NCBI GenBank assembly: GCA_965237675.1
Contig: OZ250150.1
Span: forward strand, 2,816,001-2,880,000
Length of the DNA stretch: 64,000 nt
Direction: 5' to 3'
Source of the DNA: Candidatus Latescibacterota bacterium
GTDB taxonomy: Bacteria > Latescibacterota > UBA2968 > GCA-2709665
Part shown: in pieces, positions 1 to 64,000 of the stretch
How positions within the stretch are numbered: position 1 is the stretch's first letter
How the letters are laid out: the number at the start of each line of letters is the position of its first letter
Made by a program: the position numbers and the translations under genes
The notes under the pieces: generated by a model
What the model saw: only the letters and a program-made list of their open reading frames with translations
Told to the model about the DNA's origin: nothing
Database searches by the model: none

Positions 1-568
1 CGTCGCGGGATCGGGCGGCGGCAAGGGCGTCGAAAGCCACGGATGCGGCGTCTGCGCCCGGCCGGTGGCGTACGATGTCCGCGCCGGAACGGTCTGCCCA
101 GATGGAAAGCTGTTCGATCGCGGCGGCCCGGAAAGTGTCGCAGGCGGCCAGGAGCACTCGCTTGCGCCGCAAGCCGTACCTGCAGGCCAGCTTGCCGATG
201 GTTGTCGTTTTTCCAGCGCCGTTCACGCCGGCGACCAGGATGACGTGAGGCCTGAACCACGGAGGCGCTGAGGACGGGGGTTGGACGGACCGGAGAATCT
301 CGAGCAGTTCGGCCTCAAGCCGGCCGCGGACCCAGTTTTCCGTCTGATCGGGCGCCGTGCCTCGCTGGTCGCGCTCCCGAAGACGGTCGATGATCCGGAG
401 CGTCGCGTTGACGCCGACGTCTGCCCGGATCAGGATTTCTTCGATCTCCTCCAGGGTTTCATCATCCAGCCTGGGGCTGCGGCGCAAGACCTCGCTGATT
501 TTTCCGGATAGTCCCTCGCGGGTCTTTGATAGACCCAGTTTGAGTTTTTCCAGGAAATTTCCGAGCAT
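1..568 (-). CDS. ftsY: Signal recognition particle receptor FtsY (5' part; runs off window edge)
   Basis: Manual translation from ATG at 568: MLGNFLEKLKLGLSKTREGL...EEILIRADVGV...GVNGAGKTTTIGKLA...AACDTFRAAAIEQL...DAASVAFDA, the SRP-GTPase N and G1/G2 motifs. Confidence 0.95.
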   Translation of the reverse strand, partial: MLGNFLEKLKLGLSKTREGLSGKISEVLRRSPRLDDETLEEIEEILIRADVGVNATLRIIDRLRERDQRGTAPDQTENWVRGRLEAELLEILRSVQPPSSAPPWFRPHVILVAGVNGAGKTTTIGKLACRYGLRRKRVLLAACDTFRAAAIEQLSIWADRSGADIVRHRPGADAASVAFDALAAARSRD

Positions 569-625
569 GCCGCAACGGATTCCTCGTATGGGTCTTGTGA
601 TCGGCCGGCCACCCCACACAACCAG

Positions 626-649
626 ATAGGGGCACGGCGCGCCGTGCCC
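626..649 (+). repeat. REP-like palindrome (ATAG + GGGCACGGCGCGCCGTGCCC)
   Basis: Perfect 20-bp palindrome preceded by a GTAG-like tetranucleotide; same architecture as the other REPs in the window. Confidence 0.55.
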
Positions 650-683
650 ACGGTCAGGGATCGTCTGTGGGCCGGGTGGGGCG

Positions 684-1589
684 TCAGTACGACGTTTCCC
701 GGAGGAGGTCCAGGATGCGTTCCAGGTCGTCGTCCGTGTAGAACTCGATTTCGATTCTTCCTTTTTTGCCACGGCGGTTGATATTCACCCCCGTGCCAAA
801 ACGGCGCTGAAGGTCTTCTTCCAGCGAGAGGGTCTGAGGATCTTTACCCCGGGGCAGGGGCCCGGGTGGCTCACGGCGTCCGTCTCTGCCAACCTTGACA
901 AGGTCTTCAACCTGTCGTACCGAGAGGCCTTCGGTGACAATTTTCCTGCAGAGATTCGCCTGCAGACGGTCGTCTGCAAGACCCAGGAGAGCGCGAGCGT
1001 GCCCCATGGAGATTTGTCCGTCCTGGAGGGCGTTTCTGACCTCTTCAGTGAGATGGAGGAGGCGCAGCGTATTGGTAACGGTGGATCGGTTCTTGCCGAC
1101 CTTCTGTGCGACCTCTTCCTGCGTCAAGAAACACGATTCCATAAGGGCCCTGTACGCCCTGGCTTCTTCGATCGGATTCAGGTCTTCACGCTGCACATTT
1201 TCGATCAGGGATATTTCCATCATCTCCTGATCGGTTCCTACGTCCACCAGGATGGCGGGGACGGTCTCAAGCCCCGCCTGTCTCGCGGCACGGAGGCGTC
1301 GCTCGCCGGCAACGAGCTGATATCCGGACCCGTAACGTCGAACGACAACAGGCTGGATGACCCCCTTTTCCTTGATCGAGTCCGCCAATTCCTGTACGGC
1401 GTCCGGATCGAATCTGGCCCGGGGCTGGTGCGTGTTGGGCTCGAGATCTACAATGTCGATCTCGAGCACCCGCGCGCCCGGCTGGATGTCACCCGGCTCC
1501 ATCGGCCCGGCGGGTTTTTCCAGCGGCGATTCGTCAGCGCCGGGTATGAGAGCGCCCAGGCCTCTGCCCAGGGCGTTACGCTTGGCCAT
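684..1589 (-). CDS. parB: ParB/Spo0J chromosome partitioning protein
   Basis: ALGRGLGALI N-terminus, QPR..F, GVIQPVVVR, VAGERRLRAA, ENVQREDLNPIEEA, HTH, GHARALL. Confidence 0.97.
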   Translation of the reverse strand: MAKRNALGRGLGALIPGADESPLEKPAGPMEPGDIQPGARVLEIDIVDLEPNTHQPRARFDPDAVQELADSIKEKGVIQPVVVRRYGSGYQLVAGERRLRAARQAGLETVPAILVDVGTDQEMMEISLIENVQREDLNPIEEARAYRALMESCFLTQEEVAQKVGKNRSTVTNTLRLLHLTEEVRNALQDGQISMGHARALLGLADDRLQANLCRKIVTEGLSVRQVEDLVKVGRDGRREPPGPLPRGKDPQTLSLEEDLQRRFGTGVNINRRGKKGRIEIEFYTDDDLERILDLLRETSY

Positions 1590-2343
1590 GGTTGATTACC
1601 TCCCCAGCCAGGCTCATATAATTCTGGGCCCCCGGAGACATAATGTCGTACAGGATGATGGGTTTGCCGAAACTGGGCGCCTCGCCGAGCTTGACGTTTC
1701 GGCCGATGATGGTCTTGTAAACGCGCTCTCCGAAGTGGGCGCGGGCCTCGTCGACGACCTGCCGGGCGAGATTGAGCCGCCGGTCGAACATCGTGAGCAG
1801 TACGCCCTCGATCAGGAGCGGAGGATTCAGACGACGCCGAACCAGCCGCAGTGTATTCAACAGTTTCCCCAGACCTTCCAGGGCATAGTATTCGCACTGT
1901 ATCGGAATGAGGACGGAGCCGGCGGCGGTAAGCGCGTTGAGGGTAAGCAATCCCAGAGAGGGCGGGCAGTCGATCAAAAGGAATTCGTAGTTTTCGCCGG
2001 CGCTTTCCAGCGCGACCCGGAGCCGGTGCTCCCGGGCGCCGAGGTTGACCAATTCGACTTCGGCCCCGGTGAGGCGCATATGCGACGGGGCAACGTTCAG
2101 GTAGGGTATCTCGGTTTCCCGGGTGATGTCAGAAAGCGGATGCTCCTCGAGGAGCACCTCGTATATGCACGGGTCTCCCGCGCCCACCGACACGCCGAAG
2201 CTGCTGGTGGCGTTGGACTGCGGATCCAGGTCGACAAGGAGGGTTTTCTTTTCTGCGGCCGCCAGGCAAGCGGAGAGGTTGACCGCCGTGGTGGTTTTTC
2301 CGACGCCGCCTTTCTGGTTGGCAATGGCAATGATTCGAGGCAT
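1576..2343 (-). CDS. parA: ParA/Soj ATPase
   Basis: NQKGGVGKTTT deviant Walker A, DLDPQ, IDCPPSLG, EYYALEG, EAPSFG; overlaps the parB start. Confidence 0.97.
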   Translation of the reverse strand: MPRIIAIANQKGGVGKTTTAVNLSACLAAAEKKTLLVDLDPQSNATSSFGVSVGAGDPCIYEVLLEEHPLSDITRETEIPYLNVAPSHMRLTGAEVELVNLGAREHRLRVALESAGENYEFLLIDCPPSLGLLTLNALTAAGSVLIPIQCEYYALEGLGKLLNTLRLVRRRLNPPLLIEGVLLTMFDRRLNLARQVVDEARAHFGERVYKTIIGRNVKLGEAPSFGKPIILYDIMSPGAQNYMSLAGEVINHGQA

Positions 2344-2627
2344 ATACGGAAAACCCTATACGATGCCACGCCCGTCTGGAAATACCTTGAAAATACAGGC
2401 TGTCGCGGATCGAAAATCATGCGTCGCGCCGGCGTGATCCAGTGGCGGCCTCGCCGTCGAAACGCTGAGGGAACCGCGTTTTCCGATCGGCAGAAAGCCC
2501 GCGATGGAACACGCTGCAACAGAATTGTTGGGAAAACCGCGGCCTGGGGCGATGGCCCCATCCGACGGTCCGTCCGGGTTTGGCGAGGGGAGGGTGGGTC
2601 CCCGCGCACTGGTTCGGCGCTTTCGAC

Positions 2628-5288
<2,661 letters not shown>

Positions 5289-5302
5289 CCTCGTTGTGGA
5301 TG

Positions 5303-6538
5303 TCAGGGCTTCCGTGCCACTGCCGTGCCGCCTACGGAATCGGCCGACGTGGTATACGTGGAGGGTGCCTTAGTGATGGGGTCGGAGATGGTCTGACGGG
5401 ATGGCGACGGTTGAATCTTGTCCATTTTACTTTGATTACGGACGTCTTGCCGGCTCGCCTTGACCACGTCGCGATCTTCGATATTCAGGAGGAATTTGAG
5501 AATGCTGCGCCTGCCCACAATAATGCGCAGGTCTGCGGTGGAGCCGTATTTGAGCGGCAACGGGGTTTCCACAATGCCAATTTCCAACTCAAAGGTTCGG
5601 GCGCCGCTGCTGTGTACCGCATATCGGTATATCCTGGAGATTTCGCCGTTACCGACGAATTCCTCGCGGTCGGAAAATAGATTGCTGAGGATTTCTACGG
5701 GGTGTCCCAGACGGATTTTCCACGCGTTGGTTTCCGGGACCCAGGCGTCGATCGTATCTCCTCCGCCCTCTCCGGCAATAATGAGTACGATTTGCCCCTG
5801 GTCGGCAAGCATGCCGGGATGCAGATCTCGCCTGACAACAATACCGTTGACGGGCGACCGGAGTGTGGTTAGTTTCAGGCCTTCCTGCGCCGCCTTCAGA
5901 CTGTTTCGGGCGTTGTCCAGCGCTGCCGCTGCGCGGCGAACGTCGGCCACGGCCTGCCGAAGTTCCGCAGGCGATGCGCCGCGCCGGGTCAGGTTCAGGA
6001 CCTCAAATACCACCTTCAGGTTGGTTTCCGCGAGTTCGCAGTTCGTTTTTGTGCGTTCGAGTTCCTCTATGCTCCAGAGACGTTCGCCCAGGTAGAGGTG
6101 CTCGGCCCGCTGCATTTCCTGGTTGCGGGCTTTCAGCGCGATGCGTGCCTGTTCGACCCTGGATTCCGCGATCTTCAACGCTTCTACGGTCGGTTTTTCT
6201 TTCAGCAGCGCCAGGTTTGCCCTGGCATGTTCCAGGTTCGCTTCGTTGCGCTGGATCTCCTTCGCCGCCGCTTCAACCGAGGCGGCCAGGTCGCCATTAT
6301 AGAGTTGGACAACCGGCTGTCCGGCTTTCACCGGCGTTCCAGGTTCACAATGGATGCTTTCGATAACGCGCTTGAGCGGAGAATCGATATAGATTTTTTC
6401 ACCGGGTTCTACGATGCCCTGGGCCATGACGACGTCGTCTATCTCGATAAGCGACAGGGCAAGAAAAATAACCGCCAGTACTCCCGTGATCCAAAGTACC
6501 CACTTCAGCATGCGGCGCTTGCTTCGCCTGCGCATCAT
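5303..6538 (-). CDS. HlyD-family membrane fusion / periplasmic adaptor protein
   Basis: N-terminal TM, AQGIVEP..G.PVKAGQPVV lipoyl half-motif, long coiled coil, LRSPVNGIV second half-motif. Confidence 0.85.
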   Translation of the reverse strand: MMRRRSKRRMLKWVLWITGVLAVIFLALSLIEIDDVVMAQGIVEPGEKIYIDSPLKRVIESIHCEPGTPVKAGQPVVQLYNGDLAASVEAAAKEIQRNEANLEHARANLALLKEKPTVEALKIAESRVEQARIALKARNQEMQRAEHLYLGERLWSIEELERTKTNCELAETNLKVVFEVLNLTRRGASPAELRQAVADVRRAAAALDNARNSLKAAQEGLKLTTLRSPVNGIVVRRDLHPGMLADQGQIVLIIAGEGGGDTIDAWVPETNAWKIRLGHPVEILSNLFSDREEFVGNGEISRIYRYAVHSSGARTFELEIGIVETPLPLKYGSTADLRIIVGRRSILKFLLNIEDRDVVKASRQDVRNQSKMDKIQPSPSRQTISDPITKAPSTYTTSADSVGGTAVARKP

Positions 6539-6555
6539 TACGGAAACCCTTTTTC

Positions 6556-6584
6556 TTGACAGGGGAGAAAGGCTTGTCTATATT
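6556..6584 (+). promoter_or_regulatory. Sigma70-type promoter of tRNA-Lys
   Basis: TTGACA-17 nt-TATATT upstream of the tRNA. Confidence 0.7.
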
Positions 6585-6638
6585 CATCACTTTGCCCGAT
6601 CACGCACCGATTTCTGTTGTGTGATCCGGGAACGGAAT

Positions 6639-6710
6639 GGGCCCGTAGCTCAGGGGTAGAGCAGCGGCCTTTTAAGCCGTTGGTCGAAGGTTCAAATCCT
6701 TCCGGGCTCA
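6639..6710 (+). tRNA. tRNA-Lys (anticodon TTT), CCA not encoded
   Basis: GGGCCCG/CGGGCTC acceptor stem, TAGCTCAGGGGTAGAGC D-arm, GCGGC-CTTTTAA-GCCGT anticodon arm, GGTTCAAATCC T-arm. Confidence 0.97.
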
Positions 6711-6748
6711 TTTAACTTTCTCAAAATAAATTACTTGTATTATAAAAC

Positions 6749-6780
6749 GGCCCGGATCGCAATAGATCGGGCTTTTTTCT
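6749..6780 (+). terminator. Rho-independent terminator after tRNA-Lys
   Basis: GCCCGGATC...GATCGGGC hairpin followed by TTTTTT. Confidence 0.7.
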
Positions 6781-6955
6781 TTCTCATATCGCGACGGTTC
6801 CACGATGACGCGAAACGCCAGCGTTTTTTGAGTCTTCTAAGGTACCATATCCCATTTTAAAAGTCAAGGCGATTTCAAATTCCGTTTGCGGGCATCTCAA
6901 CGATCCGCGTCGATTCCACCGGCGCTCCTGGTCATCGGAATTTTTCACGAAAGAC

Positions 6956-6984
6956 TTGACAGGACGACATGAATTCGTTATTGT
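6956..6984 (+). promoter_or_regulatory. Sigma70-type promoter of cysH
   Basis: TTGACA-17 nt-TATTGT, followed by an AT-rich imperfect inverted repeat. Confidence 0.55.
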
Positions 6985-7027
6985 TGTTGAATTAGATCAA
7001 CAATATAGTAATTAAAGCTGGCAGAGG

Positions 7028-7783
7028 ATGTGCATGGGTATCGATAGTGAGAAGATCGGCCGACTGGCCGATGCATTCGAGGGAACGGGGCCGGAAGAAA
7101 TTCTGGCGTGGGCCTGGCGGGACATGGGTCCTGCCGTGGCAATGAGCACGGCCTTCGGCGCGAGTGGCCTTGTGATGTTGGATATGGCGCAGCGGGTGGC
7201 GCCGGACCTGCCGGTTTTTACAATCGACACCGGGTATCTGTTTCCTGAAACGCTGGCACTTAAAGAGCGTATCGAGGCGCGTTACGATATTCGGATCGAG
7301 TCCTTGCAGCCGCGTTTGAGCGTACCCGAGCAGGATCGCGCCTGCGGCCGCGATCTGTACAATCGAGATCCGGATCGATGTTGCCGGATGCGCAAGGTGG
7401 AACCGCTGCAGCGGAAATTGGCAGGCCTGAACGGCTGGATTGCCGGCCTTCGGAGAGACCAGTCTGGAACGCGGGCCGGAGTACGTGTCGTGGAAGGTTA
7501 CCGAACCAGCTGCGGTCGGGACGTCACCAAGATCAATCCGCTTGCAGCATGGACGCGGAAGCAGGTGTGGGATTACATCATTGAAAATGATCTGCCGTAC
7601 AATTCGCTCATGGACCGGGGCTATTCCAGCATCGGCTGTTGGCCCTGTACCCAGCCGGCGGCGCCTGGCGCCGACGAGCGCGCAGGACGCTGGGCGGGCA
7701 CGTCCAAATCAGAGTGCGGCATACATACGCCGTTGATGGAGGTCGAAATACCGGAAGCGGAGGGGCAATTGGCAGCGGGATAG
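7028..7783 (+). CDS. cysH: Adenosine-5'-phosphosulfate (APS/PAPS) reductase, Fe-S type
   Basis: STAFG, IDTGYLFPET, CC..RKVEPL, GLRRDQS, KINPL, YSSIGCWPCT, ERAGRW, ECGIH; the CC...CxxC pattern indicates the 4Fe-4S APS-reductase type. Confidence 0.95.
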   Translation: MCMGIDSEKIGRLADAFEGTGPEEILAWAWRDMGPAVAMSTAFGASGLVMLDMAQRVAPDLPVFTIDTGYLFPETLALKERIEARYDIRIESLQPRLSVPEQDRACGRDLYNRDPDRCCRMRKVEPLQRKLAGLNGWIAGLRRDQSGTRAGVRVVEGYRTSCGRDVTKINPLAAWTRKQVWDYIIENDLPYNSLMDRGYSSIGCWPCTQPAAPGADERAGRWAGTSKSECGIHTPLMEVEIPEAEGQLAAG

Positions 7784-7888
7784 GCGGTGCCGAATAGACA
7801 GCGGTCCTGGACCGAACCGGATCTTCATTGGCGGAAGCCTGCAGGCTTCCGCCTCTGTATTTCGTCCGGAGAACCCGCTTTTGGATCT

Positions 7889-7913
7889 GTAGGGGCAACC
7901 CTTGTGGTTGCCC
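7889..7913 (+). repeat. GTAG-family REP, copy 1 (GTAGGGGCAACCCTTGTGGTTGCCC)
   Basis: Identical 25-mer at 7889, 10662, 11043 and 17363; GTAG followed by a hairpin. Confidence 0.85.
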
Positions 7914-8210
7914 ACGCGATGGCGCAGACGTCGGTCAATTGACGTCGCTATCTGCTGTGACGCACTACGAAAGCGGAGGAAGCTCTACAAGGACTGGCAC
8001 AGACCGGGATGGCGCAGCGGAAGATTTCACAGGATGAGCATTTCATTGGGAATCGAGAACTTGTCGCGGAAGGGCGCCGACTGTGTTTTCGAGTGTGTTC
8101 AGCGGACAGAATAGAGAACGCCGATAGGGATCAGACGCAAGAATCTCGACAGGCAGGATGACTGCTTCTACGATATCAGCGGGTACAATCACCCTCGAGA
8201 CAAGATGAAG

Positions 8211-10235
8211 TCAACTGTCGATGTCCGTTCCAAAGGCCTTCGAGAAAATCAGAAAGTCTGAGAAGCCAACTTCGCCATCTTCATCCAGATCGAACGAGGG
8301 ATCGAAATTCTCGTCGGCTGAGGACAGGCCGAACGCTTTCGCAAACGCGATGAAATCCGTAAACTCGACCGTGCCGTCGCGGTCGAAATCGGGAGAGGGA
8401 GGATCCCCTTCTATGACAGTTATTTGACGAATATACTGAGACACATAATACAGCCTATCCTGCCTTACACCCACAGAGAGAAAAATTTCGCCGGTTTCTT
8501 TTGAATTAAAAGAGATGTTTCTACTGAATCGACCGTTCTTGACCATTGCGACAAGGGCTTTCTCCCATTCGTCGTTTTCAAAATAAAATTTGACCGAATT
8601 GGACACGGAAGAATCGGACACCGTGCCGCTGATCCGAATGTCCTCCCCGGTCCTGAATTGGACAGGTAGTGGCGGTTCAAAGCGAGCTATGGGCCTGTAA
8701 CCCCTCGGTACATCCAAACGTGGCCGCCAATTTTTCGGGATCGGGATTAACTGAGCTCGAATTTTGCCGTTCGGATCGGCTTTAATGGTTAGCATTGTCT
8801 TGCTTCGATTTCCAATAAGGCGTACATAGGCGGAAGAGAGTTGATGTACCACCCCGTTGACGGTGACTGCGCCGGTTGAATCCGGTTTGACGGCAAAATA
8901 GTATACGTCTAATTGGTAGCCACCTTCAGGCCAAAGGACATATTCCTTAGGGAGCGGGAAGGCTCGACCTTGCGAAATGTTGTTTACGAGAGGAGCTGTC
9001 GTATAATTGAGCTTGGGGTTGAGGCCCAGCCCACTCAAAAACAACCTCGATACGTGCCGCTCGAAGATGTCTACGATTGGGCTACCGGTTGCATTCTCGA
9101 TATTTGCAACTCCAGATTTACTTGTTTGTACCAGCCGTGTCACAATTCCCGAGCCAAACTCCTCAATGAGACTGCGTATGAACATGTACGCGGCGCCTCG
9201 TCTCGCTTTTTCCGGAGAAGACGGTGCACCAAGGGCTCCCCTCACCGTATTCCGGAAGAAGACATCGACATCCCGGCGCTTGCTTCTGCTAAACTCACCG
9301 ATCAGATCTTCGGCGACGTGAGACAACCCTTCATTGAGCCATGCCTCTTCCGATTGTTCGTTGCGCACGAGCACGTGCTGATTGAAGCTGATGAGATGTT
9401 GAAACTCATGGGCAATCACGGGATCGAAGTCTTCGGGCTTAAGGTCTGGATTGACATAGAACATATCCGATTGATTTCCGTTGCCTCCCTGGCGCGCGGG
9501 CAGAAGCGCCCGGGCATCGAAAATACCCCATGCACCTGCGAAAAGGACGTTGGGGTCAGGATCCGTCAGGTGGGTGTAGAGGAAATGGATTTTGCCATCG
9601 TTGTCCACGTCAGATTCACTTCCGAATACGGATGTGATTTTGGGATAGGTCCTTGTACTGAAGCGGTCGACTTGTGCCTGGATCTGCTCCTTGCTCACTC
9701 TGCTGGTATCGGCCACGTCCACGTAGGCATTTGCCCGCTGGCTCGTCGCATAAAGGACGGCTGTAATTGTGGTATCTTCCTCGATAATCCAGCAAGCATA
9801 GCCAGGAATGACAAAATCTCGGGTACTGCCGATTTGTTGGGATACAATCTTCGCTGCCGGTGCGTGATAACCACCGGACTGTTGAAGGCGGCGCGCAAGT
9901 CCGCGTTCTTGGTTTCGCAGCGTGGCTTCTAGACTGGCGCTGTTCGGGAGGTTTGTTGGCCGTCTTGCCCCGTCAAAATGCACCATTGCCGGTTCCGAAT
10001 CGCCAAAGGCGGCAGTTACGGAGAAGCCGAACCGATGGCCAATTCCAAATCCACTGGTTTCCACGTCAGTCTGTGTGGAATAGACGATCAACTGATAGTC
10101 GCGGTCTGAAAAATCCAGTGTCAATGTGGTTGAACCTTCAGCGAGATCGACCTTGAAGGGTTCGCCGATTTTCTGAGCGAAAAGCGGCTGAAAACAGATC
10201 AATAACAAAAACATAGAACTCGTAAGGCGCCTCAT
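8211..10235 (-). CDS. Secreted zinc metallopeptidase (M30/immune-inhibitor-like) with C-terminal dockerin/EF-hand-like repeat
   Basis: Signal peptide MRRLTSSMFLLLICFQPLFA; FGSESDVDNDGKI; AHEFQHL...WLNEGLSHVAE; tail DFDRDGTVEFTDFIAFAKAFG...FDLDEDGEVGFSDFLIFSKAFG. Confidence 0.8.
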   Translation of the reverse strand: MRRLTSSMFLLLICFQPLFAQKIGEPFKVDLAEGSTTLTLDFSDRDYQLIVYSTQTDVETSGFGIGHRFGFSVTAAFGDSEPAMVHFDGARRPTNLPNSASLEATLRNQERGLARRLQQSGGYHAPAAKIVSQQIGSTRDFVIPGYACWIIEEDTTITAVLYATSQRANAYVDVADTSRVSKEQIQAQVDRFSTRTYPKITSVFGSESDVDNDGKIHFLYTHLTDPDPNVLFAGAWGIFDARALLPARQGGNGNQSDMFYVNPDLKPEDFDPVIAHEFQHLISFNQHVLVRNEQSEEAWLNEGLSHVAEDLIGEFSRSKRRDVDVFFRNTVRGALGAPSSPEKARRGAAYMFIRSLIEEFGSGIVTRLVQTSKSGVANIENATGSPIVDIFERHVSRLFLSGLGLNPKLNYTTAPLVNNISQGRAFPLPKEYVLWPEGGYQLDVYYFAVKPDSTGAVTVNGVVHQLSSAYVRLIGNRSKTMLTIKADPNGKIRAQLIPIPKNWRPRLDVPRGYRPIARFEPPLPVQFRTGEDIRISGTVSDSSVSNSVKFYFENDEWEKALVAMVKNGRFSRNISFNSKETGEIFLSVGVRQDRLYYVSQYIRQITVIEGDPPSPDFDRDGTVEFTDFIAFAKAFGLSSADENFDPSFDLDEDGEVGFSDFLIFSKAFGTDIDS

Positions 10236-10549
10236 TTTAGGCCTCGAATCACGATGTAGACCAACTTTACCTTTCGATGCAGATATGCAACGTGTTGCAC
10301 AAGTGACTAAGATAGTTCGCCTGGCGTGTCGGGCCAAGTGTATTTTTCGCGCATTAGTTGGACTCATAGTAAGAATGTACACTCCCGGCGTCCAATGCCC
10401 TGTGATCTGCGTGGTCAGATTTTGGGAAGTCCATCTGGCTCAGAACGCCGGTTGCCACGAGCGGTTTGAACTGGATGTTGGGCTGCCAGTTGATCTTAGC
10501 GCAGAAAGTCCGGATTTCATGTCAGACGCCTCAGGTGTCGCCGTTCTAT

Positions 10550-10614
10550 GCTGATGGTGAGCGGCGCGGTTTTTGCCGCGAACAAACCCCTATCACCACA
10601 ACCGGGCGGGCGAC
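10550..10614 (+). repeat. 65-bp direct repeat, copy A
   Basis: Identical to 16533-16597 (GCTGATGGTGAGCGGCGCGG...CCGGGCGGGCGAC). Confidence 0.9.
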
Positions 10615-10661
10615 TGGAGTACCCATGAAGCCGCAAGCCATTGCGCGCCGCGTTTGTGTTT

Positions 10662-10686
10662 GTAGGGGCAACCCTTGTGGTTGCCC
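10662..10686 (+). repeat. GTAG-family REP, copy 2
   Basis: Identical 25-mer; downstream flank also resembles that of the 7889 copy. Confidence 0.85.
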
Positions 10687-10756
10687 ACATAACGGCGCAG
10701 ACTTCGCTGATTGACATCGCGGGCCCGTATCGCTGACTCTACGCCGAACGAAATCT

Positions 10757-10784
10757 GTAGGGGCGACCGGCCGGTCGCCCCTAC
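10757..10784. repeat. GTAG-family REP variant (perfect palindrome GTAGGGGCGACCGGCCGGTCGCCCCTAC)
   Basis: 28-bp perfect palindrome with GTAG/CTAC ends. Confidence 0.85.
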
Positions 10785-11042
10785 CCCAATCGGTCGAAAC
10801 GCCCCGATGATGTCGAAGAGGCTCTGTAGCCGGTGTAGGGCTAATCATAGTCGCACGCGTCGCATTGTGCGACTCTTTGGAACGCGGGCGTCCCGCCTGC
10901 CCAATTATCGGGCAATATAGCGAAAGGTTCTCGTGGGTTCTGTGGTGTATGTTCACGCTGACCGCTGCCTGCTGATCGCTGTCGTTCCCCTTGTGTCTTT
11001 GTGCCTTCGTGCGAGTCGGTGTTCCGCGCCGTCGTTGCATTT

Positions 11043-11161
11043 GTAGGGGCAACCCTTGTGGTTGCCCTTCTATTGACTTCCGCCGTTTACGCTTGACAAA
11101 GCCGGTCGTCCGTATATATTGTTTTTTGCTGCTTGGTCCCGGGCAACACGGGGCCATTTTT
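11043..11161 (+). repeat. REP copy 3 plus duplicated cysM promoter/leader (copy A)
   Basis: Near-identical to 17363-17480, including TTGACA-16-TATATT and the GGTCCCG..CGGGGCC-ATTTTT hairpin. Confidence 0.9.
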
Positions 11162-11333
11162 GTACGTGATCCGGGGGTTGCAATTGAGCACCGAACGGCG
11201 TTCCCAATCCGCTTCCTGTTCCCTCAAACGACCTGCCGGCCAACACAACATACGGATCAACGCACAATGGCGCATCTGTTTCCGATGGACGGACGATGGG
11301 GCGTGCGACGTGGAGATCGAAGACTACCACTGA
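11162..11333 (+). pseudogene. higB: HigB/RelE-family toxin, C-terminal remnant
   Basis: AGQHNIRINAQWRICFRWTDDGACDVEIEDYH* matches the HigB C-terminus; N-terminal half missing or garbled. Confidence 0.8.
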
Positions 11334-11344
11334 GAGGCGCTAAC

Positions 11345-11650
11345 ATGAACGCGAAGAATGGGATGAGACCGGTTCATCCGGGTGAGATACTCGGCGAGGA
11401 ACTCGACGCGCTCGGTCTGTCGGCCAACGCCTTGTCGGAGGCGCTGGGAGTGCCGGTGAACCGTATCACGATGATTCTGAACGGCCAATGTGGGGTGAGC
11501 GCGGACACGGCGTTGCGGCTGGCGCGCTACTTCGGCACGACGCCTCAGCTATGGCTCAACCTGCAAAAGTCGTGGGAGCTTCGCAGGGCGGAGATCGAGG
11601 CGGGACGCGATATCGCTGAAAGCGTAACGCCCCGTCAAACGGTGGCTTAG
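11345..11650 (+). CDS. higA: HigA-family antitoxin (XRE HTH)
   Basis: MRPVHPGEILGEEL..LGLSANALSEALGVPVNRITMILNG..VSADTALRLARYFGTTPQLWLNLQ. Confidence 0.92.
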   Translation: MNAKNGMRPVHPGEILGEELDALGLSANALSEALGVPVNRITMILNGQCGVSADTALRLARYFGTTPQLWLNLQKSWELRRAEIEAGRDIAESVTPRQTVA

Positions 11651-11746
11651 ATAAGTGACGGCCAAATGCCTTCCATTGACTACACCAGGCCATTTTTATA
11701 GGTGATCGGGGTGTATTCCACCCGCACGACCGGGAAGAGGTTGCTT

Positions 11747-12082
11747 GTGGGGCATCAGGTTGGCAGTACGGACATCGGTTCCCGAATTCAGCCGACAATT
11801 GTCGACGCCATCGGCAAGACGCCGCTGTTGCGCATCCGGAAGTTTGCGGATCACCTGGATGGCGTTGAGATATACGCGAAAATGGAGATGTTCAACCCGG
11901 GCGGATCGGTGAAGGACCGGCCGGCGTTGCAGATGATCCAGGATGCCATCGCGTCCGGTGAGTTGACACCCGATCGGGTGATTATCGATTCGACGTCCGG
12001 CAATACGGGAATCGCGTACGCGATGATCGGCGCGGCGAATCACAGCTATCAAAGTTGCATAGGGAATGACATATTACCATGA
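11747..12082 (+). pseudogene. cysM: Truncated 5' duplicate of cysteine synthase cysM
   Basis: Colinear with 17530-17820 (constant offset 5783) up to position 12037, then unrelated sequence and a stop; retains NPGGSVKDR and STSGNTG only. Confidence 0.9.
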
Positions 12083-12513
12083 CGCATGCGGCTAGTTTTG
12101 GAATAAGAACTGCTCATGACTTTTTGCGTGAAATGGTCATACCTCAATACGAAGAATTCATTAAAAAGAATTCATCTTCACGCCATGCTCTGATAGCAAT
12201 TATACTTTCATGCCATATGTACGAATGGGTTCACCGTAGGAAGTTTTGTCGTCAACATTTCGAGGCGACCTATCCCGATGATCGAGGCTTGGCGGAAAAA
12301 TTCGATCTTGCAAGAAAAATCACAAACGGAACGAAGCACTTTAGGTCAACGATTAGATCGCAGACACAATCGGGGTTTTCGTCCGGTTTTGGCGACGCCT
12401 TCTCTCGGCCCCTAAACGTGACATTGGATGACTGAAACAGGCTTTCTGTAGACGTTTTATTGCGTGATATTGTGGATTTTTGGAAAAGACAGGACGAACG
12501 TGGTGTTCTCTGA
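12079..12513 (+). pseudogene. HEPN-like helical protein with in-frame TGA at 12433-12435
   Basis: HMYEW and LARKITNGTKH (R..N..KH) motif; the frame continues after the TGA as NRLSVDVLLRDIVDFWKRQDERGVL*; AT-richer than flanks. Confidence 0.55.
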
Positions 12514-12639
12514 GGTTGTTCCATCGCCGCCGTGCCCGTTTTGTTTCTGCAACGGTGAATCTCGCTGCATCGCCGGATGGGCAAACGCGCATTGTAATGC
12601 CACATGCGGCGCGTATCGCATCGCGCCACAGTCGATATC

Positions 12640-12761
12640 ATGAAGGTCAAGCATAAGGGCTTGCGGGCGAGTGGAGCGTAACCGTCACCGGCAACTGGCG
12701 TGTGGTGTTCCGCTTCGAGGACGGCGAGGCCGTGCACGTGGACCTGATCGATTATCACTGA
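12640..12761 (+). pseudogene. higB: HigB-family toxin with internal deletion and frameshift
   Basis: MKVKHKGLRA N-terminus joined out of frame to WSVTVTGNWRVVFRFEDGEAVHVDLIDYH*. Confidence 0.85.
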
Positions 12762-12780
12762 CTGGAAGGGAGTGTTGACC

Positions 12781-13095
12781 ATGAACGACATTGAAAGCAA
12801 TCGTGTCGGCACCATGCTGAACCCTCCGCACCTGGGCGAACTGATCCGAGAGAGCATGGAAGAGGTTGGCTGGAACGTCACGCAGACGGCGGCGCGCCTC
12901 GACTGCGAGCGCGGCACGCTATCGCGCTTGTTGAACGGCAGGACGGGGGTGTCCGCGAACATGGCGCTGGCGCTGGAGGATATCGGCTGGGGCACCGCCG
13001 ATCACTGGATGCGGATGCAGGCGAGTTATGAGCTTGCGCAAGCCCGCCGGGTACGTGGCGACGCTAAGCGCCAGGCGGATCTGAGATTCGCGTGA
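12781..13095 (+). CDS. higA: HigA-family antitoxin (XRE HTH)
   Basis: MLNPPHLGELIRESMEEVGWNVTQTAARLDCERGTLSRLLNGRTGVSANMALALEDIGWGTADHWMRMQASYELAQ. Confidence 0.9.
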   Translation: MNDIESNRVGTMLNPPHLGELIRESMEEVGWNVTQTAARLDCERGTLSRLLNGRTGVSANMALALEDIGWGTADHWMRMQASYELAQARRVRGDAKRQADLRFA

Positions 13096-13104
13096 ACCCG
13101 GACT

Positions 13105-13190
13105 TGCGGCGGTGCGCTTTTTTGGGATAACGCCGCACCTATGGCTCAACCTGCAAAAGACTTGGAGGCTCCGCTGGCGGTAACTTGACG
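13105..13190 (+). pseudogene. Third higA fragment (C-terminal, degenerate)
   Basis: RFFGITPHLWLNLQKTWRLR; shares the exact 21-mer CTATGGCTCAACCTGCAAAAG with the higA at 11549. Confidence 0.7.
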
Positions 13191-13357
13191 CGGACTACGA
13201 GAATCTGAAATTGAATGACGAACACACGCCCCGGTTCGTCGAATAGATTCGTCGGATGTTCCCGAACACGCCTTCACCGGCAGCGGTCGACGGATCGCTG
13301 CCGCTTAACACGACTTGCTATTTGGACCATTCAATAATGTCTTTTGTGGGGACACCG

Positions 13358-15208
13358 ATGACTAACAGAACGATGAAAAGGCGTTTTGAAATCGACGCGG
13401 AACACCTACCCGATCTGCCCGGAATGATGTTGGTCACGGTCGAGGCCCTTAGGGATTTGGGCGGTTCGGCCACCATTCAGGAACTGGACGAAAAAGTGAT
13501 CGAACTGGAGGAGGTGACCGAAGCCGAGCAATCATTCACTATGCGGGATAACGCAAATCTGCCGCGGGTAAACTACTACCTCGCTTGGGCGCGTACCAAC
13601 CTTAAACGCGGCAATGCACTGGCGAATCCATCGCGTGGAATATGGGAACTAACAGAAAGCGGTTCGGTGATCACAACGCGTGCTCAGACTGATGCAATGT
13701 GGGAACAGGTAATACAGGACCTAAATGAACAGACACGCGTCAAGGAGCAGACCAGTAAAGTCTTAAACGAAGCAGACGATGATTCAGTCGAAGAAAGATT
13801 AGAAGGAACTGAGGATTGGACGTCAACGGCCTGGTACCGCGAGCGTTTCGGTACGGCCGATGTTTGGACTATCGCGCCGGGCGAGGGCGCACGGTTTTGG
13901 GGAGAGTTTCTCGAATTCGGTATCGCGGCAATTGGTTGGGACCATCTTGGAGACCTTAGCGATTATGCATCTAGGGAGGATATCCACAGCGCGTTGATAG
14001 AGAGCGGCGCAGGACAAAACCCCTACAACCAGTCGCTTGCCGCTTGGGAATTCGTTCACGAGATAAAGATCGGAGACATTGTCCTTGCCAAAAAAGGCCG
14101 CCGCGTCATTCTAGGCTGGGGAAAGGTTACCGGAGATTACACCTACTTGCCTGAACGGGCAGAATATCAAAGCGTCAGGACTGTAGATTGGCATCCGTGC
14201 CGTTCACCGATCAACCTAAAGGACCAGATCACGACCAAAACACTGACTCGATTCACGGCCTACGAAGATTGGTTGCGATTTGTATTCGACTTGATAGATG
14301 CCGATGTTGAAGATGCGGATCTTAGACCCAGCAGCGTGGAACCCGAATCCTTCAATATTGCCACCGCACTTGGTGACCTTTTTTTGGAAGAAACTCAGTT
14401 CCAGCGTATCCTCGACTCCATTGCGCTCCGCAAGAATCTGATTCTTCAGGGGCCACCGGGGGTCGGCAAGACGTTCATCGCGCGACGGATCGCATGGTGC
14501 TTGTTGAGGCGCGAGGACTCACGGTTCATCGAGATGGTGCAATTCCATCAGTCCTATGCCTACGAGGACTTCGTGCAGGGCTGGCGGCCGACGGATACCG
14601 GCGGTTTCACCCTGCGTAATGGCGTGTTCTTCGAATTCTGTAAGCGCGCGGAGCACCAGCCTGAAAAGAACTTCGTCTTCATCATCGACGAGATCAACAG
14701 GGGCAATCTGTCCAAGATATTCGGGGAATTGCTCATGCTGATCGAAGCGGACAAACGCGGCCCGAAGCATGCGATTGCGCTGACGTACAGCAATACCGGT
14801 GAGCGCTTTAGTGTCCCTGACAACGTGCATATTCTGGGACTTATGAATACCGCCGATCGCTCGCTCGCAATCGTCGACTACGCTCTGCGCCGCCGGTTCG
14901 CATTTGAAACGCTTCTGCCCGCATACGGCACTGGGAAGTTTCGGGATTACCTGCGGAAAGCGGACGTCGACCAAGTCCTGGTCGACCGTGTTAACAGGAA
15001 CCTAACTGAGCTCAACAAGCGTATCCGTGACGACAAGGATCTCGGACCTGGTTTCCAGATCGGGCACAGCTACTTTATGCCAGAGGAGGCAGCGGACGAC
15101 GAATGGTACCTTGGCATCGTCGATACGCAGGTTGAGCCCCTGTTGCGAGAGTACTGGTTCGACCGTCCCGAACAGGTGGATGAACTGGTGGAGAAATTGC
15201 GGCAGTGA
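13358..15208 (+). CDS. mcrB: McrB-family AAA+ GTPase with Mrr_N winged-helix and a second (EVE/PUA-like) N-terminal domain
   Basis: GPPGVGKT, QFHQSYAYEDFVQG, IIDEINRGNLSKIFGEL, MNTADRS, ALRRRF, IGHSYF; N-terminal ALRDLGGSA...LAWARTNLK...SRGIWELTE (Mrr_N) and IAPG..W..IAAIGW..IKIGDIVL. Confidence 0.93.
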   Translation: MTNRTMKRRFEIDAEHLPDLPGMMLVTVEALRDLGGSATIQELDEKVIELEEVTEAEQSFTMRDNANLPRVNYYLAWARTNLKRGNALANPSRGIWELTESGSVITTRAQTDAMWEQVIQDLNEQTRVKEQTSKVLNEADDDSVEERLEGTEDWTSTAWYRERFGTADVWTIAPGEGARFWGEFLEFGIAAIGWDHLGDLSDYASREDIHSALIESGAGQNPYNQSLAAWEFVHEIKIGDIVLAKKGRRVILGWGKVTGDYTYLPERAEYQSVRTVDWHPCRSPINLKDQITTKTLTRFTAYEDWLRFVFDLIDADVEDADLRPSSVEPESFNIATALGDLFLEETQFQRILDSIALRKNLILQGPPGVGKTFIARRIAWCLLRREDSRFIEMVQFHQSYAYEDFVQGWRPTDTGGFTLRNGVFFEFCKRAEHQPEKNFVFIIDEINRGNLSKIFGELLMLIEADKRGPKHAIALTYSNTGERFSVPDNVHILGLMNTADRSLAIVDYALRRRFAFETLLPAYGTGKFRDYLRKADVDQVLVDRVNRNLTELNKRIRDDKDLGPGFQIGHSYFMPEEAADDEWYLGIVDTQVEPLLREYWFDRPEQVDELVEKLRQ

Positions 15209-16245
15209 ACACCAAGACAATTCCAATCGCCAACATCTACTACCTTTTGTGCTACGCCTGGAGCCATGTCGATGAGCGAGATGTGGTGCGGCTGGAGCAA
15301 CTGGAAGGGCTGGAGAGAGTTTACGATCTGCTGGGCAAGGTGCTTGCAGCAGGGACCGTCCGTCTGATCCGCAGAGGCATTGACCGAGGGTATCGGGAGG
15401 TGCGTGAGGACTTCGCCGGCATACGCGGAAAGATCGCGGTGGGGGAGACCGTGAAACGGGCACTCCGCGCCCGCGGACGGGTCGTTTGCGACTTCGAGGA
15501 ACTGTCCCGCGATGTCCTGCACAACCGCATCCTCCGCTCCACGCTCGGATCCCTCCTCCGACTTCCGAACCTGGATTCCGACGTGTACGCCGAGGTCCGG
15601 AATGCATACACCAAGTTGAACGACGTTCGCGTGTTGCGCTTAAGTCGCCGGCTTTTCCGACAGGTGCAACTCGACCGCAACCGGCGGTACTATCGATTCC
15701 TGTTGTCGGTTTGCAAACTCATCCATGAACAGTTGCTGGTAGATGAACGATCCGGTGACGCGAGGTTCACCGACTTCAGCGAAGATCGAATGGAGAAACT
15801 GTACGAGGACTTCATAATCGAGTTCTATAAGCGTGAGCAAGACCGTTATCGGGTCAACCATCGCGGGCGCGCCATCGCTTGGGCCGACGAAGGCACGCCC
15901 GATCACCATCGCTTGAAACTTCCGAAAATGGAAGCCGACGTCATACTGGAAGCGCCGGATCGGCGAATCATCATGGACGCGAAATACTACCGAGAGGCGT
16001 TTGGCGGCCGCTACGGCGGGAAGCTACATTCTGACAATCTTTACCAACTCCTGGCCTATCTAAGAAATCGCGAAGCAACCAGGGCGCCCGGGCCGAGACA
16101 CGAAGGAATCCTGCTCTACCCGACAGTCGACGCGTCGGTGAAGGTCGATGTCTGCCTGGAGGGTTACTCGATCCGTGCTCGGAGCATTGATCTTGCTCAG
16201 AACTGGCGCAACATCCATCGTGATATGTTGAAGTTGATCGCGTAG
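15205..16245 (+). CDS. mcrC: McrC PD-(D/E)XK nuclease subunit
   Basis: IPIANIYYLLCYAW, GIRGKI, HNRILRSTL, EADVIL...IIMDAKYY, DNLYQLLAYL, GILLYP; GTGA overlap with mcrB. Confidence 0.93.
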   Translation: MNTKTIPIANIYYLLCYAWSHVDERDVVRLEQLEGLERVYDLLGKVLAAGTVRLIRRGIDRGYREVREDFAGIRGKIAVGETVKRALRARGRVVCDFEELSRDVLHNRILRSTLGSLLRLPNLDSDVYAEVRNAYTKLNDVRVLRLSRRLFRQVQLDRNRRYYRFLLSVCKLIHEQLLVDERSGDARFTDFSEDRMEKLYEDFIIEFYKREQDRYRVNHRGRAIAWADEGTPDHHRLKLPKMEADVILEAPDRRIIMDAKYYREAFGGRYGGKLHSDNLYQLLAYLRNREATRAPGPRHEGILLYPTVDASVKVDVCLEGYSIRARSIDLAQNWRNIHRDMLKLIA

Positions 16246-16345
16246 TTGGGTTTGCCCTCTGCATGGGTGAGGATGAAGCCGAGGCGCTTCAACTCGTCGA
16301 GCGACAGGAACCGATCGCGCGGCTTGGCCGCTGTTGCGCCGCTCG
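16246..16345 (-). pseudogene. Tyrosine recombinase (phage-type integrase) fragment
   Basis: Minus-strand frame reads AKPRDRFLSLDELKRLGFIL, typical of the start of an integrase catalytic domain (R.RFLS..EL.RLG). Confidence 0.55.
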
Positions 16346-16532
16346 GCTGCTCTTCCGCGAAACGTCACAACAGTGTCGACACGCTTTGGTGCCCTTCGTC
16401 CCCTCCAGCCGTTCCTGAATCGTGGTGCTGGACGTTAAAGCGCGGAGAACCAACCGCCGACCTCGCAAGGGGTGGCATGTTGTTCCGGTGTTTATACGGG
16501 ACAACAGGGGACGCTTGGTGTTGGCGTTCGAG

Positions 16533-16597
16533 GCTGATGGTGAGCGGCGCGGTTTTTGCCGCGAACAAACCCCTATCACCACAACCGGGCGGGCGAC
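16533..16597 (+). repeat. 65-bp direct repeat, copy B
   Basis: Identical to 10550-10614. Confidence 0.9.
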
Positions 16598-16799
16598 CAC
16601 TGACCACTCGCCGCTGACTGTTGTTTTTCTCTTTGTGTTTTCGTGTGAGCCATTTCCGTACTCTCGTCAGCAGGAAGCCAATAGAACATCGGCAGCGATG
16701 CCCATCATGAGGTCAACCAGAGCAGAGCGCGTAGTTCCGTCCGGCACTGAGCACCGTTTTCCACTTTCGCTCGCAGGGCAACCGATCATGTGGAGCCGC

Positions 16800-16835
16800 C
16801 AGCGAGATTCGCGCTATCAGCGAGATTCGCGCTAT
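16800..16835 (+). repeat. Tandem 2 x 18-bp repeat CAGCGAGATTCGCGCTAT
   Basis: Seen directly; each unit is a small imperfect hairpin. Confidence 0.8.
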
Positions 16836-17197
16836 GCATATGGCAGGCTCCGCGCCTAGCGGCGACTTTTGGTTCCTTTTGGTCGCATCAAAAGGAACCC
16901 GCCGGAGGCAGGGAATTTGGGGAGAGATTGTGAATTTGGATTTTTTTCGATTTTTAATTTACGCCCTTTTTCTTTCTCGCCATGAAAAAGCGCAAAGGAG
17001 CGCACTGCCCAGACGCAGCGGGTAGCCTTTTCGCGAATTACCGCTGTAGATAGTTCGTGAGACTCTGCCCTGCGGGCTATGTAGGCATTTCTGGACAGCT
17101 CTACTGAACGAACGAGCGCGGAAAGGCCCCTTCCCCCCGGAATGGGCACCTGCAGGACGGGCCGACCGAGATAGCGCAGGCCTTTCCCTTCCTCCCC

Positions 17198-17224
17198 GAG
17201 GGAGGTTCGCGAACCGCCCCTGCA
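17198..17224 (-). repeat. REP variant, inverted (TGCAGGGGCGGTTCGCGAACCTCCCTC)
   Basis: G(C/T)AGGGGCG + hairpin, opposite orientation to the 17363 copy. Confidence 0.6.
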
Positions 17225-17362
17225 AATGCAGCATGGGCGCGGTCGTCGGCAAATGGAGATCGCTTGGCCGTATCGACAACCGCAGTACGCTGATCGCTGT
17301 TTTACCCTTTTTGTCATTGTGCCTTCGTGTGAGCCGGTGTTCCGCGCCGCGTCATCGAAATT

Positions 17363-17480
17363 GTAGGGGCAACCCTTGTGGTTGCCCTTCTATTGACTTC
17401 CGCCGTTTACGCTTGACAAAGCCGGTCGTCGGTATATATTGTTTTTGCTGCTTGGTCCCGGGCAACACGGGGCCATTTTT
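17363..17480 (+). promoter_or_regulatory. REP copy 4 plus cysM promoter (TTGACA 17413, TATATT 17435) and leader hairpin
   Basis: Sigma70 consensus with 16-nt spacer; duplicated at 11043-11161. Confidence 0.7.
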
Positions 17481-17529
17481 ATAGGTGATCGGGGTGTATC
17501 CCACCCGCACGATCGGGAAGAGGTTGCTT

Positions 17530-18477
17530 GTGGGGCATCAGGCGCGGAAGTCAGAGAACGGTTCCCGAATTCAGCCTACAATTGTCGAACACATCGGCGA
17601 GACGCCGCTGTTGCGCATCCGGAAGTTTGCGGATCACCTGGATCGCGTCGAGATCTACGCGAAAATGGAGATGTTCAACCCGGGCGGATCGGTGAAGGAC
17701 CGGCCGGCGTTGCAGATGATCCTGGATGCCATCGCATCCGGGGAGTTGACACCCGATAGGGTGATTATCGATTCGACGTCGGGCAATACGGGAATCGCGT
17801 ACGCGATGATCGGAGCGGCGCTGGGGTACCGGGTGGAACTGGTTATGCCGGGCAGCGTCAGCGTGGAACGCCGGCACGTGATTCAGGCCTATGGCGCGAG
17901 CCTTGTTCTGAGCGATGCGCTGGAGGGATCCGATGGCGCCATTCTGAAATGCAGGGAGATTCTGGCGGCCAGCCCGGAGCGGTATTACAAACCGGATCAA
18001 TACAATAACCCTTCGAATCCCAGGGCGCACTATCTGCAGACCGCACCGGAAATCTGGCGGCAGACGCGGGGGCGCGTGACCCATTTCGTGGCGACCCTCG
18101 GCACCAGCGGCACGCTGATCGGCACCGGCCGGCGGTTGAAGGAGTACAACCCCGATATCCGGATCGTGGCTGTGGAACCGCACGAGTTTCACGGAATCGA
18201 AGGCCTTAAGAATATGGATGTATCCATTGTGCCGGGCATTTACGACCCTTCGGTGTGGGATCGCAAGATCCGCGTGGAGACGGAAGATGCCTATGAGGCC
18301 GCCAGGCGGTTGACGCGCGAACTCGGCATTCCTGCCGGACAGTCGTGCGGTGCGGCCTTCGCGGGGGCGTTGCGCGTGGCCGAGGAGGCGGGCGAGGGGG
18401 TTGTGGTTACCCTTTTCCCTGACAGCGGCGAGAAATATATGAGCACTCCGCTGTGGCGTCTGGACGAGCCGGTTTGA
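17530..18477 (+). CDS. cysM: Cysteine synthase family PLP enzyme (CysM-like, sulfur-carrier-linked context)
   Basis: IGETPL, NPGGSVKDR (PLP Lys), STSGNTG, QYNNPSN, GTSGT, GIEGLK; GTG start after GAAGAGG; clustered with mec and cysO. Confidence 0.9.
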   Translation: MGHQARKSENGSRIQPTIVEHIGETPLLRIRKFADHLDRVEIYAKMEMFNPGGSVKDRPALQMILDAIASGELTPDRVIIDSTSGNTGIAYAMIGAALGYRVELVMPGSVSVERRHVIQAYGASLVLSDALEGSDGAILKCREILAASPERYYKPDQYNNPSNPRAHYLQTAPEIWRQTRGRVTHFVATLGTSGTLIGTGRRLKEYNPDIRIVAVEPHEFHGIEGLKNMDVSIVPGIYDPSVWDRKIRVETEDAYEAARRLTRELGIPAGQSCGAAFAGALRVAEEAGEGVVVTLFPDSGEKYMSTPLWRLDEPV

Positions 18478-18489
18478 AGGAGGGCGGAT

Positions 18490-18957
18490 TTGGAGCAGGC
18501 GGTCTGGAAACGGATTTACGAGCATGCGCGCAGGGATTACCCGGCCGAGTGCTGCGGGATTGTGGCGACAGGGACGGACGGTGACTATCAGGTACATCCG
18601 TGCGAGAATATCCAGGACCGGCTGCATGCCCGAAACCCGGAGGAACACCCGCGCACCTCGAAAACCGCTTACCGGATGGACGATCTGGAAGTTCACCGGA
18701 TTTTTTCTGAGACAGAAAGCGCGGGCGGCCGCGTGGTGACGTTTTATCATTCACACATCGACTGCGGCGCGTATTTCTCCGAGGAAGATCGCCAGGCCGC
18801 GATGTTTATGGACGCGCCGGCCTTTCCGAACGTGGTCTACCTGGTGGTCTCCGTGGTAGACGGCGCCGTACGGGGGGCGGCCGGGTTCGGATGGGACGAA
18901 CGGAGGAAGACATTTGCGGAAACGGCGCTGGAGGGTTACGATCCGGCAATACAATAG
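18490..18957 (+). CDS. mec: JAB/Mov34 (M67) metallopeptidase, Mec-like
   Basis: YPAECCG and YHSHIDCGAYFSEED (E...HSH...S..D JAMM motif). Confidence 0.9.
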   Translation: MEQAVWKRIYEHARRDYPAECCGIVATGTDGDYQVHPCENIQDRLHARNPEEHPRTSKTAYRMDDLEVHRIFSETESAGGRVVTFYHSHIDCGAYFSEEDRQAAMFMDAPAFPNVVYLVVSVVDGAVRGAAGFGWDERRKTFAETALEGYDPAIQ

Positions 18958-19089
18958 AAACCGGATCGCAGGTGCGTAACGCATGAGGTGGAGGCGTACC
19001 CGCTCACGACGGGAAGAACGGACAAATCCGACGCATCCAAAATGCAACCCCCGTAACCTTATATACCCACCATTCAGGAGGTTCACACA

Positions 19090-19374
19090 ATGGGCTTGAC
19101 CGTACGGATACCGACGCCATTGCGAAAATTCACCGGCGATCGGGCGGATGTTGAAGCCAGCGGCGCAACACTTGGGGAATTGCTCGACGATCTCGAATCG
19201 AATCATCCGGGCATCAAGGAGAATCTCGTCGACGCCGGAACCGGCGGCTTGCGCCGATTTGTAAACGTGTACGTCAACGACGAGGACGTTCGTTTTCTGG
19301 AGGGTACGGATACCCCCCTGAAAGACGGCGACAGCGTGACGATTGTTCCGGCCATCGCCGGAGGGCGATGTTAA
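19090..19374 (+). CDS. cysO: MoaD/ThiS ubiquitin-like sulfur carrier (CysO-like)
   Basis: VRIPTPLR, RRFVNVYVNDEDVRFL..TPLKDGD..IVPAIAGG-RC; strong RBS AGGAGG. Confidence 0.9.
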   Translation: MGLTVRIPTPLRKFTGDRADVEASGATLGELLDDLESNHPGIKENLVDAGTGGLRRFVNVYVNDEDVRFLEGTDTPLKDGDSVTIVPAIAGGRC

Positions 19375-19432
19375 ATCGTCAATCGGCGTTGCCGGTGGGC
19401 CTGTAGCCCGCCTGGCTGTTTGGAGGCCGCGT

Positions 19433-19861
19433 ATGCAAATCTCCTCGAAGGGTAATTACGGATTGCGGGCCGTATTGGATCTGGCGCTGCATTACGGCGA
19501 GGGTGTCGTGCAAAGTGCGGGAATCGCCTCCCGGCAGGATATTCCGGAGTCCTATTTGGTACAGTTGTTGAATCTGCTGCGCAATGCCGGGCTGGTGCGC
19601 AGCGTCAGAGGCCCCAAAGGCGGCCACGAATTGATCCGGCGGCCGGAGGAAATTACGGTCGGCGCTGTTCTGGAGGTCCTCGAAGGTCCGGTCCAACTCA
19701 CCGGAGAAACGAGAGAAAGCGGGAACGGGGCAAAAGACGTATTGCGGGAAGTCTATGAGCGGTTGGAGGAAGCTGTGGAGGATGTACTGACCTCCGTTAC
19801 GTTCGGCGACCTCTGCAGGAAATACCGAATCCAAAGCGGTCGAATTGTCTTTCGCATATAG
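19433..19861 (+). CDS. Rrf2-family regulator, CymR-like (no Fe-S cysteine triad)
   Basis: MQISSKGNYGLRA, IPESYLVQLL, VRSVRGPKGG, VLEG; lacks the three IscR cysteines; directly upstream of cysK. Confidence 0.9.
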   Translation: MQISSKGNYGLRAVLDLALHYGEGVVQSAGIASRQDIPESYLVQLLNLLRNAGLVRSVRGPKGGHELIRRPEEITVGAVLEVLEGPVQLTGETRESGNGAKDVLREVYERLEEAVEDVLTSVTFGDLCRKYRIQSGRIVFRI

Positions 19862-20005
19862 TGTTCTGTCCCGGAAATAGATTGCCGAAATTCGGCCGAC
19901 GAGCGAAGGCAATGCAAGCAGACGGGATGAACCGGCGCCTGCCTGTGCGTGCTGCCTCACGCACGCAGACAGCGAAGAATGGTGACGTATTTCTGAGACA
20001 GGACA
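19859..20005 (+). mobile_element. MITE-like element copy 1 at the rrf2 TAG stop
   Basis: Ends GTGTTCTGTCCCGGAAATA ... TATTTCTGAGACAGGACA; related to 20982 and 50190. Confidence 0.75.
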
Positions 20006-20057
20006 TCTGATCACGGAAGGCGTGCAGCCTATCCAACACATCCACAGGGCGTACAGC

Positions 20058-20984
20058 ATGGATGCCCTCAGAAAAGGCAACAATATTCTGGATCTCATCG
20101 GCGCAACGCCGATGGTCCGGCTGAACCGGGTGGTCGATCCGGAGGGGGCCGTTGTCTGGGCCAAGCTGGAGGCGTTCAATCCGGCGGGGAGTGTGAAAGA
20201 CCGGACCGCGCTGGCCATGATCGAGACGGCGGAGGCGCGCGGCGACTTGACGCCCGGCATGAGGATTATAGAGCCCACCAGCGGGAATACGGGCATCGGC
20301 CTGGCGATGGTGGCCGCGGTGAAAGGGTACCGGCTGACGATAACGATGCCGGACGGCGTCAGCGATGAACGCCAGAAGTTGCTCAGGGCGCTGGGCGCCG
20401 AGGTCGTGCTGACACCGGCCTACGACGGGATGCAGGGCACTATCGAAAAGGCGCTGGAACTGGTCGACGACGGTGTTGGGTGTTATATACCGCAACAATT
20501 CGAAAATCCGGCCAATCCCGACGTTCACCGCCGCACGACCGCACGTGAGATCCTGCGGCAGATGGAGGGAGCGCCGGACGTATTCGTGGCGGGCGTGGGG
20601 ACCGGCGGGACGGTCACCGGCGTGGGGGAGGTCTTAAAGGCGGAGTTCCCGAAGACGCGTGTTGTCGGCGTCGAGCCCGAGGATTCCGCCGTGTTGTCCG
20701 GCGGACAACCCGGGCCTACGGAGATCGACGGGCTGGGCGCCGGGATGATCCCCGACGTGCTTAACGTGGATATCCTGGATCGCGTGGTTTCGGTTTCAAA
20801 TACACAGGCTCGCCGGATGGCACGCAGACTGGCGAGGGAAGAGGGCATCCTGGCGGGCATTTCCTCAGGGGCGGCGGCCCATGCGGCGGTTGCGATTGCC
20901 GCGGCCATGACGGCGGGCGAGCGCGTGGTGGTCATTCTGCCGGATACGGGAGAACGTTACATGGACGCTTTTCTTTTTTCATAG
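20058..20984 (+). CDS. cysK: Cysteine synthase A (O-acetylserine sulfhydrylase)
   Basis: IGATPMVRL, NPAGSVKDR, EPTSGNTGIGLA, QQFENPAN, GVGTGGT, GISSGAA, PDTGERY. Confidence 0.93.
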   Translation: MDALRKGNNILDLIGATPMVRLNRVVDPEGAVVWAKLEAFNPAGSVKDRTALAMIETAEARGDLTPGMRIIEPTSGNTGIGLAMVAAVKGYRLTITMPDGVSDERQKLLRALGAEVVLTPAYDGMQGTIEKALELVDDGVGCYIPQQFENPANPDVHRRTTAREILRQMEGAPDVFVAGVGTGGTVTGVGEVLKAEFPKTRVVGVEPEDSAVLSGGQPGPTEIDGLGAGMIPDVLNVDILDRVVSVSNTQARRMARRLAREEGILAGISSGAAAHAAVAIAAAMTAGERVVVILPDTGERYMDAFLFS

Positions 20985-21053
20985 TGTTCTGTCCCGGAAA
21001 TAAATTGCCTAAATTCGGCGGAAGAATGGTGACATATTTCTTGGACGGGACAC
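20982..21053 (+). mobile_element. MITE-like element copy 2 (short) at the cysK TAG stop
   Basis: TAGTGTTCTGTCCCGGAAATA...GAAGAATGGTGACATATTTCTTGGACGGGACAC. Confidence 0.75.
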
Positions 21054-21071
21054 AATACGCAACCAATCAAG

Positions 21072-21112
21072 AAAACGCGCCCGATGTCCTTATAGACACC
21101 GGGCGCGTTTTT
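21072..21112. terminator. Bidirectional terminator between cysK and rpsT
   Basis: AAAACGCGCCCG...CGGGCGCGTTTTT hairpin between convergent genes. Confidence 0.75.
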
Positions 21113-21129
21113 GTTTGTGTAAGGGCTGT

Positions 21130-21381
21130 CTACAGGGCATTGGCCCGTCGGGCAAGGTCGGATTTGTAACGGGCCGCGGTGTTTCGATGCAGGATACCCT
21201 TTTTTACACTTTTGTCTATGACCGATACCGCCTGCGGCATCAACGATTCCGTTTCCTCTCTGTCAGTGGTGTTCGCCGCCTTTTTGAGGACGGTTCTCAG
21301 AGCGGAACGCGCGCTTTTATTTCGCAGCCGGGCCTTCCCGTTCTGTCGGAGCCTTTTGTAGGACGATTTGAGTGTGGGCAA
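21130..21381 (-). CDS. rpsT: 30S ribosomal protein S20
   Basis: PTLKSSYKRLRQN..ARLRNKSARSALRT...IDKSVKKGILHRNTAARYKS; TTG start 6 nt after AGGAGG. Confidence 0.95.
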   Translation of the reverse strand: MPTLKSSYKRLRQNGKARLRNKSARSALRTVLKKAANTTDREETESLMPQAVSVIDKSVKKGILHRNTAARYKSDLARRANAL

Positions 21382-21594
21382 CACGTACCTCCTTCGTGCC
21401 CCCGCATAAGGGAGCAAGCTTTTCAAATTACGGCAAATATAGAAGCACAACAATCTAACAAAAAAGCCGATTCTCCACAACAGATTTATTCAAAGTTGTT
21501 AAAAAGTAGATAGTTTTCCCGCAGAGAGCGTTTGTCTTCATCTCTGGACGAAAAATCGCGGTGCCCGCGACGTTTCAACCCGTCGGCTCCGTTG

Positions 21595-22515
21595 TCAATT
21601 GACCTTGAGCAGCTCAACCTCGAAGATGAGCGTGGCGCCGGGTGGAATGCTCGGATTTCTGCGGTCGCCGTAGGCGAGGTGGGACGGAATGAAGAGCAAG
21701 CATTTGGAGCCCTCCTTCATCAACTGCAACCCCTCCGTCCAGCCCCTGATGACCTGATTGAGCGGGAAAGTGGCCGGTTCTCCGCGCTTGATGGAACTGT
21801 CGAATTCGTTGCCGTCGAGGAGGGTGCCTCGGTAGTGCACAGTCACCGTGTCGGTGGCCGAAGGTGATTTCCCGGAACCCTCTCTGGTCATCTTGTACTG
21901 AAGGCCGCTGGGTTGTTCCACGACGCCCTCTTTCGTTAGATTGTCCGTCAGGAACCGCCGGCCCTCTTCTTTGTTTTTCTCGGCCATCTGTCCCGGATTG
22001 GGCCGCGAGGCGCGTGCCTTCATCCGGGCCTGTTGCCTTTCGATCATTCTTTGCTTTAATGAAGTCATAACCGCATCGATCTCCTCTTTGGTCATCCGTG
22101 GGTCTCTTTTCAATACGCGGTCCTGTATGCCGAGCGAGAACGCATCAGGATCGACTTCAAGTACGGTATTCTGGCGCAGGCCGCTTAGGATATCCCTTCC
22201 CACAGCGTAACCCAGAGCATAGTTGAGTTTCTGTTTGTCCGGTACGTCTTTCTCCTGGCGAAAGGCCAGGAGTGCCTGCTCGATTTCATCGCGCGTGTAG
22301 AGTGTGCCCCCGCCCGCCGCCGCTTCCCTGACGCCTTTTCGGTAGGCATCGGCATCGAGGTCTATCTGCACTTTTTCCAACGCTTTCGCAACTTCCTCAC
22401 CAAAGGTGAATCCCAGGCTGTAGCTGGATCTCTCGTTTTCAGTTGCCAGTTCCTTCTTTTCGGCCTCGCAGGCGATAAGAAGCAGCGACACAAGCAATGT
22501 CCATCCGATTCTCAT
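21595..22515 (-). CDS. FKBP-type peptidyl-prolyl isomerase (FkpA/Mip-like lipoprotein) with two FKBP_N domains
   Basis: Lipobox LLIAC; SYSLG and NYALG repeats; SGLQY, VTVHYRGTLLDGNEFDSS, VIRGWTEGL, IPPGATLIFEVEL. Confidence 0.93.
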   Translation of the reverse strand: MRIGWTLLVSLLLIACEAEKKELATENERSSYSLGFTFGEEVAKALEKVQIDLDADAYRKGVREAAAGGGTLYTRDEIEQALLAFRQEKDVPDKQKLNYALGYAVGRDILSGLRQNTVLEVDPDAFSLGIQDRVLKRDPRMTKEEIDAVMTSLKQRMIERQQARMKARASRPNPGQMAEKNKEEGRRFLTDNLTKEGVVEQPSGLQYKMTREGSGKSPSATDTVTVHYRGTLLDGNEFDSSIKRGEPATFPLNQVIRGWTEGLQLMKEGSKCLLFIPSHLAYGDRRNPSIPPGATLIFEVELLKVN

Positions 22516-22640
22516 TCAGTTCTCCTGTCTGATTGGGTGTTTTTGCGGCGAGGTCTGGCGCATCAGAATCGAAATGCGTCTCGAACAAGCCGGAAACCCG
22601 CCAACGGTCATCAAGGACCGGCGGCGGACGACGTTCAGCG

Positions 22641-23405
22641 TCAGCGCATGTAGATCCCGCCGTTGGCGTCGATGATTTCACCGGTAATGAAACTTCCCTG
22701 CTCGGAGGCGAGAAGGAGCACGGCGCCGACCATTTCCTCGGGTTTGCCCACGCGTTTCAGAGGTGCGGCCTGCCCGAAGGAATCGAGCTGTTCGGGTGTG
22801 GAGTGCCGGTGTTGCATGGGGGTGTCGATGACGCCGGGCGCCAGGGCGTTGACCCGGATGCCGTGCGGGGCAAGCTCTTTTGCGAGTCCACGGGTGAAGG
22901 TGTTGACCCCGCCCTTTGCGGTGCCGTACGGCAGGGTGCCCCCCCCGCCGCCGGTATGGCCCGCGACGGAGGAGATATTGACGATGGCGCCGCCGTGTTT
23001 TTGCATGGCGGGAATGGCCGCGCGGCAGCAGAGGAAAACACTCTTCAGGTTGACGTTGATCATGTGGTCCCACAGTTCGTCCGGGCATTCCGCAATGGGC
23101 GACTTGTCCATCCACTGGCCGGCGTTGTTCACCAGTACATCGAGCCGGCCGCCGAAGATTTCGAGGGTATGGTCCACCATGCGCTGGACGTCTTTCGCGC
23201 TGCAGACGTCCGTCCGCACCGTTTCGATGCTGCCTTCCGACGTGGAGGCGTCTTCTTTGAGCGCATCCGCGCCGGCCTTGTTGCTATTGTAGGTGGCAAC
23301 GACCGACGCGCCCTCGTTCGCCAGGGCGAGTGCGACGGCCTTGCCGATGCCGCTGCTGGCGCCGGTGACGATTGCGACTCTGCCGGTGAATTGTGGTTGG
23401 CTCAT
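22641..23405 (-). CDS. Short-chain dehydrogenase/reductase
   Basis: TGASSGIG, NNAG, YGTAK, PG.IDT. Confidence 0.92.
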   Translation of the reverse strand: MSQPQFTGRVAIVTGASSGIGKAVALALANEGASVVATYNSNKAGADALKEDASTSEGSIETVRTDVCSAKDVQRMVDHTLEIFGGRLDVLVNNAGQWMDKSPIAECPDELWDHMINVNLKSVFLCCRAAIPAMQKHGGAIVNISSVAGHTGGGGGTLPYGTAKGGVNTFTRGLAKELAPHGIRVNALAPGVIDTPMQHRHSTPEQLDSFGQAAPLKRVGKPEEMVGAVLLLASEQGSFITGEIIDANGGIYMR

Positions 23406-23495
23406 ATCGGTCCTCTCTCCCCGTCGAACGACCCGTGCGTGGGATCCACCGGTGCGGCGCCCGCGGGTCCCGCCGGCGTAGGCCCGTGAAGCGCT

Positions 23496-24263
23496 TCAGG
23501 GCTTGTCAAAAAGCTTCTTCCAGTCCGAGAAGGCCATCTGGCCGCCGTCTGCCACAAGCGTCTGTCCGGTGATGAAGCGGGCGTCCGGGGTGGTGAGAAA
23601 GTACGCGATGCCCGCGATTTCTTCGGGTTCGCCGTAGCGGCCCTGCGGGATGAGCTTGAGGTAGTTGTCCAGGGTTTCCCGGTCGTCCAACAGGTCGTCG
23701 TTTGCGGGCGTATTGATGACGCCCGGGCAAATGGCGTTGACACGTACGTTATGTGGCGCGAATTCTCCCGCCGCGGTTCGCGTAAAGGCGACAAGGGCGG
23801 CTTTGGAGGAGTCGTAGGCGGCGGAGCCCTTACTGGAGACCATCGCGTTTCGGGAGGCGATGTTGACGACGACACCGTCGCCCAGTTCAATCATTCCGGG
23901 CGCGACCTCCCGTGTAAGGATGAACGGAGCGGTGGTATTGATACGGTAGATTTCTTCCCATCGGTCAAGGGGGATATCGACGAGGGGTTCGTAGCACCAG
24001 GCTCCGGCATTGTTGACAAGAACATCAATGATACCGTGCTCTCTGGTAAACCGCGCCACCAGGTCCGGGATGGCCTCCAGGTTGTTCAGGTCGAAGACGC
24101 ATGGGATGGCGTTGGAAACGCATCCGGCGAGCTCATAAAGGGCGCGTTCCGAACGGTCCAGGGCGATTACACGGCAGCCTTCGGCGGCAAACCGTTTCGC
24201 GATGGCCTTGCCGATGCCGCTGGCGGCGCCGGTGACGAAAGCCAGCTTGCCGGGTCTATTCAT
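23496..24263 (-). CDS. Short-chain dehydrogenase/reductase
   Basis: TGAASGIG, NNAG, YDSSK, ICPG. Confidence 0.92.
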   Translation of the reverse strand: MNRPGKLAFVTGAASGIGKAIAKRFAAEGCRVIALDRSERALYELAGCVSNAIPCVFDLNNLEAIPDLVARFTREHGIIDVLVNNAGAWCYEPLVDIPLDRWEEIYRINTTAPFILTREVAPGMIELGDGVVVNIASRNAMVSSKGSAAYDSSKAALVAFTRTAAGEFAPHNVRVNAICPGVINTPANDDLLDDRETLDNYLKLIPQGRYGEPEEIAGIAYFLTTPDARFITGQTLVADGGQMAFSDWKKLFDKP

Positions 24264-24363
24264 GCGACATACGCCCTGGGGTTTGAGGGACGACTCCGAA
24301 ACGCGGTTAGAAGAGGGTTACGTGGATGTCGCAGCCACCCGATAGCCCCGTCATTCGGTGCGT

Positions 24364-25566
24364 TTACAACCAGCCCGCAACGGTCCACATAGCGCTGAGG
24401 CGGCCGAAGGATGCGTTGATGAGTCTTCGGGCGTCCGCCACGGGGTCGCCGCCGTAGTAGCGATTGAACTCGGCGCGTATGCGTTCTTCCAGGCTCGTGG
24501 GGTCGGTAAGCGGGAAGTCAACCCACCCGCCCCCGGTGTCGGCGCTTTCGCGCAGCGCCACCCACATTTCATAGTCCAGCCGACCGCCGGCCGCACCGTA
24601 TTGGGGGCTGGTGTTCCGGGTAACGGAGCTGTGCAGGCTTTCCAGGATGGCGGCTTTCGCCACGTCGTCCTGGCTGGAAATTTTGAACTGTTTGTAGGGA
24701 TTTTCCCAGGCGATGGGAGGGTCCGTGTCTACCTGAACCCTCGCGAGGATCTGTTCACCGTCGACTTCCTCGTGAATTTCACGGATGGGATAGGTGCGGT
24801 GTTGACCGTTGTGATAGAGGGTCAGTTCTTCACCTGAGAGGTAGCCGTTGACGCCTTCGATGTCCCAATTCATGCCGGGACTCGCACCAGGTGTGGTGGG
24901 CATTTCGTAGATGCACGCCACGTCGTTCTCAAATTCGATCACGCCGCTTTCCCACCAGCGAGTCGTTTCGTCTCCCCCGCCATAGTTCTTGTAGGGCGGC
25001 ACGTCAATGGCCCGGGCATAACCCATCGCGCGCCGGGGTTTGCTGTGCAGGATCGTGCGGACGGCGTTCAGGCCGTGGTAACTGCCCGCGGGATACCGGA
25101 GGCGTGCATGCGTGAGTTTACCCAGGATACCCGCCTGCGTGATACTCTGTTTGAGCCGCTCGTTGGGCCAGAGCCAGACGTTTTCGGCGACTTCCCATTT
25201 CAGGCCCTTCGCGCTTGCCGCACTGTCGATTGCGTCTCCAATGTCCAGGGTGAGCGCATAGGGGATTTCGGTGATAATGTGGCAGCCGTATTCGATGCCC
25301 GCAAGGGCGGCCACCATCTGACCGTCGGTGGGGAGCAGGACAAAGAAGACATCCGGCCTCTGTTCCTCCAGTAGCGATTCCATACAGGTATAGCGTGCCG
25401 AAACGTCAAACAACCCGCCCGCCGCGTGTAGGGCGTCTTCGCCCGCGTCGCAGACGGCGCAAAGGTCGTAGAGATGCGCGAGTTTCCGTATGGTGGCGAG
25501 GTAGCCTCTGGCGCGGGAGCCATTCTCGGCACCGACACCGGCAACGGCCATACGGAGGGTGGACAT
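24364..25566 (-). CDS. Gfo/Idh/MocA-family oxidoreductase
   Basis: MSTLRMAVAGVG, LCAVCD, HIITEIP (EKP-like), VAEN, YHG. Confidence 0.8.
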   Translation of the reverse strand: MSTLRMAVAGVGAENGSRARGYLATIRKLAHLYDLCAVCDAGEDALHAAGGLFDVSARYTCMESLLEEQRPDVFFVLLPTDGQMVAALAGIEYGCHIITEIPYALTLDIGDAIDSAASAKGLKWEVAENVWLWPNERLKQSITQAGILGKLTHARLRYPAGSYHGLNAVRTILHSKPRRAMGYARAIDVPPYKNYGGGDETTRWWESGVIEFENDVACIYEMPTTPGASPGMNWDIEGVNGYLSGEELTLYHNGQHRTYPIREIHEEVDGEQILARVQVDTDPPIAWENPYKQFKISSQDDVAKAAILESLHSSVTRNTSPQYGAAGGRLDYEMWVALRESADTGGGWVDFPLTDPTSLEERIRAEFNRYYGGDPVADARRLINASFGRLSAMWTVAGWL

Positions 25567-25705
25567 GGGGTGAGTTCCTCGAATTGACCGGTGGTTACGG
25601 ATCGACCTGACGCATTGACGTTGTGATCGGATTGCTGATTGAACGGTGAATGCAGTCATGGCCTGCGTCTTCCACGGTAAACGGGAAGAAAGGCGATGGT
25701 GGCGG

Positions 25706-26515
25706 CTACGAGATACAATCCTCCGCGCTGTCCTGAGGGACAAAGCCGAGAATTTCCCTGGCATGGTCCATGTCCACCCAGCAGTACCTGTTGTTGGAGA
25801 TGCTGTAGAAGATATCGAAGCGGAGATCGTCCGGCGCGTTGATGCAAAGTTCGTTGATCTTCACAACGTCGCGCTGGCTGCACCAGACCGCGGAAAGTTC
25901 GGGGCTGGACGGCCGGTCTTCAGCGTTGACGGCCCCGATCCGCAGGGAAAGGCACGAGAGTCCATGTACGTCTGAGTAAATTCGAGCCAGGGCTTCACCC
26001 CAGACCTTGCTGGCCGAATAGGGTTCCGTCGGCCGCGTCGGGTGTTTGTGCGTAACGATGGGTATGGGATCGGGTACGTCGTCGAACCGACATTCTCTAA
26101 TGGCCGTGTAGGGTTCGTCGGCCTGATAGCCCCAACTGGTCATGATGGAACTGGCGTAAACGATCCGCCTGACGCCGGCGATCCGGCACGCTTCGAAGAC
26201 GTTGTAGGCACCGATCACGTTGCTGTTCAGTATGTTCTCCCAACTCGCTTCAGGCCGGGGATCCGCAGCCATCTGGACGACGGTGTCCATGCCGTTGACG
26301 GCGTTTTGCACGGCCTGCATGTCGGAGAGATCCGCGAGGTGGAATTTGTCGTCGGGGATGTTGAGCGCGCGGCCGTCGGGCGCCCGGTCCGAAGGATAGC
26401 GGCGGCGCGCAAGGGCATAGGTGTCGTATCTGTCGGGCGACTGGATCAGATGCTCGTAAATGGCTCCGGGTATGAGGCCGTATACGCCGGTGACGAGAAC
26501 TTTTCGGGGGGGCAT
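25706..26515 (-). CDS. NAD-dependent epimerase/dehydratase (uronate-dehydrogenase-like)
   Basis: VTGVYGLI, NVIGAYNVFEA, YASS, YSASKVWGE, LRIG, WCSQRD. Confidence 0.85.
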   Translation of the reverse strand: MPPRKVLVTGVYGLIPGAIYEHLIQSPDRYDTYALARRRYPSDRAPDGRALNIPDDKFHLADLSDMQAVQNAVNGMDTVVQMAADPRPEASWENILNSNVIGAYNVFEACRIAGVRRIVYASSIMTSWGYQADEPYTAIRECRFDDVPDPIPIVTHKHPTRPTEPYSASKVWGEALARIYSDVHGLSCLSLRIGAVNAEDRPSSPELSAVWCSQRDVVKINELCINAPDDLRFDIFYSISNNRYCWVDMDHAREILGFVPQDSAEDCIS

Positions 26516-26798
26516 GTCACCTCCATAATGGGATGTGTCCGGGAGAAAACGTGGTCAGAGAATATCCGGCTTCGCGCTGGAAGGCGCTGCATTGCCGCCA
26601 CTTGCGTGCCTCCGCCGGAATCCCGGAACGCATCCGTTTTTTTGGTACCCTTCCGCTTCGATTGCCGAACCAAGTTAACGTAAATACGTGGATCATCAAA
26701 GAGAAAATACAACTGTGCACCCCACTGACGGGATGGATGTAGACAGCGGAAGCCTGTGGTGTCGGGCCTGCGCGCATTCAGGGTAGAATTGAATTCCG

Positions 26799-26826
26799 TT
26801 GACACACGACATAACGATTCTATATT
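26799..26826 (+). promoter_or_regulatory. Sigma70-type promoter upstream of the pyrH-like gene
   Basis: TTGACA-16 nt-TATATT, about 230 nt before the ATG. Confidence 0.6.
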
Positions 26827-27058
26827 AAACGAGTGCGGTTGACGCCGTGACGCCTCCCGGCTGAGCGCGGGAGCATCGTCGCCGGAAATCCCGTACGGGT
26901 CCCCAGGCGTCTGCGGCAAATACGAGGTTCACCGACTGCACGCATGCCGAACTGTAGCCCGCCTTGCTCTCCCGGGCGGCCGAATTCGATTTGTCGTTCT
27001 CCCCCGATGGTCACCACCTATATTTCTTCCCGTTTGAACCCCGGAGTATGTATAAACG

Positions 27059-27793
27059 ATGAGATACAGGCGAATTGTCCTCAAGTTGAGCGGCGCGGCC
27101 GTCGCAAGAGATCGGGAATTCGGATTTGATCCCGGTGCGCTGGAGTACATAGCGGATGAGATTCTGGCCGTTCACAGGCTCGGCGTCGGTGTCGGTGTCG
27201 TGATCGGAGGCGGTAACATTTTCAGAGGGGCGCTCGGCGCTCAGTGGGGCATTGAAGAGTCTGAGGCTCACAACATCGGGATGCTCGCTACGATCGTCAA
27301 CAGCCTGATGTTGCGGGGCGTCATGACCGCCAGGAGTGATGCTGAAGTCCGCGTGATGACGGCAATCCCGATCAACGCGGTCGCCGAACCTTTTATCCGG
27401 CTGCGCGCCATTCACCATATCGAAAAAGGATATATCGTGATCTTCGCCGGAGGTATCGGCAATCCTTACGTCACAACGGACTATCCCGGCGTGCAGCGGG
27501 CGCTTGAGATACGGGCCGATGCCATTCTTTTCGCGAAGCACAAAACGGCCGGAGTCTACACCGACGACCCCAACAGGAGTCCTGGCGCGCGCCTGTACCG
27601 CAGCGTTGGATACGATACCGTTGTGAGGGAAAATCTGGGCGCGCTGGATCAGTCCGCGGTGATTCTCGCCCGGGACAACAGGCTCCCCATCCACGTTTTT
27701 GATTTTGACACGCATGGGACCATGCGCCGGATTCTGGAGGGCGAGGATCTGGGCACGCTGATCGCACATGGTCCCGGAGACGAGTTGGCATAG
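27059..27793 (+). CDS. pyrH: UMP kinase (PyrH family, probably a paralogue)
   Basis: YRRIVLKLSG, VIGGGNIFRG, IGMLATIVN, FAGGIGNPYVTTD, GVYTDDP, GTLI. Confidence 0.88.
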   Translation: MRYRRIVLKLSGAAVARDREFGFDPGALEYIADEILAVHRLGVGVGVVIGGGNIFRGALGAQWGIEESEAHNIGMLATIVNSLMLRGVMTARSDAEVRVMTAIPINAVAEPFIRLRAIHHIEKGYIVIFAGGIGNPYVTTDYPGVQRALEIRADAILFAKHKTAGVYTDDPNRSPGARLYRSVGYDTVVRENLGALDQSAVILARDNRLPIHVFDFDTHGTMRRILEGEDLGTLIAHGPGDELA

Positions 27794-27914
27794 CGGTGTC
27801 GGGAGCCGACTGACGCATTGTCGGGAGAAAGGTACCGCAGATGTCCGGGACAGAACACTTGTCGTTCTCCGGGATTGAACGCCCACGCTTTCCTTTACGG
27901 GGGATTACGTTCAG

Positions 27915-29195
27915 ATGAAAGTGTTGATTGTGGGAAAGGGTGGCCGCGAGCACGCGTTTGCCTGGAAGATCGCCCAGAGTCCGAAGGTGAGCCGCATCTA
28001 TGCCGCTCCCGGCAACCCCGGTATGGCCAGACAGGCCACCTGCGTGGATATCGGTGTCGACGACCTGGACGGTCTGGTGGGATTTGCACAGCAGGAGCGT
28101 ATCGATTTAACGGTTGTAGGGCCCGAGGACCCGCTTGCAAATGGGCTTGTGGATCGATTCGAGGCAGTGGGCCTTCGGGTGTTCGGACCCTCGCGGAGGG
28201 CGGCTCAGATTGAGGCCGATAAGGATTTCGCACTCCGCATCATGCACAAATACGGCATTCCCACCGGGCAGTATTGGACGTTTACCGACACGGACGCCGC
28301 GAGGGGGTTCGTGCGGGATTGGGGAGCGCCGGTGGTGTTGAAAGCCGCGGGACTGGCTGCCGGAAAGGGTGCGGTGGTGTGCCACTCAGTGGAAGAGGCG
28401 CTGCGTGCCGTGGACAGGGTGATGGTGGACCGGGAATTCGGCGCTGCGGGAGATAAACTGGTGCTAATGGAGTACCTGGAGGGGGAGGAAGCATCGATTA
28501 CGGGGTTTACCGATGGGAAACACGTGGCGTGCATCGTGCCGTCTCAGGATCACAAGACCCTCCGCGAGGGAGATACCGGCCCCAATACGGGCGGGATGGG
28601 CGCCTACGCACCTGCCCCCGTGGTGACGCCGGAGATGCAGAAGGCCATTGTGGAACGCGTGATGCTTCCCACCGTGGAGGCACTGGCCGCGGAAGGGCGG
28701 CCCTACAAGGGGATTCTTTACGGCGGTTTGATCATTACAGAAAGCGGCCCCCGGGTCATCGAATTCAACTGCCGGCTGGGCGACCCGGAGGCGCAGGTGG
28801 TGCTGCCTCTGCTGAAGACCGATCTGGTGGATATTATCGAGGCCGTGTACGATGGCACCCTGAAAGACCTGGAAATTGAGCTGGACAACCGGGCCGCGAC
28901 CTGCGTGGTACTGGCTTCCGGAGGATATCCGGGCGAGTTCGAAACGGGATTTGCGATTTCGGGCCTGGACGAGGCGGAAGCCCAGGACGACGTATTGGTG
29001 TTTCACGCGGGCACGGCACGGAAAGAAGGGGCGATGGTGACCAACGGCGGCCGGGTTCTGGGTGTCACGGCCGTCGGCCGGAATATTCAGGCTTCGACCA
29101 GTCGGGCCTATGGGGCGATCGAGAAGATTCAATTCGACAACGTGTATTACCGGATGGATATCGGATACAGGGCGTTGGAGCGGCTGGGGGTTTGA
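27915..29195 (+). CDS. purD: Phosphoribosylamine-glycine ligase
   Basis: GGREHA, APGNPG, VGPEDPL, KAAGLAAGKG, QDHK..EGDTGPNTGGMGAY, EFNCRLGDPE, TNGGRVL. Confidence 0.97.
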   Translation: MKVLIVGKGGREHAFAWKIAQSPKVSRIYAAPGNPGMARQATCVDIGVDDLDGLVGFAQQERIDLTVVGPEDPLANGLVDRFEAVGLRVFGPSRRAAQIEADKDFALRIMHKYGIPTGQYWTFTDTDAARGFVRDWGAPVVLKAAGLAAGKGAVVCHSVEEALRAVDRVMVDREFGAAGDKLVLMEYLEGEEASITGFTDGKHVACIVPSQDHKTLREGDTGPNTGGMGAYAPAPVVTPEMQKAIVERVMLPTVEALAAEGRPYKGILYGGLIITESGPRVIEFNCRLGDPEAQVVLPLLKTDLVDIIEAVYDGTLKDLEIELDNRAATCVVLASGGYPGEFETGFAISGLDEAEAQDDVLVFHAGTARKEGAMVTNGGRVLGVTAVGRNIQASTSRAYGAIEKIQFDNVYYRMDIGYRALERLGV

Positions 29196-29355
29196 AACGC
29201 TCGAAAGGCGTTGTCGCGGGTCGGAAATAATGGATACGGACGTCGACGAACAAATCAGACGGCATCGTTCCGCCGTCAGGGAGGCGCTTCCACGTCATCG
29301 ATTTTGCCGCTAAACCGTAGAGAGATGTTGGACATCACAAAGGAGGAAGAGGATC

Positions 29356-29802
29356 GTGGTTGGCATAATTATGGGTAGCCGTTCCGATGAACCGATCATG
29401 CAGAAAGCAGCGCCCATTCTGGATGAACTGGGCATTGCATACGAGATGACCGTGTCGTCCGCACATCGGAATCCCGAACGGACGGGCGAATATGCGCGCA
29501 CGGCGGAAGCGCGCGGTCTGAAAGTCATTATTGCCGGGGCAGGGTTGGCGGCGGCGCTGCCGGGCGTGATGGCGGCGCATACCACATTGCCCGTAATCGG
29601 GGTGCCGATCGCCTCCGGCGCGCTCAACGGCGTCGATTCGCTGTATGCGATCGTGCAGATGCCGCCCGGAGTGCCGGTAGGGTGCGTGGGCATCGACAAC
29701 GCCCGCAACGCGGCCGTTCTGGCCGCACAGATCATCGCGCAGACGGACGCGGGGGTAAAAGAGAAGCTGGACGCGTACAAACAACGCCTCGCGGAGGGAT
29801 AG
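29356..29802 (+). CDS. purE: N5-CAIR mutase
   Basis: [39 protein letters not shown]. Confidence 0.96.
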
Positions 29803-30925
29803 GACACGGCGTCAGGCGGGAAGCGGCGGTCATTTCCCGCACCAACGACTGGGCATCGCCTGTTTTTTTCAGGATTTCCACCTGTCGCTGCGCCCAGGTC
29901 GGGCTGGACGCCAGATCCAGATTCCGCTCCAAGTAGGGAACGCAATCCAGGTCCCGGGCGGTCGGCTTCAGTTGATCGACCAGACGTCTTACGAGTTCGC
30001 GCGCCGGCTGTAGCTGGTAGGTGTCGGAGTCGACAAGCTGCGCGTCGAGCCCGTAACGGGCCGCGCGCCACTTGTTCTGCCGTATGAGCATGGGGTGACA
30101 GTCGTGCTGATAGGCGCCCTGGTCGATGTGGTCGGAAAGGTATTTGATGAGGGACTGCATCAGCGCGACAAGGCCCAGGGTATCGTGGAAGTTGCCGGGA
30201 ATATCGCAGATGCGGATTTCGACCGTTCCGAATTTGTTGTGGGGGCGGACGTCCCACCAGATTTCCCGTATGGTCTCTATGTAACCCGTTTCGACGAGGT
30301 GATTGACCAGCCAGACATATTCACTCCAGTTTCGCATCAGCGGCGGCAGACCGGCGGTGGGCAGGCCGTCCATGATCTTGGACCGCCATGAGCAGACACC
30401 CGTGTTCCGACCTTCCCAGAATGGACTGTTGCAGCTCAATGCCAGCAGGAGCGGCAGGTATCGTAAAATGAACTCGCAGATCATCACCGCCTTGTCGCCG
30501 CTGTCCACTCCCACGTGCACGTGCAGGCCGAACGTGACCAGTTGGCGAGCCGTGTCCTGCAGCAGGTCGACCAGGCCCGCGTATCGTTTGTTGCGCGTGA
30601 TCTCCTGGTCTCGCCAGGTAGAGAATGGATGGGTTGCCGACCAGTAGAGTCTCACGCCCTCCTTATCCGCAACGGCCTCGAGCGCGCACAGCTTTTTGCT
30701 GAGATCGGCTTCGACCTCCCGGACGTTCATACAGACGTCGGAATTGATTTCAACGTAACACTGCATCAGTTCCGGCTTGATCGATCCGTGGAGGTGCGGC
30801 GGCACCCGAGCAAGAAGCCTCTCGCTGGCGCTGCAAAGGCGCATCGTACGATTGTCCACCAGCGCCAGTTCGATTTCGACGCCAACCGTGGGCTTCCGGC
30901 TGGGGTTGAATACCATCCCGCTCAT
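29732..30925 (-). CDS. YbdK-family carboxylate-amine ligase (glutamate-cysteine ligase family 2)
   Basis: [61 protein letters not shown]; ATGA overlap with the upstream amidohydrolase. Confidence 0.92.
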
Positions 30926-32151
30926 CGATTTGCCTCGCTGTCGCTCGTTTTCGATTCCGACCAACGTACAACCGCGCGCGCCAGAATCTTTGCGCCGATG
31001 GCCAGCGCGCGTTCGTCGATGTCGAATTCGGGCGAATGCAGGCCCGGCCCGGCCGACGTGGGAGCAGAGCATCCAAGGCGAAACAGACTGCCTGGAACGT
31101 GGTGGAGATAATGGGCGAAATCATCCCCTCCCATGCTGGGCTGCCCGATATACTGAACCCGGTCGGCCCCGAGCAGATCGACCGCGCACTGCCGGATCAC
31201 ATCGGTCAGACCCGGATCGTTAAGGACCGACGGAGGGCCCGACTTGAACGTGATTTCAATTTCCGTGCCGGACAACCGCGCCACCCCCTGCGCGATCTCC
31301 CGCACACGGTCCATGGCCAGGCGGCGCGCATCGTTGTCGAGGCTGCGTACGGTGCCCTTGAGCACCGCGCGATCGGGAATCGCGTTGTAGCGCTTACCGG
31401 CGGTAATGGAGCCGACCGTGAGGACCACGGTATGTTGCGGATCGAGCGACCTCGGCACCGTCACGTAGAGTGCGTTGATCAACTGGGCCGCCGCGGCAAT
31501 GGGGTCCCGGGATTCGTAGGGGCGGGCCGCGTGACCGCCGCTCCCCCGGATGAGTACGTGCATTTCATCACAATGCGCGGTGAGAACACCCGATCGCTGG
31601 CCGATGTATCCGGCAGGGCGCGACGGATCCACATGAAGCGCCAGCACCGCGCTGACGCCTTCGAGCGCCCCGGCTTCGATCATTTCCAGGGCGCCCTGGT
31701 TGGTCTCCTCGGCAGGTTGAAAAATGGCCCGCCAGGAAACGGGCCAGGGCAATATTCCGGATTTCGTGGCTGATGCCAGCGCCAGTGCGGCGCCGAGCAC
31801 CGCGGCCGTATGGGCGTCGTGGCCGCACGCGTGCATCACCCCGCGCACGTTGCTGCGATAGTCTACCTCTTTGGCGTCCTGAATGGGTAGCGCGTCCAGG
31901 TCGGCCCTTATGGCGATCTTGGGCCCGGACCCGTTCCCGGCCGCTTCGGCGATCACCCCGCGGCCTGTGGGACCGGTGCGGACATGGAAGCCGTCGGACA
32001 GCAACTGTCCTTCCACATACCGCGTGGTCTCCGTTTCCTCGCCGCTCACCTCGGGATGGGCATGGAGATGCCGCCTGGCCTGCACCATGCGGTCCTGGTA
32101 CGCATCGACGGTCCGGTCGAGTTGCCGAATCCATGGATTTTGATCTGTCAT
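30922..32151 (-). CDS. M20D amidohydrolase
   Basis: RRHLHAHPE, RADLDALP, MHACGHDAH, FQPAEE, GGHAARP, MGGDDF, LHSP. Confidence 0.92.
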   Translation of the reverse strand: MTDQNPWIRQLDRTVDAYQDRMVQARRHLHAHPEVSGEETETTRYVEGQLLSDGFHVRTGPTGRGVIAEAAGNGSGPKIAIRADLDALPIQDAKEVDYRSNVRGVMHACGHDAHTAAVLGAALALASATKSGILPWPVSWRAIFQPAEETNQGALEMIEAGALEGVSAVLALHVDPSRPAGYIGQRSGVLTAHCDEMHVLIRGSGGHAARPYESRDPIAAAAQLINALYVTVPRSLDPQHTVVLTVGSITAGKRYNAIPDRAVLKGTVRSLDNDARRLAMDRVREIAQGVARLSGTEIEITFKSGPPSVLNDPGLTDVIRQCAVDLLGADRVQYIGQPSMGGDDFAHYLHHVPGSLFRLGCSAPTSAGPGLHSPEFDIDERALAIGAKILARAVVRWSESKTSDSEANR

Positions 32152-32174
32152 CGTCGACGTGTTTATCCGGGATT

Positions 32175-34115
32175 CTAACCCGCGACTTCTTTGGCGATGG
32201 CGACGCATTTGGCGGCGAAGGTGTCGTAGGCGGCTCGGAACTCGGCGCTGGTTTTCTGCACGGAGCCGAAATCCGGCCAGTCGGCAGGTTCCATGCCCCG
32301 GGTCTGCCAGCCCGCGACATCGATGCCGACGACGTTCTGCAGGAAGTCTTTGAGAGAGGGCGTCAGGTCGTAGCCGCGGCAGAAATCGGGAAGTTCGCGC
32401 AGGCGCTGGTCCACGCCGGGTTCGTAGGTATCCAGCACCGCGCCCCTGAAGTCTTCGAGGTTGAAGCCCTCCTGCTCGGAAGCGGTCTGGACGGCGCGCG
32501 CGTGGTTTGGAAATTCGGTGTTGCACATGTTGGAAGCGCCCAGCGTGTGGAAGGAGTCTTCCGGAATGCGCTTGGAGGCGGGAAGTACGTCCATGGAGTC
32601 CACGATCCATCCTGCCTGCTCGTCCGTAACAGCGCAGGTTTTCCGGAGATAGGTGACCCATTTGGGCCGGTTTTCCGGGCTGAAGAAGACCCAGTAGACG
32701 CGGCGGGCGACCAGGGTGCCCGCTTTTTTCAGATCTTCTTCGAGAAGCTGGATGGCGTCCGCGGACTGCCCGGCCGCTGCAGCGGCTTCCAGGACGATGG
32801 GGTGGTCCAGGGATTTGAGGTTCTGGTAGGCGCAGACAGCCTGAGCCCTGTCGGCCATGGATCCGTTGTCCGCATCTCCCGCGCCGAGGTCGGCTGCCAG
32901 GGCGTCAAGGAGTTCACTCGCTTTGCCTTCTCCGGCTCTTTCCGCCGCGGAGAGAAAGATTTTCTCGGCTTCAACCTCCCGCAGGTGGCTTACAAACCGG
33001 CCGCCCATGTTGGTTTCGTAGGTGCGTACAACCTGCCCGCCCGCCTTCGCCGCGTGAGCCTTGCCCTCGAACGCGTCCAGTATGAGCTGAACTTCCTGGG
33101 CCACGGTGTAGACCACGGTGTTGTTGGAGCCAATGGCATTGCTGTTGAGAGTCGTGGTGATTTTTCGGGCGGCCTCGTGGCTGGCGGCGACTTTGAAGAC
33201 GATGTTGGGGTTGACCACGCCAGACCGGTTACCCAGGCCCAGCAGACGGTCGTATCCTTCGAGGAAATCGGCCGCCAACCCGTACGCATTTCGGGCATCC
33301 TCGATGCTCGCGTCGGCCTGGTCGGCGATGTTGGGATTCAGCTGGAAGCTGACCATGTAGTCTTTGAGGTCCGTATGCACGGCAAGCGGCCGGAAAATGG
33401 ACAGGTTGGGCCAGAGGGCGATGAGGGTGGCGGCCATGGCGATTTCATCCGCGTAGGCCTCGGGGTGTTGTTTCCAGTTATCGTGTTTGTCGATTTCGCC
33501 CTTGAGTTGCTCGGCGAGTGAACCGTCTTCGTCGAAAGCCTTTGCGGCCAGCACGGGGTTGGTGGACACCTGGCAGAAACCATAGTGGCGAAGGTATTCC
33601 AGGCCACGCGCGAAGTCGTTGCCGAATTTGCAGTAGTCTTCGCCGATCATCTTCCAATAAACACCGCCGCGCATGTGCCGTTTAAGCAGAGTAAGAAAGG
33701 AACGGCCCGGGCCGCTCTGGCTCAGGTCCGATTCGATGCGTTCGGCAAGAAGGCCGGAGAGGCTGTCGCTCAGGTTGACGGACTTCATGTCGGCCAGAAA
33801 TTCAGCCACGACGCCCGCCATTACGCCTCCTTCGAGATCATCGATCGCGGCCAGGACCCGCTCGAGTGCGCGGTCGGCTTCGTGCGCGCCGTATCCGACG
33901 ATTTCGGCGTCCCGCCCCACAAAGTTCATGCCGAGCCGGATCAGGGTGCGGCAGACCGCGTTGGCGGGACACTCGCTATTTTGAATAGCGGCCAGGAGTT
34001 CGTCTACGCGGGCGGTCAGGGCGCCGGGCTGCGGTTCGATGAGTACCTGGTCCGCTGCTGCGAGTGTCTGTCCGTTGCCGATCGCTTCCACCACGGCGGT
34101 GTTGTCGATTGCCAT
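32175..34115 (-). CDS. Atypically long transaldolase-family protein
   Basis: VSTNPVL, VSFQLNP, NIVFKVA (Schiff-base Lys), NNTVVYT; about 650 aa with N-terminal extension and inserts; RBS GGAGG before ATG 34115. Confidence 0.7.
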   Translation of the reverse strand: MAIDNTAVVEAIGNGQTLAAADQVLIEPQPGALTARVDELLAAIQNSECPANAVCRTLIRLGMNFVGRDAEIVGYGAHEADRALERVLAAIDDLEGGVMAGVVAEFLADMKSVNLSDSLSGLLAERIESDLSQSGPGRSFLTLLKRHMRGGVYWKMIGEDYCKFGNDFARGLEYLRHYGFCQVSTNPVLAAKAFDEDGSLAEQLKGEIDKHDNWKQHPEAYADEIAMAATLIALWPNLSIFRPLAVHTDLKDYMVSFQLNPNIADQADASIEDARNAYGLAADFLEGYDRLLGLGNRSGVVNPNIVFKVAASHEAARKITTTLNSNAIGSNNTVVYTVAQEVQLILDAFEGKAHAAKAGGQVVRTYETNMGGRFVSHLREVEAEKIFLSAAERAGEGKASELLDALAADLGAGDADNGSMADRAQAVCAYQNLKSLDHPIVLEAAAAAGQSADAIQLLEEDLKKAGTLVARRVYWVFFSPENRPKWVTYLRKTCAVTDEQAGWIVDSMDVLPASKRIPEDSFHTLGASNMCNTEFPNHARAVQTASEQEGFNLEDFRGAVLDTYEPGVDQRLRELPDFCRGYDLTPSLKDFLQNVVGIDVAGWQTRGMEPADWPDFGSVQKTSAEFRAAYDTFAAKCVAIAKEVAG

Positions 34116-34214
34116 TTCGTGGCCTCCCTTCACATCGTACAGGACGTGAGACGGCTCTGTACACCATCCGGCGGCGGACGGGCCGTCTGTTATCTGCCGG
34201 TTGCCGGATTAACT

Positions 34215-35021
34215 TCAGTCAATGCCCAGCACATCCCGCATGGTGAACAGCCCGGGGCGCGCGTTCACGACATAGCGGATGGCCTGAAGAATCCCCACGC
34301 CGTAGGAATCCCGGCTCTGCGCGCGGTGAACGAGTTGGAAAGTTTCGCCGGTGCCGCCAAAGATGACAGTATGCTCCCCGGCCAGGTCTCCCGCGCGAAT
34401 GGCGTGGATGCCGATTTCATCCCCGGTGCGAGCGCCCACTTCCCCGTGGCGGCCATAGAGGGCCACGTCGTCCAGGTTTCGACCCAAACCCGTTGCCGCG
34501 GCATTCGCCAGCGCCAGGGCCGTGCCGCTGGGGGCATCGGTTTTGAAGTGGTGGTGGGCCTCGACGATCTCCACGTCGTAACCGTCACCCAGCATGCGTG
34601 CGGCGTCTTCGACCAGCTTGATGAATACGGTCACGCCAATACTGAAGCTGGGGGCGAAGACGCAGGCGACGTTCTTGAGGGCATTTTCGAATTCGGTAAG
34701 CTGCAGGGCCGACATGCCCGTGGTGCCGACCACCATCGGCCTACCCGATTCGCCGGCAATTCGAGCCGCGTCGAGCGTGCCGTCCGGGGGTGCGGTGAAG
34801 GCGACGACCACGTCGGCGTTTCCGATGACGGTTTCCAGGTCGTCCACAACGTGGAAACCGGTGTGCGCGGCGCCCACGACCTCACCGATGTCACGCCCGA
34901 TTGCGGGGTTGTCGCGAGCTTCCACGCCGCCGACGATTTTCAGGTCGTCGGTATCCATGGCAAGATGGGCGATACGGCCGCACATCTTGCCCGCGATGCC
35001 GCAGATAACGATGTTTGTCAT
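34215..35021 (-). CDS. dapB: 4-hydroxy-tetrahydrodipicolinate reductase
   Basis: GIAGKM, VVGTTG, APSFSIG, EIVEAHHHFKTDAPSGTA, IRAGD..GEH. Confidence 0.96.
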   Translation of the reverse strand: MTNIVICGIAGKMCGRIAHLAMDTDDLKIVGGVEARDNPAIGRDIGEVVGAAHTGFHVVDDLETVIGNADVVVAFTAPPDGTLDAARIAGESGRPMVVGTTGMSALQLTEFENALKNVACVFAPSFSIGVTVFIKLVEDAARMLGDGYDVEIVEAHHHFKTDAPSGTALALANAAATGLGRNLDDVALYGRHGEVGARTGDEIGIHAIRAGDLAGEHTVIFGGTGETFQLVHRAQSRDSYGVGILQAIRYVVNARPGLFTMRDVLGID

Positions 35022-35148
35022 GTGGATTCTCCGGGGACAACGCGACGTGGAGAGAAGGCGCGTCGTTCGAGGGTGTCCGGTGCGCCCACCAGGGCAGGTC
35101 GATTCACCGCGCTTCCACAGGGACCCCGCTGCGCCGGCGATTGCCCGG

Positions 35149-36945
35149 CTACCAGGCGCTGAGGCGTTGCTCGAGGGCGTTGAGTTCGGTTAACAATTCC
35201 CGGGGCAGGCGATCTCCAAAGCCGGCGTAGAACTCCTGGATATCGGGCAGTTCGGCGCGCCAGTGTTCCGCATTCACGGAAAGCAACTCATCCACGTGGG
35301 CATCCGGGACGTCCAGGCCGTCGAGGTCCAGGGCGTCGGGCGTCGGGACATAGCCGATTGGGGTTTCAACCGCGTCCGCCGTGCCTTCGATGCGTCCGCA
35401 GATCCATTTGAGCACGCGGCTGTTCTCGCCGAAACCGGGCCAGAGCCAGTTGCCGTTCGCGTCCTTGCGAAACCAGTTCACGTAGAAGATTCTGGGCGCG
35501 TTGTCGCCCAGCCGGGCACCGATATCGAACCAGTGTCTGAAATAGTCGCCCATATGATAGCCACAGAAAGGAAGCATCGCAAAGGGATCTCTCCGCAGCT
35601 TGCCCACGGCGCCGGCCGCGGCGGCCGTGGTTTCGGACGCCATAATGGAGCCCAGGAAGACGCCGTGCCGCCAGTTCGTCGCTTCGAAGACCAGGGGAAC
35701 GACCAATGAGCGACGACCGCCGAAGATGAACGCCGACATGGGGACGCCATCGGGGTTTTCCCACTCCGGATCGATGACCGGGCACTGCACGGCCGGGGCG
35801 GTGTACCTGGCATTGGGATTGGAGGCTTTGCCTTCCGAACCCGGTGTCCAGGGACGGCCCAGCCAATCTTCCAGTTGTGGGGGTGGGTCGTCCGTCATCT
35901 CTTCCCACCAGACGTCGCCCTCAGGTGTGAGCGCCGTGTTGGTGAAGATGCTGTTCTTTGTGAGGGCAGCCATGGCGTGGCCATTGGAATCCAGGCTTGT
36001 TCCGGGCGCAACGCCGAAGAATCCGGCCTCCGGGTTGATCGCCCTGAGCTTTCCGTCGGGCCCCTGCCGCATCCAGGCAATGTCGTCGCCCACGCAGCGC
36101 GCTTCCCAGCCGGGGACCGTGGGTTGCAACATGGCCAGGTTCGTCTTACCGCACGCGGATGGAAATGCGGCGCCGATGTAATGTTTTCTTTTTTCGGGAG
36201 AGGTGAGTCCCAGGATGAGCATGTGCTCGGCCATCCAGCCTTCGTCGCGGGCCATGGTCGACGCAATGCGGAGGGCGAAACATTTCTTGCCAAGCAGGGC
36301 GTTCCCGCCGTAACCGGAGCCGTACGACCAGATGGAGGGCTCTTCGGAAAAGTGTACGATGTATTTTCGATCCGCGTTGCACGGCCAGGAGACGTCTCTC
36401 TGTCCGGGCTTGAGCGGGGTGCCCACCGAATGCATGCACGGGAGGAAGTCTCCGTCCCCAAGGGCGTCCAGTACCCGGTCGCCCGTTCGGGTCATGATGT
36501 ACATGCTGCAGACGACGTAAGGTGAGTCCGTGATTTCCACGCCGATCTTGGACGTGGGCGAACCGATGGAGCCCATGGAGAACGGGATCACGTACATGGT
36601 CCGTCCCCGCATCGACCCCGCGAACAAACCCTTGAGATTGCGTTTCATCCCTTCGGGTTCGCGCCAGTTGTTGGTGGGTCCGACGTCGTCCTCATTGGTT
36701 GTGCAGATAAAGGTGCGGTCTTCCACGCGGGCGACATCGCCCGCGTCGGACCGGGCAAGAAAGCTGTTGGGGCGCCGGTCCGGATTCAGCCGGACAAAGG
36801 TTCCCGCCCGGCACAGCAGTTCGGCGAGATCATTGTACTCTTCCTGGGAACCGTCGCTCCACTGGATGTTGTCGGGCTTACAGAGTTGCGCGGCCTCTTC
36901 TACCCAGTTCAGCAGTTTAAGGTTTGCGGTTTTCCTTTTTTCCAT
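35149..36945 (-). CDS. pckG: Phosphoenolpyruvate carboxykinase (GTP)
   Basis: [67 protein letters not shown]. Confidence 0.97.
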
Positions 36946-36968
36946 TCGATTCTTTCCAGGGTTTAGGG

Positions 36969-38006
36969 TCAGTCAAGGTACGCCAGATCTTCGAGTGTTG
37001 AGGCGTCCCTGAGACGGTTTGCTATATTCACGTTGAAGAACTGTTCGATGGGCGCGAGGATTTCAGGATTCTTGTCCTGCACGTTTCGTGCGATTTCAAG
37101 GACCTGTCTGAGACCGCTCTGGTTCATCCTGCCCAGCGGCCGCCGGCATGGGCCCGCCGGCATGCCCAGGATATTCATCAGTGTCTTTATGGGCACGGGG
37201 TTTCGGGCTTTAACCTGCGTCGTTCCGAAGGGTGTTTCTTCTTCCGACAGGACGGTGACCATTCCGAAGAGGAGCCTGAGCGCATCCGCCAGGCGATCCG
37301 CCTCGACCGTATCGCCGTCGAGGATCGCTTGCGTGAAACTCTGTATGGGTCCGGGGACCACGTTGGATAAGACCGAGATGACGCCGTTCGCGCGGATGCG
37401 GGCGTCGGTCATCATGGTATGGGTGATATCGTCGTCGCCGGAGAGAATGTTGAAATCGTCCCCGCAGACTTCACGCGTCCGGGCCATGTTCTCCAGGTCG
37501 CCTGTGGCTTCTTTGACGGCGTTGACGTTTTCGTAGTCGCGGTTCAGAATGGCCAGGTCTTCCGGGAGCAGTTTCGTGCCGGAACGCCCCGGAATGACGT
37601 AGGAGACCATCTGAAGCTCCGGAAAGGCTTCGGCAACGGGCGCAACGTATTCCCGGCGGATTTCAAGCGAACTGGGGCCGTTGTAGTACGGATCTACAAG
37701 AAGGGCGGTATCGGCCCCGGCGTGCGCGGCGTGTTCCGTGGCGCGCAGGGTTTCCTCCGTGGCATTGCTACCGGTGCCGGCGATGGCGCGGCATTCGCCT
37801 CTGGCCAGGGCGCAGACCCGATCTGTGACGCTGTTGTGTTCTTTACTGTTGAGCGTGGGGCTTTCGCCGGTCGTGCCTACCGCGAGGATGCCGCTTACAC
37901 CCTGTGAAATCTGGAAATTGACCAGTTTTTCCAACCCGCGTTCGTCCACGCCTTTGTCGGGGTCCAAGGGTGTGATGAGGGCCGTATAACATCCACTGAA
38001 TAACAT
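36969..38006 (-). CDS. dapA: 4-hydroxy-tetrahydrodipicolinate synthase
   Basis: [53 protein letters not shown]. Confidence 0.95.
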
Positions 38007-38059
38007 GGGGCCACCTCCTGGTGAAAATAGGTTGAACCGGGTTGCCGATCAGGTTGGAG

Positions 38060-38107
38060 CAAAAAAAACAGCCGGTTCCCAATGGGGGTGGAGGCAAGGC
38101 CGGCCGT
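38060..38107 (-). terminator. Intrinsic terminator (expression platform of the lysine riboswitch)
   Basis: Minus strand CGGCCGG...CCGGCTG followed by a T8 tract, between the aptamer and the dapA start. Confidence 0.65.
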
Positions 38108-38128
38108 GCAAGTTCCAGCATGGATGGC

Positions 38129-38304
38129 GCAAGAGAGCACTCCACGGAGTCATCCGTGACAGTCCAGCGGATCTTATCCGAGTGGACCAGCCCCAGTCTG
38201 CGGCGGAGCAGATTCGGGACTTCGGCAGGTTTTCCCTTTCGCCGGTGTGTTGGTTACGCCTCGTTTCGCCGGGTACTCTTGAAAACCTGCGCCTCTACCC
38301 TTGC
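38129..38304 (-). ncRNA. Lysine riboswitch (L-box)
   Basis: Minus strand GTAGAGGCGC..TCAAGAGTA..GAAAGGG..GCCGAAG..CTGGT..TAAG..ACTGTC..GGAGTGCT in L-box order, upstream of dapA. Confidence 0.92.
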
Positions 38305-38545
38305 CTTTCTGAAAAAAACAAATTAGCCAATGGGTTGGCCTGTGTCAAGTGGAAAGATGGAACGTGGGATCCCGAGGCCGCGGAATGCGCCGGATGAAGA
38401 CCCTGTAAAGATGCGGGAATTCGCGATAAGGCGTCATGTTTTGCTTTCGTTTACGGACCCGGTAGACTATATTCCGTCTTCCGTTTTTCTGCAGTCCGTC
38501 GGACGGATACGGCCTCGCGCCGGGCCTATCCATGGAAGGAAGACT

Positions 38546-39784
38546 ATGCATTCATTTGAACCGCAGCGACATACCTTGACCAATGGGATTGAAGTCGTCG
38601 CCGAGGGCATACCCGGCGCCCAATCTGTTGTCGTTGGCTTCCGGTTGGGCTTCGGGGCGAAAGACGATCCCGTCGACCGGCTGGGGTTGGCCTGGGTCAC
38701 CGAAGAAACGTTGTTGAAGGGCACGCCGACTCGCGACGCACGCTCAATTTACGATGCCTTCGATTCCCTCGGCGCGCGACGCGGCTCGGCGACGGCCGTG
38801 GAGTTCACCGAATTCCAGGCACAGCTGTTACCGAGGCATTTTCTCGATGTGTTGAAACTCTACGCCGAAGTGTTTCGCGGCGCATCCTTTCCGGATGAGC
38901 AGGTCGAGGTGGCGAAAACACTGGCGCTCGAGGAACTGAAGCGTCTGGAAGACAGTCCGACACACCAGGTTCTGTATATGACGTATCAGGCCGGGCTGGG
39001 GGATCCGATGGGGCGCAATCCCCTGGGAGAAGCCGAGACGGTTGCCACGATTGCCCCGACTGACGTGCGCGGTTTCTGGAGGCGGTTCTGCGGCCCGCAA
39101 CGTCTTCTGATCTCGGTGGCCGGCGGCCTGGAGACAGAAGCGATGTTCCGGGCAGTAGACGATGCGTTTGGCGCCTGGAAGAAATCCGGGCCGCCGCCCG
39201 AAGATCCGTACCCACTTTCGGTGGCGGGCCGAACGGTGCACCATCCAAAACAATCCGAGCAGGCGCATATCGGGCTGCTTTTTGAAGCCGCGCCGCGGGG
39301 CCACGCACTCTATTATCCGGCCCAACTCGCGGTGGCCGTACTGTCCGGCAGCGGGTCCAGCCGCCTGTTTACCGAGGTGAGGGAAAAGCGGGGGCTGGCT
39401 TATAGTGTTTCGGCCTTTTACGGGGCACGTCGGGGCGGCGGTTTAATCGTACTGTATGCCGGCACGACGGCGGACCGCGCCGACGAGACCCTAAAGGTGT
39501 GCCGACGGGAGGTGCTGCGGGTTACGGAGGACCTGACGCAGGCTGAACTCGACAGGGCGAAAACCGTGTTGAAGGGACAACTGTTCACAACGGGCGACTT
39601 GCCGGAAGGGCGCGCCGGCAGTATGTTGGAAGATATGTTTCTGGAGGGGCGTCCGCGGTCGATCCAGGAGATCGCCAATGGGATTGACGGCGTGACGTTA
39701 GACCAGGTGCCCGCTTATCTGGAGACGTTTCCACCGTCTCCTGCATCGCTGGTTACGCTGGGCCCCAGGGCCCTGGAGGCCTGA
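38546..39784 (+). CDS. M16 peptidase family, non-catalytic subunit
   Basis: LTNGI..., SSRLFTEVREKRGLAYSV; HxxEH replaced by WVTEE. Confidence 0.88.
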   Translation: MHSFEPQRHTLTNGIEVVAEGIPGAQSVVVGFRLGFGAKDDPVDRLGLAWVTEETLLKGTPTRDARSIYDAFDSLGARRGSATAVEFTEFQAQLLPRHFLDVLKLYAEVFRGASFPDEQVEVAKTLALEELKRLEDSPTHQVLYMTYQAGLGDPMGRNPLGEAETVATIAPTDVRGFWRRFCGPQRLLISVAGGLETEAMFRAVDDAFGAWKKSGPPPEDPYPLSVAGRTVHHPKQSEQAHIGLLFEAAPRGHALYYPAQLAVAVLSGSGSSRLFTEVREKRGLAYSVSAFYGARRGGGLIVLYAGTTADRADETLKVCRREVLRVTEDLTQAELDRAKTVLKGQLFTTGDLPEGRAGSMLEDMFLEGRPRSIQEIANGIDGVTLDQVPAYLETFPPSPASLVTLGPRALEA

Positions 39785-39815
39785 GTACGGCAGCCGAGAT
39801 TCCCGGGAGAAATCT

Positions 39816-41048
39816 ATGCGTTCACCCTTTTCTACTCATACACTGGATAACGGGCTTAAACTGGTATTCGAGTCCATTCCCAGGATTCACTCGGCGGCAC
39901 TGGGATTTTACGTGCATACCGGGTCGCGCGACGAACCCGCGGACCTGGCAGGGGTGTCGCATTTTCTGGAGCACATGTGTTTCAAGGGCACTGCAAATCG
40001 GGATTGGCGCCAGCTGAGCCTCGACGTCGACGATCTGGGCGCGATGTGGAATGCGTATACATGGTGGGAGGGCACGGCCTATTTTCACTGGGTGCAGAGC
40101 GATCGGGCGGCGAACTCGGCGGAAATTCTGGCCGACATGATGCGGTCGACACTGCCGGAAGACCAGTTCGACATAGAAAAGAAAGTGATCCTGGAAGAGA
40201 TTGCAATGTATCGAGACCGGCCTGATGCGTTGATTATCGACGAACTGATTCAGGAGGCATTTGCCGGGCATCCGCTGGGGCAGAGCGTACTCGGCACGGA
40301 GGACACGATCGGGCCGATCTCCCGGGATCAGATGGCGGATTATTTCCATGAGCGATATGGGCCCGATAACATGACATTTGTGATTACCGGCAGATTCGAT
40401 CGCGATGAAATGATCCGCGTGGCTGAAAACCATTGTGGCGGATGGGAAACACGGGAGGCGATCCGGGCGCAAATGAAACCGGAGTTTCGAGCTTCCAGGA
40501 AGGTGTTGGAGCGTACAAACGTGATCCGGGAACATATCGCCATGGCGTATCCCGCGCCATGCGACTCGGACGAATGGGCAACGACGGCCGATCTGCTGGC
40601 CTACTATCTGGGTGCGGCCAGCAATAGCCGTCTGTTCTGGTCGGTCGTTCAGAAGGGGCTGGCAGACGAGGCGTCGGCGGATTTTTGCGGGTTCAGCGAT
40701 ACCGGACTGTTTTGCGTTTATGTCTCCGTTGATCCGAAAAATGTCTCGCGAGTGCTGGAGATTGTCCGGCAAGAAGTGGACGAACTTAAGCGGGGGGTGG
40801 ACGGAGAAGCCCTTGCCCGGGCGAGGACCAAGCAGGCGACGGCACTCGTGACGGGCGGCGAGCACGGCCTCCGGCGTTTTTCACAGATTGTGGGAAGTTT
40901 GAGTACTGGCACGCCGCTGAAAACGCTGGAAGAGGAGTTGGCCGAGATCGACGCGGTGACGCCGGGACGGATCGCCGAATATCTGGAACGGTATCCACTG
41001 GATGGTGAACCGGCGGTAGTCGCCCTCGGACCGCTAACGTCTATCTGA
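39816..41048 (+). CDS. M16 zinc peptidase, catalytic subunit
   Basis: GSRDE, GVSHFLEHMCFKG (HxxEH), NAYT, EKKVILEEI, SRLF. Confidence 0.92.
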   Translation: MRSPFSTHTLDNGLKLVFESIPRIHSAALGFYVHTGSRDEPADLAGVSHFLEHMCFKGTANRDWRQLSLDVDDLGAMWNAYTWWEGTAYFHWVQSDRAANSAEILADMMRSTLPEDQFDIEKKVILEEIAMYRDRPDALIIDELIQEAFAGHPLGQSVLGTEDTIGPISRDQMADYFHERYGPDNMTFVITGRFDRDEMIRVAENHCGGWETREAIRAQMKPEFRASRKVLERTNVIREHIAMAYPAPCDSDEWATTADLLAYYLGAASNSRLFWSVVQKGLADEASADFCGFSDTGLFCVYVSVDPKNVSRVLEIVRQEVDELKRGVDGEALARARTKQATALVTGGEHGLRRFSQIVGSLSTGTPLKTLEEELAEIDAVTPGRIAEYLERYPLDGEPAVVALGPLTSI

Positions 41049-41079
41049 GAAGCAGACGCTATCCGTGGGCCTTGGCCGT

Positions 41080-42303
41080 TCAGGCGTAGCGGGCGAGGGC
41101 TTCGTCGAGGGATCGGGTGGCGTTGAAGAAGGAGAGCACGCGCAACAGCACGGCATCTACAATGGCGTCCGGGCACGAGGCGCCCGAGGTCAGCGCCACA
41201 TTCAGGGGGCGTTTGACAGGAAGCCAGTCCGCCGTAAGGGCGGCTTTTTTCGTTTCCAGGTCGAAATGGCGGATGGATGATTCCGAGCGGATTTCATCCG
41301 CGTCCTTGACAAAATAGGTGGGCATTTTTTCGTGGCAGAGTTCCACGATGTGGGAGGTGTTGGAGGAGTTGTAACCGCCGACGACGAGCGCCATGTCAGC
41401 GTCCTGTTCGATCAGGGCGTAGGTCGCGTTCTGGTTTTCATTGGTTGCGTAGCAGAGGGTATCCGAGGTGTCGGCGAAGTGATTCTGAACGTTCTGATCG
41501 CCGTAATGTTCCGCCATGCTTTCGCGCAGTATCTTTGCTATGTGCCGTGTTTCGGTGGCAAGCATGGTGGTCTGATTGACGACGCCGATGCGTTGGAGGT
41601 GCCGGTCCGGGTCGAAGCCTTCCGAGCACTTGTGGCCAAAGCGCTTGAAGAACGTGTCGCGGTCTGCCATGCCGCGGATGACGTCGGCAAGAATGTGCGC
41701 CTCTTCCAGGTCCAATACCACAACGGTGGGCGCGCTTCGGACGCTGTGGGAGAAGGTGGCGCGGGTTTCCTGGTGGGTGTCGTTTCCATGCACGATCACG
41801 GAGAATCCGGAATCACCCAGTTTGGCACTGCGGTTCCACACCCGTTCCACAAAGGGGCAGGTTGTGTTGTAAGTATACGCGTCGATGCCGCGTTTGGCGA
41901 GGGCCTCCTGAATTTCCAAGGACGTGCCGAAGGCGGGTACAACGACGATATCTTCCGGTTCAAGGTGTTCCCATGGAATGAGTTGCATTCCGAAGGGGTC
42001 GAACATGAACCGCACGCCCCGGTCTTGCAGGTCGTTGTTGACCTTCGGGTTGTGGATCATTTCATTGAGGAAAAAGATGCGTTGATCCGGATGCTCCTCC
42101 AGCGTTTTATAAGCAATTTCAATGGCGTTCTCCACACCAAAACAGAACCCGAAGTGCCGGGCCAGCAGAAACCGAACGGGACCGAAGTCGAGCACTGAAG
42201 GCGTGAGATCCCGTTTGCGTATGTCTTGCGCCTGCCTGAACGCCTTCACGCGCGAGATTACGGGACTCTTGTAGAAGTCAGGAATTTTGAATTGGCGTGC
42301 CAT
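41080..42303 (-). CDS. ispH: 4-hydroxy-3-methylbut-2-enyl diphosphate reductase
   Basis: FGFCFGVENA, MIHNP, TCPFV, HQET, NQTTML, DTLCYATNENQ, VGGYNSSNT, TSGASCP. Confidence 0.95.
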   Translation of the reverse strand: MARQFKIPDFYKSPVISRVKAFRQAQDIRKRDLTPSVLDFGPVRFLLARHFGFCFGVENAIEIAYKTLEEHPDQRIFFLNEMIHNPKVNNDLQDRGVRFMFDPFGMQLIPWEHLEPEDIVVVPAFGTSLEIQEALAKRGIDAYTYNTTCPFVERVWNRSAKLGDSGFSVIVHGNDTHQETRATFSHSVRSAPTVVVLDLEEAHILADVIRGMADRDTFFKRFGHKCSEGFDPDRHLQRIGVVNQTTMLATETRHIAKILRESMAEHYGDQNVQNHFADTSDTLCYATNENQNATYALIEQDADMALVVGGYNSSNTSHIVELCHEKMPTYFVKDADEIRSESSIRHFDLETKKAALTADWLPVKRPLNVALTSGASCPDAIVDAVLLRVLSFFNATRSLDEALARYA

Positions 42304-42374
42304 GGTTCGAATCAAGTTGACGAATGGGGCCTGCCGGGTTCGGGAAGAAGTCCGGGCGCCCGCCGGCCGGCGCG

Positions 42375-42821
42375 TTATTGCCCGGTGCTGCCGAAACCTC
42401 CACGGTCGGGTGCGTCGAGTTGGTCTGCTTCCTCCCATTCGGCCTGGACGATTCGGACGAAGATGCCCTGCGCGAGTCGCTCACGCCGCCCGACACTTAC
42501 CGGGCGGTCCGTAAAGTTGTAAACCTGGACGTGGATCTCGTCATTGGGACCGCGATAATCCTGGTCCACAATGCCAACGCCGTTCGGTACCATCAGGCCT
42601 TTCGTGAAAGGTAAGCTGCTGCGGGCGGCCAGCAGGAGCATGTAGCCGGGTGGAACCGCAACGATGAGGTTGGCCGGGACAAGACGAATTTCACCCGGAG
42701 GAACGGTCGTCGTCTTCCGGCACAGCAGATCGAATCCGACCGAGCCCGGAGTCTGGTGGCTCGGCAGAGGGAGCGAGGAGTCCACTCTTTTGATCAGTAT
42801 TTTTTTTACGTGTTCAGGCAG
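42375..42821 (-). CDS. dut: dUTP diphosphatase
   Basis: GSVGFDL, ARSS, NGVGIVDQDYRG, RLAQ, RGGFGSTG; frame extends upstream of GTG 42785 to a CTG behind AAGGA. Confidence 0.92.
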   Translation of the reverse strand: MPEHVKKILIKRVDSSLPLPSHQTPGSVGFDLLCRKTTTVPPGEIRLVPANLIVAVPPGYMLLLAARSSLPFTKGLMVPNGVGIVDQDYRGPNDEIHVQVYNFTDRPVSVGRRERLAQGIFVRIVQAEWEEADQLDAPDRGGFGSTGQ

Positions 42822-43066
42822 TGTCGCGTTTCCTTTCGGGCAGGCTTGTCGATGACAATAATGTAAACCATCGGGTCGTCGGCTGTCAATAGTTTTCCTG
42901 AAAACAGTGTGGACACCCGTCGTTACGGATCACCAATATGGCTTGACTTTCACATGTTCCTTTGTCATCATGGACGTCGGATTATGAAAACCATACGGGT
43001 CTCTTGACCAACAGTCGATTGTTGTGAGTTCAGGGTTGGTTTCACAAGCCAGTGTGTGAATGAGAG

Positions 43067-45022
43067 ATGAATCCGGATTACGAACATTGGACGCGGTATC
43101 TGCTGCCGCTTCCCCACGAGGTCGCCTTCGAGGGTGATGTAGAATGCCGTCCCGAGGGGGTTTCGATTGTGGTGCGGACGGGCGCCGGGGCGATCGAAAA
43201 ACACGCGGCGGCGATGTTGGAACGCCTGTGCGGCGCAGCTGCGGGGGACGAACCCGTGGGCGGTGCGTTTGAGATCGCGATCGGGGTGGTAGATAGCGGC
43301 CCGGATGCGGAGCGGTTGCGGGGGTTGCCGAATTTCGAACAGGCATATGCGATCCGGCCGGAGGGACAGAAGCGGCTGGTGCTCGCCGCGTTGTCTGAAC
43401 CCGGAATATTGTATGCGGCCCAGACACTTCGCCAACTCCTGGAGCCGATGCTGTTACCTGAAAGCATCCGCATTCCGCTCGTTTCGGTGACCGATTGGCC
43501 GGATCTGGACGAACGCGGCATGTGGAACTTTCCCTCGCCGGAGGAATGGATCCCGTGGATGGCATCGATGAAATTGAACTATGGCAAAATGGATTCCACG
43601 GAACTGTCGACGGTGGTGCGAGGGAAACCGAACAGCGCCAGGATCGATACGGCGCTTATGGAAGCGGCGCGCCTGCTCGGATTTCACTATGTGCCACTTA
43701 TAACCCATTTGAATTTTCTGCATGACCGCGGCCTGTATCGCGCTTATCCCGAGTTGGCGGGCAAAGGCGACGGCGCGCTGGCAGGGCGATATTTCGCCCA
43801 TAAGGAAGGCAATCAGCATCGTGTGCCGTGCGCGTCCAATCCCCTGCTGGTGGAAATTCTGGCAGAGTGGATGGCGGATATCGCGTCTCAGGGCGCACCC
43901 CAGGTGGGCTGCTGGTTGAGCGAGCGGCCCGCTCAGTGTGAATGTGACGATTGCACGGCCCACGGGCAGTTCGTGCTTGAAGCCAGGGCGTTTGTCAAAG
44001 CCCGGAAACGGATTCGCCCGCGGTATCCCGATTTCAACATTCGCATTTTCCTGTCCACCACCACGTCGGAGCGGGATTACCGCGTTGTAGCGGAGTTGCC
44101 GGGGGAAGTGAAAATCGAGCGCGCCTGCGCTACCGAAATGGAGCGCGTGTTGCACCTGCCGAGAGATCTGACGGCCAACCCCCTTTTGGATTACCATGCT
44201 TCGCAGGGTCGATGGATCGCCAGCTACGACGTGCCGATCAACGCGAACGGACGGGTGGATACCCCCGAGTTCAAGGTACCGCAGTCGTCGGCGCATCGGA
44301 TCCGGGACTATGTGGGTCAGCTGATACGGCGGAAATACAGCGGGGCCTACGGAATGATGGCGTGGGTGTCCATGGGCAAGGAGACGTGCGGGTTCAATGT
44401 CGCGGCCCTGGCGGAGTATTCATGGAACTTAAACGGTCGCAGTGAAAAGGAGTTCGCCATCGCGTGGGCCACGCGGGAAGGCTATGCCGATGCCGAGGCG
44501 TTCGGGGAATGGTCGGAACGGATAGGGCCCGTGGCGTTTGATGTCTACGATTCCGATTTTCCGATCTGTTATTCCTGGGGGAAGGCGGTCGAGATGATTC
44601 GGCGGAAACGGCGCCCGTATCTCGGCGAGGGCATGTTCCGGTACTATGAACGTGTAGAGGCCTTTGACGAAAAAGTGAACACGTGCCGCCAGGCAATGCA
44701 GATCGCTTATGAATTCGCCCGCCACGATCGTGTCAATGAGACTCGCGTCGTCATGACCTACGTGGAACTTGCCCGCTGCGTCTATCACGTTGCGGAGCAG
44801 GTGGCGACACGCGACCTGGCGGATCCGGACGTTCAGGCACAGCTTCACGCGGCGTTTGAATCGCTTGAGAGAGCCGGCGGGGCCAACGTCGCCGCCATCC
44901 GGACCTGGCGGGCGGCGCTGGGGCCGGAGCCGTGGCATGATAGGGTTTACGATGCGATTCGAGGCACGGAGACAACCGTGCGCGAGATTGAAAAGCTCTT
45001 ACAGGAGCGGTATTGCCATTAA
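43067..45022 (+). CDS. Uncharacterised protein with N-terminal GH20/GH67-like zincin fold and putative TIM-barrel
   Basis: LLPLPHEV...EQAYAI...LVLAA...GILYAAQTLRQL...DWPDLDERGMW, the hexosaminidase domain-2 pattern; C-terminal part not recognised. Confidence 0.6.
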   Translation: MNPDYEHWTRYLLPLPHEVAFEGDVECRPEGVSIVVRTGAGAIEKHAAAMLERLCGAAAGDEPVGGAFEIAIGVVDSGPDAERLRGLPNFEQAYAIRPEGQKRLVLAALSEPGILYAAQTLRQLLEPMLLPESIRIPLVSVTDWPDLDERGMWNFPSPEEWIPWMASMKLNYGKMDSTELSTVVRGKPNSARIDTALMEAARLLGFHYVPLITHLNFLHDRGLYRAYPELAGKGDGALAGRYFAHKEGNQHRVPCASNPLLVEILAEWMADIASQGAPQVGCWLSERPAQCECDDCTAHGQFVLEARAFVKARKRIRPRYPDFNIRIFLSTTTSERDYRVVAELPGEVKIERACATEMERVLHLPRDLTANPLLDYHASQGRWIASYDVPINANGRVDTPEFKVPQSSAHRIRDYVGQLIRRKYSGAYGMMAWVSMGKETCGFNVAALAEYSWNLNGRSEKEFAIAWATREGYADAEAFGEWSERIGPVAFDVYDSDFPICYSWGKAVEMIRRKRRPYLGEGMFRYYERVEAFDEKVNTCRQAMQIAYEFARHDRVNETRVVMTYVELARCVYHVAEQVATRDLADPDVQAQLHAAFESLERAGGANVAAIRTWRAALGPEPWHDRVYDAIRGTETTVREIEKLLQERYCH

Positions 45023-45055
45023 TCGGGTACAAACATCACCTCACGGGAAACGTCG

Positions 45056-46111
45056 ATGCCGGTCTTGTCACATCTGAATCTCAGACAGTGCGGATATGCG
45101 ATATTCGAAGCCGCCGGGCTACCCGGAAATCAGGCGCGGATCGTAACGGATCATCTGGTGGATGCGAATCTGGTGGGACACGACTCCCACGGGATCATCC
45201 GGATGCCAGGCTACGCGCGCGGCGTGAAGGCGGGTGGAATCAAGCCCGCCGGAGGCCACAAAGTGGTTCGGGAGACGCCCGCGTCGATGACCATCGATGC
45301 GGACGGAGGGATCGGCATCGTGGTGGCCAATCTGGCCATGGGTATGGCGGTGGACCGGGCCCTTCAGCACACGATCGGGGCGGTTGCGGTCCATCGGTCC
45401 GGGCATATCGGCCGGCTCGGCGATTTCCCGTCTATTGCGGCAGAGCGGGATTGTATCGGAATATTGATTTTGAATGGAGGCGGACGTTTCGCGGCGCCGT
45501 TCGGCGGCACGGGCCGGCGTCTGCCTCCCAATCCGATCGCGATTGGCGTCCCCACTGGAGACGGTCCGCCGATGACGCTGGATATGACGACAAGCGTCGT
45601 GGCCGGCGGCAAGATCGACATCTGCCGTGTGCGGAAACAGGCCGTGCCCGAAGGCTGGCTGGTAGACCGGCACGGAAACGCCGTGACCGATCCGGAGGTC
45701 TTCTACGCCGGAGATGCGGCCATGTTGCCCCTCGGCGGCCCCGCCGGACACAAGGGATACGGCCTGGCGATGATGATCGACGCCATCGCGGGCGGCCTTT
45801 CATGGGCTGGGTGCAGTGCGGAGACGCCCACCCGGGGCGGGAGCGGGTTTTTGGCGTTGGCAATCAAGATCGAGAGTTTTGCCGACGTGGACGACTTCAA
45901 GTCGGAGGTGCGGGGTCTGATCGATTGGGTGAAGTCGTCGCCGACGATGCCGGGGGTGGATCGGGTGTACGTGCCGGGAGAGATCGAGACGGAGACCCGC
46001 AGGAAGCGGGAGGCGGAGGGGGTTTTCGTGGAGGAGGCAACGTGGTCGGAAATCCGTTCCGTGGCCGAAGAACTGGGCGTGCCCGTGTCGGAAAACGGAA
46101 CCATGACGTAA
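45056..46111 (+). CDS. Ldh_2 family (malate/L-lactate/ureidoglycolate-type) dehydrogenase
   Basis: GHDSHG, HIGRLG, PNPIAIG, LDMTTS, LPLGG..GHKGYGL, VYVPGE. Confidence 0.92.
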   Translation: MPVLSHLNLRQCGYAIFEAAGLPGNQARIVTDHLVDANLVGHDSHGIIRMPGYARGVKAGGIKPAGGHKVVRETPASMTIDADGGIGIVVANLAMGMAVDRALQHTIGAVAVHRSGHIGRLGDFPSIAAERDCIGILILNGGGRFAAPFGGTGRRLPPNPIAIGVPTGDGPPMTLDMTTSVVAGGKIDICRVRKQAVPEGWLVDRHGNAVTDPEVFYAGDAAMLPLGGPAGHKGYGLAMMIDAIAGGLSWAGCSAETPTRGGSGFLALAIKIESFADVDDFKSEVRGLIDWVKSSPTMPGVDRVYVPGEIETETRRKREAEGVFVEEATWSEIRSVAEELGVPVSENGTMT

Positions 46112-46156
46112 TGGCTGAAGCGTCCACCGATTCCAATTTTACGATGGAGAATCAGA

Positions 46157-48784
46157 ATGTCCGGTCCGCCTCGTTCGGTCGTTGATTTCTGTAAAAAAGT
46201 TTTGCCCCTGCTGCACAGGAAAACAGACGGTAGACGGGTACTGGAGGATGTGCGTGCGGTTGTGGCAACGGACCGGTGGAATTCATTCGACCGCTTCACT
46301 GAAACCACAGAGTTGCTGGTAAGGCGTTACGAGGATTCCGGCGCGAAGGCCGAGGTGCATACCATGCGGACGGGTGGTTCCATCGGATCGGGGCGATGGA
46401 TCATTCATAAAGCCGCGGATGTGCGTTCCGCGACGATGGACCTGATTCGTCCGGTAAAGACGCGTATTCTGGACTACAAGGAGAACCCGTGGCACGTGAT
46501 TCAATGGAGCGACGCCACACCGCCCGGCGGAATGGAGAATGAACTGGCTGTCGTGGATACAAAGGAGGCCCTGAGGCGAATTCCCCGTGACGGGCTGTCC
46601 GGGAAGGTGGTACTGACACGGATGGATCCGCGCGGAATGTTGCAGTCCCTCGGGGAATCCGGCGCCGCCGGGGTCGTTACCGATCACCCGGTGCCGAACC
46701 TGCCCGACGCGACAGCGTGGACGAAATTCGGGTGGGGTGGCGTGCCGATTCAGGACGCGGCGGTTCAGATGGTGGGCCTGGTGCTATCCGAGAACCAGGG
46801 AAAACGGCTGCGCCGCCTGGTTCGGAAGCACGGTTGCCTGACGGTGCGGACAGACGTGGATATTCGGCACTATCAGGGAACACACGATCAGGTGAGCGGG
46901 ATCGTGCCGGGTGACGCGGACCCTCAGGATGAGGTATGGGTGCTCGCGCACAGCGCGGAGCCGGGTGCAATCGACAATGCATCGGGCGTGGCGCTTTGTC
47001 TGGAGATCGCACGCATTCTCGAGGCGTTGATCTCGGACGGCGCGCTGCCCCGGCCCAGACGCACAATCCGCCTGATGAGTGCCTACGAATGTCACGGGTT
47101 TTTCAAATACCTGGAAGACGTGCAGCGCCTGCAAACGCCCCTTGCGGGTGTCGTCATCGATACGGTGGGAAGCAAGCCTTCGGTATGCGGCGGCCGGCTC
47201 GAGTGGCATGCGACGATCCCGATGTCGGCCGGCTTTGTGGACCGCCTGGGAGAAGTGATTCTGAACGAAACGCTCCGCCTGCGGAATCCTGGCTATCGTC
47301 TGTTTATGGAGCCGTTTCAACCCACGTCCGATACGCTGATTGGCGATCCGAAGTATGGATTCCCATGCCCCTGGCTCACCACGCACCACCGGAAATCCGG
47401 CCGGGGATTCGATGCTTATCATTCATCCGCCGACACGCCTGATCTTTTGAGTACAACCGGCCTGGCGGCATGCGCAACGGCAATGGCGGGTTATCTGTAC
47501 TGGCTGGCGGATGCGGGCAGCGAGGAAATCGTTGACGTGGCCGCAGCGGAGACCGCAAGAACGATCGAGCGGGTGCGGCGGGCGGGTTCGTCCGTTGTGC
47601 AGGTCGAATTTGAACGCGAGCAGCATCGTGTGAATCTGGAAAAACTCCAACGCTGGATGTGGCGAGGGCGCCGGTCGGATGTTATGGCGCGTTTCATGGA
47701 CCACGAGCGCGAGGTGCGGGACGCCGTGGAAGTCGTGGTGAAGGGCAGGAGGCGTCCACGCCGCAGACGGATTGAAGGCGCGGATCTGATTCCGAGACGG
47801 ACCCGTTTACTGGCCCCCATCGGGGAGAACGCGCCGCCTGAGATCGTCCGACGGATCGGCGAAACGAAGCTTTCACCCTGGGCACTGTTCTGGGCGGACG
47901 GCAATCGGACACTCCAGGAGATCTCACAGGCCGTGGCGTCCGAGACGGGGAGCGCGGTGACGGTTGAGCGGGTCATCGCCTATTTCGAGGCGCACGCCGA
48001 ACTGGGGTACGTGGAGCTTATCCGCGAGGCGGAACAGGTGACGCGCGCCGGTCTGCTGGCGGACCTCCGGGCGCTGGGACTGGCACGGGGCATGGATGTG
48101 ATGGTGCACAGTTCCCTTTCGTCAATCGGACACGTAGTGGGTGGCGCGGATACCGTAATTGAGGCTCTGCTGGCGGTCATTGGTAAGCGAGGCACCCTGA
48201 TGATGCCCTCCTTCAACCACCGGGCCGCCAGTGTGTACAATCCGATAACCACGCCGACGACAAACGGCGCAATCCCCGATGCGTTCTGGCGGCGCCCGGA
48301 CGCGGTCCGGAGCGACCATCCCACACACGCGGTGGCTGCCGTGGGGCCGAGGGCGGAGGCGCTCTGCCGTGACCACAGCAAGAAGGGCCTGTGGACGCCG
48401 GACAGCCCCATCGGCCAACTCGTGCATGGGAACGGGTACGTATTGCTGCTGGGGGTCGACCACAATGCCACAACGGCCTACCATGTGGCTGAGCTTTCGG
48501 TGCCGTGCGGCTGTATCGACCCGTTTGGCAATACCTACCGTGTTGTGATGCCCGACGGCGGCGTGGGCCTGGTCAAGGGGCTGGCGTTCCGGTCGGCGCT
48601 TTGTCCGGTGCCGCCGGGGAAACTGAACAAAGCCCTGGATCGCAGGGGTAAGCAGCGCCGTGGAAGTGTGGGCGCGGCTGACTCGATCTTTGTGCCGGCA
48701 ATAGAGGTCTGGAAGGCGCGGCGGGACCATCTGCGTAACGTATGTCCGAGGTGTGACATCAAGCCCAGGATAGTTGACCCGTAA
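46157..48784 (+). CDS. Fusion of DUF4910/M28-like metallopeptidase (with winged helix) and AAC(3)-family N-acetyltransferase
   Basis: AHSAEPGAIDNASG, YE, IDTVG, YHSSADT, WADGNRTLQEI; C-terminal LRALGL..GMDVMVHSSLSSIG, GTLMMPSF, RSDHPTHAVAA, LLLGV..NATTAYHVAE. Confidence 0.85.
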   Translation: MSGPPRSVVDFCKKVLPLLHRKTDGRRVLEDVRAVVATDRWNSFDRFTETTELLVRRYEDSGAKAEVHTMRTGGSIGSGRWIIHKAADVRSATMDLIRPVKTRILDYKENPWHVIQWSDATPPGGMENELAVVDTKEALRRIPRDGLSGKVVLTRMDPRGMLQSLGESGAAGVVTDHPVPNLPDATAWTKFGWGGVPIQDAAVQMVGLVLSENQGKRLRRLVRKHGCLTVRTDVDIRHYQGTHDQVSGIVPGDADPQDEVWVLAHSAEPGAIDNASGVALCLEIARILEALISDGALPRPRRTIRLMSAYECHGFFKYLEDVQRLQTPLAGVVIDTVGSKPSVCGGRLEWHATIPMSAGFVDRLGEVILNETLRLRNPGYRLFMEPFQPTSDTLIGDPKYGFPCPWLTTHHRKSGRGFDAYHSSADTPDLLSTTGLAACATAMAGYLYWLADAGSEEIVDVAAAETARTIERVRRAGSSVVQVEFEREQHRVNLEKLQRWMWRGRRSDVMARFMDHEREVRDAVEVVVKGRRRPRRRRIEGADLIPRRTRLLAPIGENAPPEIVRRIGETKLSPWALFWADGNRTLQEISQAVASETGSAVTVERVIAYFEAHAELGYVELIREAEQVTRAGLLADLRALGLARGMDVMVHSSLSSIGHVVGGADTVIEALLAVIGKRGTLMMPSFNHRAASVYNPITTPTTNGAIPDAFWRRPDAVRSDHPTHAVAAVGPRAEALCRDHSKKGLWTPDSPIGQLVHGNGYVLLLGVDHNATTAYHVAELSVPCGCIDPFGNTYRVVMPDGGVGLVKGLAFRSALCPVPPGKLNKALDRRGKQRRGSVGAADSIFVPAIEVWKARRDHLRNVCPRCDIKPRIVDP

Positions 48785-48897
48785 ACGACGGGGCCGATGC
48801 TCGGGGCATGATGGGGCCACGTGGAACGACCCGCTGGACCCGGGGGACAGTGTGGTGACATATTTCCGGGACCGAACACTTGAGAGGATTGTCCGCG

Positions 48898-50193
48898 GTG
48901 AATACGGCTCGATCCACAGAGCTTTTTGAAGCGAGTTCCCGCTACCTCGCAATGGGTGTGTCGTCCGGGATGAGGCGCACCGTGACCTCGCCGCCGCTAT
49001 TCTTTGAGCGTGCGGAGGGGCCGTACTACTATGACGTGGACGGGAACAGATTGTTGGACTATACATTGGCGTGGGGGCCGTTGATCCTCGGGTCGAACCA
49101 TCCGGAGTTGAACGCGGCGGTGACGGCGGCGGTTCAGAATTCCTATACCCTGGGCGCCCAGCATCCGGGCGAGGTTGTATTCGCGAAACGACTCGTGGAA
49201 ACGCTGCCGGGCGTGGAACAGGTGATTTTTTCCAATACGGGCTCCGAGGCCGTTCAGGCGGCGCTACGGCTTGCCCGCGCGACAACCGGACGGACCAAGT
49301 TCGTCAAATTCGAGGGGCATTACCATGGCTGGTTGAACAATATTCTGGTGAGCTACCACGAACCCGACGAGACGCTTGGCCCACCGGAAGCCCCCAGGGC
49401 GGTGCCCGCCTGCGGCGGACAGCCCGCGGCCGAATACGCGGAGACCATAACGCTGCCCTGGAACCGGCTGGATCTGTTGGAACGCGTGTTTGCCGAAAGG
49501 GGTACGGAAATTGCCGCTGTGATTACCGAGCCGATACTGGCCAACTCCGGATCCATCATGCCTGCCGAGGGGTTTCTGGAGGGGGTGGTCGACCTCTGTC
49601 GACGCCATGGCGCGGTTTCGATATTCGATGAGGTCATTACCGGGTTTCGTCTTGCCCTGGGCGGTGCGCGGGAATATTTCGGAGTTATCCCTGACCTTTC
49701 GGTCTACGCGAAGGCGTTGGCCGGCGGTTTTACCCTGTCCGCGGTGGCGGGATCGCGGAGGATGTTTGACGTGCTCAGGGAGGGGGCGACGATTCACGCG
49801 GGGACTTATAACGGAAGCACGGTCAATCTCGCCGCCGGGCTTGCGACGGTCAGGGTCCTGAGCGCCAATCCCCAGGCCTTCCGGCAAATGCATGCGCACG
49901 GGGATGCCATACGTCAGACGATTGAAGGGGCGGCGGCTTCGCGGGCTATCCCTGTTTGCGTTTCGGGAGTGGGCACGGTCTTCAACGTTCATTTTGGCGT
50001 TGAGTCCCTGCCTGTGCACTATCGGGACCTGAAAGCCACGGATATGCGGCTTTACACGCGGTTCAGGGAAGGTATGCTGGAGGCGGGCATTCAATTGTTG
50101 CCCGACGGCCGCTGGTATGTGGGGCTCACCCACGGAGAGGCAGAATTGAAACTGGTACGAACAGCGGTCCGGTCGGTTGTCGCTGCGCTCTAG
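48898..50193 (+). CDS. Class III PLP aminotransferase (glutamate-1-semialdehyde aminomutase-like)
   Basis: DVDGN, WGPLILG, NTGSEA, KFEGHYHG, IFDEVITGFR, AKALAGG, HAGTYNG. Confidence 0.9.
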   Translation: MNTARSTELFEASSRYLAMGVSSGMRRTVTSPPLFFERAEGPYYYDVDGNRLLDYTLAWGPLILGSNHPELNAAVTAAVQNSYTLGAQHPGEVVFAKRLVETLPGVEQVIFSNTGSEAVQAALRLARATTGRTKFVKFEGHYHGWLNNILVSYHEPDETLGPPEAPRAVPACGGQPAAEYAETITLPWNRLDLLERVFAERGTEIAAVITEPILANSGSIMPAEGFLEGVVDLCRRHGAVSIFDEVITGFRLALGGAREYFGVIPDLSVYAKALAGGFTLSAVAGSRRMFDVLREGATIHAGTYNGSTVNLAAGLATVRVLSANPQAFRQMHAHGDAIRQTIEGAAASRAIPVCVSGVGTVFNVHFGVESLPVHYRDLKATDMRLYTRFREGMLEAGIQLLPDGRWYVGLTHGEAELKLVRTAVRSVVAAL

Positions 50194-50380
50194 TGTCCCG
50201 TCCCAGAAATATGTCACCATTCTTCCAACGATTCATCCCGTCTCGCTTCGTTGCTTGCGCTGAGCTTGTCGAAGTGCCTTCGCTCGCCGACCTTGCGCAG
50301 GTCGCCTTGCTCAGGCGCCTTGCCAGCCGGGCGACTCGTCGGCCGAATTCAGGCAATCTATTTCCGGGACAGAACACTAG
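50190..50380 (-). mobile_element. MITE-like element copy 3 (longest, inverted), flanked by CTAG on both sides
   Basis: CTAGTGTCCCGTCCCAGAAATA ... TATTTCCGGGACAGAACACTAG; 19-bp TIRs with 3 mismatches; sits on the aminotransferase TAG stop. Confidence 0.8.
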
Positions 50381-50520
50381 GACAATCTGTCCGCGCTGGA
50401 TTTAAGGGTCAAAGGCCTTGACAATGGGGAGGCGTTGTGGTAAAATCTCAAAGGGGACGCGCATAACGGTTCTTTTGTGGAGTACCCTACGCTTAGACGG
50501 GAATCTGGAGGAAAAGGGAC

Positions 50521-51297
50521 ATGGGGATGGATGACATTCAGCCTCTTCTCGATAGCTGGCCATACGAGCCCGATAAACTCTGTGTCAGGCGCATCAAGGG
50601 GACGGATGGTCAGGAGAAAATTCAACTCCGGGTGGAGATGGGGATTTTACAGATGGAAGTCGCCGGCCGCCCGGACGGGCAGCGTCCCCACGGGCATGAA
50701 TCGTTGCTCCGATACTATAAGGCAAAGGTTGGGGCGTCACTGCCGGATTCGAAGTCGTTTAAACTCGATCCCGAGGTTTGCCTTGCGCTTCAGGTCGAAG
50801 GCCTTCAGTATTACCATCGGCGGATCAGCTTTCTGGAATTGGGAGAATATCGACTGGCCCAGGAGGACGCTCAGCGAAACCTCGACATGTTTGATTTCGT
50901 CAAGGAATACGCGCGTGAAGAAGAAGATAGCCTGGCTCTTGAGCAATACAGGCCATTCGTTATTGGCCATCGCGTGCGTGCGGCTGTTCTGCAGGAACTG
51001 GAGGCGGAGGATTTCGATGGTGCGCTTCTGGAAATCAACACCGGTATCGAAGAGATTCAGGGTTTTTTCAAAGAGTACGACCGGCCCGACCTGGTGGAAG
51101 ACAGTGAAGAGGTAGTATTCTTGAAGGAATGGGCGGATGAGATTCGCAAGGATCGGCCCAGGCCGCTGTTTCAGGACCTCAAGGAACAACTCAGCGACGC
51201 TGTTGCCATTGAAGATTTCGAACGCGCCGCACAGCTTCGGGACCAGCTCCGGGCGCTTTCGCCCAGAGCGGACCAGAAGTCCGGATCCCGCAAATAG
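50521..51297 (+). CDS. Conserved protein with C-terminal UvrB/UvrC (UVR) motif
   Basis: IQLRVEMGILQMEVAGRPDGQRPHG, QYYHRR; C-terminal LSDAVAIEDFERAAQLRDQLR. Confidence 0.8.
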   Translation: MGMDDIQPLLDSWPYEPDKLCVRRIKGTDGQEKIQLRVEMGILQMEVAGRPDGQRPHGHESLLRYYKAKVGASLPDSKSFKLDPEVCLALQVEGLQYYHRRISFLELGEYRLAQEDAQRNLDMFDFVKEYAREEEDSLALEQYRPFVIGHRVRAAVLQELEAEDFDGALLEINTGIEEIQGFFKEYDRPDLVEDSEEVVFLKEWADEIRKDRPRPLFQDLKEQLSDAVAIEDFERAAQLRDQLRALSPRADQKSGSRK

Positions 51298-51344
51298 GGT
51301 TCGGCGCCCGGCACCCCGCGCCTGCCCGGAAAGGGTCTGACCTA

Positions 51345-52646
51345 TTGGCAGTGCATGAAGTAATGATAGCCAGGGAGCCGGAACGCGCGATTCTGGTGGG
51401 GATTGCGCTTCCGAACAATTCATCCTGGGATACAGAGGACACGTTGAATGAACTTGCGCTGCTCGCCGATACGGCGGGCGCGCAGGTTGTGGACCGGATG
51501 GTGCAGGAGCGAGAAAGCATCGATCCGGCATTTTTTATCGGTCGGGGTAAAGCCGAGGAACTCGCGCACCGCGTGAAACAACAGAATGCGCAGGTGGTGA
51601 TTTTTGACGATGACCTGTCACCTGCCCAGCTCAAGAATCTGGAGGAATTGGCGGGAGTCAACGTAATCGACCGGAGCCGACTGATTCTGGACATTTTTGC
51701 CGGTCGCGCAAAAACCCGCGAGGCCCAGACGCAGGTGGAACTGGCACAGCTCAACTATCTGTTGCCGCGTCTGACGCGTCAATGGACGCATCTGTCGCGC
51801 CAGGCCGGCCACGGGGGGACAACAGGCGGAATAGGTACGCGGGGCCCGGGAGAGACTCAGTTGGAGGTGGACCGCCGGGCACTGCGGAGTCGTATCGGGG
51901 TATTGACCAAAGCGCTGAAAAGGATCGCCCGGCGGCGTGTGCTGGAGCGACAACAGCGTTCGGATACATTTCGTGTTTCTCTGGTGGGCTATACGAATGC
52001 GGGCAAATCAACGCTGATGCGCGCGCTTTCCGGCGCCGATGTACTGGTGGAAGACCGCCTGTTCGCAACGCTGGACTCCACGACCCGTAGAGTGTATCTG
52101 GGATACAATCGTGAGATACTACTTACCGATACGGTCGGGTTCATTCGGAAGCTGCCACATCACCTTGTCGCCTCCTTCAGAAGCACGCTTGAGGAGGCGG
52201 TGGATGCGGACCTGCTATTGCATGTTGTCGATGTGAGCCATCCCAAGTGCGAGGATCAGATTGCAGCGGTGTTTGAAACACTCCAGGGATTGGGCATTGG
52301 GGAATACCCAACGTTGATGGCTTTTAACAAGATCGACCGGCTTCACGATCCCGGCGTACAGAGGCGTCTGCAGACCGAGTTTCCAGACGGCATCTGGATT
52401 TCGGCACAGAAGGCCCGGGGGTTGGACGAACTGCGATGGGCGATCTACGACCGGCTCGAGGGCGAGCGCACGGTGTTGCATTTGCGCATTCCCCAGTCGG
52501 AAGGAAAGCTCGTTTCAGAACTGTATCGAGTGGGTGAAATTCTAAGTACGGCCTATGAAGGAAACGATGTGTTTCTGGAAATCAAGCTGAGCCTTCAAAA
52601 TGCCAGGCAACTCGTGCCGGACGGAAGGTTTCGGATTAAGCGGTGA
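51345..52646 (+). CDS. hflX: GTPase HflX
   Basis: GRGKAEE, LSPAQ, LILDIFA, RGPGETQLE.DRR, GYTNAGKST, LFATLD, DTVGFI, NKID. Confidence 0.97.
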   Translation: MAVHEVMIAREPERAILVGIALPNNSSWDTEDTLNELALLADTAGAQVVDRMVQERESIDPAFFIGRGKAEELAHRVKQQNAQVVIFDDDLSPAQLKNLEELAGVNVIDRSRLILDIFAGRAKTREAQTQVELAQLNYLLPRLTRQWTHLSRQAGHGGTTGGIGTRGPGETQLEVDRRALRSRIGVLTKALKRIARRRVLERQQRSDTFRVSLVGYTNAGKSTLMRALSGADVLVEDRLFATLDSTTRRVYLGYNREILLTDTVGFIRKLPHHLVASFRSTLEEAVDADLLLHVVDVSHPKCEDQIAAVFETLQGLGIGEYPTLMAFNKIDRLHDPGVQRRLQTEFPDGIWISAQKARGLDELRWAIYDRLEGERTVLHLRIPQSEGKLVSELYRVGEILSTAYEGNDVFLEIKLSLQNARQLVPDGRFRIKR

Positions 52647-52797
52647 ACCGAAGATCCGCCAGTCCTGCCGAAATTTGGTCCACGCGGCGGATTGCGAAGT
52701 TGGTGTTTAAATTCGGGTAAATTGAACAGGCGTTCGCGGAGAGGAACCGTGAACGCCCATTTTCTGTAGAACCGGTGTCTGCGGATGCGCGTGGCTT

Positions 52798-53217
52798 TCA
52801 GCCCTCCGCTTCTTCTGTTTCAGTCGGTTGGGATTCATGGGTGTCAACCTCCGGTGATGACTCATCTTCGCCTCCGGCGGCGCACTTCCCCTTGATGATG
52901 GCCCCTTCTTCCACGATGATCGATCGTGCGGAAATCTCTCCCGTGAAAACGGCGCTGGCTTCCAGTTTGACACATCCCTTGGCTTCCATTCTACCCGTGA
53001 CTTCCCCGCCAATTACCGCGTCCCGGACACGAACGAACTCGGCTTCCACCTTGCCGGAAGGCCCGATGACAAGGGTGCCGGCGGCGTATAACTCGCCCTT
53101 GAGCGTTCCGTCCAATCTGATGCTTTCTTCGGTCTTTACACAGCCTTCCAAAACTGTGTTCTTGCCAATCACCGTCTTGATGGCTTCCTTTTCCATCTTT
53201 TGTTTGAAAGCTAACAT
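52798..53217 (-). CDS. Bactofilin (polymer-forming cytoskeletal protein)
   Basis: TVIGKNTVLEG...IRLDG...LVIGPSGKV..A.IGGEVTG...G.I....I.VEEGA.I.G beta-helix repeats. Confidence 0.92.
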   Translation of the reverse strand: MLAFKQKMEKEAIKTVIGKNTVLEGCVKTEESIRLDGTLKGELYAAGTLVIGPSGKVEAEFVRVRDAVIGGEVTGRMEAKGCVKLEASAVFTGEISARSIIVEEGAIIKGKCAAGGEDESSPEVDTHESQPTETEEAEG

Positions 53218-53364
53218 GCCTATGCCCGCTCGTGAGTGTCCTTACTGCTCAAGAAGTATGTTCCGTGGATTCCTGTTTCCGCGACGTTCCGAAATTCCGG
53301 TTCGGAAAGGCGGGCCGCTGCTACGATCGGTCGTTCCGACAGACAAAACCCATCGACTCCGAAT

Positions 53365-53802
53365 TCATCTGGCATCCGCGGAATCGCGAGGAGATGCGGA
53401 TGGGCGTTCAGGCGTGGTGGCTACGGGCGCGCCTTCTGTTCCATTTTCCTGCGGTCCCGTCGGATTCCCATAGGCAGCCGGCGCCAACCCGGCGTTGGGT
53501 GACAGCATTTGGCGCAGTCTCTGATCGGTTCCCTGGATTCGCTTCAGCATGAGCGCCAGTTCCTCAACGCGGGCGACTTCGGCGTTCAGCCGGCTGTTTT
53601 CTACCATGAGTGTCTGTGCCGACTGTCTCCACTCTCGAATCTTCCAGAAGAAGGCGACTTCCAGGACGAGCATGATGAGCAGCAGGAGGAGGGCGGCGGC
53701 GGCGGCCCTTAGCCGCCAGTAACCGAGCTTGAACACCCGGGTGCGCGAACCGTCGTCGGGGACAAACAGAACCGACATCTGTCTGCGGCGTTGTCTGGCC
53801 AC
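53365..53802 (-). CDS. Membrane/coiled-coil protein resembling the N-terminal half of an M23 peptidase (catalytic domain lost)
   Basis: SVLFVPDDGSRTRVFKL + TM + coiled coil; GTG after AAGGAGA; a degenerate M23 tail follows in frame after the TGA. Confidence 0.65.
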   Translation of the reverse strand: MARQRRRQMSVLFVPDDGSRTRVFKLGYWRLRAAAAALLLLLIMLVLEVAFFWKIREWRQSAQTLMVENSRLNAEVARVEELALMLKRIQGTDQRLRQMLSPNAGLAPAAYGNPTGPQENGTEGAPVATTPERPSASPRDSADAR

Positions 53803-54062
53803 GCGTGTGGTCTCCTTCTCGGGTGAATTCAAATTCCATGCTGCAATCGACCGGTGTCGTGGGGTTCGGCAGGTAGCTGATGGCGATGGAGCTAACGCTT
53901 TAACGGGTTTCCGGGGTTCACCCGGCCCTGAAGCCCATATGGCGTCCTTATTGAGGTTAGGTCCTGGGCTCGCCTTTGTCAAGTGATTTTAGATGGGGCA
54001 CCGTCCGTTGACGGCGATCGATCTTCAAAGTTCCGATTGGCGCCACCCCTGAATATTCCCAT

Positions 54063-54236
54063 TCATGCGCGTTTCTGCAGCAGCCATCCGGCCACGAACA
54101 TCAGACCGCCGATGCCGGCAAAGCGCAACTCCCGGCCGATGTCCTCTTCGTATAGGCCGACAAACAGGCCGTACCCCATATAAATGAGACCGGCAAGCTG
54201 CAGGGTGCGAGCAAGCAGACGCATTGAAAGACCCAT
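54063..54236 (-). CDS. Small two-TM membrane protein
   Basis: MGLSMRLLARTLQLAGLIYMGYGLFVG...FAGIGGLMFVAGWLLQ; strong RBS GGAGGAGG. Confidence 0.7.
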   Translation of the reverse strand: MGLSMRLLARTLQLAGLIYMGYGLFVGLYEEDIGRELRFAGIGGLMFVAGWLLQKRA

Positions 54237-54820
54237 CCCCGCCTCCTCCCGTCTGATCCGCGTTTCCCGACGGAAGAATCGGGGAAAGCGTGCCGTGTAC
54301 ACTCGGAACATTAAGAACTCGCCGTCAATCCGTCAATAGCCCATTTCAACATCGCGGCTGAAGCGGCGCCGCCGAGTTCTGCGAAACAGGATACGCCCGT
54401 CCCGGGACGAATGAGACGGCATTCGGCACCAGCCGTAGTCCGGCTTCCCGACCGGGTTAAGGTGTTCCAAAACGCAAACCAACCGAATGAGCGAAGGTGA
54501 AAAGATCCGGATGCGGAAACGCGAAAGCCGACATCGCAAGATATCGGCTTTCGATTGCATGGATCGAGAAAAGCGGTATTATCTCCCAAAATACACAACA
54601 CTGATACTTCAAACGACCACACTTTAGACCCCAAAACGCCGATCTGTTCAGCAACATCAATACTCGCTTATTTTAGGGCCAACACCACATGTGTCCAAAA
54701 ACGCCTATTTAGGCCAAATTTCGAACCTGATGTCTAAAAATCCAACGGTTCTTGGACAGCATTGGGCTAACACGAAACCTTCATAGCCCCCCTTTCGGCG
54801 GGGACTCAAGATTTCGTCTA

Positions 54821-57800
54821 TCATGCCCAAAGCCAATCCAACTCGGAGAAAGCAAGCTTCCGGTCGAAGTTCTCGATGTTGTCTCGAACGTTGAGGATCA
54901 GGCAGCGCTGATCGCCACCATTCAAAGGTCCCCGTAAACCCCTGCCTATCATCTGGAAATATAGGTTTGGGCTGTAGACTGGCCGCGCCACGATGATGGC
55001 ACGAGTCTTGGGAGCGTCGAAACCCTCACGGAATACTCCGTAGTTGACAAGTGCCCTTACCTCGCGGTTACGAAACTCTTCAACCACACGGCGGCGGGTC
55101 GCTGCCGCTGTCGTTCCACTGACCGCACGTGACCGGATTCCCCTTCGGTTGAGGAGTGCTGCCAAAGTCTGCGCGTGCTCGACCGATGTCGCAAAGATTA
55201 GTGTTGGCCATTCCGGATCAATATGTGATTCATACGCTTCGATGATGCGTTTGGTTCGCTCGGCGCTCTGAGCGATGCGCTCCTCCACGCTCTGGGGAAG
55301 CCAAGGTAGTGCCAGCCATTCGTTTAGTTTCCGTTCCATTTCTTCCTTGTCCAGCGAGCCATCCAGGATCTCGTCGATCGGGAACGTCTCGCCCTCAATG
55401 GTCTCGTGATCGGCTTGGGCAAGCACACCCATGTTTTGCAACTCGCGGATGACTGCGTCCGGCTCGTCGCTAGCGAACGCTCCTGAGTCCAGTCGCCTGT
55501 TTCCATAGCGACGAACGAGTCTCTTGGTCTCCTCCTCGTTACGTCCGCGATAGGGCGTAGCGGTGAGGCCAAGCATAAACGGCTCTTCCGCTCTTTGAAA
55601 ACGCGTCAATCCGATATCCTGCAATACCGACGTGAAGGTCGGAGCTATGGACCGATGTGCCTCATCGAAAACAACCAAATTAAAGTTGGCCAAAAACCTG
55701 TAGTCTTCTGTTTGGGTCGAGAGTCTCGCTTTAATTGTCTGGATGGTCGCGACGATGACATGAAGTTCGCTCGTCGGCTGTGGCCTCTCTAACCCGCCCC
55801 ACATTCTGGAAGTACGTAGCCGAACCGCTTGCATGCCTATGCTTGACCAAACCTGCCGCCACGCTTCCACGGCTTGCTCGCACAGTTCGTCGCGGTCCGC
55901 GACCCAAAGGACCCCGCCACTAAAACCTTCATCACGCATGGCTTCGACGATTGCCTGCACGGCGACGCGGGTTTTTCCGGATCCCGTCGGCAGACTCATT
56001 ATTCCGCGTCGCTTGGATTCATCCCCGTGTTCGCTACGCAACATTTCCCGGACATTGTCGACAATGGTCCGCTGGTAGACATGAAGGTTCGGAAGCGAGA
56101 ACGGGCCTTCGATCTCCAGAAAGGGATCGCGCTTCCCGTCCCGCTCTCCGGCCCATTCGGCGGAGAATCCGAGGGACCGCACGAAGTCCACGGCCCGCTG
56201 CGAGCCAGCCCATTGTGACGGCGGATCGAAACGATCCAACCCCCACCTGTATTGCTTGAGCGCGTCGGTGTGCCAAGTAGCAATGGCAGCTTCGGCGATA
56301 TCAACACTCGTCAGTGCGACGCCGTCGCTCTCGAGTACACCCAGAAGGGAGTCGGGAAGACCTGCGCGCAACGTTTCTTCACCCACCGCAGCTAGAAGCC
56401 GTTCAGCGTCGGTCGTATACTGCCGAACTCTCTCACGTCTCTCCTCGATCTCCTGCGGCGTCTTGCGGTTCAGAATCTCGACGATTTTCTGAAGGCCTAT
56501 CCCAAGCTCCAGCTCGTCAACGACGAGCTGGAGCTTTCGTAACTCGTCATCACCAACGGTGTCGGCAAGAAAGATATCGGAGGCGTGTAGAACGCACTCG
56601 CGAGGTTGTCCAAGGACGAGTATTCGCTCGCATCGAATGAGATTGCACGTTCTCCGATGCGTTGGAAGACTTGGTCCCAGTCCCGGCCAAATGTCAGTCA
56701 AAGGGATAGGATCGCCTTCGCCATGAAATTCCGGTACTGGTTCGGCCAAATCAAAGGCGGCCTTGATCTTGTCAGCCTGCGGATGAGCTAGTAGGATGTG
56801 CAGGGCTTCCGGACTCTTCGGGTGCGGTCCAAGGGCGTATGCTAGCGGCACAATGCCGCTGGGGGTCCGGATTAGTCCATGCGTTCGAAGCATGTGTATT
56901 GTAAGCGACTCGTACTGCACACTTGGGTATGATCGTCGATTCGTTCCCGTATGTTGCATTGTCCAACGTTCGAAGGAAGCATCGAGACCCAACAGCGCGT
57001 CCGTGTAGAACGCGTTGCCCGTATCGGAAAGGGTCGCAAGAACGCTCAGCGGGCCGACACCCTCGGATGAAGTGAATTCCAGGTACCACCTATTTGGATT
57101 GTGTGGCAGATTGTCCTGTTGGGAATAACGCGTGCGGCAAGTATTGAGGAATGACCTGAACTGCGGTTCTAACGACAGTTCCCGGCCATCATGTGGGGCC
57201 TCTGTCAGACCAAGAACGCGTAACAGATGATCGTTCGCTTCATGGAATTCGGTGTTCACAGTGGTGTTTTCGTCCCGGCTCCCATCGTCCGGCACGATCT
57301 GACCCGGCAGCAATACAGAATGAGGAGGCTGCCAAGTTTCTGCCCGTGTACGCACTCGGAGTTCGGTGGGCCAAGTTTCTCTTCCATCCCAGTCCTTGTA
57401 CTCTCGAATAACATCGCTGGCCGCTCCCGGTGATAGCGTGCGCGCAGTGATCCAGAAGTCGCGATGAAGATCGTCTCCTAGTTCCTCACTGCTGTCGGTT
57501 TGAAGGATCCGCTGTGCGACCTGTCGAAACTTCCTTTCCGGGGAAGGCGGCCTGAGTCCCAATTTCTTAAGTGCGGTAAGCGTGTCACCGTCCACCACCA
57601 GTTCACGGTGGACGTATGACGCTTGGTCCGCAGTGCCGTCGCCATTCAGCGACTCATCAGGCAGGAAAAGATGATCGGGATCGGGCGATAGCCAATGGCC
57701 GCTTGCCGTCAGAACGATGTCGCCAAGTCCGTCGATTGACCTATGTTCGGTAGGTATTTCTGCGGCCGTCTGGATAGCGGCCATTGAAGCTCGAACGGCT

Positions 57801-59338
57801 TCATCCGCCCTATGGTCTCGCACGAGAGAACTTAACCATTCGGCGATCGTGGCCCTGGGCACGGTCGGGGAGCTTCCCGGTAAACGCGAGGGAAACAGCC
57901 GGTCGACGCTAGCGAGACGGTTGCGTGTGAGGGCTTCATGGTGCAGCCAATTCGATGGTCGCCCCGGATACGCTGACCAGCGCATAAATGGCGCCTTGTC
58001 CGAGGCGTCGGTCAATTCCCTAGGGGGATATAAGATTTCCCCCATGGTGCGCAACTTTCCTTTCTGATCGGGTACGATTTCTCGTTTGCGTAGATGGGCA
58101 AACAAACGGTTGCGAAGCAGAACACTCTGCTCCGAGTCACCAGACTCTTGTCTGCGAGGCAGTGCGTCCAAATGGCAAGCAGGGTCTAACTGAGTCGCGA
58201 GTCTTGGCAATTCGTCGGCTATCAGCCGTGCCGCCATTTCGATCAGTTCGTCGTTATACGGTCCAGGCAGCAGATTTTGACGATCTTCATTGGTTTTCCA
58301 TGGCGCATTCAGGATACCGGCAAGGAGGCTTGCGGTCTTGGTCGGGAAGAACGCCCAGAAATGTCCGGGGCGATCCAAGCGATCTAGCGGTGCCGCCCAC
58401 GAGATCGGCACGTTGCCGCTGCCTTCGTCCAAGCCCCAGTCGCTCCGTGCTTCGGAAGAAAGGGCATGGGTTGTTTTGAAAAGCCGCCAACGCGAAGTCC
58501 CTTCGCCGGTATCGAGATGAAACTCCCCCTGCCGATCCTGCAAGATGAAGCTCCGGGAAACTTCCCCATCCTCAAGGGTCAGATAACGGACATGATCGAC
58601 GAAAAGCAAAAATTCGGGCGGAAAGTCTCTGATCTGTTGGGCGAGGTCATCATGCGCACCGGGCTCTATCGGCAGGCGGACGATGTTCGTCGCCCAACTC
58701 ATCAGTTCCCGCATTTCCGCGTCGGTATCACTCTCATTGTAGGGATCGATCGGTTCGGGCAAACGCAGCACAGGGTATCCTTCGGCTTGCGCGACGTCCG
58801 CTATTCGTTTCGCCGAGCGCGTTTTGTTGAACAAGAACGAACCAGACCGGCTGTAGAACTCGGGAGCATCCGTTACTCTCAAGACCGATTTGAAGCCCTT
58901 CCCGAACCTTCCGATCGCGGGGGTGTTCCGTTTGCTCGACATGCGGTCGAACATTAGACCCACGATTCCGTCCTCGTCGATAGATTTTCCATCGTCGGCA
59001 CAGTAGAGGAAGCGTTTCGTCAGGCGGATCAGGATGCTCCTGGCTTTTGGCGCGTCGAGCAAGGCGTCCGCGCTGTTCTGAACGAGTTCGAACAATTGCC
59101 GATGGGCATATCCACCATGAGCGGTATCGTGTTCGAGGTTGGCATGCTCGGTTACTAGACGTGGCTGCGCGCGGTACGATTCGAGAGTTCTTTCCGCCTC
59201 CTCGACAATGAACTTAGCGATCTGCCCTGTGGGGCCGATCCAATTCGGTTTCTCGTCGAAAGCGGAAAAGCCCAGCTTGGCATTCTCGCGGAAAAACCTA
59301 CCGCGCTCGCCTTTCGAAAAGTCGTATTCTGTCTTCAT
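54821..59338 (-). CDS. BrnA-like N-terminal peptide + sacsin-type GHKL ATPase + SF2 (DEAH/ResIII-like) helicase, 1505 aa
   Basis: MKTEYDFSKGERGRFFR; ELVQNSADA, ADDG, IGRFGKGFKSV, FFPT..ILNAPW..DRQNL; LPTGSGKT, ELCEQA, FDEAHR, GLTATP, IFATSVEHA, EGFDAP, QMIGRGLR. Confidence 0.9.
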   Translation of the reverse strand: MKTEYDFSKGERGRFFRENAKLGFSAFDEKPNWIGPTGQIAKFIVEEAERTLESYRAQPRLVTEHANLEHDTAHGGYAHRQLFELVQNSADALLDAPKARSILIRLTKRFLYCADDGKSIDEDGIVGLMFDRMSSKRNTPAIGRFGKGFKSVLRVTDAPEFYSRSGSFLFNKTRSAKRIADVAQAEGYPVLRLPEPIDPYNESDTDAEMRELMSWATNIVRLPIEPGAHDDLAQQIRDFPPEFLLFVDHVRYLTLEDGEVSRSFILQDRQGEFHLDTGEGTSRWRLFKTTHALSSEARSDWGLDEGSGNVPISWAAPLDRLDRPGHFWAFFPTKTASLLAGILNAPWKTNEDRQNLLPGPYNDELIEMAARLIADELPRLATQLDPACHLDALPRRQESGDSEQSVLLRNRLFAHLRKREIVPDQKGKLRTMGEILYPPRELTDASDKAPFMRWSAYPGRPSNWLHHEALTRNRLASVDRLFPSRLPGSSPTVPRATIAEWLSSLVRDHRADEAVRASMAAIQTAAEIPTEHRSIDGLGDIVLTASGHWLSPDPDHLFLPDESLNGDGTADQASYVHRELVVDGDTLTALKKLGLRPPSPERKFRQVAQRILQTDSSEELGDDLHRDFWITARTLSPGAASDVIREYKDWDGRETWPTELRVRTRAETWQPPHSVLLPGQIVPDDGSRDENTTVNTEFHEANDHLLRVLGLTEAPHDGRELSLEPQFRSFLNTCRTRYSQQDNLPHNPNRWYLEFTSSEGVGPLSVLATLSDTGNAFYTDALLGLDASFERWTMQHTGTNRRSYPSVQYESLTIHMLRTHGLIRTPSGIVPLAYALGPHPKSPEALHILLAHPQADKIKAAFDLAEPVPEFHGEGDPIPLTDIWPGLGPSLPTHRRTCNLIRCERILVLGQPRECVLHASDIFLADTVGDDELRKLQLVVDELELGIGLQKIVEILNRKTPQEIEERRERVRQYTTDAERLLAAVGEETLRAGLPDSLLGVLESDGVALTSVDIAEAAIATWHTDALKQYRWGLDRFDPPSQWAGSQRAVDFVRSLGFSAEWAGERDGKRDPFLEIEGPFSLPNLHVYQRTIVDNVREMLRSEHGDESKRRGIMSLPTGSGKTRVAVQAIVEAMRDEGFSGGVLWVADRDELCEQAVEAWRQVWSSIGMQAVRLRTSRMWGGLERPQPTSELHVIVATIQTIKARLSTQTEDYRFLANFNLVVFDEAHRSIAPTFTSVLQDIGLTRFQRAEEPFMLGLTATPYRGRNEEETKRLVRRYGNRRLDSGAFASDEPDAVIRELQNMGVLAQADHETIEGETFPIDEILDGSLDKEEMERKLNEWLALPWLPQSVEERIAQSAERTKRIIEAYESHIDPEWPTLIFATSVEHAQTLAALLNRRGIRSRAVSGTTAAATRRRVVEEFRNREVRALVNYGVFREGFDAPKTRAIIVARPVYSPNLYFQMIGRGLRGPLNGGDQRCLILNVRDNIENFDRKLAFSELDWLWA

Positions 59339-59622
59339 TCGCCAGACTCGTATTGACGCCGTTCGTTAGGGGTGGCGACGCGCGCCGAGATGAGCCGCAC
59401 CAATGTCTCGCGGTCGCCGGACTCGGCATCAGTATGACACACCACCAGCAGCCGACCGTCCTGAGCGCAACCCATGGTTATCCAGCGCTCCTCGAACTCA
59501 CTGTGATCCTCGTCGGGAATCGACTTCGAGAGCGGATCCCGGAAGACCGTGGCTGCAAGTTCGAAGCTGACCTTGTGATTCCGTAGATTGCTCGCTGCCT
59601 TGGCTGGATCCCAATCGAACAT
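59335..59622 (-). CDS. brnT: BrnT-family ribonuclease toxin (DUF497)
   Basis: FDWDPAKAASNLRNHKVSFELAATVF.DP, DHS..EERWITMG, LLVVCHT, RLISAR.AT..ERRQYE; stop overlaps the next start (ATGA). Confidence 0.93.
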   Translation of the reverse strand: MFDWDPAKAASNLRNHKVSFELAATVFRDPLSKSIPDEDHSEFEERWITMGCAQDGRLLVVCHTDAESGDRETLVRLISARVATPNERRQYESGE

Positions 59623-59831
59623 GCCGTTCCATTCAACGCGGCGATCGGTCGGCGGATGGGCTTATGCTTGAGACAATGGACTTGGCTGCACGGAGTGAGA
59701 TCGCACGAGGACGGAAAAAGGAATCGCAGTGTCTATTCACAGTAGAGGACTTGCGCATGGCGTCCACTGCGGCACCGTCAGGAGCCAAGGACAATGCAGA
59801 GGACTAGAACGTACGCGCCGTTATAGCGGAG

Positions 59832-60296
59832 CTAAAATGCCTTGTTGAGGTTCAGTCTGACGCCCCTGCGGTTGAGGTCGCCATTGACGGCCAGGCCGAC
59901 GCCTCCCATTTCGACCATATTGTTTCTCTTTTCGGGGGGCGGGAGGTCCTCTCCCTCATCCGATAGAAAAAGGTGGACCGAATAGGCCAGGGCCCCCACG
60001 CTCAGGCCAAACAGCACGGCGGCTTTGGTATCGCCCGATTTGCTTTCGTTGTAAAAGTCGGTCGCCGTCTCGGAGGACGTTGTGGTTCTGTACCGCTCGT
60101 ACGCGTTGTCCGCATCCTTCCTGGCAGCTTGCGCCTCTTTGAGGAACCAGATGCCCGCGGCGAGCGAGAGCGTTCCGTACAGTTTCTTGGAATACAGGAA
60201 GTCTTTCTTTTTCTTCTGCGCGATCGCCGGAACCGCTGAGAGTATCAGCATGGCGACGGCAACGGCGAGTGCGCATGCCCGTTTACGGCTGTCCAT
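59832..60296 (-). CDS. Hypothetical exported/membrane protein
   Basis: Signal peptide, two hydrophobic helices around A..AYERY, beta-rich C-terminus ending in F. Confidence 0.7.
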   Translation of the reverse strand: MDSRKRACALAVAVAMLILSAVPAIAQKKKKDFLYSKKLYGTLSLAAGIWFLKEAQAARKDADNAYERYRTTTSSETATDFYNESKSGDTKAAVLFGLSVGALAYSVHLFLSDEGEDLPPPEKRNNMVEMGGVGLAVNGDLNRRGVRLNLNKAF

Positions 60297-60339
60297 AAAT
60301 TCCTCCGCAGATCTAATTAACCCTTACCGGATGTTCCTT

Positions 60340-61716
60340 TCATTCCTCGTTCTGAACAAGCGGCCCTCCGACGTGCTGTTCCAACTGAGCCAATTCGATC
60401 TGATATTGGAACTTCTCATGCACGAGCTGGTTTCGGGCCGTAAAGAGTTGAAATTGCGCTGTTTGGCGTTCGAAAAAAGTGCCGCCGCCCAGGTTGTAAC
60501 GCTGGTCCTCAAGCCTGAAGACTTCTTCGGCGGCCTTCACGGCGGTTTCGTTGGCGGCGATGCTCTGGCGAAGACGTTCGAGGTTCAGGAACGACAGCCT
60601 GATGTCCATCTCTCTCTGACGTTTCGCCTGGTCGAGTTGCTCCTGGCTTCTCAGGTACTCCAACTTCTGGATTTTGATGCCATTTATGGTATTCAATCTG
60701 TTGAAAATCGGGAGGCTGACACTGATGCCCGCGCTGTACGAGTAGTTCTTGACAAAGAGATCTTCCACGCCCGAAAAACTCTCGTCGCGGTTCAACCGCC
60801 AACTGTACCCTGTGCTACCCGAAATCGTTGGGAAGCGTACGCTGTATTTCGTGGCTCTCAGTTGATCCCTGCTGGCAAGCATTCTGTGTTTTTGCGCCAG
60901 AATCTCGGGATTCCCCTTTAGCGCCCGCCTCAACGACTCCTGGTAGGTGATGGGCGGGGGCGTAACCGAAAATGTCTTCTCGGTTGGATAGATGTTAACG
61001 TCGGGACCGAGTCCGAGGGAAAACGCGAGCTGTGAGCGGGCAATGGCAACGTCGTTTTCCCTGGCGATAAGTTCTACGCGAAAACGAGCCAACTGAGATT
61101 CGGCGCCGAAGACGTCCGAAATGGTGGAGGAACCGATCTCATACAGCGTATTGTTGCGGCGAAGGCTCTCTTTCGAAACGCTGACCTGCTCTTTCGCCAG
61201 TTCCAGCTGCTCCATTCGCTGGAGAAGGATGAAATAACGTTGTTTCACCTGAAAAACCGTCTGGTGGCGGCTGCCGGACAGGTCCATCTCCGCCGCCCGC
61301 GCAGTCTTCTTGCTGGCCGATAGATTGGCAAGACTGGCAGCGTTGAAAATGGTAAGGCTCATGCTCGACCCCACCGATTGGGACCCGCCCACACGGTCTT
61401 CGCCCAGGGTGGTGATGATTGTCTGCGTTGTTTGATCGAAAATCGCCCCTTCCCGTGGGCCCGTGACACTTCTGGAAATTCCGTAGTTGCTGCTCAGCGA
61501 TGGAAGGAAGGCGTTTCGCATCTGGTCGATCCGGGCGACGGCAATCTCCCGCGAGAAGCGGCTTTGGGTAATTGCCGAGTTGTTTCCCAGAGCGATTTCG
61601 ACGCTTTCGGCCAGGCTGAGGTGCATTTCTCTGGATTGCGTTTCTTCGGCCGCGACAGGGGCGGAAAGCACTGCGGCAACAGTGAACAGCAGCGCGGTTC
61701 TCAGCACACGTGACAT
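60340..61716 (-). CDS. TolC-family outer membrane efflux protein
   Basis: Signal peptide, LSLAESVEIALGNN, FLPSLS, RFPTIS, SLPIFN, two OEP repeats. Confidence 0.92.
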   Translation of the reverse strand: MSRVLRTALLFTVAAVLSAPVAAEETQSREMHLSLAESVEIALGNNSAITQSRFSREIAVARIDQMRNAFLPSLSSNYGISRSVTGPREGAIFDQTTQTIITTLGEDRVGGSQSVGSSMSLTIFNAASLANLSASKKTARAAEMDLSGSRHQTVFQVKQRYFILLQRMEQLELAKEQVSVSKESLRRNNTLYEIGSSTISDVFGAESQLARFRVELIARENDVAIARSQLAFSLGLGPDVNIYPTEKTFSVTPPPITYQESLRRALKGNPEILAQKHRMLASRDQLRATKYSVRFPTISGSTGYSWRLNRDESFSGVEDLFVKNYSYSAGISVSLPIFNRLNTINGIKIQKLEYLRSQEQLDQAKRQREMDIRLSFLNLERLRQSIAANETAVKAAEEVFRLEDQRYNLGGGTFFERQTAQFQLFTARNQLVHEKFQYQIELAQLEQHVGGPLVQNEE

Positions 61717-62185
61717 AAAGGGCGCTCCTATATTCATCTCTTCCCAGCCCCTTCGATGTCCTGGAAAAAGGGGACCCATTGTGTTGTATCAGACCGGGCC
61801 GTACCGGTACGAATCCGTTCCCGATGACACCGACATTCCCAGCAAGTCCGATCGGGGTGATTGTCGGGCCGGGCCGGACAACCCGACCGCCCGGGTCGAT
61901 ATTCCAGGACAACGGCCTGCGGACGGGATGCCGGTTATCCTACTTAGACAACGCAACAACCAAAAAAGTTACCGGTAAATCGCTTCCCGTCGCGGGTGGC
62001 GAAGTAGTAAAGAAAACAGAATTCAGGACAAAAGGAAAGCGAAAACTTCCGTGTGTGGAAACCGGAATTGAGTGCAGCGATTCCGAAATGCCGTGAACGC
62101 GCGAGGCTCCCGTGGACTCTATTGGTCGTGTCGATGACTTGGCCTTCGCGCGTGATTCCTGCCCGCCGGCACCCGATGCCAGGCC

Positions 62186-64000
62186 TCAATCCCTTCGATC
62201 CAGGAGGGAATAGACGGTCGGGATGACGATCAGTGTGAGCGCGGTCGAACTGATGAGGCCGGCAACCACGGTGATGGCCATTGGAGTTCGGATCTCCGAG
62301 CCTTCGCCCAGGCCCAGAGCCATGGGTAGAAGCCCAAGAACGGTGGTTGCGGTCGTCATCAATATCGGGCGCAACCGCACGGAGCCGGCCTGTATAATGG
62401 CGTCGGCCTTGGATCGGCCATTGGCGCGCAGGTGGTTGATGTAGTCGACAAAGACGATGGCGTTGTTGACGACAATTCCGGCCAGCATGATCAATCCCAG
62501 GAAGACCACAACGCTGAAGGAGATACCGGTGACAAAAAGGGTCAGGAAAACGCCGATCAACGCCAGGGGAATGGTGAAAATGATGACAAAGGGATGTATG
62601 AAGGATTCAAACTGGGAGGCCATGACGATGTAAACCAGAAACACGGCCAGGCATAGAGCGAAGATGAGGCTTTGCATCGAGGTCTGCATCTCCCGGTTCT
62701 GGCCGCCGATGACAAAGGACACGTCCGCAGGAATGTCAACTTCCTCCAGGGCCTGCTGGATCAGCCCGGTTGCGGTTCCCAGATCGATACCGGCGACGTT
62801 GGCCGATATGAGCACGGCGCGCTGCTGGTCGATACGCCGGATCTCGCTGGGGCCTTCACGAACCTGTATGTCTGCGATGGCCGAGAGGTATATGGGAACC
62901 TCACCGTTGGGGTTGACCACCAGGCGTTTCAGATCGGACACGCCCGATCGATCGGCTTTGTCTACGCGAACCAGGACATCGATGCGGCGGTCGGCCTCCC
63001 GAAACCGGGTGACCACGTCACCCTGTACTTTTTCTCGAACCAGCGTGGCTACGCTTCGCAGATTGAGTCCATAGGAGGCCAGCAGGTCCCGGCGGTAGAC
63101 GATCTGTACTTCGGGACTCCCGCGCTGGAGACTGGATTTCACGTCGTATAACCCCGGAATTCCGGAAAGGGCGCGTTCCACGTTTCGTCCCAGACTGGCG
63201 AGGTCGCCCAGGTCGTAACCTCGAATTTCCAACTCTACAGGTGTCTTGAAGGTAAACAGGGCCGGACGTGAAAAGTTGACCGTGACCTGTGGCAGATCAC
63301 TCAGGATGTCCCGCAATCGGGACATGAGATCTGACTCTCGTTTTGCCATCAACGTATTGCCGGAAATGCCCGCCCAGACTCTTTTCGGAAACGTACTGAC
63401 GTTTTTCCAGAGCCGGTCCAGGTCGCCCGTGCCGTTTGCATTCTCCTGGGAGACAACGATGGTGACCCTCGAGGTATGTTCTCCCTGGTCGGAGGTGGAA
63501 ATTGAGGTCTTGTCCGCGCCCACGGTGGTCGTAATGCGTTCAACGCCCGGTTCGCCCAGAACCCTCGATTCCACATCTGCCACGGTCCTCTCGGTGCGTT
63601 CCAGGGGCGTACCCACCGGCATGGTCAGTTCCAGGTCGAATTCGCCTTGGTGAACTGACGGGATGAGTTCACGACCGATCTGGGGAACCAGGACGTACCA
63701 GCACAGGAGGAATGGCAGGATGGCCAGGGCGATGATGGTGAGGCGGTGCTGTAACGCCCAGCGGATCAAGGAAGGATAGGCCCGGCTGATGGCGCCGAAG
63801 CCGATTTCAAAGGCGTGAATAACGGGCGTGAGCAGGGGAACGACGATGGCGGCCAGCACAGCCAAGGCCGTCACCCCCGCCGGAAAGGTAATCATCAGAG
63901 TCAGGATCAGGAGCTTGCCCAACAGGGATGCCGTCAGGAAGATGAAATACCGCAGCACGAAGTAGACAGGTCCGAGCACGAAGAGCAGGCCCAGGAAGAG
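62186..64000 (-). CDS. RND efflux permease (AcrB/SwrC-like), 3' part
   Basis: VMASQFESFIHPFVI, GLIMLAGIVVNNAIVFVD, RLRPILMTTATTVLGLLP, PMAITVVAGL; frame open to the window end. Confidence 0.93.
   Translation of the reverse strand, partial: LFLGLLFVLGPVYFVLRYFIFLTASLLGKLLILTLMITFPAGVTALAVLAAIVVPLLTPVIHAFEIGFGAISRAYPSLIRWALQHRLTIIALAILPFLLCWYVLVPQIGRELIPSVHQGEFDLELTMPVGTPLERTERTVADVESRVLGEPGVERITTTVGADKTSISTSDQGEHTSRVTIVVSQENANGTGDLDRLWKNVSTFPKRVWAGISGNTLMAKRESDLMSRLRDILSDLPQVTVNFSRPALFTFKTPVELEIRGYDLGDLASLGRNVERALSGIPGLYDVKSSLQRGSPEVQIVYRRDLLASYGLNLRSVATLVREKVQGDVVTRFREADRRIDVLVRVDKADRSGVSDLKRLVVNPNGEVPIYLSAIADIQVREGPSEIRRIDQQRAVLISANVAGIDLGTATGLIQQALEEVDIPADVSFVIGGQNREMQTSMQSLIFALCLAVFLVYIVMASQFESFIHPFVIIFTIPLALIGVFLTLFVTGISFSVVVFLGLIMLAGIVVNNAIVFVDYINHLRANGRSKADAIIQAGSVRLRPILMTTATTVLGLLPMALGLGEGSEIRTPMAITVVAGLISSTALTLIVIPTVYSLLDRRD

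Follow-up and report, generated by a model that had tools for sequence, protein, structure and literature searches.

In a 64,000-nucleotide window of a Candidatus Latescibacterota genome (contig OZ250150.1, positions 2,816,001 to 2,880,000), the gene of a BrnT-family toxin directly precedes that of a giant ATPase-helicase whose first ~25 residues are, judged by sequence, the N-terminal and presumably toxin-binding peptide of a compact 66-aa BrnA-type antitoxin. By the same comparison, the ribbon-helix-helix (RHH) of the antitoxin is replaced by the giant protein. The tagged giant is widespread in bacteria and is neither a singleton nor an assembly error. We propose, tentatively and with a little less than even confidence, that a defence ATPase-helicase keeps BrnT inactive on its N-terminal tether and that the toxin is freed when the giant is activated or lost. 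The ATPase-plus-helicase architecture has already been described, and only its coupling to BrnT and the tag appears to be undescribed.

Both genes lie on the minus strand and start with ATG. The first-pass annotation had described an intact brnT overlapping an ORF of 1505 aa through ATGA, and the ORF coordinates and sequence agree (Table 1). The 4-nt overlap is common to most tagged loci, in which the end of BrnT falls at locus position 4004 and the start of the big gene at 4001. The large protein starts MKTEYDFSKGERGRFFRENAKL. After codon 2, its frame contains no ATG or GTG before ELVQN, as had been noted, and the only alternative start-type codon is a TTG at codon 82, within the conserved core. 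An internal start giving an untagged giant was rejected because no ATG or GTG precedes ELVQN. A stop or frameshift between the antitoxin part and the helicase, which the annotation had named as a way for the fusion to be false, was not found in other assemblies: contigs of two runs, from other studies, bridge the junction, and no insertion or deletion is listed for them. Contigs from sponge metatranscriptome RNA libraries match 58393-58627 and 58960-59264, with DNA carry-over possible; they carry no strand, end or co-transcription information, and the gene parts they leave uncovered mean nothing.

Table 1. Features of the brnT and ATPase-helicase locus (positions in the window).
Feature	Position	Strand	Description or basis
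brnT	59335..59622	-	95 aa, BrnT-family (RelE/BECR-fold) RNase toxin, intact
Large ORF (ATPase-helicase)	54821..59338	-	1505 aa
ATGA overlap of brnT stop (TGA) and large-gene ATG	59335..59338	-	Sequence; presumed translational coupling
BrnA-derived N-terminal tag, residues 1-27, presumed BrnT-binding tether	59258..59338	-	Antitoxin identity, tag profile, pLDDT
Hsp90-like/sacsin-type GHKL ATPase and transducer-like region, residues 33-520	57779..59242	-	PADLOC, NCBIfam, AF2, Foldseek
Central region, residues 521-1083, confidently folded, without recognisable family	56090..57778	-	AF2
C-terminal SF2 helicase, residues 1084-1505 and stop codon	54821..56089	-	Pfam, motifs
Two-gene islet, 5.27 kb, polymorphic (presence/absence) at a single chromosomal site in the genus	54567..59831		Same-genus genome comparison

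The resemblance of the first ~22 residues to BrnA, proposed from the sequence at first sight, holds up well. Residues 4-22 of the large protein are identical to a free 66-aa antitoxin, P0128, which beyond the shared peptide runs into an RHH (LPVYLDDEV...); a relative of P0128, P0132, contains PF12441. The tag and the free antitoxins have in common the peptide M-K-x-E-Y-D-F-S-x-G-x-R-G-R/K-F, and the large protein presents the BrnA-type start M-[KR]-x-E-Y-D-F-S...R-G-[RK]-F directly after brnT. A Euhalothece plasmid has the same order: its 'BrnT family toxin' is followed by a protein that begins MRDEYDFSKGKRG and that NCBI annotates as 'BrnA antitoxin family protein'. Searched with a 30-column tag profile, the representative proteins yield 1167 matches at E<=1e-3; of the top 150, 144 are no longer than 135 aa. 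Metagenome loci chosen by the tag alone mostly encode ORFs of 60-75 aa (60/74), with the end of BrnT at most 60 nt upstream in 51 of the 62 loci that have at least 300 nt of upstream sequence.

No Pfam family was found in residues 1-70 of the large protein even at E<=10, the tag being too short for Pfam models, and after the tag the sequence passes straight into the conserved W33...ELVQN ATPase region. The claim that the RHH is missing therefore stands, and we class the large protein not as a BrnA but only as the bearer of a BrnA N-terminal peptide. For antitoxins of the tag's subtype, the claim that there is no separate gene also stands: the tag profile gives a single match in the genome (E 1.7e-16), the next being at 0.03, with no second copy of the tag. 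Two further brnT loci in the genome each have their own antitoxin, of subtypes different from the tag. The tag core (residues 1-16) has a mean column identity of 0.83 across 108 tagged homologues, equal to that of the ATPase body (0.83), compared with 0.60 for the linker. AF2 predicts a disordered tag: pLDDT stays under 50 throughout residues 1-27, and order sets in at about residue 31. At position 25, the consensus Pro is kept in 95% of tagged homologues, and the window's own tag departs from it.

The brnT product matches all 77 positions of the PF04365 profile (E 2.2e-25, 89.2 bits; cut-off 34.5) and scores 88.6 bits, above the cut-off, in the search of its own genome. It contains RLISAR, and its nearest solved chain is 7vd7, a 'toxin' (E 2e-23, profile A2). 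An alignment of 16 orthologues has 20 invariant columns. In Brucella abortus BrnT, D6, E7, K9, R41 and E78 are reported to be needed for RNase activity (PMC5086665). Mapped through a weak alignment with 3u97 (E 0.58), these residues correspond to D5, P6, K8, R46 and E87, so that four of five are kept and E7 is replaced by Pro; K8, R46 and E87 are invariant in the 16 orthologues. The same BrnT subfamily occurs in free pairs, as an HMM built from the giant-linked BrnTs matches their toxins with E 1e-40 to 1e-50.

The locus thus shares with BrnT/BrnA pairs of the compact 66-aa kind the BrnT subfamily, the toxin-first order, the overlapping stop and start and the N-terminal peptide. It differs in that the large protein lacks the DNA-binding and dimerising RHH domain and has ~1475 aa of ATPase-helicase instead, and therefore the usual logic of autoregulation and a labile antitoxin does not apply. 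Published BrnT-BrnA fusions are described as retaining an RHH or HTH (PMC11980606). A stable 'antitoxin' of 1505 aa without RHH is a departure from the labile, autoregulating model and speaks against the tether reading.

Structure prediction of BrnT with residues 1-40 is weakly consistent with binding. The complex scored 0.32 in each of three runs, in the weak range, and the best of three controls scored 0.00. Of 80 solved complexes, 58 reach the mark used, as do 2 of 110 mismatched pairs; scores over the mark up to 0.60 belong to only 7 of the 80 solved complexes, yet to both of the passing mismatches. Across the BrnT-peptide runs, with their weak score, contact agreement was at least 73% and partner pLDDT at least 51.

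The N-terminal ATPase and the C-terminal helicase seen in the first-pass annotation were both recovered. Eight PADLOC TmtA models match the large protein, the best (PDLC03964, E 2.4e-50) over residues 38-506, and NCBIfam NF047352 scores 55.4 bits (cut-off 50). The AF2 model of the ATPase region has a pLDDT of 85.5, and Foldseek aligns it with Hsp90, HtpG and TRAP1 (best E 7.5e-9, 288 matches at E<=1e-3). Bergerat motif I, ELVQNSADA, occupies residues 84-92, and DDG and GRFGKGFKS are also present. At the other end, ResIII (E 7.9e-27) and DEAD (E 2.7e-16) lie at residues 1084-1264 and Helicase_C (E 3.1e-13) at 1372-1469, all above their Pfam cut-offs. With GSGKT at 1119, DEAH at 1225, TATP at 1259 and QMIGRGLR at 1462, motifs I, II, III and VI and both RecA-like lobes are accounted for, and the SF2 helicase is complete. 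The RadD-like NF053632 also matches (E 4.4e-34), with a score well under its equivalog cut-off.

Between the two domains, residues 521-1083 match nothing in Pfam, NCBIfam or PADLOC. An AF2 model of residues 480-1090 has a pLDDT of 86.8 and a pTM of 0.66; Foldseek against the PDB gave no match at E<=1e-3 (best 0.77), which implies neither novelty nor the absence of a nuclease, and the ESM Atlas gave no usable match. In agreement with the earlier claim, no nuclease domain was recognised in the large protein by Pfam, NCBIfam or PADLOC, nor by Foldseek on residues 480-1090.

The closest described relative is Tiamat (TmtA) of Bacillus cereus, an antiphage ATPase/DNase presented in a preprint of October 2026 (bioRxiv 10.64898/2026.09.30.754977), and the sacsin-like ATPase of the large protein belongs with it. 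Both are single large proteins of ~1500 aa with an N-terminal GHL ATPase of the Hsp90-like/sacsin branch. The window's protein differs in that the match covers only profile positions 7-450 of 1538. For the central DUF3684 region there is no Pfam match and no TmtA coverage past position 450, although remote homology is possible, and the central region has no structural match. The PD-(D/E)xK nuclease (DUF3883) at the C-terminus of Tiamat was not detected either. An SF2 helicase occupies this place, and therefore the large protein is not a canonical Tiamat. The restriction of the TmtA match to the first 450 positions, together with the missing DUF3684 and Tiamat nuclease, counts against the tether reading. 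The same preprint describes bacterial Tiamat-like variants in which the PD-(D/E)xK nuclease is swapped for an SF2 helicase, and by that description alone the window's protein fits Tiamat-like Type III-A (bioRxiv 10.64898/2026.09.30.754977). As an ATPase plus helicase, the locus is consequently not the 'new defence system' that it was first taken for. The word 'BrnT' has 0 occurrences in the main text of the preprint, which does not mention the tag or a coupled brnT (bioRxiv 10.64898/2026.09.30.754977).

The tag is present in 108 of 121 close homologues, with identities of 59-81% among the tagged ones; the search for the fusion in other genomes, which had been suggested as a check, thus shows that it is no singleton. 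We counted co-occurrence in 80 species-representative genome loci, 30 of them tagged and 47 with untagged full-length homologues, using a BrnT HMM built without the fusion ORF of locus L070. A brnT or its remnant lies directly upstream in 28 of the 30 tagged loci (22 full-length, 6 broken or partial, 2 with none detectable), compared with 0 of 47 untagged loci even within 4 kb, in keeping with the idea that the N-terminal peptide is tied to BrnT. A full-length BrnT without the tag was not seen in the 80 loci. All four same-genus homologue loci have the tag and a full-length BrnT match (HMM positions 3-96, one frame). In L080, one deletion has taken both the C-terminus of BrnT and the tag. In L070, BrnT is fused in frame to the tag; the big ORF of this locus is broken by a stop after ~419 aa, and the fusion may therefore be a decaying copy. 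Clustering of flanking ORFs for a conserved third gene gave BrnT only, and a second flanking 'cluster' was rejected as it consists of antisense ORFs over the 3' end of the helicase.

The big gene still reads through in the 8 of 30 tagged loci with a broken or undetectable BrnT. Together with the 47 untagged homologues that lack BrnT, this indicates that BrnT is dispensable for the activity of the giant, which must have an output of its own, and the proposal that BrnT replaces a missing nuclease effector finds no support in that form. Since untagged homologues exist, BrnT is an add-on and not the sole output, gained in one or two events within a derived clade; the family as a whole works also without it. 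Beyond these loci, the family is found at 46-78% identity (best tblastn segment) in metagenome-assembled genomes whose titles name many phyla, sponge-associated taxa among them. Because it is abundant and spread across many phyla at high identity, it may be an important mobile module in sponge-associated communities.

Within the genus, the two genes behave as an islet. It is missing from three genomes (G014, G009 and G002), whose flanks lie 62-142 bp apart, present at the same chromosomal site in G010, and present in G008, where 2.6 kb are deleted internally. Close relatives often have a truncated big gene. G008 and G001 have a full-length BrnT match (HMM positions 3-96, one frame) and a tagged ORF of ~440 aa, and six shorter proteins (263-609 aa) belong to the 90% cluster of the window's protein. 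No direct repeats bound the islet, no tRNA or Rfam elements were found around it, and scans for promoters and terminators scored no higher than shuffles. Its neighbours in the window's genome are housekeeping genes (HflX, bactofilin and TolC/RND efflux), which, like the truncations in relatives, weighs against the tether reading. No partner is conserved among the 134 nearest neighbours of homologues; a handful match defence or mobile-element models and, read without a control set, are not counted as evidence of defence. The points that bear, indirectly, on a possible role in defence are the TmtA homology, the islet polymorphism and the few defence neighbours in homologue loci.

How might a toxin be kept on such a protein? 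Through the ATGA overlap, translation of brnT would be coupled to that of the giant gene, and BrnT would be made in step with the giant. It would then dock on the disordered N-terminal tether and stay inactive. In Hsp90-family proteins, ATP-driven closure is accompanied by exchange of an N-terminal strap, and the tether lies at this end of the Hsp90-like ATPase. When the ATPase-helicase engages foreign nucleic acid, or when an invader destroys or inhibits the giant, the peptide may be withdrawn. Freed BrnT would cut RNA and arrest the cell (abortive infection), as a second output added to that of the giant. The gene anatomy, the descent of the tag from an antitoxin, its association with brnT and its conservation are observed, and from them binding, neutralisation, release and a part in defence are inferred.

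Two known systems offer parallels. In PARIS, the ABC ATPase AriA holds the Toprim nuclease AriB (PMC11464382; bioRxiv 10.1101/2024.01.02.573835), and the logic of a large ATPase scaffold that keeps a toxic, RNA-targeting nuclease inactive until infection is sensed may be shared. The protein families are unrelated, and the PARIS effector sits on a multimeric scaffold, not on a grafted antitoxin peptide; release from the window's protein would be by analogy. The anticodon nuclease PrrC is latent on the type Ic restriction enzyme EcoprrI (PMC1484252). Here an RNase is silenced on a DNA-directed defence enzyme with an SF2 translocase and unleashed by phage attack on the enzyme, which would fit a version of our proposal in which the giant is guarded. 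PrrC differs from the window's system in carrying an ABC-type NTPase sensor domain of its own and in using no tether derived from an antitoxin.

A rather unlikely but serious alternative is that the BrnT/tag pair sends no signal and simply makes the expensive giant gene costly to lose or silence. Deletion or shut-off of the operon, or degradation of the giant by a counter-defence, would leave the longer-lived toxin to kill the cell, and the ATPase and helicase would function independently. Type II toxin-antitoxin pairs are established stabilisers of linked DNA, the islet is polymorphic in the genus and therefore under loss pressure, and the 47 untagged homologues work without BrnT. BrnT and the tag also persist where the big gene is truncated, as in G008 and G001, and the 90% cluster has its six shorter members. 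However, tags on truncated ORFs are weak evidence because such ORFs necessarily retain their N-terminus. The same loci show how poorly the fusion would guard against loss of function: a downstream nonsense mutation or deletion still yields the tag, and therefore only the first ~30 codons are guarded. An adjacent complete brnTA cassette would do equally well and retain its autoregulation. Moreover, the tag is constantly placed at the N-terminus of the Hsp90-like ATPase and is as conserved as the catalytic core, which suggests functional coupling.

It is improbable, in our view, that the tag recruits BrnT without restraining it, as an active RNase subunit of the helicase that takes over from the lost PD-(D/E)xK nuclease of Tiamat and degrades invader RNA directly, with no arrest of the host. 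The helicase does stand where Tiamat has its nuclease, L070 joins BrnT and tag in frame, and the preprint notes helicase-nuclease partnerships and one neighbouring helicase fused to a RelE-like domain (bioRxiv 10.64898/2026.09.30.754977). Yet the same peptide is part of a neutralising antitoxin in free BrnTA pairs, the majority of family members have no BrnT, the helicase resembles the DNA-acting ResIII, RadD and type I R enzymes, and the L070 fusion, as noted, may be decaying. Very improbable is an evolutionary scar, in which recombination fused a brnA 5' end to the giant gene and left the tag and brnT as functionless passengers, or BrnT neutralised by something else: the lost or broken BrnTs of 8 tagged loci, the deviant position 25 of the window's tag and the two other brnT loci with antitoxins would fit, but the tag core is conserved like the ATPase across 108 homologues, BrnT has its 20 invariant columns, tag and BrnT co-occur almost perfectly, and the genome's other two antitoxins are not of the tag's type.

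If the tether works as proposed, it would be a very economical path from a toxin-antitoxin module to an immune effector, with only a 25-residue binding peptide kept on the sensor. Release of BrnT would then provide a testable read-out for Tiamat-like ATPase-helicases, for what they sense and for the link between GHKL cycle and output. A broader proposal, which we regard as possible but on the doubtful side, is that the 25-residue peptide at the N-terminus of compact BrnA antitoxins serves as a portable tag for docking toxins, which evolution has grafted onto unrelated proteins of the defence type. These would form a class of 'toxin-armed sensors' that re-use a type II toxin as an abortive-infection effector, with release in the Tiamat-like case by Hsp90-style strap movement in the ATPase cycle. 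A second tagged architecture hints at such a general principle. In a separate cluster, P0240 (five members, four of 504-529 aa), the tag is carried by a PD-(D/E)xK protein that matches the PADLOC candidate PDC-S26. A scan of viral sequences with P0240 gave no match, a metagenome scan gave matches to the tag only, and the matches on plasmids are untagged homologues.

The brnT gene and the giant gene that follows it form a pair (see table) in which the larger protein begins with a short BrnA-derived peptide, here called the tag (about 25-27 residues). The product of the 95-aa ORF is clearly BrnT by its sequence, with a PF04365 match of 89.2 bits against a Pfam cut-off of 34.5. An alignment of 16 orthologues contains 20 invariant columns, and the nearest solved chain is 7vd7. 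A review (PMC5086665) names five residues on which the RNase activity of B. abortus BrnT depends; four of the five are kept here, as mapped through a weak alignment. The giant begins MKTEYDFSKGERGRFFRENAKL. After codon 2, neither ATG nor GTG occurs before ELVQN is reached, and the one possible start codon in that stretch is a TTG at codon 82. No ribbon-helix-helix (RHH) or nuclease domain is detectable in it with Pfam, NCBIfam or PADLOC. The first-pass annotation had described an intact brnT overlapping a 1505-aa ORF, with a sacsin-type GHKL ATPase, a complete SF2 helicase, no RHH, no nuclease domain and no ATG or GTG before ELVQN; the ORFs and translation, domain matches, motifs and start codons agree, and its observation was therefore right in all details checked. 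It had also allowed for a frameshift or stop at the junction, and contigs from other studies' runs bridge the brnT/giant junction with no insertion or deletion listed there. Two 5' stretches of the giant gene are matched by contigs from a sponge metatranscriptome library, in which DNA carry-over is possible.

Features of the brnT-giant pair and its surroundings in the window
Feature	Position	Strand	Details
brnT	59335-59622	-	95 aa; Pfam PF04365
Giant ORF	54821-59338	-	1505 aa; start overlaps brnT stop as ATGA
GHKL ATP-binding region, sacsin-type	ELVQNSADA at residue 84	-	NF047352 above cut-off (NCBIfam)
SF2 helicase, complete	ResIII/DEAD at residues 1084-1264; Helicase_C at residues 1372-1469	-	GSGKT, DEAH, TATP, QMIGRGLR present
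Two-gene islet	54567-59831		5.27 kb

With residues 1-40 of the giant as query among shorter proteins, free proteins of 64-68 aa were recovered. The database protein P0128 (MKEEYDFSKGERGRFFRENAKLNLPVYLDDEV...) is identical to the giant over residues 4-22 and then runs into an RHH; PF12441 is present in another, P0132. On a Euhalothece plasmid, an annotated 'BrnA antitoxin family protein' starting MRDEYDFSKGKRG lies directly after a 'BrnT family toxin'. The proposed likeness of the giant's first residues to a BrnA-type start is upheld by the P0128 identity and the annotated BrnA. Out of 1.84 billion representatives, a 30-column profile of the tag picked up 1167 at E<=1e-3; 144 of the 150 best matches are at most 135 aa long, with the match at the extreme N-terminus in most of these. 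Among 74 metagenome loci chosen by the tag alone, 60 have ORFs of 60-75 aa, and where at least 300 nt of upstream sequence is present, a BrnT ends within 60 nt upstream in 51/62 (42 of the 51 full length). Type II antitoxins are usually built of two parts. Because the RHH is the DNA-binding part, the 25-residue N-terminal peptide would, by elimination, be the toxin-binding part.

The fusion is not a singleton, a case that the first-pass annotation had named as refuting its reading. The protein database holds 1427 relatives of the giant at E<=1e-3; the best 120 of these are full-length at 59-81% identity, and the tag stands at the start of 108/121 when the window's copy is included. A genome survey with one genome per species confirmed 431 relatives, and among the best 80 of these loci 30 are tagged. 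Full-length BrnT lies directly upstream in 22 of the 30, mostly with a 4-nt overlap as in the window, which are the further brnT-tagged giant pairs that the annotation had proposed to look for; BrnT is frameshifted or partial in six and absent in two. Within 4 kb of the untagged full-length homologues in the same 80 loci, BrnT was found in 0/47. At one locus (L080), a single deletion removed the C-terminal end of BrnT together with the tag and 760 residues. All four other genomes of the genus with the module have both the tag and a full-length BrnT match (HMM positions 3-96, one frame). In a FastTree phylogeny of 73 sequences, with tag columns removed and eight loci with ORFs below 1300 aa left out, 27/29 tagged sequences form one clade and the remaining two adjoin an untagged one; the smallest split with all tagged sequences includes five untagged ones, at a support of 0.37. 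This placement thus points to one or two gains of tag and brnT within a derived branch, the family itself being older and without the tag.

Residues 38-506 of the giant match PADLOC TmtA (Tiamat) models (best E 2.4e-50), the best match spanning only profile positions 7-450 of 1538. AlphaFold2 modelled residues 1-520 with pLDDT 85.5, and the model resembles Hsp90, HtpG and TRAP1 (Foldseek: best E 7.5e-9; 288 matches at E<=1e-3). Residues 480-1090 have a confident predicted fold (pLDDT 86.8), with no structural match in the PDB (Foldseek, best E 0.77) or the Atlas. An October 2026 preprint (bioRxiv 10.64898/2026.09.30.754977) shows that the Tiamat protein of B. cereus acts against phage as an ATPase/DNase, and gives the name Type III-A to bacterial Tiamat-like proteins that carry an SF2 helicase in place of the PD-(D/E)xK nuclease. 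The giant fits that description of Type III-A. It has no detectable DUF3684 and no nuclease, two defining features of canonical Tiamat.

We tentatively favour a tethered-toxin model, in which BrnT would be made together with the giant and held inactive, docked on the BrnA-derived peptide. Release of BrnT, and with it arrest of the cell, would follow when the Hsp90-like ATPase/helicase is activated, or when an invader inactivates or destroys it. In Hsp90-family proteins the N-terminal end shifts as a strap upon ATP-driven closure. When BrnT and residues 1-40 were modelled as a complex, a check put forward in the first-pass annotation, the score was 0.32 in 3/3 runs against a best of 0.00 for the controls (n=3), with at least 73% of contacts shared between runs and a partner pLDDT of at least 51. 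By the tool's calibration, its mark is reached by 58/80 solved complexes and 2/110 mismatches, and with a score of 0.60 or less by just 7/80 solved complexes and both passing mismatches; the prediction is weakly in favour of docking. Because the giant family exists without BrnT too, BrnT would be an added second output. PARIS (PMC11464382; bioRxiv 10.1101/2024.01.02.573835) and PrrC-EcoprrI (PMC1484252) are among the closest working analogies. A pure addiction or guard role is possible but on the unlikely side, and recruitment of BrnT as a working RNase subunit is a distinctly poorer prospect. A scar without function is very improbable. The tag core (residues 1-16) has a mean column identity of 0.83, equal to the ATPase body, with a lower value (0.60) for the linker; conservation is 94% or higher at each of E4, Y5, D6, F7, S8, R12, G13 and F15. 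AlphaFold2 predicts disorder in the tag (pLDDT <50 at residues 1-27) and order from about residue 31. Nowhere else in the genome is there a tag of this type, and its two other brnT loci (contig 1 of G000: L001, 1456-1988; L003, 1480-1966) have antitoxins of different subtypes. An RHH is present in one of these, which starts MRDHYEFSKMKGRKNPY, and the second is CopG-like and 99 aa long.

The islet lies among housekeeping genes in the window, and its flanks are 62-142 bp apart in three same-genus genomes. It occupies the same site in G010. G008 has it too, but has lost 2.6 kb from its interior, so that BrnT and an N-terminal fragment with the tag remain. The window protein's 90% cluster has six shorter members (263-609 aa). 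Such truncated forms argue only weakly for an indispensable tag, because truncated ORFs necessarily keep the N-terminus. The 134 nearest neighbours at homologue loci include no conserved partner and only scattered defence or mobile-element matches (without a control set for comparison). In the stretch from the left edge of the islet to the stop of the giant gene are two units of an approximately 80-nt dispersed repeat (54590-54679 and 54693-54765). The genome has six other partial copies of it (76-78% identity), with many more in other genomes of the genus, and a REP- or MITE-like element is one possibility.

Tiamat-like ATPase-helicases, BrnTA modules and the logic of a sequestered effector are already known. 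The coupling of BrnT and tag to a Tiamat-like giant appears undescribed: literature searches on BrnT with helicase and defence, on BrnT with GHKL, and on BrnT/BrnA brought up no account of it, and BrnT is not mentioned in two Tiamat preprints (for that of October 2026, in the main text). A RelE/ParE census (PMC11980606) reports BrnT-BrnA fusions only with an RHH or HTH. Outside the window, P0240 (and a fragment, P0199), of 529 aa, carries a BrnA-type tag at residues 1-28 and a PDDEXK_4 domain (PF14281), and matches the PADLOC candidate PDC-S26 (E 2.6e-16). Four of the five members of its 90% cluster are 504-529 aa long and on separate contigs, and this separate tagged cluster of PD-(D/E)xK proteins is a further lead.

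In L070 (3623-5257) and P0280, BrnT is in frame with the tag with no stop between, and in L070 the giant ORF then ends early, after about 419 aa. This may be a true form with toxin and tag in a single chain, a copy in decay or an artefact of assembly. The family occurs in MAGs titled Gemmatimonadota, Alpha- and Gammaproteobacteria, Acidimicrobiia, Chloroflexota, Acidobacteriota, Spirochaetia and others (titles of L004-L083; run X17) at 46-78% identity (best tblastn segment), and many titles are sponge-associated candidate names, which suggests extensive horizontal spread inside one kind of community. Nine untagged loci titled Chloroflexota/Dehalococcoidia (L035, L041, L046, L047, L049, L054, L078, L082, L083) have another N-terminal extension instead of the tag, strongly Lys/Arg-rich and read from the upstream frame, in-frame before position 4001, and add-ons seem to accumulate preferentially at the N-terminus in this family.
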